A stretch of DNA of 35,363 nucleotides from contig JAVECS010000033.1 in the NCBI GenBank assembly GCA_051942165.1, positions 1-35,363 of the forward strand, in the 5' to 3' direction. The translations under genes and the position numbers were made by a program. Below, in pieces: positions 1-35,363 of this stretch. Under the pieces are notes generated by a model. The model made no database searches and was not told the origin of the DNA. It saw only the letters and a list, made by a program, of their open reading frames with translations. Position 1 is the first letter of the stretch; the number at the start of each line of letters is the position of its first letter. This stretch comes from Circinaria calcarea (taxonomy: Eukaryota).

Positions 1-1246
1 CCAGCAGTAGTATACTGGGTCGTAGGTTTGTTCTTCGGGCCCTGGTCCTTTTTGGGTCCGGCATCAAGCTCACTAGCTTGCAGGGTTGACTTTCCACTAT
101 ATTGACACCAGAGAGCTGCTCTCCGCCTACAAACTCCATACTCCTGCGGAATATCTGAAGAAAAACCGTGCCTCGCGGCGAGATGTTGTCAAATTTGCGC
201 TCATCCAGCAGGCGGCTCAGTGCATCCTCGGATACTACACGGCCGACGATACGGAACTTTTCTATCCTGGCTCCTACGGTATAGCCACTTGGGCGCGGAG
301 AATCCGTCAATTCCAGTGTCTTGTTTCTTCAGCGGTGCATATGCTCGGCTTTGGAGTGGGCTCGGTCAAAATGGATTCGACCGGCATCAAGGCTATACTC
401 GGTGTCAAATTTGTTGAAGAATCTTTCGGTGCCTGCTTGAAGAATGCCACGCAGGCGACTTGTGCCGGAGCCAACACGTCCATTGCTAGTTATTCTCGCT
501 GGGAATGGGCGGTTGCTGAGATGATTTACTCGATAATTGTTCCACTCCTTCAATTCCTTTGTGCGATGGTCTTGGCAGATACCTTTCAGTACTTCACCCA
601 TCGAGCTTTTCACGTCAACAAGTGGCTTTACAGTAAGATTAGACAGGTCCCAACAGATCTTTCTAAGCTTACTAAAACTAATCCTAAACAGAACATATTC
701 ACTCGATGCATCATGATGTATACGTCCCTTTTGCCTACGGGGCGTTCTACAACCATCCTTTGGAAACAATCCCGATCGACAGCATTGGATTCCCCATGTG
801 CCTAGCAATTGCCGGCCTCAACAATCGCCAAGCTGCCCTATTCGGAGCCATCTGGACTTTCAAGACTGTCGTCGATCACTGCGGATATGATTTCCCCTAC
901 AACCCGTGCAACCTCATTTGCCCCAATTCGGTGCAATTCCATGACTTGCAGTAAGTAACTTTTGCACACACATTTGTTGAACTTGCAAACCTTGCTCCTC
1001 TAACGCGGGGTGTGCCACAGTCACCAAACCTGGGGGATGAAGTACAATTTTTCCGTCTACGCATCATTCTGGGACCGGGCGCTGGGAACTTACTGGGCCG
1101 GGTCCGATAGCAAAGCACAGGAGAAGTACGCCCGGGGAAGGAAAGTGGCGGAAGAATCGTTGGCCAAGAATCGGTCCGCCGACACGGCATTGAAGGCAGA
1201 GGCATTGGAAACCGACGCGGGATTTTCCACGGCTAGGGAATTGTGA
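1..1246 (+). CDS. SUR2: Sphinganine C4-hydroxylase (SUR2/BasA-like, fatty acid hydroxylase superfamily); 5' end lies outside the window
   Basis: Exons <1-25, 84-632, 692-950 and 1021-1246, joined by GT-AG introns, give one open frame. It contains the di-iron His boxes DTFQYFTHRAFH, KHIHSMHH, YVPFAYGAFYNHPLE, KTVVDHCGYDFP and FHDLHHQTWGMKYNF, as in fungal Sur2. Confidence 0.9.
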
Positions 1247-1608
1247 AATTAGATAGATGCTAGTAGTGTTCCTTTTTGTAGATATTCTCGGTGAAGATGG
1301 GGATTTTTTCTCCCGGGGGGGAAGGGGGGGGGCTGGCAATAGCAAACATACTGTGCTGTTGTCAAATATACGTACGGGGTTTCAAACCCTGTCTTTTCTC
1401 CAGCCCCCCATCATATTTACATGACCAAATTTTTCCCTCTCTCACACTTTTTCTCTCTCTGGAAATCACGTCTTTGGCTGAGTGAGTGACTCTCACGAGC
1501 GGTTCAGTTTATCTTGAAATCAGCCATCCCCATCTATCTCCGGCGCCAAAGAACGAAAAGGTTGTAAAAATCCCCCCCCCCCCTCCTTATTCAGTAGCTC
1601 TTTTTTCA

Positions 1609-2086
1609 AGGCATTTGGGCATTTGGGCATTTGGGCTCTTTGTTTACCCTCGCTTCCCTTTCTTTACCCCTATCCTATCCTATCCCATCCTATCCCATCC
1701 TATCCTATGCTATCCTCAATGGGTAACTTGGCTCTGCGAAGGGAAGCCTCCCCTCCCCCCCCTCCTAAAAAAAAGGAAAGAAAAAAGAAAAAAAAACCGA
1801 GGTACGGGGATGGGATAATGGAGGAAATTTTTCAACGGAGAGGTTAATGTAACAGGAGTCTACATTCCTTCCTTCCTTCCTTCTTTTCCGTAGTGTATGA
1901 CGGAAAATTTGCTAATTGCTAGATCTAGCATGGACGGATGGATAGGAGGGAGTGGGGGATTGGGGATTGGGGATTGGGATTTGTGAACTCGTATTCTTAT
2001 CTTTTTCGAAAAAAAAAAACCAAAACGAAAATGTTTTAAGCGTTCATCGCGGAGGGTTTTTTTGGCAAATTTCATTTCATTTCATT
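1609..2086. repeat. Cluster of simple repeats in the intergenic region between convergent genes
   Basis: GGCATTTG x~3 (~1609-1637), (TATCC)n (~1671-1707), (TTCC)n (~1865-1882), (GGGATT)n-like (~1955-1981), (TTTCA)n (~2070-2086), plus C and A homopolymers. Confidence 0.85.
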
Positions 2087-2439
2087 TTAATTAAGGATTG
2101 ATTGTGATGTGGATATGAGAGCTCCCCGGCATCCAAAAGACTGACCGATCAGCACCCTGGGAGCACGAACGACCAAAAAAACGCGCGCATATCTAAAAAG
2201 AAAAATGGAAAAAAATAATAAGAGAAAAGTTGGGTATCCTCGCGCAACAACCAATCAAACCCCCAGAAACTCCCCGCCATGTTCGCTTTGCGCCAAATTA
2301 TAATTATCCGCTCCCCGTCAAGATACCCGCTCTCGACCCGTTGGAATCGTAACTCGTAAAACTTGGGGAAAAAATAAGAAAGCCATCGTCGATAGACTCT
2401 GGAGATGGACAACGAAGTATCTGCGGTAGAATCCCGTCC

Positions 2440-4443
2440 TCACGGCCTCCATCCACCGCTAATCTCTTCTAGCATCTCCCTGCACCCGTTCAACCACGCG
2501 CAATCCAAGACCCGTCCGATCGTCCATCGTTCCTCCCAGTCCATACACAAGCAACCTTTGACCAGCTCCTGAACGTCTTCCCCGGCTCCCGCCAAAGCTT
2601 CTCGATTCCAGTCGCCAGCGAGGATCATCATCTGCACCCTCGGCTGGAACATGTGCTGGAACGGGAGATCACCCACCAGGAGTGCATAGACCACCACGCC
2701 AAAAGCCCAGATATCGACGGCCGGGTTTAGCAGACCAGCTGGGGAAAGAATGAGTTCGGGGGACGCGTACTGCAGACTGCCTGCAATGGAGGTGCTCGTG
2801 TCCGAAGGGCCGATGCTGCGAGACGACGGTCGATCGGACGTGCGGTCATAGACATCAGGGGAGTTGCTGCGAGTATCGCTCGTGATAAATTCGGAAAGAC
2901 CAAAGTCGCATAACAAGAGGTTTCCACCTTCAATGGAGGAGTCTGGGTGTGAGAAATCAATCAGACAGTTTTCGAGTTTGATATCGCGATGCACCACGCG
3001 AACATCTTCGTGCAGGTAACGGATTGCAGAGGCGAGTTGGTAGGTGTAACGTCTGGCCAGATCTTTTCGAAGCCCCTGACGATTGACGCGGATTAGGTCA
3101 AAGAGGGTGCCACCGGTGTTGAGCTGGGTAAAGCAGTAGGTGGCAAAGTCGGTGATATGAACGGCAATCAACGGAAGAATATGTCGATGGCTCAGACACC
3201 GCCACAGACTGATTTCGTGTTCGAATTCAGTCTGAAGCCGCTCATTCTCCAATTCGTCTTTGCCTGGAAGCTGCCTCCGCACAACTTTGACTGCGCGACA
3301 GATACGATTCTCTCCTTCAACAGTGAAGGCTTCCCGAACCACACTAAAGCCACCAAACCCGATTTCCTTACCCAGGACGTATTCGCCCACTTCCTGTCCT
3401 TCGTCATCCGGGCTAAGTGGCGCTTCTTCTCTGTTCCATTTCGACAAAAATGCTGTAGCAGGGGATAAAGATGACGATGATCGTCGTGAGCCGGACCGTC
3501 GGCCCTGCCTTAGGCTAGCATTTCGTTCGTATGTGAATGTTTTAGCCCGAGATGCTGATGCCTGTCGTCTAGGTTTGGGCCAGGCGCTGGACTCCTCGAG
3601 CGAAGTAGGATGGTAGTATGGAGAATATAGCTGGATTGGCGAAGTGAGACATTCCATTATACCGTCGGATGGCGTGGAAACCTCTTCGGCAATAGAGGAT
3701 GCGGTGGTCTGTGAGGTCAAGGACGCAGCGCGTTCGGAGTCAATTGACCGATCTTCAAGCGCCAAATCGTCCACTGTAGTCTGCAGCAGCGGGTATCGAG
3801 ATTTGCTGTGAAAGAGCTGTTTTTCTCGGCCGGCATACGTGAGCTTGGTACTTGAGTTGGTAAATTCACCAGTAATGGGATCGTAACTGGTACGATCTGC
3901 TTCGCTGTGAGCTCTCTCTAACGGTGATCGCAAAGGACGCTTGGCTAACTCTTTCAACAAAGATCTCCCCCGAGATCTTGTCTTGATATTTAGCTTGGGC
4001 GATGACTGTTCAATGGCCGCCGAATGGCCGGGGTGAAAGATGGGTTTCGGGTCAAAGCTAATAGAGGTCTTCCGCGATTGCAAGAAGCCTTCCAGAGGGG
4101 ATGGTTCATGATATCGTTCTTCGTGTATCAACGGCTCTATCTCATACCTTCGGCTCGCGGAGCTATCGGCGCTGTGTGACGGAACATTGATAGGTGGTGT
4201 GAATGCTTGGATCCCGTCTCTGCCTGGGCCAGCAGCTGCAGGTGAGCTCAGGTCATGTCTATTGTACGCCGCAGCAGGCTGCAACGTGAAATCCCAACCA
4301 CTACCTGCTGCCTGCCTAATCTCTGCAGTGTAATCGTGATCGTTATCGCGGCTGAGTATAGGGCCTTCGGTTGATCTGTCGGCGATCGGTGTAGCGGTTT
4401 CAACTCTGAGCTTCCGGAATTTTGTCTGTAGGTCGAAGGCCAT
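2440..4443 (-). CDS. Ser/Thr protein kinase (CAMK-like group, possibly Nnk1-related), 667 aa, intronless, with a long Ser-rich N-terminus
   Basis: Single ORF with Gly-loop IGFGGFSVV, RAVKVV, HRDIKLEN, CDFGL, GSLQYASPE and DIWAFGVV. Confidence 0.92.
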   Translation of the reverse strand: MAFDLQTKFRKLRVETATPIADRSTEGPILSRDNDHDYTAEIRQAAGSGWDFTLQPAAAYNRHDLSSPAAAGPGRDGIQAFTPPINVPSHSADSSASRRYEIEPLIHEERYHEPSPLEGFLQSRKTSISFDPKPIFHPGHSAAIEQSSPKLNIKTRSRGRSLLKELAKRPLRSPLERAHSEADRTSYDPITGEFTNSSTKLTYAGREKQLFHSKSRYPLLQTTVDDLALEDRSIDSERAASLTSQTTASSIAEEVSTPSDGIMECLTSPIQLYSPYYHPTSLEESSAWPKPRRQASASRAKTFTYERNASLRQGRRSGSRRSSSSLSPATAFLSKWNREEAPLSPDDEGQEVGEYVLGKEIGFGGFSVVREAFTVEGENRICRAVKVVRRQLPGKDELENERLQTEFEHEISLWRCLSHRHILPLIAVHITDFATYCFTQLNTGGTLFDLIRVNRQGLRKDLARRYTYQLASAIRYLHEDVRVVHRDIKLENCLIDFSHPDSSIEGGNLLLCDFGLSEFITSDTRSNSPDVYDRTSDRPSSRSIGPSDTSTSIAGSLQYASPELILSPAGLLNPAVDIWAFGVVVYALLVGDLPFQHMFQPRVQMMILAGDWNREALAGAGEDVQELVKGCLCMDWEERWTIGRVLDCAWLNGCREMLEEISGGWRP

Positions 4444-5612
4444 CCCCCCACGCCAGCAACCACGAGTGTGATGGCGGGCTTTGAGCCGCAGCGGCGAGCT
4501 CCTTGCGCTCCTCTTATAGCCCAGAGACGGTGCACAAGGTCACACGGCTGAAATGGACAGATATGCGAAGGAACCAATGACACACGTTCGCTCTCGTGTC
4601 GCACGCTTCCTATTTCTTCCGATATCTATAGATAGTCTTATCAGATGGGTTTCGTTGAGGGGGCTGTTTGATGAAATTGGTTCACGGCGCCACCCTTGGC
4701 AGGATTTGGGTATTCCCGAGTCTCAGGGGGAGGAAGTGGGTCGAGCAAGAAAGAGATTGCAGAGGCGATACGGAGTAATTGATGAACAGTTGGACTCGGC
4801 TTCGTTGAAGAGCGACAATTAAAGCGAGCTCCCCCACCTTTGGATCTGCGCAAAGGGACGGACCGTGCCTTTGTTCGATTTCTTCTTAGGTAAAGGCTTA
4901 GGTAACGGTGACGGGTCGCCAGTAGATATATTCGAGGGCGCCTCTATCAGGGCGGTGATGCTATAAGTCTGGTGTGATAGTTTCAGTGCTGTATGCAAGG
5001 TGACACAGGCTGGGTGTTTTTATATATGCGGTCTTCCTGGGAGAGTTTGACGCTTTGCGGAGATATTGGACACAATCCAAATTTGGCCTTGAGCCTTGGC
5101 TCCGGTCGGGCCTTGGCAGTTCGTCATCCCTAACTAAGGTCGCGCTTGTCTCGGTAAGGCTACTACTGTCAAGCCCTGGAGCGGTGGTAAGCGAGGGCAA
5201 GTGGCCGATCTCGGGGAGGCTACGGCCGTGCTACTCCCGTACCATAGCTGTCGCTGCCCTTTACTACTGTATACATGTCGAGATTAAACAAGACATATAC
5301 AACATATGGTTAACAGTCACGACCGCCTCAGCTATTCATTATGGCGATACCAGAATTACCGTTCCGGTTTCATGACAGCTTCACATTACGAAACGTGCAA
5401 CTTCCTTGTCAGACATCATGCTGCCTTCCCGAAAACACCCGATCACAGGCCACGCAACCTGTCTGGCCGTTGCAGAAAAGACAAATACAACTGGCCGCAC
5501 TGAGATAGGAAGTCTCCTCCTGAGTGTGTGGAACGGTAACCTCTTGCGCTGGGTTCCATCTTCGCTTGGCGTAACGGGTGGCTTGGTATTCTAACCAGGC
5601 AGAGCGCATCAG

Positions 5613-6840
5613 TTACGTAAAAGCCCTCTCTTCCTGCAACCCATCAACATCGACCCCTAACGCTAATTTGCCCATATTGCTTCCACCCTCAAATCTGTTC
5701 GTGCCCTTTCCTCAGTCCCACCAAGTCCCAGTTCCAATATCTGCGTACGATGGCACTTGATTTCTCCCTTCCCGATTAGCTGCCTCAACCCGGCCAGTAT
5801 CCTTCTGTGGCTATCCACATCCACATCCACTCGATAATATAGATTCGTGCCCAGCAACTCCCATACATACGTCAGCCACTTGGTCATGAACTCCCACACT
5901 CCGTACCATATGTCTTCGCTTGGTCCTGGACTATGCTGCAAACCTTATCAACCGGCGCGCATACTGAAGCGCAAAGGGCCCATGTACATGTCAGTCGAGT
6001 GAGTCATGAATATATAACGTAAAGGTACCTTGAGGTTAAGCGCATCGATCTGGGACTGTAAATCTCCGCGGTGATTGATAGTATGCGTGGCACCCATTCT
6101 TTGGCTGAACTCTTGAGTCTCCAAACGAGATGCGGTGGTCATGACGATAAGGGAGTCTTGAGAATGGTTCTAGCAATCTGAGAAGCTACACTTCCCACTC
6201 CCGAAAAGGAAACACTATCAAAATCGCATATTAAGACTTGTTTACACGCCGAATTCCAATAGACGGGACTGTAGGAACCTCCTGATCCATTGATAATCAA
6301 CAGCATCGTCTCCTCACCTTTCTTCATCTCCATCCTCTCCACCAATGCCTCATACACCGTGATATACGTTAATGACATGGCGGACTTAATTTTTTGGCCT
6401 TTTTGGCAACGCGTCTTGCATGGACAAGCTGATGTTCTGCCTTGCTACCGTAGCGTATGGAACTGACAGAGTAAAAGACGTCGTCTCCAGGCTTGACCGA
6501 GCTTCCTAAATCAAGCCCGAACTCTTCGACTGTGCCAGCGCCATCGAAGCCAATGATTTGAGAAGGTCGTAGGACGCAACCACAATAGTCTCCGTAGTCA
6601 TCGTAGACTCCCCTGCGAACTCTAACATCAATGGGGTCGACAGCGCAGGCTTTGACTCTCAGGGAATGAGGGTGTTAGTGGTCAGATGTAGTATCGAGAT
6701 TGTGCTAGAACACACAACAATCGCCTTACTTGATCAGCAGATTATGGCATCGAGGTTTCTCTGGCTTGGTGACCTTCTCTGCAATTAAGTTCTTGACAAT
6801 CTCCATATTGCTCAACCGCCATAACTTGCATTTCGACCAT
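5613..6840 (-). pseudogene. Zinc-binding alcohol dehydrogenase / quinone oxidoreductase (MDR family) pseudogene
   Basis: Fragments in changing frames: MVEMQVMAVEQYG; VKACAVDPIDVRVR..IIGFDGAGTVEE..VKPGDDVFYS; MSLTYITVYEALVERM..LLIINGSG/GVGSVASQIAR; TTASRLETQEFSQRMGATHTINHR; GKLALGVD..RAFT*. Frameshifts at about 6810, 6385, 6150, 5725 and 5690. Confidence 0.85.
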
Positions 6841-7588
6841 TCTCGGTGACACAAGATCGGAAAACCTCCACAAGTACTTTTGCAGAACCACCGTACAGAT
6901 GAGACAGCATTGTTAAAGGGAAGCTTAGGAACATGATGCAAGTGAACGTGCCTGATCACTGTGAGGATGACTGAACGTGACATCCAAAATTTAACAGTTT
7001 CCCATGTGGCCAAATCAAGTTAGATTGGAATGCGGCCTTGGCATTCCCATATGATCGAGGTCAGTGAACAAACACGTTCCCGATAGAGGTGAAAAACATA
7101 GAGTCGTGTCTACAGCTCCATGTAGGTCTAATATACGGATGGGATACATGTGATAAGCCATCCAGCGTCTGACATGCTCCGTCCGCGGCAGCTTCTACTT
7201 TTCTACCTTATACCGCTTTTCAACAGCAGTCAAGCTGCGTAGATCACGGGATGTCCACAGATGAGAGACATGTCAGGGAATACGGCGAGGCGTGAGAATC
7301 AACTAGCAGAAGATCTCCAGCCATGACAGATGTCATCTAGGGTGGCAGGTCAACGAGGTAATCTGGCGAATCTGCATTACTCCTACTGCTCGCACCACAC
7401 CTTCACTCAAGTAAGACGAGACGCTGTATTGAGCCTTTTCTCTCAGGTAGACGACTGTTCCTACTCATTTTATCGATTCCATCTGTTTTCGTGCCGCAGA
7501 GTTCCACAGTAACTTCCGATGCTACTTAATCGCTTCTCTTTCTTGATACCAGAGTCTTTCAAATCAGAATTCAAGACTTCTTTAGTGA

Positions 7589-8184
7589 TCACCACTCTTG
7601 ATTGGAATCGGAAGTCGTTGGAGGATCCCAATGCGATTCGGCAGCTGGCGCAGACTCCCAAGTCGGTTCGGGGGCTTGCCCAAGACCCTGGTTTGGCTCG
7701 GGAGATGATGCAGTACCATACGCTTCAAACGCAGCCTGACCCCATGGGTATCGCAGCAAGGTTTCCTTCTCTAAACTTGCTGTCAGTACCACTATCACCT
7801 AGCATTGGTGATAGGAAGGATATACCTGTATTTACCCCCGGGCACCACCGTGAATTGCGTAATCCCACCCCTTCGAACGTCAGTTGATCTCCGGACCACC
7901 TGGATGAGGATTCTTACAGCCAGTCACAGCTTCTAGTTGACTGTTCGGATCTCCTCCAGGCAGTACCTCGATTACATTTGGAAAGGTTTTCAGCAACAAT
8001 TCCCCTATATTTGCGTCTGAGAGACCGGCGCGATGGAGATAGGCGACAAAGACTTCATGCTCCAAGGTATAGTGACTACGGAGTTTTGAGGTAGGCCATT
8101 GATCTAGGAAAGTGTCAGCTCTACTGCCATAGTGAGTTCCTTGAATTTCTTACTCCGATTGCCACTTTGGGTGTATCCTGACAT
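7589..8184 (-). CDS. Hypothetical 147-aa protein with 4 exons
   Basis: Exons 8184-8154, 8103-7918, 7870-7826 and 7770-7589. The three 47-55 nt introns (donors GTAAGA, GTAAGA, GTATAT) each have a CTGAC branch site and a terminal AG. Together the exons give a 444-nt stop-free frame, MSGYTQSGNRNQWPTSKLRSHYTLEHEVFVAYLHRAG...SDSNQEW*. Confidence 0.72.
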
Positions 8185-8956
8185 TTTGATTCGTAACTCC
8201 TTGCAGGTCTATTGTATGAATGTATCACAACTTTGAATAATTGGACAGAAACTGAAGTGCTCGAGAACAGGAATCAATCTTGCTTATCTCTGAGCGAAAC
8301 TGAAGAGTTAAACGATTGATGAGTTATGAACAGATGAACGACAGCCCTACCCGCGTGAAGCGAGTAGGCAGTGAACGTTTGTGATTATGTGAGTCAAAGG
8401 GAAAACATGATGAAACTTTTGCCGCAAGCAAAGATTAACACTGATTTGATTAGGCTAATCCACTGTGTTTGGTCAAACACGTGGTCCAAAAATCAGTTGC
8501 TCGAATTGCTAAGATCTCAACGAAGTTCTAGAAAGAAGAATGATTGCTCATAACCAGAGAGATGATTCCCTATAGATCTATGCATCATGCAATCATTCCG
8601 CTATTCTCATACTCATATGGAAAATGGTGTTCTTCTAGTATTTTAAACAGGACCGCTTTTACTTTAAGGTTGCTGATGTTTGCACTGGCAAATCCAACGC
8701 AAAGTCCAAGGGGCTATACCGTCACGTCCGGCTCCGAAGAGGTCTTTACATATGGAATCTCAGTGTCACCTCTGGTTAAGGAGGACTGAATGGTGCGAAC
8801 GCCCTCTCAGTTATATACGCTTTTACCAGCTTAACCTCATCTTCTTCTCTAGGGCCTTTTATATTATTCTTCAATTCGCCATTACGGCCCTTCTTCGAAA
8901 TCGGCAGAGACTACTTCTTGCCGGTACGATGACTAGTCTTCTCGACGTACAGGGCA

Positions 8957-9290
8957 GATGCTAGAAGTAGTTGGAAAGCGACGGAGGGTATCCTTGATGA
9001 CCGCGAGGGTATGGGGTAATGGGTTCTGGTTGTGAGGGTTCAAAGTAGTCACAGTGGTGGTCGGTAACAGATTAGAGCCAAATACGGCATCTAGTTCCGT
9101 AAGGAGACGCTGAAGGCTTAAGGGTGCTTAGTTAAAGGGCAATGTACACAAGCGTCACGGCCAGCAATATAAAAAGCTTCAGTTTATTGATGATGAGCTC
9201 CTTCAAGCTAGCATTCATCTCTAGCTTCGTCTTGCCACCAGGACTTTCCGAGAAGTGTGCTTTAAGGCCGGATTTACGACCGACCTTACT
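8957..9290 (-). pseudogene. Cytochrome P450 remnant (StcS/CYP59-like), I- to K-helix region
   Basis: Frameshifted reading KSVVNPALKAHFSE...MNASLKELIINKLKLFI(F)AGRD gives the I-helix. QRLLTELDAVFG...LPHTLAVIKDTLRRFPTTSSI is a degenerate ExxR helix. No intact heme motif was found. Confidence 0.7.
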
Positions 9291-10127
9291 CGCTTCGCTT
9301 CTTTCCGTCGTAAGTGTTCTGGCAGGCGGCAAAACGAGCCTCCAGCTTGCAAGGTAGAAGGTTAATTGTCTGTTGGCTATAGTACCATTGGGCTCAGAAG
9401 CATGTATCGGTCTATAGGCTAGGTTTACCAGTACCCATTGGGAAACGGGCGGAAATACTCTCCTCCTAGCCCGTTGCGGCTGCCTACAAGTTATTAGGCA
9501 AAGGCATATCTGGCCAACTTGCTGCAACATTCACTCACGATAACACATCATTTGCTGTGAATGGGTGACTGGGATTGGAGACATCAAGGCATAGGATAGG
9601 CATTGCTACACTCTTGTTTCATAGTATGGCTTTGACAGCAGGCAAGGATGCCCTGAAAGAGAATCAAGAGGATCAAGAAAATGTCGTGCGCGTGATCTCG
9701 AAAAGGCTGGAGGCACAGTTCTGCATTTTCCGGTGTCTCGCCGCCTTCAGAGAGAATACCAGACCCATGGCTCAATCTAGACACACAAAGTGGTGTGAAA
9801 GTCAGCGATCCCATTGCCAGTGCAGTATGCACCTGTACGGCGCGTTAAGGACTAACTTGGAGCCTCAGAGCTTTATGCCCCCGAAATACCTACGTGTAAC
9901 TCGAGACCGTGTCATTCTGGCGGTACCATACACTCACTGGCTCGCAGCTGAAGGATCCCTGCATGCTACTCCGTTTTGCTGCTTAAGGCGTACGGTAGAT
10001 TCCAAGTTTCTCTGGCCGAAGATCGAGCACTTCTTGATCGTGCAAGGCAAATTTGTTGACCTACCTCCTCCATTTTCTATTCTGCGGGGGTCAGTTCTTC
10101 CTGGCAAGGAATATTCCGACAACAAAC

Positions 10128-11821
10128 ATGGAATCGATCAGGAATTCGAAAGCATTCCTTTTGGCTGGAGTTGTTACACTGTTCTACCTCATTTGTCGTC
10201 TCATCTATCGTCTCTATCTAAGTCCTCATGCAAAGATCCCTGGACTAAAGCTTGCCGCGTCAATGGACTGGTATGAACGGTACTATGATCTCGTACTCAA
10301 GGCTAGGTTTCCCTGGAAAATCAAGGAGCTGCATGAGACATATGGTATCAAACCATTGTCCACGAGACATGATACGCTCTTCTTACAATCTCCATAGGTT
10401 CAATTATCCGCATACGGCCATACGAGGTTCATATCAACGATCCAGCTTTCGGCGACACCTTCTTCGGTTCGGGCACTGAGAGAATGGACAAGTATGCGGG
10501 TCACCATGACCAGTTTGGTATGCCAGAATCTACCTTCAATACCATCGATCATGATTTACACAAACTACGGAGAGGCGCTATAGGCCCTTATTTCTCGAGG
10601 CGGAGTATTATCGCGCTCGAACTGATGCTGCAAGAAAAGATTGAAAAATTTTGCTCACGCCTAGAGGGCTTTAGGACGTCAGGGGAACCTGTTGATTTAC
10701 GCTTGCTGTTCTCGTGCTTTACTACGGATGTCATAACTGAATACGCTTTTCCTCATTCCTTCGACCTCCTCGATACACCTGACCTTGCACCGGCCTGGCG
10801 GGAAACGTTCTCTACGGGGCTTCGCAACTTCCACTGGTTCAAACATTTCCCCTTCCTGTGGAAAGTTCTGCGCTCGATTCCGGACAATTTGATGTTCAAA
10901 TTAGCTCCAGAGATGAAGCTCACTATTGACTGGGAACGAGGCAATCAGCGACTGATTCGACAGATCATGGATACGTATGATCCGAACGATAAGAAAGCTT
11001 CACATCCAACGATCTTCCACGAAATCTTGGGCAGCGATCTCCCTCCACAGGAGAAGAGCTATGAAAGGCTATGGCAAGAAGGGGAGTCTATGATCGGCGG
11101 CGGGGTAGAGACGATCGCAAACACCCTTAACGTTATTATGTTCAATCTCTTGACACACCCGGAGCAGCTTGCCTGCGTCAAGCAAGAGCTTCACACCGCG
11201 ATGCCTACATTAGGCTCACCGCCTTCATGGAGTTTGTTGGAAGGTCTACCATACCTATCAGCAGTCATCTCAGAAGGCCTCCGCACGGCGATGGGAGTTA
11301 CATCCCGCTTCATCCACGTTGCCCCGAACCGTGATCTCGTATATAATGCTTGGGTTATTCCCGTGGGAACGGCTGTTTTCATGAGCATTATGTTGCTTCA
11401 TCATAATCCTCAGGTTTTCCCTAAACCATATGCATTTCTTCCCGAGCGCTGGCTTAATGGTGATTTAAGCAGAAGCGATTTATTTCAGTTTGGGAAGGGT
11501 CCTAGGATGTGTGGTGGCCTTAAGTAAGTTGTTCCACCAAAAGCTTTCCCTTTGCAGCGAAACGGCAATGCTGACACTTAATTATACAGCCTTGCATACG
11601 CAGAACTTTACCTGGCTCTTGCATCAATTCTCGGGCGTTTCGACTTCTCTCTGTATGAAACCACGAAAGAGGATATTGATCCGGTTTGTGATGCGTGCAT
11701 GCCCATGCCAAAGGTGGACTCCAAAGGCGTGCGGGTTATGGTAAGGCGAGGGACTCGGAAAGCGTATAACGATATTTCGAGAGTAAAAAGATCCTTCCGG
11801 CCTATCCAGGTCATGTTTTGA
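10128..11821 (+). CDS. Cytochrome P450 of the CYP58/trichodiene oxygenase-like clan, about 524 aa, apparently intact
   Basis: Exons 10128-10344, 10398-11523 and 11590-11821. Motifs: N-terminal membrane anchor, KIPG..AA..WYE.YYD, IGGGVET (I-helix), SEGLR, PERW, FGKGPRMCGG (heme Cys) and NLAYAELY. Confidence 0.92.
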
Positions 11822-11997
11822 TGACGAAATCATTTCCGTTGAACACATAGAATTAAAACTTATTGTCGTTATAATATAAACGCTTTACTATTCAACGCAT
11901 GTGTTATTGATATATGCAAGATGTTCTTGAATCTAAGTACGCAGCCAAATTCGAGAAGCAGTGATCTTTGCTTTCTGAGACCTTCGTTCTTGACCAC

Positions 11998-13800
11998 TTA
12001 GCAAATACAATTATTTTTTCGCGCTGTTTTCAATATAACCTTCACTCCATTTGCGGAAGTACACACGAGCGATATCCCTTCAGTCCATGGGTCCGGATCT
12101 CTGCTCTCAATATATTCGAATACCTGACCTAGGCGAGTTATGGTATACGCGGCCTCGTTCATTGCGAGTTCCTCTACAACAACGAAGAATTAACCTGTTA
12201 GCATTGCCCTAGACATGAAGTACACTTCAAAGTCTACTCACGACCAATACAGATTCGGGGGCCCCCACTGAACGGCAAAAACTTCTATTCATTGTTAGCT
12301 TTCTTCATGCAGGCTCTGCTTAGAGGCTCTGCTTGGAGGCACTGGCATAGGTAATATTACCCAGGAAACCTTTTCACCCCTCCACCGTTCTGGGTAGAAC
12401 TCGTTGGCATCCTCGCCCCAAAGATCTTGGCGACGCTGCAGGGCAACTATCTGGTACTGAACCATTGTGTCTGCAGGGACAAATATGGGAGATTTGCCAT
12501 CAGGGCCACCGCCTACTGGAAGTACTGTATCTCTACATGCGATACGCGAGTTGCTAGGAACAACGGGGTAGAGGCGGAGAGCTGCAACAGCGCATGGTTA
12601 CCAGGTACTGAATGACACAAGAATACCATACCACCACATAGCTGAATGGGATAGCTACTTACCCTCTTTTATACAGTACTGAATGTATGGCATATCCCTC
12701 AGCTCTTTCAGTGTCGGTTCTTACCCGCCAAGTATTTCTACTTCATCACGCAGTCGCGTCCAGATACGAGGTCTCCGAGCGAGCACAAAAAAGAGATTGC
12801 TTAGCAAGGCAGCTGTAATATCGGGTCCGCCTCCAAACATAGTCAACAGTTCATCCCGAAGCACCCGCCTATCACTCGTCGCCTGGGCGAGCTCGTGCAA
12901 GAAGATACGCTTTCCGTCTTTCTCAGTCCCAGCACCTTCACTTCGCTGTTCCTCTTCTTTGGTTCTCAAGTTTTGGAATGCGATGGCTTTCTCGACATGT
13001 CGATCAATGAAACCATGTACTTTGTCCACATTCCTATGAAAATCTGGCATGTACGCAAATTTCGCAAGTCCGCCCATCTGCCACCTTTTCTCGATCCCGA
13101 TCTGTGCTTCATGGAAAGCCTTTACAAAGTCCGCTTCCATGGCATCAGGGTGGATCAGTGACAGGATGGATTCTCCAAAAAGAAACTCTGTTGCTATATC
13201 TGCGCTTAGCCTAAAAAACAACTCCCCCAGGTCCACCACTACGCCATCAATCGGCAGAGCCTCGATCAGATGGTCGACATGCACGCGAAACGTTGACAGA
13301 TCGCCCACCTGACTCCTTGTAAAACTTGGCTTGATCAACGCTCTAGAGTGTTCCCAACGTGCACCGTCCACCTGGATGATGCCGTGGCCCAGAAGCGGTT
13401 CAAAGGCATTCTTCCGCCGTGAGCCGATACTGTAATCTTCAAATTTTGTCGCAAGGACGGTCTTGATGTTCTCAGGCTCAATCGTGTTGACAACGGGAGT
13501 GAGGAAGAAGCGAGAGGAGAAGGTGGGCCCCAGAGTCTCGTACAGGTGATGGATGCGAGTGAGGTAAGTCTTGGATTTCAGAGCTGCGAAGGCATCGCGG
13601 ACGCCGTCAAGACCAAAGACGGGGTCGAGGTGGGGATAGAAAGGGGGTGGGAGGCAGTGGTACTGGGCGATCAAATCGCGCTTTTTGAGGCGGAGAGTCA
13701 GATATCGGTAAAGATAGCGGAGTGTGGGTAAGAGCACGAGGGCAAGAAAGAGGCCCGTGGCTATTTGCAACAATTTGGAGTGACTCATATCAACGAGCAT
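11998..13800 (-). pseudogene. CYP52-clan cytochrome P450 with one in-frame premature stop
   Basis: Four exons; exon 1 is 13800-12663. Motifs TIEPENIKTVLA, W.HSRALIKPSF, KEALRLYP, DTVLPVGGGPDG, YPERW and FSGGPRICIGQ. TAA at 12723-12721 interrupts otherwise continuous EILGG*EPTLKELRDMPYIQYCIKE. Confidence 0.85.
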
Positions 13801-14631
13801 ATCCAAGATGAAGACCAGATAAGCTGAGATTCTGTACGTGCCAGGAATTTTAAAGAATCTAGCACGTTTTACAAGTGGAAAAGGCTTTTCCTTTCTAGCA
13901 TTAATGCTGGGTTGGTGGTCTTTTTTCTTCGCCGCCTTAAAATCCTTGGTAGCAAAAACAACCTCGACGCATCCTAAGAATCAACTACGGGGCTGAGCCG
14001 CTTGTGGAAGAGGGGGGGCCTATTATCAGCTCCTAATTTTCATTCCCGCTGTTTTCTACGGCAACGAGAACTCAGCCCCCGTCTCGGTACCCAATAGGGC
14101 TTGACCGGGTGTATTACCTATTCCCCGATGTATGCATGCCCAATCCAGATACTTCTCTGGGCTACAGCACTATTACGCGGGTAAGCAGCGCTTCTACCGT
14201 GATTTACACGGGCTGACCTGCATTCCATCCCTACTTACCTACCTACCTACCTACTCGAGGACATTTACCTGCAGTAGCGATCCAGGGGGCGAAAAAGGTA
14301 GGCCTATAAGGAAAAGCGATCTTCGAGAGGCGTACATCTTAGCTTTGGTATTAACATGTGGGCTTACGGTACAACTCTTAACACGGGGTTGTGAATGTGG
14401 GGTCAAAGTGGGTCGAGATTCCAAGTGGGGCGGAGGATCTGTCATAAGTTCAAGTATATCGAACAACCGTGAGAAGTCAGTATGGCTCCGACAGTTATAC
14501 CGTGAAAAATTATTGGAATGTTTCACCGAGTAGAATGTACATCCCTTTAGCATATCAAATAAGCACAAAAGAACTTTACCAAAGAACAGCTTATTTGATC
14601 GATTTGTGAGCCAGCATGTTACAACGCCACG

Positions 14632-16159
14632 CTAAATCATAGGGGACTCGACGCGCACTGTTTTCCGAATACCGTTCCCAAAGGCATCCCGTTCCAAATC
14701 ATAATCTCGAGGTTTCGGCACGTCTGTACTAACCATTGCCAAAGCAGACCCTCCTTGGATTGAATCGTCGCACATCCGATGTTGCTCACGCTCACTCAGT
14801 TCCACATAGCTACCTTTGACAACAGATGGATCCCAGTGGTCCGTGGCCCATGGGTCTTTAGCCCCTTTCTCCCCTCCAGACCGCGACAAACTCGAAGGCT
14901 CGGTATTTGAGGTACCTTGAGCTTTACCCGGCCTTAATGAGGTGTAGACGTTTTTCAATTTGGGCATGTAATGGCGAAAGAACTGAGGTAAGACTGGCAG
15001 GCAGCCACAAAGAATGCCGCTCGCAATCTCGGTAGCCCTGTAAAACAGTCAGCATAGCAAGGCAGTTGAGGGAGTCTTGATGTTTCGGAAGTGCTCTCAC
15101 GTCCAAAGGCCCACTGGCGTCAAATCAAAAGTCACGTCGTCAGTTTTCGAGAATCCAACATTATTGACGAGCCGCATTATACTAGCGAAGCAAGCACTAA
15201 AAGCGATCATGTCAGTCAACGTCCAGAAAAGAATAAAGTCGGCTAATGACCCACAATAAGCCTGTTGCAAACACTGCTGATATTCCAAATTTTCTCTGCG
15301 TTGATAATTGCAGCTGCCAGATTTTTGCAATGGGTATCAACAGTATAGAGAAGTCAGAGATGATATTAATCACGGCTCCGACAATTAGTAAAGTAGCAAC
15401 ATCGACGCAATGCCCCGGTAACGTCGGATTCCAAACCTTTGCTCTTGGTGTACATTGAAAGATCTGAGCCAATATGACCGCAGAGTAAAAAAAGCCGTTG
15501 AACCAAATAATAAAGTGAATCAAATAGTAGGTCGTATTTTTATGGGTTGGTACAAAAATTCGCAGGTATTGCAACAAAATCGAGAGCTTAGTGATGAAGA
15601 TAAGGGGATTATAGAAAATCTCCTCGGTATATGCCAACTAGGGTTGTTAGTTTTATTCCTCCAAAGCAGACGTCCTTTGGTATACCTGAGCAAAACGTAT
15701 AACATGTAGCGAAGGCACATCCCATTGATGAACATTAGTTCCATAGCTTTTTCCTATGAGACGAATTGTAAGATAGCCCATAAACCCAATCTGTTAATTG
15801 TATGTTAGCTGAACATCCGTCGTTTTTTGGCAAACATCGTAAAGTGTCCCAGAGGTATAGCTTCGTACCCAGGCAATAAAAGAAGTATCTGCTCAAGGTT
15901 TATAATCAGGCTCAAAACTTTTCAAGTTGCCAATCTCAACGGAAGATAAATACGTACAATCTTCCCATCCATGGGATTTGTTGATGATAAATTTGGTATA
16001 TAGGCGAATCCAAACGAGAATTGTGCTGACGACTATGCAAACGACTGCAGTTGCGGTAACCTCCGCATGGATACTGTACGGACTAACGAAGTTGGGAATC
16101 ACGCCTGGTGGAGGCGGTAAACCTCCTATTACTGGTGCTGGCTGAATAGGAGACGACAT
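14632..16159 (-). CDS. Pth11-like (fungal rhodopsin-domain) integral membrane protein without CFEM, 403 aa, intact
   Basis: Exons 16159-15958, 15888-15869, 15790-15686, 15637-15255, 15196-15101 and 15037-14632, all in frame. Motifs GLPPPPGVIPNF, RLYTK..GWEDY, HQWDVP, TKLSILLQYLRIF, FQCTP..W, NIISDFSILLIPI and EIASGILCGCLP. Confidence 0.9.
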
Positions 16160-17403
16160 TCCTCCAGTAATGGCCTTGCAAGATCTTGGGGCTGGCTAAA
16201 CGTGTTCGTGTGGATTACCTGGATGGCTAGAAGTATGAAGGGGATTTCGGGGAGACAGTATTGTGGAATCTACGTCAAGAGAAGGTAGCCGCCGGGACGA
16301 TGTGCAATAAAGCAGAAATAAAAGGAGGGAAGGCGGACCAGCCTTGAATACCGCCATATTCAAGTTCGAATTGGGTGATACCCAATCCCTAGCGGCATAT
16401 GTATGCATGATGCGCGCGAAGGTGATATCTCGATACCGACTGTGAAACAGGGCTGTGGCGTGGTGACGCTCCCACGGCCGGAGGGAAACAACTTGCCAGC
16501 AATGAATCACATATCGGAGATGCGAACATGAGACTAATGCGGCACCACTTCGAGCCCGTATTTACTATGGTACGGTGGCAGGCAAAATAAACCTTAGCGC
16601 TGAAGATTTCGCAGAGGTGAAATCTGTAGCCTTTTTACTCAATTGTAGTAACTGTATACCCCATAAATCTATGTACGTACGGCTATTTAATCGATTGCGT
16701 TATTATGGCTGATATATGAAAGCAGCGTTGTTAAGCTAGCCAAGAGGCTAAGGTATATTTTGCCTTGCCACCGTAGTACACCATCAATACTCGAGGACTT
16801 GCTGTGGCACGCTTTTGCGCTATTTCTCCGACCTATAGTTCTCCCCTATTCACAACACCCTGCTTCTCGTTTCTTTCGCGTCGTACTCGAATCCTGATGA
16901 TAATACATCAACGGGTAAGGCGCAGCATCTGTTGCATCTGGGATCATGCGCCGCTTGAGGCAATAAGGGTCTGTGCAAAGTATAGACTGCCAACACCTCC
17001 TTCTCCAAGAGCGAGCTAGAGAACCGATGATGCTCCAGGTCTTCTTAAACGTCCAGCATGCTTGCAATGCCCGAATACTATGCCGCAGTATGCATTACGA
17101 ACCCAACACGCCTGAGAAAGTGGAGCGTGTTGGTCTTGGTACTGAGAGAGAAAATGGGAATAAGTGTGACATACTAATTTGCCTGTGCCTTTCAGCGCAA
17201 GGTGGCTTGTACAGAAGTCTAAAGAGGTTTCCCAGTTCGTGAATCACAACATGATATCGTTTACAGCTTCTCTACTTGCTTTTGAATAAAGATTAACCCG
17301 TTCACCCTGTATGCTATAAAACCTTCGCTATTTGGCTTGGGGTAAGATATCAGCAGGAAACTAACTATCTTGGTTCTGACGAAAAGATTTGAGATCGCCC
17401 AAT

Positions 17404-18926
17404 ATGCCAACTAAACAGGAGGTATATATATATACCAACTCTGGCTCTGAATCTGCATATGTATGAGCTGATATTTTTAGTCTACAACTGTTGGGGTTTC
17501 GGATTACAGTGAAAAAGGGAGCCTAGAAACAACACCATCATCATCGGAGGTATGGAGAAATCTCGATTCATGGCTATGGTCTATCGGTAAGCATTATGCA
17601 TTTTGGTGGCGGATCACAGGGCAAGCCTTGAGCGTCATGCTTCGAGAAGCTGGCTACGACCTTCACGCGCAATACCAAGGGCTCCTTTTTCATCTTCGTT
17701 ATATCGTACCTCACTTAGGGGCCCTCGCCCGATAGTCTGTGGAATGCCCAGCAGATAGAGGAGTTTCATGACCGGGGACTTCTCACCATTGGAGTATAGT
17801 TGGAGCTGGCATGCGGAAGGAACACCAAGAATTCGCTACGCCATTGAAGCTATAGGCTTACTTTCGGGGACATCCGCCGATCCTTACAACCAGGTAGCCA
17901 CTAGGGACCTTGTACAGGAACTCCAATTGACGTTCCCTACTATTAATTGGAAGTGGTTTGATTACTTCATGGAGGCTCTTTGCGGTTCCTTCCCAAAAGT
18001 TAAACGCGCAGGCCGGCAACTCCAATCTCCAAACCATCGATCAAGAAATTGGCAAAGGCTCAACTTTGGCCTCTGGAGACCTAAGTTCTGGCAGAGACAT
18101 CCCTAATGCAGGTGATTGGAGTCGAGTTCAAAGTGACCACTCTTCAGTTGGCTTAGCATTTGAGCTGCAGGAAGGAGTGATAGCAGCCAAAGCGTACTTC
18201 TCTCCTATCAAGGCACTTCAAACAAAGCAGTCGCTATTTGAGGTTGCATTTGCGAGCATAAGAAGCTTGGAAGCCAAGGGTTTCACTTTCCCAGCTCTAC
18301 ATTCACTATTTCACTTCATGACGATGCATCCTGAAGGATCGTTGCTGCAAACCATTGGTGTCGCCGTTGATTGTATCGACCCGGCCGATTCACGTCTCAA
18401 AATCTACGTTAGATCTCCCCGAACATCATCTGATAGCGTTCGTGCCGTTATGACTTTAGGGAACAAGCCTCTGAGCTCCCAACTACCCGATCATTTAGAA
18501 GAAACGCACCACCTATAGCGGCTTGTCTTGGGCCTTGAGGAGAATTTTGCTTCGAATAAAGAACTACCGCCAACGAAGCATCAAACTGCCGGGTTATTAT
18601 ATAATATTAATATCGGACCCGGCAATGCAGCTCTCGAGACGAAGCTATACATACCCGTAAAACATTATGGAGCGAACGATTTCGAGATCGCACAAAGCCT
18701 AATAATATACCTGAGAAAGCAAGGCAAAAACCACTATGCCGCCAGTTATATGCGTATATTGGAAGGTATTTGCATACATCGATCGTTGAGCGATGGCCTT
18801 GGTCTACAGAGTTACATTGCTTATGCAGAGAAAAACGGGTTACTCTCGATTATATCTTACTTATCGCCTGAGATATACCATAAAGCTCGACGGGTGGATG
18901 ATTTACGCTGTCAAGCTGGGCATTAG
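17404..18926 (+). pseudogene. DMATS-superfamily aromatic prenyltransferase pseudogene
   Basis: Motifs FWWRITG..L..ML.EAGYD, SFMTGDFSPLEYSWSW, IRYAIEAIG, DPYNQ, AKAYF, VDCIDPADSRLKIY, KLYIPVKHYG.ND and SYLSPE. Lesions: frameshifts near 17720-17740 and ~17995, and TAG at 17756-17758 and 18516-18518 where Trp is expected. Confidence 0.88.
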
Positions 18927-20047
18927 GCCTTGCGTCTGCGATTTGCTGGATCACGGAGTGAAATGAGGTAATCATAGATAAATGTATCAACTGGTTTTAT
19001 TAATCCCATATAGAAACTAGCTGAAATAACGGAATTATCCCGAAATCTTAAAGTAGGCACAGCCCTAGCACACCACATCCTCGGCTGTTGGAGGCATCTA
19101 TCGATTAAGTTCCCCGTCGCCGTTAACGTAGATATCAATTGGCTGTCAACTGGTTGAATTAGGCCTGACGGGTACCCCGTACGGCGCATGGGGTGTTTTG
19201 GACGCAGCTCGTGCTTCTCCTTACTGTGTACAGCAGGATCGAGGCTTCAGATTGGCTGACCTGAGTGTGTGGCAATGGTAGCGCTCGGGAACTTGCAAGC
19301 ACGTTATAGGGTAGAAGATCCCATTAGTATCTATAGGGTACAGACAGGAGGTGGTAGAATACACCAGGGTGGTGTGTACTGCACGGAACTGTTTTTGTGT
19401 GGGAAAACAGGGATTAGGGTCCGTAACAATCATAATACGGGCCCTATATATTTTAGCCCTAAGGTTAGGCTATACCCACTAAGGCTAGTCACCCCGATAG
19501 TCAGAATGGCCAAAGTGCTAGTGGGACCTTCTAAACAGTAGCAACACTAGGCGGACCTGGACGCCTATGGCTGTGGGATCAACCGGGGTACGGGGAGACA
19601 ATGGTGGCACAGCTCCCACCTAGCTCCGGGTTTCCCAGGCTTCAGCTCCATGCTATTGCTGAGTTTACTCGAGGTCACAGAATGCAGGCAGTGCCACACT
19701 AATCCAATATATTCCCCTGAGCCAGTCATGCTGCATTGTTTGCTGCTAGCCTTTGACTGTCCTCATGGCGCCGCGATATCGTTCGGGCTTTTGTGTTTCG
19801 GGAGAGGATGGTGTGTAGCGTTTCTCGGCTGCGCAAATCGAATCTATTTTCGAGGCCCCCCTCGGAAGTTTATGCCTCTTGAGCTTGGGTATCGATTGAG
19901 CTCTATGTTGGCAGTTATATCCTAGCTCATCATATGGTGAATATAAGCTGCAGCATACGTTAGGGTATGACGAATTTCTTGCTTGGGTTTGTCTACATAC
20001 CACACATGGTCGGAATTGCTTGATTAAAGGCTGGATATATTATTGAG

Positions 20048-21944
20048 ATGGATCCTATACAGAAGCACGCTATCTATAACGAACGGAGACTGCATATTAT
20101 CTGCATTGGTGCTGGTGCGTCAGGCCTTTTGTTAGCTTACAAGCTGTAACGATGTATTCTGTAACAATGCCATGGTCCCGTCGGGCATTTCCAAGCTAAC
20201 TTCGATCATTAAAGATATACGAGAAGAATCCAGAACTCTCGGGCACTTGGTTCGAAAACAAGTACCCAGGGTGGGCCATTCTTGATCCTTGGGGATTTAT
20301 GTGATTTTGCTAACATCCCCTTCTTCTCTATTGATTAGATGCGCCTGCGATGTTCCTGCACATAATTACACCTATTCCTTTGAGACTAAGCACGACTGGT
20401 TCACTGTTTATGCCACGGGCGCTGAATTAAAGAGGTATTTTGAGTCTTTTAGTGAGAAGTACAAGCTGCAAAAATACATCAAAACTCAACACGAAGTCCA
20501 GAGCACCCGCTGGCTTGAGAGCGATGTTAAATTGAGCGTCTCTGTCCTTGATATGTCTACTGGACAAGTGAACGAGAAGAGCTGCCACATCCTCATAAAT
20601 GCAGGGGGTTATCTAAACAAGTGGGCATGGCCACAAGTCAAAGGGCTAGAGAAGTTCAGGGGAAAGTTACTTCACAGCGCTAACTGGGATGACTCGATAC
20701 GGCTAAAGGGTAAGAGAGTTGGCTTGATTGGCAATGGGTATGCTTTGCAGCTCGTCATGATCTTGCACGCCATATTTACACGTAACAGATCTTCTGGAAT
20801 ACAAATTCTCCCAGCTATCCAACCTATTGTTGGAGAACTCATCACCTTCATTCGATCGCCTAATTGGATATTACCTTCCATAAGCGCAGGTGAACAGCAG
20901 TCATACACAGAAGAAGATGTTGAGAACTTCAGAAAGCAGCCCGACCAACTGATGACACTTCGTAAGAGAAACGAAGCTGTGGTGAATAGTATTTTCAATA
21001 TGTAGTTGTATATCCAAGAGCAGTCTGTTCATACGTCTGACGAGTGGTGCCCCTTTAGCCGTTTACATACAAGGTACCACATTGCAAGACGACACAAGAA
21101 AGCAGTTGACCTGGGCCATGAAGCACCAATTGAGGAGCTCCACGCTCGCGGAAAAGCTCATACCATCTTTTGGAGTTGGATGCCGGCGAGCGACACCCGG
21201 TCTGGGATACCTAGAGGTCAGTACCTTTGCTGTTGGTGAACGTAATCTTGCGGTAACAAGAAGTCTGCAACAGAGCTTGCAACAAGAAAACGTCAAAGTC
21301 GTCCACAGTGGCGTGGTGGAGCTCACAGAAAACGGTTGCAAATGCGAGGATAGGAACGAATATGAGACTGACGCGCTTATCTACGCTACTGGCTTTGATA
21401 CCTCGTTCCAACCGCGATTTCCCATTATCGGCTCCGAGGGTATCAATCTCCAAAAGGCTTGGGCAGAGGTACCCGAGTCGTATCTTGGAATCGCGGAGCC
21501 GGGGTTTCCAAATCTGCTCATGTTCCTTGGGCCACACTCTCCCGTGGGCAACGGTCCAACCTTGGCAGCCATCGGTAAGTCCCTGCACTGGTTGGGCAAC
21601 TCATTTCGCATGTTAATCTGAACGGGAGATCATTAGAGACGCAAGCAGATCATATGCTTATGCTAATCGATCGTTGGCAAACCGAGAACATCCATTCTTT
21701 CGCTCCCAAGCGCGTCGCGGTGGACGACTTCATGGAGCACGCCCGTCAATTCATGAAAACGACCGTCTGGGCAGACAGCTGTAGGTCTGGGCACAAAGGC
21801 CACAGCGTCAATGACCGCATTCCGTGTCTCTGGCCCGGCAGCACGCTTCACTACATCGAAGCGCTCAGGGAGTTGCGAGCGGATGATTGGGATATTCGGT
21901 ATAAGGGTCACAAGGTACACCGCCCGACTATTGTGAAGCTATAG
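20048..21944 (+). pseudogene. Baeyer-Villiger/FAD-dependent monooxygenase (StcW/cyclohexanone monooxygenase-like) pseudogene
   Basis: Motifs ICIGAGASG, YEKN...GTWFENKYPG/CACDVP, BVMO fingerprint FRGKLLHSANWD, GLIGNG/SSGIQ, GCRR.TPG.GYLE, ATGFD and WPGSTLHY. Lesions: TAA at 20147-20149, an intron donor reading ATATGT at 20998, and loss of homology after DWDIRYKG (~21908). Confidence 0.88.
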
Positions 21945-22444
21945 AATAAAAATAGGTAGGAATCTTCTGAGCGCCTTGCGTAATTTTATCGCCGTGCAGA
22001 CTAGGAATACGGCAATTCAAAATAATCAAGGTTCAATTCGAGGTTAAGATCTATTGATGCTGTGCTAAGATATCTCGCTTAGAATATAGGCAGCAAATGG
22101 AGACCTGAATAGGCGCTGGACAACTCTACCTCGTATTTGCGTGATTTCCCTCTCAGCGAGCTGGTCGCATTGTACCACTACGTAACTCACAAACACATGG
22201 CCATCAGAGCATCTCTACTGACCCTGGTCCTGTAGAGGAGCTGTAGCCATCTCAACTGCATTGTCGTTTTGCTTTCCCCGCAATCTCTCTCCGCATCGCG
22301 TTTCCACCGTGCGGTTTTTGCAAATGACATTCAGCTTGCGGGTTGAGTAGGCGTATGATGAATAGGAAAGTTATCAGATGGTTCCGCTGAACACTATTGA
22401 TACTGTCCTTTGGAATCCGTGCTGCCGTCTGCCCGAAACCTGCC

Positions 22445-22734
22445 CTGCCATTTAAGCTCGAAGAGATCACCTCGGACGCAGACTTCGACGACGTCGTTAA
22501 TTGCGAGTGGTTCTCGTGGGAGAACCCACCTCAAAACTTCTCCGCAAGCTCATCTGTCCGATTTCTCGGAACCGCGACCCAACGCTTGTGCTGAATCCCT
22601 CAAAGAGGCCACGACCCCGTCAGCTTTCTTGGCACAAAGGCGATCCAGCAAACCATTAACTCACAGTCACCGATGTAAAACCCGACAAAATTGTCGCCGG
22701 GGCATGGTGGAAGATCCTTGAAAGTAACCCGTTT
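22445..22734 (+). pseudogene. N-terminal fragment of a fungal GNAT acetyltransferase
   Basis: LPFKLEEITSDADFDDVVNCEWFSWENP...AESLKEATT/RQLSWHKGDPANH*LTVTDVKPDKIVAGAWWKILESNPF, with frameshifts and a stop. There is no ATG and no C-terminal half. Confidence 0.65.
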
Positions 22735-23520
22735 TGGAACGTGGAAGCAAGTCTTCTGTGGGCGTCAACGCTCCCACCAGTGCACCACACCACCCAACAC
22801 TATTAGTGTCAGTATGGGGTAGCTTACACCACATTACACTGCCGGTGGAGTTATTGAGGAGTAAAGTAACACTGCATTCTACACTGGCAGTGTAGGGGTT
22901 CAAGCACAACATTATTAATATAATATACCATGTATAAATTTTCAAACCGGTAGAGAATTTATGGCTTCCGGGAAGAAGAATTTTCAAATTATGTACATAA
23001 ATAAAACCCCCCTGGAAAAACCAGGTACCCTAGGCTCTACGGAGTATTTAGGTAATAAATGTCGTTTGGAAATTTTTATACAAAAAACACCAACACCATA
23101 TATGCTCAAAAATTTCTTCCTTTCGTCATATTGTTATTGAAATCCTGTAAATTAATGGTCTTCCAAACTTTTGATTTTTACTTCTTTCTATACGTAGTAC
23201 TGCAACCAAACGAATAATAAAGATTTTAAAAGAGGGGCCGCATTTAACCCAAGTCACTACGATGCTATATTCATGAAAAGTCTTTGGCAGCGTATATTGC
23301 TGGGAGCGTTTGTATATTATAATAGGGGCAGAATAGAACCCCCCTTGCTCTAGCCCCCTGCGGGTCTCATCCGTCCTAAGAGAAAGGAACCTGATGAATG
23401 TTGAAAATAGCCTAATTTCACACAGAATTTGGTTCCCGATTTTCAAGCAACGGTTCCCGTAGAACATATGCAAATTAGGACCGTCTTACCGAGATAGAAG
23501 CTCTATAGATGCTCTACCTA
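22735..23520. other. AT-rich non-coding block following the GNAT breakpoint (possible degenerate transposon-derived DNA)
   Basis: Visibly more AT-rich than its flanks, especially 22900-23320, and it starts where GNAT homology stops. No transposase motif or terminal repeat was recognised. Confidence 0.3.
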
Positions 23521-23620
23521 GTTATCTCGCAAAAATGCAGCGAGGTTTCCTAATTTTCCAAGCCCCCAGCTACGCCAATCAAAAAAGTTTTCGTACCGTC
23601 CCGATCTTCTTCCTCCAAAA

Positions 23621-26600
23621 TTACCACGCTCGACCTCTACCTTGGTCGTAATCTGCTAGTCGTAGCTCCTGCGTACAGTTAGTATTGTATACCGACATCC
23701 AGGGGAGGTTAGGGTGTTCACTTCAAAGGAAAGTCCTTTGTACCTTTCCATAGCGCTAATGCTTTGGAAGTTATCAATCTGGGAACTGTTAGGCGCATCG
23801 CTTTCTCTGTAAGCTTGGAACGGAACGCTACCGGTCCCTTGCAAGCCACCGTGTGATCTAGGTTTGGTACTCTTGAGACCTCCGAATAATCTAGGAATGT
23901 CTTCTCCCCCATTCACGGCTGGTTTCGCTGCCTGCGTAACCCAAGGTGCTGCGAACTTGTAAGGACTGCTACTCTTTCCGTCCACGCTAGATTGCGTAAA
24001 GAGCGCACCACTGAACAAGCCTCCCTGGCGGATTTCCTCATTTGAATTTCCGAAGGAGTTATCACCACCAGAGGATGTCTCATAAGTAGATGACGTTTTG
24101 TCAAGACTGGACCCTTTAAATATGGATGAAGCTGTTGGGAGGACTGTAGATTTCCCTGGAGGAAGCGGACTGAATAACGTTCCAAAACTCGTCCCGCCAT
24201 CGGCTGACGCAAACAGCGCAGGAGGAGCAGGTGACGCGGTAGAGGAGTTAGAAGGTGATGTTGTTTGTGACTTCATCTAAAAGTTAGTGCGGTGATCCTA
24301 CCAAATATATAATAAGTCATTCTAGGCAATCACCTTGGTATTGGCGGACGCTTTCATCTTCTGATTCACTGCTATCACTGTAGTTAGTTTAGAATTAAAA
24401 ACAAATGCAACTCCATAGTATCATACTAATTGGTCGTCTGCGGACGTATCGCTTGCAGGTTTGCAACCCTGCCTCAAGGACCTTCAGTTTCTCCGTTGCC
24501 AGCTGTCGTTCGTTTTGAGCTTCCTCGGGTTCGGCTGCGATCGTCGTAACGAGATTATCATCCATATCCATGATATTAGCTGGCGATAGGATTTCCAGCA
24601 AGCCTTCCATGAGGCAATTCTCGATTGCCAAAGAAGCTATGTTGTCGATCAGGACTTTCAGAGCAACCTACGTAAACATACTTAGTATCACAGTGTCCGC
24701 GCAACCTCATACCTTGCCGAGGAGACAGCTACCTCCTGTGCACTAGAGATAGAATTGATTCACTGTGCTAGTATTCTTGATAGTTTTTAGATGTTGAATG
24801 TACATAACTCTATGCACCGGCGATGCAAGACCAATGCACAGAGGTAGTCGTGATGGACAAGGAGTGGGAAGGAGAGCCAGCCATACCTTATAATAAGCTT
24901 GCATGCAATCAACAATTTCTGAACAGGCATAAAGATCCATATCCTCCTCGGTCCGATGAGTTAATGAAGAGATGAGTTTGCGAACCGAGTCAGGCGATAC
25001 GATAGATCCAAGGTCGATGTTCATGGGCGGGGTTTGCGGGTTAAAGCCGTAATGGGCATATAACCTTTGAGTCATGTCTTTTTCAGATCGTTCTTGGCGA
25101 GCTTTCTGAATAGTATCGGTAAAATAGTGATTATATGTCACAGGATGGCCTCTCCGGTGCGGTGCGAGAATCTGTTCGAGCTTGCTGTTAAGCTGCGAAA
25201 GCTTTTCCCTCATAAACGGATCGATGACCTGTGCTTGAAGTGAGGCACATGTTCCATCATCAAGCAGTGTAGATAGGACAAGCTCCAGTAGTGTCTTTGA
25301 GGCTTCCCAGATCTGTTGGATATGCTCCCCGGCAAGCACTTGCCACGGTTCCGCTTGTACGTAGAATAGATCACTGATCAAAAGAGGGTTGAAAGTCCCT
25401 GGAAGTTCCCGTCCACGGTTCCTTTTCATCATGTTGCTTACCTCACGGATGTAGTCTGACCGGGATATCTCTCGAGGTCGAGGTACGTTACTCGGCAAGT
25501 AGGGTGTTCTATTAGACTTGAGATTGTCGCTGGTGTCATCTATGATGTCTAACCGGTGACCGTTCGTAGCCATCAAAACGGAGAACTCAGTGTTAAGATT
25601 CTGGATAACGGCGCGAAGTCGCTTGGAATAGCCTTCGTCTGAAGAGGAATCACCAAAGAAGCTATCACTGTAATCGCCATCGGTAGCTGCCTTCACAAGT
25701 GATTGAAAACGCTGACTAGTGCGCATGAGAAAGGTTCTCTGCTCCTTCACCGATGCCCGGCTTTTACCCAGGTGAGACAGGCGGTGTTCGCAATCTTTGA
25801 TTCCGCGCTCGATGTCATCAATAAGTGCTGGCAGTTCTGTGGTGATATGTTCGAGTAGAACCCTGCTTAGGCGTCCTCGCAGCGAGTCAATGCCGACAAT
25901 TTTCCGAGGAAGTGCTTGCCAAACCCCTTGAGCGAAAAATGCGGTCTCAGCCTCGTCCCGCAGTGCTGATGATACGTCCTTGGTGTCAAAATCCCGATTC
26001 CTTAGCACATGCCAACCTAGGTGGAATTTGATATTGTCGTTCTTTGCAAGCTCCAGAAACGTGAGCTCGCTATTTGACCCAGGATGAAGAGTATCGGGCT
26101 TTGTGATAACCCCCAGCGTCCTCGAGCCTTCGGGGTCGACGGCTCGCGCCATTGTGAGAACGATCTGGTTGGAGATATCATTTTTAGCTGTAACAACGGT
26201 CAGAATGATGCTTCTTTGGTTCTCCATGTAGCTCTTGACAAGCTTCGTGACAAGTTTTACATCAGCCTCCGTTTGCTGTTTGCCCTCCGAATGGATGATC
26301 CCAGGTAGATCGACGATGGTCAGTTGGGGTAGATTCGGACCAGATATCTCAACACGTAGCACGTTGTCGCTAAATGCACTAGATTTCGATGAAAGGATTT
26401 CAGTCTGTGCTGCGTCGACCAGACCCGCGAACTGTTCTAGAGTCGTGTGGGGTGACTTGAAATTCGAAAGTCGCTTGCGTTCTTCGTCGTTGCAGCTTTT
26501 GCCCGGTATGATAGTAACACAAGCATACTCTACAGCTGCTTTACGGAGGACAACCTCCGTGGCGAAGCGGGTGCAGAGCTCATCTTTGGTGGGAAACTGG

Positions 26601-26791
26601 ACTCGGGACAAAGCTTCAAGGACAGAGCTTTTGCCGGATGACTGATCTCCACAGACAATTATTTGTGGAAGAGACACGTCAAAGTGACTAAGGCCCTGGG
26701 AGCGTAACCGATCAATATCGTTTAGAAGCTCTACTTGACCTTTCGATTCGAGGGAGTTGAGCAAGGTGCTGTCAGTCTCTGTTGTATTCAT
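23621..26791 (-). CDS. Mx-like/dynamin-family GTPase (GTPase-middle-GED) with a C-terminal FG-like tail and Nup98-type GLEBS motif, about 930 aa
   Basis: Exons 26791-24887, 24667-24427, 24377-24334, 24276-23722 and 23668-23621 total 2793 nt with no internal stop. Motifs G1 GDQSSGKS, G2 LCTRFAT, G3 DLPG, G4 TKPD, RGRELPGTFNP and GED YYKVALKVLIDNI. The tail ends FQSISAMERYKGLSFE/ELRLADYDQGR. Confidence 0.85.
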
Positions 26792-29470
26792 TTTCGGAGA
26801 TTTGCTGGGTGACTTTTCGACTTTGGAGGATACTAAAAGCGCGAACAATCTTGAGAGTGAAAGAGACAAGGAGGTGCTGTTAAGAGGAACGAAGGGAAAG
26901 CTTGATATGAAGCTTTCAATCTTCAATGATTGTGGGACGACAGAAATAAAACAAGAGGTAGAGTATCTCAGGATTGGCAGCTCGTTTCGCAAGGCTCTCA
27001 GGTGTTAATATCCATTGCGAGAGGTGCCTTTCACGCCACAATCTATTTCAGAGCTGTACGATCCCGGGGAGAATCAGAGCGTTTAACCCGTGCCACCAAC
27101 GGAACTCTCAGAACTCAAAGCCGGTCACCATGTATTCACATACCATTGGCTGCGTGCCATGTTGGTTGAATTTGACTGTTTAAGTTCAGTTGAATGTAAA
27201 ATGAACACTGTGGCTTATCTATCACGGCTTATTGTTGAAATTAGGTACGGATCGTGGGGAGTTAGAAATAGAGCAGCGGTAAAGGAAACGCGTTATGGTA
27301 CGGCGTCGGCCGCACGGACCCACATGACTTTCCCGTGGGGCTCTCAAATCTCCCAGCACCGATAATTGTATGGGCAGCCATTGGACTCGGGATAATTATG
27401 AGAAGACGAGAATAAAATAGGAAAGTATTGTGTTACACAACTTTGCCGACTTACGATAATCTCCGGTGGAGCGTTGAGATCTTATGACCCCACCGCTTCA
27501 CAGAGTACTTTGTACAGTCGAGGGAAATGAGGCTAGTATGATCTTGGCTACAGGCACGATACTGTTTGGAATGCAAACAAAGTCTGTCCCCAGTCACGCA
27601 GTTGCTATCATTACATTATTCTAGGGTACTTGACTTGAGAAATGGCTACAGCTAGCTGGTTAGACATCAACAGGTTAAGCCATATCAAACCCACGATATA
27701 ATCTGGTACCATTCCCTGTTCCCTTCTTCTCCCTTGCTATTTCATGATTGTCTAACTAATCTATCCTCCAAAATCACTAGCTTTGCCCGAGTCTCAGCTC
27801 TCGATACAGAAACACTAAGAACCTTCCGGGCGTCCCTACCTTTCTCATTGAAGTAATCACAATCCGAGAGCACCTGTCCAGTGGGACGGCAAGCTTTCCA
27901 TATTATACACATTAAGATACAAGACAGTCTCCGCAACATTGGGCAGTTTCATAATACCTCAGGGACCAACGGCGAATGGTGCCCTAGAAATGGCCAAGCA
28001 GAACATCGCAAAGCTAGAGAAGGGCATGGGAAAAAATACAACGCCCTTGCCAAAATGTAATTCCTAGAAGCAATGACTAGAAGGCAGGAAGCTAATATAC
28101 ATGGTGCTTTGAGGATTTAAGCGGTATATCGGGAAGATGAAGCAATAGTGGGTAGATTGGTAAAGAAGGGAAAGAAGATAAGCTACAAGAAAGGCAGTCT
28201 GATAGCGGCTTACATGGTAGCGAATCACGCGGGATACAGGATCTCCGAGGTGATGTATACTGTATGTCTGTGCCTCCATCCTAGGCTATTTATATCATAT
28301 GCCTCGAACCTATTCCTCAAAAATCTCAACAAATCACCCGGAGACGATATCCGGTGAGTACGGCCGCATCTGTTGTTTCACTTGGAATACGGTATCTCGT
28401 ACAACTCGAGAGTAAACGCCAAGGTCAATTAGATTACAAAACCTTTTCAGGGGTTGGAAAACTACCTCTAAATCCTGCTGCTAGGTTAAGGATAAAGGGC
28501 GGTCAAATATCCATCATGCCGAGCCTCGGTTCCAACCGAGGGGGGAGTGGCTCTAAAATTCAGGGTAGCATGGATGGTTAGGGTGCTGGGACATAGGTCA
28601 CTGGTCAAGTGCGCTGATCCATAGAGCAATAGCCTGCAGCAAGCTTATTCATACAGAATCTCCCGAACTGACGGTCTCCTTCATTACAGTTTCCCGGTCT
28701 CATCGACGCCCACGGAGCGGATCCGTTGAGAAGATTTGAGGTGTATCAGGCATGCAAAGGCTCTACGCTATAATCCTTATGCAGCACCATTTCTTAGCCG
28801 TACAATGTATGCCGTATCTGTGCATTTCTTTATGGCTTATATGACATTCGCTCGGGATTTGGAGAAGGTTTTCCGAGGCTGCGACCTCACATCCCCACAT
28901 AGCAGTGTGCATCTCATCTACGCCTTTAAAGCGCATAAAGTATGCGAAGAGGGATCCAATAATCAATTTTGACAAGGATGGTGTTAGTATCGAAGTTGAC
29001 GTGGATTCAGTTTGCATGCAGCATTTTGGTGCCACATGTGTATGTAGCGGGGGAGGAGCTGGGATAGCACGCTACGCCGTAAACAGTTAACAGTACGAGC
29101 TGTGGTTTGCGCTTTATCAACGGTTGGGAATGCCATTTTACCGGGCCAAGCGGGTGCATACTTTGTGCATGAGTTATTTTAAAGTACAGCCTCACCAAGA
29201 TTATCTTGTCATTAATCAAAATGATTTGTGTCGGTTTTTCTTTAAGTCGTAAGGCCCGTTTAGCCGAGTTTTTTAGACATAGGCGCATAGTTGTCTGGCC
29301 ACTACTCTGCAAAGATCCAAGGATAATCCCATAAAAAAGGTTATTATTTCATTACGACAGCAGGGATCATTATTGTACTAGCGGCTACTAGGTGTTGTGA
29401 CCGGGAATAATTATTTATTGGACCATTAAAAGGACGCACTGTTCTCTAGGACCATTCGCCTTCCGATAAT

Positions 29471-29601
29471 ACTGACCAGCTGCACTGTGCCATTTGCCTA
29501 CTAACGGTGCTGACAAGCTGCACTGTGCCATTTGCCTACTAACGGTGCTGACAAGCTGCACTGTGCCATTTGCCTACTGGCGGTACTGACCAGCTGCACT
29601 G
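29471..29601. repeat. 38-bp minisatellite, about 3.4 copies
   Basis: Unit GCTGCACTGTGCCATTTGCCTACTAACGGTGCTGACAA repeated head to tail with few mismatches and no spacers. Confidence 0.92.
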
Positions 29602-29979
29602 CCACGACCTGCAGCTTACCAACCACCTCCCTCGAAAATTATAAGGGCTTAGCTGGCAGAGTAGACCCCCAATCTTCATGCAACACATCATTCAGGCACA
29701 AGCCACCGAAAATACACCTTGGTACTAGAATAGTGCCAGGGGATTAATAGGCGTTCTAATGCACTCTACAATGCAAGGACTTCTAGTCCCCATCACAATA
29801 TGGCTGAGTACTGTCAGCTCATTATATCTGACGGTCCCGGGTTATCAAATTATCAATTCGATGCATGGGATTGTTGAGCTCTCAATCTTCTATTGCGAAC
29901 CAAATATATAATCTAAAATCCCATATCATTAGTACTAGCTTTGCTAGCACAGCTCTACCGACAACCTGAGTTACCGAAC

Positions 29980-31497
29980 ATGGATAACTCCAGCTCCAAG
30001 CTTGTAGAAGGCTTGCCACCTTCACCAGGCGTGATTCCGAACTCTGTCAACCCTTACTCTCTTCAGTCAGGAATCATTGCAACTGCTGTGCTTTGTCTTG
30101 TTCTCACAACAACCTCCTCGGTCTTACGAGTATATACAAAGTGCTTCATTATCAAGTCCTCTGGATGGGAATATTGTACGCAACTGTGGCCCATCAATTT
30201 AGGGCCACCTGCTAACCTACGGGGCTAGATACTTTATATATCGCGCAGGTAAAGCCCCTTTATAAGTTTTCTCTAGTCAGCTAAAAATGGTTCCTTAGTT
30301 GGGTTACATACCAGTGGTCGCGGTCGGCCTGTCCACATTGAAATACGGCGCAGGTATTCATCAATGGGATGTACCGTTGGAGAACCTAATGCCCTTCGCG
30401 AAGGTATATATATTTCGACTTCCAATCAACTAGAGAATGAAATAGGCGAAAGATAACAAGACTGATGAAAGCCGTTAAATATAGTTGGGAATTGTTATGC
30501 AACTTTTATACCCGCCTGTGATATTCGTTACGAAACTGTCTATTTTTTTTACAGTTCATTCGGATCTTCATCCCTCACCGCTCCAGCAAATCGTTTTACG
30601 TCGTCCAAGCATTTATTTGGATTAATCTTCTTTGGTTTACTGCAGTGTTTTTGGTTACAGTGTTTCGATGCACACCAAGAAATAAGGCTTGGAAGCCACA
30701 TCTGCCCGGACGATGTGTTAACTATGATCTTTATATAGTTTTTACTGCTGTATTTGATATGATCTCGGATGTTTCTATGCTGTTACTGCCTATGGCCTGG
30801 ATTTGGAGGCTGCAGATGTCCCAGTCTCGAAAGTTAGGTGTTACTGCGGTTTTCGCTGTTGGTATATGGTATATCTCCTTCCCTTTTCATCAGCTTTAAA
30901 CGTATGATGGAGGTTGATATTAAGGCCGAGAGTTAACTTCTTATAGCGCCTGTGTTACTAGCATCCTACACCTGGTTTTTAGTATCGGAAACATTGGCAG
31001 CAAGGACGTAACATATACATTGGTCCAAGTGGGTTTATGCACGTACGTGGTTCTCTATATTTTAATGCTTCCTTTACGAAACAGCTCTACTCACAGTTCT
31101 TAGGACCGCAGAAATTGCCAGTGGCATCTTATGTGCGAACCTACCCGTACTGCCTCGTTTCTTTACCCACTTTGGCCCTAGAGTTGCAAGCCAATTTCGT
31201 GGTAGTTATGTGGGGAAACTCTTAGGCACTTGGACTAAATCTTCTGATGGCAAATCAGGAGGGCTTATAGCCTCCTGGAGTAAACCTCAAGAACAGTCAC
31301 CGAATGGCGGATATTTGGAACTGAGCGAACTCCGTATGCAAGATCAGCCGCTAAAAACTGGCACTACAGGAGTAACAGTCTCTCTGAGCAGAACGACTAC
31401 TGTGGAGGAGCGAGCAACACCCACAACCTACGATTTGGAAAGTTGCGCCTTGCCTGGAACCAGAGGGACAGTACTGCTTAACCAAAGGGGTGGTTGA
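29980..31497 (+). pseudogene. Second Pth11-like integral membrane protein; single +1 frameshift in a T8 run (pseudogene or sequencing error)
   Basis: Same five intron positions and motifs as 14632-16159 (GLPPSPGVIPN, GWEYY, HQWDVP, TKLSI, FRCTP, SDVSMLLLP, EIASGILCANLP). The T run at 30543-30550 has 8 T, but IFLQFIRIF needs 7. Confidence 0.8.
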
Positions 31498-32808
31498 TTA
31501 GGATCTAAGCCTAGTAAAAGGAGATGGTGAGCAACCTGTGTAATCGATCTATCCTCAAGGTTTCATTGGTTTACGATACATTTCTTGTTGGAATGTAGTG
31601 GAAAGTGCTGGGTTCATGCAGAAGTTCTGAGATTCAGCGTGCTCTATGCAGAGCATTCCCGCAGGTTTTTTTTTGGAAACCTTTATTCATTCATTTGCTG
31701 CTCCACATCAAGTGAGCAAGCTATAGGGTCATGACTCTCATAACTAGGGCCATAAGCCCATAGCAATTCGATAGCTTCGGCTCATTCAATTACTCTTTTC
31801 AATGCTCAGGCACAACGTGATCAGAAGCACTTCATCATTTGTGAATTTCCATGAGTTGAATCCTTCCCCTTCACCCCACTATGTCTATAAGTTAGAGATG
31901 GATGAGGACTGTAAGGGGCGACTCTTAGGTTGTAAACTAAGAACGTAATGATGGGCTTTGAATGACTAGAGCCCATGATGAATTTAGGCCCTGTCAAATA
32001 GAAAGGCCTCTCAGGAGTTGTACCAGGGTTACTATCACATCAGATGCTGTAGAACGTGTTTTTTTGCGAGGGATAGAAATCAACGTAGGTAGTCATACCT
32101 CTATCCCCGCTACCAACAGTTCTGGGATAGTCCTGTACGGCTCAACATCCACTCTGCTGATCCGGCTGAGACTGTCATGGCAGATTCCCTGCAGATGCAC
32201 TCTGTTCTCTGCCCCGCAAGTGGCACATCAAGGCGCACATGGACAATATGGTTGGGGCGATGCTCTCCGAATGCATTGATACTCCTTGACTGCTAACGTA
32301 CCCAGACAAGGCTACGCCTTAACGCCGCCCCGGCGCAGCACCTCTACGCTCGACGCTATTTGCTGTCAACGGCGCCACCAACAAGGCGATCCCATGCAGG
32401 TGATGCGCTTTAGCGAGCCATGTCGGCCATCATCCCTTGTCCTCTTTGCTGTGCCATAGACATGACGATCTCATGCAAGTGAATTGCTTCGGCTATTCAT
32501 GGCTACGTTCTGCCTTTGCTCTCCACGCCCTCCACCAGCGCCATACCTACGGCAAAGATGGCTCACTTTGCCCTGATCAAAATATAGAACTGCATACTAC
32601 CTATGGTATCGCCGTAAATAATATATACCTAATGGATGGGGCCGGGGATCCTTGCCGAAAAATGCTCCATAGAGATTTGCACGCCTAAATTGTCCCACTT
32701 GCGATGCGTTAGTTTCTCCAGATCGTATGCAATCAAGCAGCGTTTCGTCGTTCGAGTATTTGCTTGAGAGAAACCTATGCTGGAAGTCACTACTATATTT
32801 ATAGAAAC

Positions 32809-34461
32809 ATGGACTCTCCTATCTGTCTTATCTCCTTCTTGGGGCCTTTGTTGCTGCTATCTCACATCGGCTTTACCAATAAACCTCAATCCATAGAAGG
32901 GCGCCAGAAGCTCATTCAGCAATATGGCTTCAAACCCTCAACCAAATATCCCTATACCGACCCTCTCTTTGCTCTTGACGCCATCAAGGCTGGTATAGAC
33001 GCGGCCAAGTTCAAACCCTAATTGGAGCGGATACAACGTCAGTACCTGCTTTGTGGAAAGACATTCTCCTCGAAGCTCTTGACCTCACAGACGGTCCAAA
33101 TAATTGAGCCAGAAAACGTCAAGGCCCTATGACCACTAATTTTATACACTACGAGATCGGTTCGACGCGAAAGGAGGCTTTCTTCCCACTCCTGGGAAAC
33201 TGCATCATCCTATCTAATAGGACACAATGGGAGCATCCTCGAGCTCTAATCCGCTCGAGCTTTGCAGGAAGTCACGCTGACGACCTTCCTATGCTCGAGG
33301 TCCATCATCAATCTTATCCAAACTCTGCCACGCGATGGATCCATGGTCAACTTGGGAGACTCTTTCCCGCGCCTAACCGCAGACATCACCACTGACGTTA
33401 TGTTCCACGAGTCGATACAGTTGTTGGAATAAACCGAGTCCCTCCAAAGCGATTTTGCGAGAGCCTATCATGAGGCCGAGGTCGGGGGTGAGGATCGGCG
33501 GCGTCTAGGACGGCTCATCAGATTGTTTCTCCGACGCAGGTTTTACGAAAGTGTGCGAGAGGTGCATTCCTACATTGATGGCTATATTGACCGAGCTACC
33601 GCGTCGCGTAAGCTGCTGGACTCATAACAGTCCTCCAATGGAGAGGTCAAGGCCGGGCAGAGACATACCTTCTTCTCGGACATCTACAAGTTTACAATGA
33701 CAAACAGACCCTTCGAGAGCAGCTCCTAATTATCTTTTTTTGCGGAACGAAACACCACCGCAGGTCTGTTGAGTAATTTGTTCTTCGTTATTGCAAGGCG
33801 GCCCGCTGCTTGGCAGAAGTTTCGCGCGGAAGTGGACGACCTCCACGGCGCGAAGCCAACATATGAACAGCCCAATGTATGAGACATACCCGATATTGTC
33901 TCAATGAAAGTGAGTTTCTGTGGCTTACCTCCTCTACATAGCCTTAGTGTTGCAGCTTTTTGTCTCCACAGAGAGAGCGTTAACCTTGCTTCATACAACA
34001 GTACTTCGTCTATACCTCGGAGTCCTCTGCAACTCTAGGATAGCGATTTAGGATACCATTCTACCTCTAGGTGGCGGCGCCGACCAAAAGACTCCCGGTT
34101 TCATACCGGCAAAGATCAGGGTTACTTTCCATCTCAACGCACTACATCGACGCACAGACCTTTGGGGCGAGGGTGCTAGCGACTTCCGCCCTGAACGATG
34201 GGTGAACGAGTAGAGCTCGTGGGTAAGGACTTGCTTCGAAAACCTGCTGGTATGTTTAGAGGGCTCCTGGTTGACCGTTTGCACAGAACTTCTTGCTCTT
34301 CCACGCTGGACCAAGAAACTGTATGGGCCGTAAGTAATTAACCTCGTCCAGTCGAGTTTGCCATCACTGACGGCGGCCCTATCCAGAGCAATTTGCCATT
34401 ATCGAACATTGTCGAAGCTTTGTATGCCGTGATACGGCTAGCTCAAGAGCTCGAAAGCATC
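32809..34461 (+). pseudogene. Heavily degraded CYP52-clan cytochrome P450
   Basis: Motifs YPYTDPLFALD, IIEPENVKA, RKEAFFPLLG, FAERNTTAGLLSNLFFVIARRP, VLRLY, DTILPLGGG, FRPERW and FHAGPRNCMG. Many stops (e.g. 33019-33021) and frameshifts, and the 3' end is missing. Confidence 0.87.
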
Positions 34462-35196
34462 TCTGCCGCTGCTTGCTATCCTACGCAACCGTCCATTCTC
34501 CTCCTCTCACTTTCCTCCTCTCCTTTCTCCCTCAGCCTAACTAAGAACCCCCCTCACTTCCCCTTCCATCACATCCTTTACCTCCTTCTACCCCAATAGC
34601 CCAGCACTAAACACCAAAACACCAGCCAGCAAGCCATCTACTGCGCGCGCGAGGAGCAACCAACGCCACACTAGCCATCCATGTCCGCAACAGCTACTAT
34701 CATGTCACATATTCTCGAATCGCGTTGAAGCTGGTGGGTCGCGTGGTCCTTTTTTCGTCTAGACTTTGGACTTGGGGGATATGGAAGTTGGGGGGGTTTG
34801 TGGGAAAGGGGGTAGAGAGAGGGAGTGGGAAAACTAAAGATAGAAAAGTGATGGAGCGTTTGTGTAGTCGAGGCGGACGATGTAGTTCTTAGGGATGAGT
34901 GCGGATCTTGGGACGAAAGAGGGAGCAGGGCGGTGGCTTAGGTAGGGTACGCCGGTACGATTGTTACTTTGAGGTTGGGCTTGGATTGGGATACTCTTCA
35001 GCTATTGATTGTGTTGTTGGTATTCCATCCTGTTCTCGTTCCTACCGTTGGGAAATGTGCCAAAGGAGAAGAAGAGAAGGAAGGAAAGGGAACGCTAGAT
35101 CCAATAAAAAAACCTCCCTCGTTGATGAAGAAACTTGATGGGCAAAACCTTTTGGTTTTGGGTCTCTCCTCGTCCTTTTCGCCTGCTAGGCTTCCC

Positions 35197-35293
35197 AACA
35201 TCCAAAACATCCAAAACATCCAAAACATCCAAAACATCCAAAACATCCAAAACATCCAAAACATCCAAAACATCCAAAACATCCAAAACATCC
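35197..35293. repeat. Perfect 9-bp tandem repeat (AAAACATCC)10 plus a partial unit
   Basis: Directly visible in the sequence. It creates the spurious MFW/DVL repeat ORFs in the track. Confidence 0.95.
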
Positions 35294-35363
35294 CCTCCGT
35301 GCAGATCCTTCTTCCCCGCTCCATTCTGCCCTGCATTCCTTTCCTCCCAGCTCCCCCTTTTGC

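What the first reader, a model, noticed from the sequence alone, without database searches (positions are those of the whole stretch)
23621..26791. Mx-like dynamin GTPase fused to a nucleoporin Nup98/Nup116-type FG-GLEBS tail
Seen in sequence: the ORF track shows three separate ORFs, but introns 24886-24668, 24426-24378, 24333-24277 and 23721-23669 (GT..AG, each with a CTAAC/CTAAG-type branch site, phases matching) join them into one ~930-aa protein. After the GED comes a Ser/Thr/Gly-rich stretch with SFG, TLFS, SFG, GLFSG and LFGG motifs, then GTGSVPFQAYRESDAPNSSQIDNFQSISAMERYKGLSFEELRLADYDQGR. Established knowledge: this matches the GLEBS motif by which Nup98/Nup116/SonB bind the mRNA-export factor Rae1/Gle2, including the essential EE pair. 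Animal MxB acts at nuclear pores, and viral proteins (VSV M, SARS-CoV-2 ORF6) target Rae1-Nup98. Inference: this could be a dynamin targeted to the nuclear pore, or one carrying a Rae1-binding decoy or sensor, possibly in antiviral or non-self defence or in nuclear-envelope remodelling. It stays intact among pseudogenes, which hints at selection. I do not know of a characterised protein with this architecture, but similar unstudied fungal fusions may exist in databases.
Basis: partly seen in the sequence, partly recalled or inferred. Interest (0 to 1): 0.92.

Follow-up and report, generated by a model that had tools for sequence, protein, structure and literature searches.

The report
Mx-like dynamin with captured Nup98 GLEBS tail
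A fungal relative of the antiviral Mx GTPases is followed directly by a conserved piece copied from the nuclear-pore protein Nup98, namely the peptide that binds the mRNA-export factor Rae1/Gle2, and this piece is probably, though not provably here, spliced onto the GTPase as a tail.

Summary
The sequence features are real. On the minus strand, 26791-24427 encodes an Mx-like dynamin GTPase: Dynamin_N, Dynamin_M, and best sequence and fold matches to human MxA/MxB. The public 725-aa model stops at 24395. A further 119 nt downstream lies a 185-codon ORF plus a 16-codon exon. Once the 53-nt intron 23721-23669 is removed, these match the GLEBS (Gle2/Rae1-binding) motif of true fungal Nup98-96 genes: 56.5 bits against at most 7.7 for 2000 shuffles. 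The match runs unbroken across the splice junction and includes the EE pair. The segment is a truncated, FG-depleted copy of the nucleoporin N-terminus that ends just after GLEBS. Related ORFs with the same intron position and shared indels appear to sit on the same contigs as 94%- and 90%-identical dynamin orthologues, so the segment is a maintained coding sequence, not debris. Not shown is the fusion itself. The two small introns (24426-24378, 24333-24277) that would join GED to tail rest only on splice signals, 46 in-frame GT-AG paths exist, and no fused protein was found in the databases. I put the fusion at about 0.5. The rivals are a separate GLEBS-only gene or a relic. Either way it is a new variant of known kinds.

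The parts
24887..26791 (-). Exon 1 (635 aa): G domain with intact GDQSSGKS, DLPG and TKPD motifs, plus the middle/stalk region of an Mx-like dynamin
   Evidence: Dynamin_N 5.3e-36 and Dynamin_M 7.2e-21. Best PDB hits are Mx1/Mx2 at 1e-33. Motifs read from the translation.
24668..24886 (-). Intron 1, 219 nt (GTATGG ... TACTAAG ... TAG)
   Evidence: Removed in the public 725-aa model P0125, which equals exon 1 plus exon 2 letter for letter. Annotated homologues read AYYKVALK-type sequence straight through.
24427..24667 (-). Exon 2 (80 codons + 1 base): last stalk/BSE helices (GED)
   Evidence: Pfam GED is co-linear but sub-threshold: E 0.051, 14.2 bits vs cut-off 21.4, residues 623-704 of P0125. 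The AF2 model has helices 615-658 and 683-710 and is ordered up to about residue 710.
24378..24426 (-). Putative intron 2, 49 nt (GTATGA ... AACTAAC TACAG). It contains the stop at 24395-24397 that ends the 725-aa public model, so retention would give the tail-less form
   Evidence: Signals only: GC 0.29 and a CTAAC branch site. Not verified by homology or RNA.
24334..24377 (-). Putative 44-nt micro-exon (15 codons once joined). It contains an internal ATG with A at -3 that could start a separate tail gene
   Evidence: Required for the frame: joining donor 24426 directly to acceptor 24277 runs into a stop (my reading of the sequence).
24277..24333 (-). Putative intron 3, 57 nt (GTGATT ... CACTAAC TTTTAG)
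   Evidence: Signals only: GC 0.35 and a branch site. The TAG of the acceptor is an in-frame stop directly before the ATG at 24276.
23722..24276 (-). Exon 4 (185 codons): Ser/Thr/Gly-rich, FG-depleted remnant of a nucleoporin N-terminus, followed by the first ~40 residues of GLEBS
   Evidence: Open by chance in 15 of 200,000 shuffles. Co-linear with residues 66-219 of the L003 Nup98-96 protein, E 6e-9. Orthologues are P0121 and P0124.
23669..23721 (-). Intron 4, 53 nt (GTGAAC ... TACTAAC TGTACGCAG); it splits the EE pair of GLEBS
   Evidence: Alignment to unsplit GLEBS of L001-L004 runs across the junction. P0124 and P0121 read through into an intron at the same point, and P0124 ends with the same out-of-frame RSYD-stop.
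23621..23668 (-). Exon 5 (15 codons + stop): second E of the EE pair, the LRLADY..GR end of GLEBS, four more residues, then TAA

Best explanation
The gene is a fungal Mx-like dynamin GTPase (the 'MxF' kind). A partial duplicate of the 5' part of the Nup98-96 nucleoporin gene has been captured at its 3' end. The copy kept the GLEBS peptide, which is the hairpin that docks the WD40 mRNA-export factor Gle2/Rae1. It lost most FG repeats and everything after GLEBS.

Shown:
- The GTPase is intact and Mx-like.
- The downstream segment is a true GLEBS homologue with its own spliced intron.
- It is kept as an open reading frame next to the dynamin in this fungus and, by contig-length match, in two relatives.

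Inferred:
- Two small introns (24426-24378 and 24333-24277) splice the segment onto the GED, giving a 930-aa protein whose C-terminus is a Gle2/Rae1-binding peptide. Retention of intron 2 would give the 725-aa tail-less form.
- The C-terminal helix of Mx-type proteins lies in the bundle-signalling element (BSE) beside the N-terminus (established Mx structure, recalled). The tail would therefore project from the same end of the molecule as MxB's pore-directed N-terminal extension.
- Because Gle2/Rae1 binds Nup98's GLEBS with the same surface, the tail would load the GTPase with Gle2/Rae1 away from the pore. That would either recruit Gle2 and its RNA-binding surface as a cofactor, or display a copy of the Rae1-Nup98 surface that viral proteins are known to attack.
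For: GTPase:
- Dynamin_N 5.3e-36 and Dynamin_M 7.2e-21.
- The nine best of 43 PDB hits are Mx1/Mx2.
- AF2 model has mean pLDDT 80.7. Foldseek ranks 1-3 are MxA/MxB, E 8e-23, TM 0.75 normalised to the target.
- Fungal Mx-like 'MxF' genes are described in PMC11789081 (passages read).

GLEBS:
- tblastn of the spliced protein hits all 4 of 4 JGI loci across the junction: 51-77 aligned residues, 52-66% identity.
- L003 is a full Nup98-96: Nup96 2.6e-103, autopeptidase S59 2e-47, FG repeats 9.5e-21.
- A profile of the four Nups scores the spliced protein 56.5 bits at residues 871-926, against at most 7.7 bits for 2000 shuffles.
- That same profile's four best PDB hits are the Nup98 GLEBS chains of Rae1 complexes (3mmy_B, 7byf_B, 4owr_B, 7vpg_B), E 0.04-0.07.

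Maintained coding sequence:
- Exon 4 is open in only 15 of 200,000 shuffles.
- P0121 matches 27 of 40 aligned GLEBS positions and P0124 matches 22 of 40. Both share with the window the lost residue before QGTG and a two-residue-shorter loop relative to all four Nups. They also share the same intron position.
- P0124's longest contig is 20110 nt, the same as that of P0001, a 90%-identical dynamin. P0121's is 4824 nt, the same as that of P0003, a 94%-identical dynamin.

Fusion:
- Only 119 nt separate the 24395 stop from the ATG at 24276.
- That gap consists of two AT-rich stretches (GC 0.29 and 0.35), each ending CTAAC..YAG, around a 44-nt piece that restores the frame.
- Of 46 in-frame paths, only this one has branch sites at both acceptors.
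- The ATG at 24276 has T at -3 and sits directly after an in-frame TAG.
- Residues 713-725 of the 725-aa model, which are the intron read-through, have pLDDT below 50.
- Long post-GED tails are normal in this family: 8 of 16 homologues whose GED end I could anchor carry 55-186 residues after it.
Against: - The public gene model stops at 24395 and has no tail.
- No fused protein was found. 0 of 120 listed dynamin homologues carry a GLEBS-like pattern. 0 hits came from the 'longer' word search with the tail. Only two real relatives appeared among 1.84 billion representatives, and both are short ORFs.
- None of the 4 JGI GLEBS loci has a dynamin match.
- The donors GTATGA and GTGATT depart from the usual fungal GTRNGT (recalled consensus).
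- Frame compatibility is easy to obtain: 46 paths. Loose intron patterns are not enriched in the window.
- An ATG with A at -3 inside the micro-exon could start an independent tail gene.
- The tail evolves about five times faster than the dynamin: 68% and 55% GLEBS identity where the dynamin is 94% and 90%.
- P0121 is only 87 aa, so the FG part may be closed upstream in that relative.
- The Pfam Nup98_GLEBS model gave nothing for exon 4 alone. The spliced motif could not be submitted.
- Gle2/Rae1 binding is untested.
Confidence: 0.5

Rival explanations
1. The tail is a separate small gene that shares or overlaps the dynamin transcription unit. A protein of about 200-209 aa would start at the ATG in the micro-exon (eight codons, then intron 3) or at 24276. 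It would consist of a decayed FG stretch plus GLEBS and act as a free Gle2/Rae1 binder that tunes or titrates mRNA export.
For: - The ATG in the micro-exon has A at -3 and is in frame with exon 4 through intron 3.
- The public model ends the dynamin at 24395, with a C-terminus of family-typical length: 13 residues after the GED anchor, where other homologues have 4-30.
- The tail ORF is maintained and its intron conserved, which needs a function but not a fusion.
- Over-expressed Nup98 GLEBS alone mislocalises Rae1 and blocks poly(A) RNA export in HeLa cells (passage of PMC3783196).
Against: - Only about 40-119 nt lie between the dynamin stop and the candidate starts, which leaves no room for a terminator plus a promoter (inference from usual fungal gene spacing, recalled).
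- Neither candidate start appears to be conserved. P0124 and P0121 begin at different aligned positions.
- It does not explain intron 2's donor, branch site and acceptor, which straddle the dynamin stop.
- No separate tail protein of 113-361 aa is on record, although the dynamin model from the same contig is.
Confidence: 0.25
2. The tail is a non-functional relic. A partial Nup98-96 duplication landed in the dynamin's 3' region and is decaying, and its open frame and splice signals are leftovers.
For: - FG repeats have largely gone: 3 per 150 residues here, 10 per 140 in P0124, and 21 per 178 in a real Nup.
- Divergence is fast relative to the dynamin.
- P0121 is a short 87-aa ORF.
- The segment is unannotated in the public record.
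- At least one neighbouring gene (DMAT) carries an in-frame stop.
Against: - A 185-codon open frame is expected in only 7.5e-5 of shuffles, and a 202-aa ORF is kept in a second species.
- All alignable indels between the three tails are in frame.
- The intron read-throughs have diverged with length changes, while branch site and acceptor are kept.
- Positions invariant in true Nups (GTGxVPF, QSIS, Y, the E before the junction) are also kept in all three tails.
- The copy ends four residues after the GLEBS boundary.
Confidence: 0.13
3. The GLEBS resemblance is a chance match in low-complexity sequence.
For: - Exon 4 alone finds no Pfam family and no PDB chain.
- Two of the four representative hits (P0122, P0123) are unrelated repeat proteins.
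Against: - 56.5 bits against at most 7.7 for 2000 shuffles.
- 30-32 of 54 aligned positions are identical to four real Nups, and the match continues across a predicted splice site.
Confidence: 0.01

Closest known systems
Human MX2/MxB (and MxA)
   Same: Best sequence and fold matches of the GTPase part. MxB is an Mx-type GTPase whose disordered terminal extension links it to nuclear-pore and FG-nucleoporin biology. MX2 is reported to form FG-nucleoporin-rich condensates that mimic pores (bioRxiv 10.1101/2023.06.22.545931; I saw only the search listing and the start of the abstract).
   Different: MxB's extension is N-terminal and is not derived from a nucleoporin (recalled). Here the appended piece would be C-terminal and is itself a copy of a nucleoporin segment, the Rae1/Gle2-binding GLEBS. 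No antiviral role is known for any fungal member.
Fungal Mx-like proteins, MxF1/MxF2 (PMC11789081)
   Same: Uncharacterised fungal dynamin-superfamily proteins that group with animal Mx and vary in copy number (passages read). The window's gene has thousands of fungal relatives: 6042 with E <= 0.001 among 7999 candidates scored.
   Different: The paper's main text never mentions a nucleoporin (0 occurrences). None of the 120 listed homologues has a GLEBS-like pattern, and none of their tails resembles this one. Placement in MxF1 or MxF2 was not tested here.
Nup98 / Nup116 / Nup145N / SonB GLEBS with Rae1 / Gle2 / SonA
   Same: Homologous motif including the EE pair that makes the salt bridges to Rae1 (PMC3783196 passages). 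Co-linear with the FG-then-GLEBS order at the nucleoporin N-terminus.
   Different: No autopeptidase S59 domain, no Nup96 part and no FG-repeat Pfam hit. FG density is about one sixth of a real Nup, and the copy ends four residues after the motif. It has its own intron inside the motif, which the four reference loci lack. The SonA/SonB names are recalled.
Bub1 / BubR1(Mad3) GLEBS with Bub3
   Same: Shows that a GLEBS hairpin can work as a portable WD40-docking module outside nucleoporins (recalled, not tested here).
   Different: The window's motif is of the Nup98 type by sequence. Partner specificity (Gle2 versus Bub3) is untested.
Integrated decoys of plant NLR immune receptors
   Same: Concept only: a defence protein carrying a copy of a host target that pathogens attack (recalled).
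   Different: Different protein families, and no evidence here that anything attacks Gle2-Nup98 in fungi.

Membership tests
Dynamin superfamily, Mx-like branch (MxF) | Large GTPase domain with G1-G4 motifs | tested here: met
   Dynamin_N 5.3e-36 over profile positions 1-167 of 168. GDQSSGKS, DLPG and TKPD are present in the translation.
Dynamin superfamily, Mx-like branch (MxF) | Middle domain/stalk | tested here: met
   Dynamin_M 7.2e-21. The AF2 model (pLDDT 80.7) has long helices from 301 to 658.
Dynamin superfamily, Mx-like branch (MxF) | GED / C-terminal BSE helix | tested here: inconclusive
   Pfam GED E 0.051, 14.2 bits, below the 21.4 cut-off, but co-linear over profile 6-87 of 92. The model has helix 683-710, and full-length Foldseek alignments to MxA/MxB cover 695-716 columns.
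Dynamin superfamily, Mx-like branch (MxF) | Closer to Mx than to Vps1/Dnm1/Mgm1 | tested here: met
   By ranking only. PDB sequence hits: Mx1/Mx2 1e-33, Vps1 3e-26, Drp1 2e-25, Mgm1 5e-17. Foldseek ranks 1-3 are MxA, MxB, MxB.
Nup98/Nup116-type GLEBS motif | Sequence homology to the GLEBS of bona fide Nup98-96 proteins | tested here: met
   56.5 bits to a profile of 4 Nup98-96 GLEBS regions, against at most 7.7 for 2000 shuffles. tblastn E 3e-13 to 3e-11. The profile's top four PDB hits are Nup98 GLEBS chains.
Nup98/Nup116-type GLEBS motif | Conserved EE pair that salt-bridges to Rae1/Gle2 | tested here: met
   The pair is present only after removal of intron 23721-23669, with one E on each side. 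Its role is taken from passages of PMC3783196.
Nup98/Nup116-type GLEBS motif | Pfam PF21240 Nup98_GLEBS above the gathering score | tested here: inconclusive
   Exon 4 alone gives no hit at E <= 1, and the spliced motif could not be handed to the tool. A genuine fungal Nup98-96 (L003) also reaches only 12.6 bits against a cut-off of 27, so the model is uninformative for fungi.
Nup98/Nup116-type GLEBS motif | Binds Rae1/Gle2 | not testable with these tools
   No Gle2 sequence from this organism was available, and the spliced peptide cannot be submitted to the complex predictor.
Nup98-96 nucleoporin (as a protein family) | Dense GLFG/FG repeat domain | tested here: not met
   3 FG in the 150 residues before GLEBS, against 21 in 178 in L003. 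No Nucleoporin_FG hit.
Nup98-96 nucleoporin (as a protein family) | Autoproteolytic S59 domain and Nup96 part | tested here: not met
   tblastn of the 1956-aa L003 protein against the whole window finds only the FG/GLEBS stretch. The reading frame stops at 23621.

The most novel reading that the evidence does not exclude
The spliced 930-aa protein is an Mx-type immune GTPase with an integrated decoy. Its C-terminal GLEBS loads Gle2/Rae1 and so rebuilds, on the GTPase, the composite Rae1-Nup98 surface that viral proteins attack in animals (VSV M, sarbecovirus ORF6, herpesvirus ORF10). A mycovirus or other invader that targets mRNA export would then be captured by, or would trigger, the oligomerising GTPase. 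It would be the first case of a dynamin-family protein built from a nucleoporin module, and an independent fungal parallel to MxB's link with the nuclear pore.
Probability: 0.12. Interest if true: 0.88.

Novelty: new variant of a known kind. Interest (0 to 1): 0.62.

Why it matters
Mx proteins are classic antiviral GTPases. Their fungal relatives (MxF) were recognised only recently and have no known function (PMC11789081). In animals, MxB works at or near nuclear pores, and several viruses disable the Rae1-Nup98 GLEBS complex (titles and abstracts listed).

A fungal Mx-like gene that has captured exactly that GLEBS peptide, and kept it in at least three lineages, gives a concrete and testable partner (Gle2) for an otherwise uncharacterised family. 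If the fusion is real, it is an example of a defence-type GTPase acquiring a piece of the machinery it may guard.

Even if the tail proves to be a separate gene, a GLEBS-only paralogue of Nup98 would be a natural version of the dominant-negative GLEBS fragment used experimentally (PMC3783196). The segment is also missing from the public annotation of this contig.

Tried and rejected
- Whole genome of the window: none is held. The organism's own Nup98-96 and Gle2 could therefore not be examined.
- RNA evidence: no RNA holder was listed by the look-up of sequencing runs.
- Exon 4 alone gave nothing against Pfam, against PDB sequences at 185 aa and 47 aa, in the word-index search at near lengths or at longer lengths.
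- The ESM Atlas returned only plant low-complexity clusters, with recognition 1523, below the useful range.
- The representatives search gave two spurious repeat proteins, P0122 and P0123, beside the two real relatives.
- Genome-contig scan with the dynamin: one bacterial locus at 33% over 74 residues, irrelevant.
- Earlier findings of this scan: nothing by place, sequence or words.
- Papers holding both 'GLEBS' and 'dynamin': 2, both irrelevant by title and abstract. This is the only search behind the statement that the architecture is not in print. Subscription journals are not covered.
- Similarity of this tail to the post-GED tails of other family members: none.
- My first attempt to translate the L003 nucleoporin used the wrong frame. 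It was redone correctly.
- Rejected as evidence: frame compatibility of the introns and the loose intron-pattern count.
- Considered and dropped: that P0124 is the relative's true Nup98-96. It shares the tail-specific indels with the window, not the canonical Nup form.
- Not attempted: a complex prediction with Gle2. No Gle2 sequence was available, and the spliced motif is not an unaltered window sequence.
Full report
**What is in the sequence**

On the minus strand there are three stop-to-stop ORFs: 24743-27004, 24395-24667 and 23656-24276. It encodes 930 aa and ends at a TAA at 23621-23623.

**The GTPase**

- Exon 1 (26791-24887, 635 aa) has Dynamin_N (5.3e-36) and Dynamin_M (7.2e-21). The G1, G3 and G4 motifs are intact.
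- Exon 2 supplies the last helices. Pfam GED is co-linear but below threshold: E 0.051, 14.2 bits against a cut-off of 21.4.
- Of 43 PDB sequence matches, the nine best are Mx1/Mx2 (1e-33 to 8e-30). Vps1 follows at 3e-26 and Drp1 at 2e-25.
- I built an AlphaFold2 model of the 725-aa form from a 48-sequence alignment. Mean pLDDT is 80.7, and the model is ordered up to about residue 710.
- Its three best Foldseek matches are MxA, MxB and MxB, with E 8e-23 and TM 0.75 on the target for 5gtm_A.
- Fungal Mx-like genes ('MxF') have been described as uncharacterised and variable in copy number (PMC11789081, passages read). The family is large: 6042 proteins with E <= 0.001 among 7999 candidates scored.
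- 'Mx-like' is therefore supported by ranking. I made no phylogeny.

**The public model**

A cluster look-up returned P0125, a 725-aa NCBI protein. Its source names it a hypothetical protein of a Circinaria calcarea MAG, on a contig of 35,363 nt, which is the window's length. It equals exon 1 plus exon 2 read through to the stop at 24395, letter for letter.

- The record's model uses intron 1 and has no tail.
- No protein containing the tail is on record, at near lengths or at longer lengths. The tail is therefore unannotated.

**The tail is a real GLEBS**

- Exon 4 alone finds nothing in Pfam or the PDB, because the motif is cut by an intron.
- A scan of JGI metagenome contigs with an alignment of the tail and two relatives gave four loci.
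- L003 carries a complete Nup98-96 gene: Nup96 2.6e-103, autopeptidase S59 2e-47, FG repeats 9.5e-21. L004 is similar.
- tblastn of the spliced 930-aa protein hits all four loci. The alignments run without a break across the exon 4/exon 5 junction, with 52-66% identity over 51-77 residues and E 3e-13 to 3e-11.
- A profile of the four nucleoporin motifs scores the spliced protein 56.5 bits at residues 871-926. The best of 2000 shuffled tails scores 7.7.
- The same profile's four best PDB hits are the Nup98 GLEBS peptides crystallised with Rae1, E 0.04-0.07.
- The EE pair that salt-bridges Rae1/Gle2 (PMC3783196, passages) is present, with one E on each side of the intron.
- Pfam's own GLEBS model is uninformative here. 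The genuine fungal nucleoporin reaches only 12.6 of the 27 bits required.

**Origin and state of the tail**

- It is co-linear with residues 66-230 of the L003 nucleoporin. Nothing else of a Nup98-96 gene is in the window.
- It ends four residues after the motif.
- FG repeats are sparse: 3 in the 150 residues before GLEBS, against 21 in 178 in L003.
- It is therefore not a nucleoporin. It is a truncated, FG-depleted copy of a nucleoporin N-terminus.

**Is it maintained?**

- Exon 4 stays open in only 15 of 200,000 shuffles.
- A search of 1.84 billion representatives gave two real relatives. P0121 is 87 aa, and P0124 is 202 aa with 10 FG in the 140 residues before GLEBS.
- Both read into an intron at the same point. 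P0124 ends with the same out-of-frame residues as the window's read-through. This requires the same codons at the start of exon 5, and the four nucleoporin loci use different ones.
- Both share tail-specific indels with the window relative to all four nucleoporins. They are therefore orthologues of the tail, not canonical Nups.
- Their longest contigs (4824 nt and 20110 nt) have the same lengths as those of P0003 and P0001. These are dynamin ORFs 94% and 90% identical to the window's. I take this to mean shared contigs, but I did not see the DNA.
- GLEBS identity to the window is 27 of 40 for P0121 and 22 of 40 for P0124. That is much lower than for the dynamin. However, the positions invariant in nucleoporins are kept, and the indels are in frame.

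**Is it fused?**

This is the open point.

For fusion:
- Only 119 nt separate the 24395 stop from the ATG at 24276.
- That gap is two AT-rich stretches (GC 0.29 and 0.35 against 0.49 in the exons), each ending in CTAAC..YAG. They flank a 44-nt piece that restores the frame.
- The ATG at 24276 has a poor context and directly follows an in-frame TAG.
- The read-through C-terminus of the 725-aa form is modelled at low confidence.
- Long post-GED tails are common in the family: 8 of 16 homologues whose GED end could be anchored have 55-186 residues after it.

Against fusion:
- 46 in-frame GT-AG paths exist, so matching phases prove nothing.
- A loose intron pattern is not enriched in the window (25 against 36 +/- 5.5).
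- Both donors are off-consensus.
- An ATG with A at -3 inside the micro-exon could start a separate tail gene.
- The public model is unfused, and no fused protein was found.
- If only intron 2 were spliced, the dynamin would end three codons into intron 3 (my reading of the sequence).

**Mechanism**

The GTPase and the GLEBS homology are shown. The rest is inferred.

- Gle2/Rae1 binds Nup98's GLEBS through one surface (PMC3783196). A GLEBS on the dynamin should therefore compete with pore docking, not use it.
- I therefore prefer two readings over simple pore targeting. In one, the tail loads Gle2 onto the GTPase as a cofactor. In the other, it displays a copy of the Rae1-Nup98 surface.
- Free GLEBS over-expression is known to mislocalise Rae1 and block poly(A) RNA export (same paper).

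**Context**

- The window carries a kinase, two P450s, a DMAT prenyltransferase, an FMO-like gene, an ADH_N fragment and two fungal-rhodopsin-domain ORFs.
- The DMAT pieces are co-linear, but an in-frame stop sits where one residue is expected.

**Verdict**

- Observation: partly confirmed.
- Interpretation: partly supported.
- Probabilities: fused Mx-like GTPase with GLEBS tail about 0.5, separate GLEBS-only gene about 0.25, relic about 0.13.
- Novelty: new variant of known kinds.
- Interest: 0.62.

Noticed in passing
window 17481-18923 (+): A tryptophan dimethylallyltransferase (DMAT) gene lies in four co-linear pieces covering Pfam positions 3-356 of 357. An in-frame TAG at 18516-18518 falls exactly where one residue is expected between profile positions 272 and 280. 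This looks like a nonsense mutation or an assembly error, not an intron.
   Followed up: partly
window 9569-13980 and 20286-21941: Two cytochrome P450 genes (10373-11527 on the plus strand; 12298-13980 on the minus strand) and an FMO-like gene flank the DMAT gene. The arrangement looks like a small secondary-metabolite cluster next to the dynamin gene.
   Followed up: no
window 15215-15637 (-) and 30522-30896 (+): Two ORFs with the fungal rhodopsin domain (PF20684, E 5.7e-36 and 5.6e-26), so two paralogues lie within 15 kb of each other.
   Followed up: no
window 23518-23655 (-): In another frame, overlapping and just past the tail's stop codon, a 45-aa ORF reads through an NFGG-containing stretch. 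It may be an out-of-frame remnant of the nucleoporin's FG region that followed GLEBS in the parent gene.
   Followed up: no
Proteins P0085, P0087, P0100, P0013, P0014, P0016 (post-GED tails): Several annotated homologues of this dynamin family carry 78-164-residue disordered tails after the GED that end in, or close to, a polybasic patch (runs of K). This is a recurring feature of unknown role, and none of these tails resembles the GLEBS tail.
   Followed up: partly
Proteins P0008 vs P0013, and P0027: ORF-style calls of two homologues diverge from annotated relatives a few residues after the GED and read like translated GTATG donor sites. This hints that an intron at the position of the window's putative intron 2 is older than the GLEBS capture. 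No DNA was seen.
   Followed up: no
L003 242-6109 (+); Pfam PF21240: Pfam's Nup98_GLEBS model scores a complete fungal Nup98-96 protein at only 12.6 bits against a cut-off of 27. Fungal GLEBS motifs will therefore be missed by routine Pfam annotation.
   Followed up: partly
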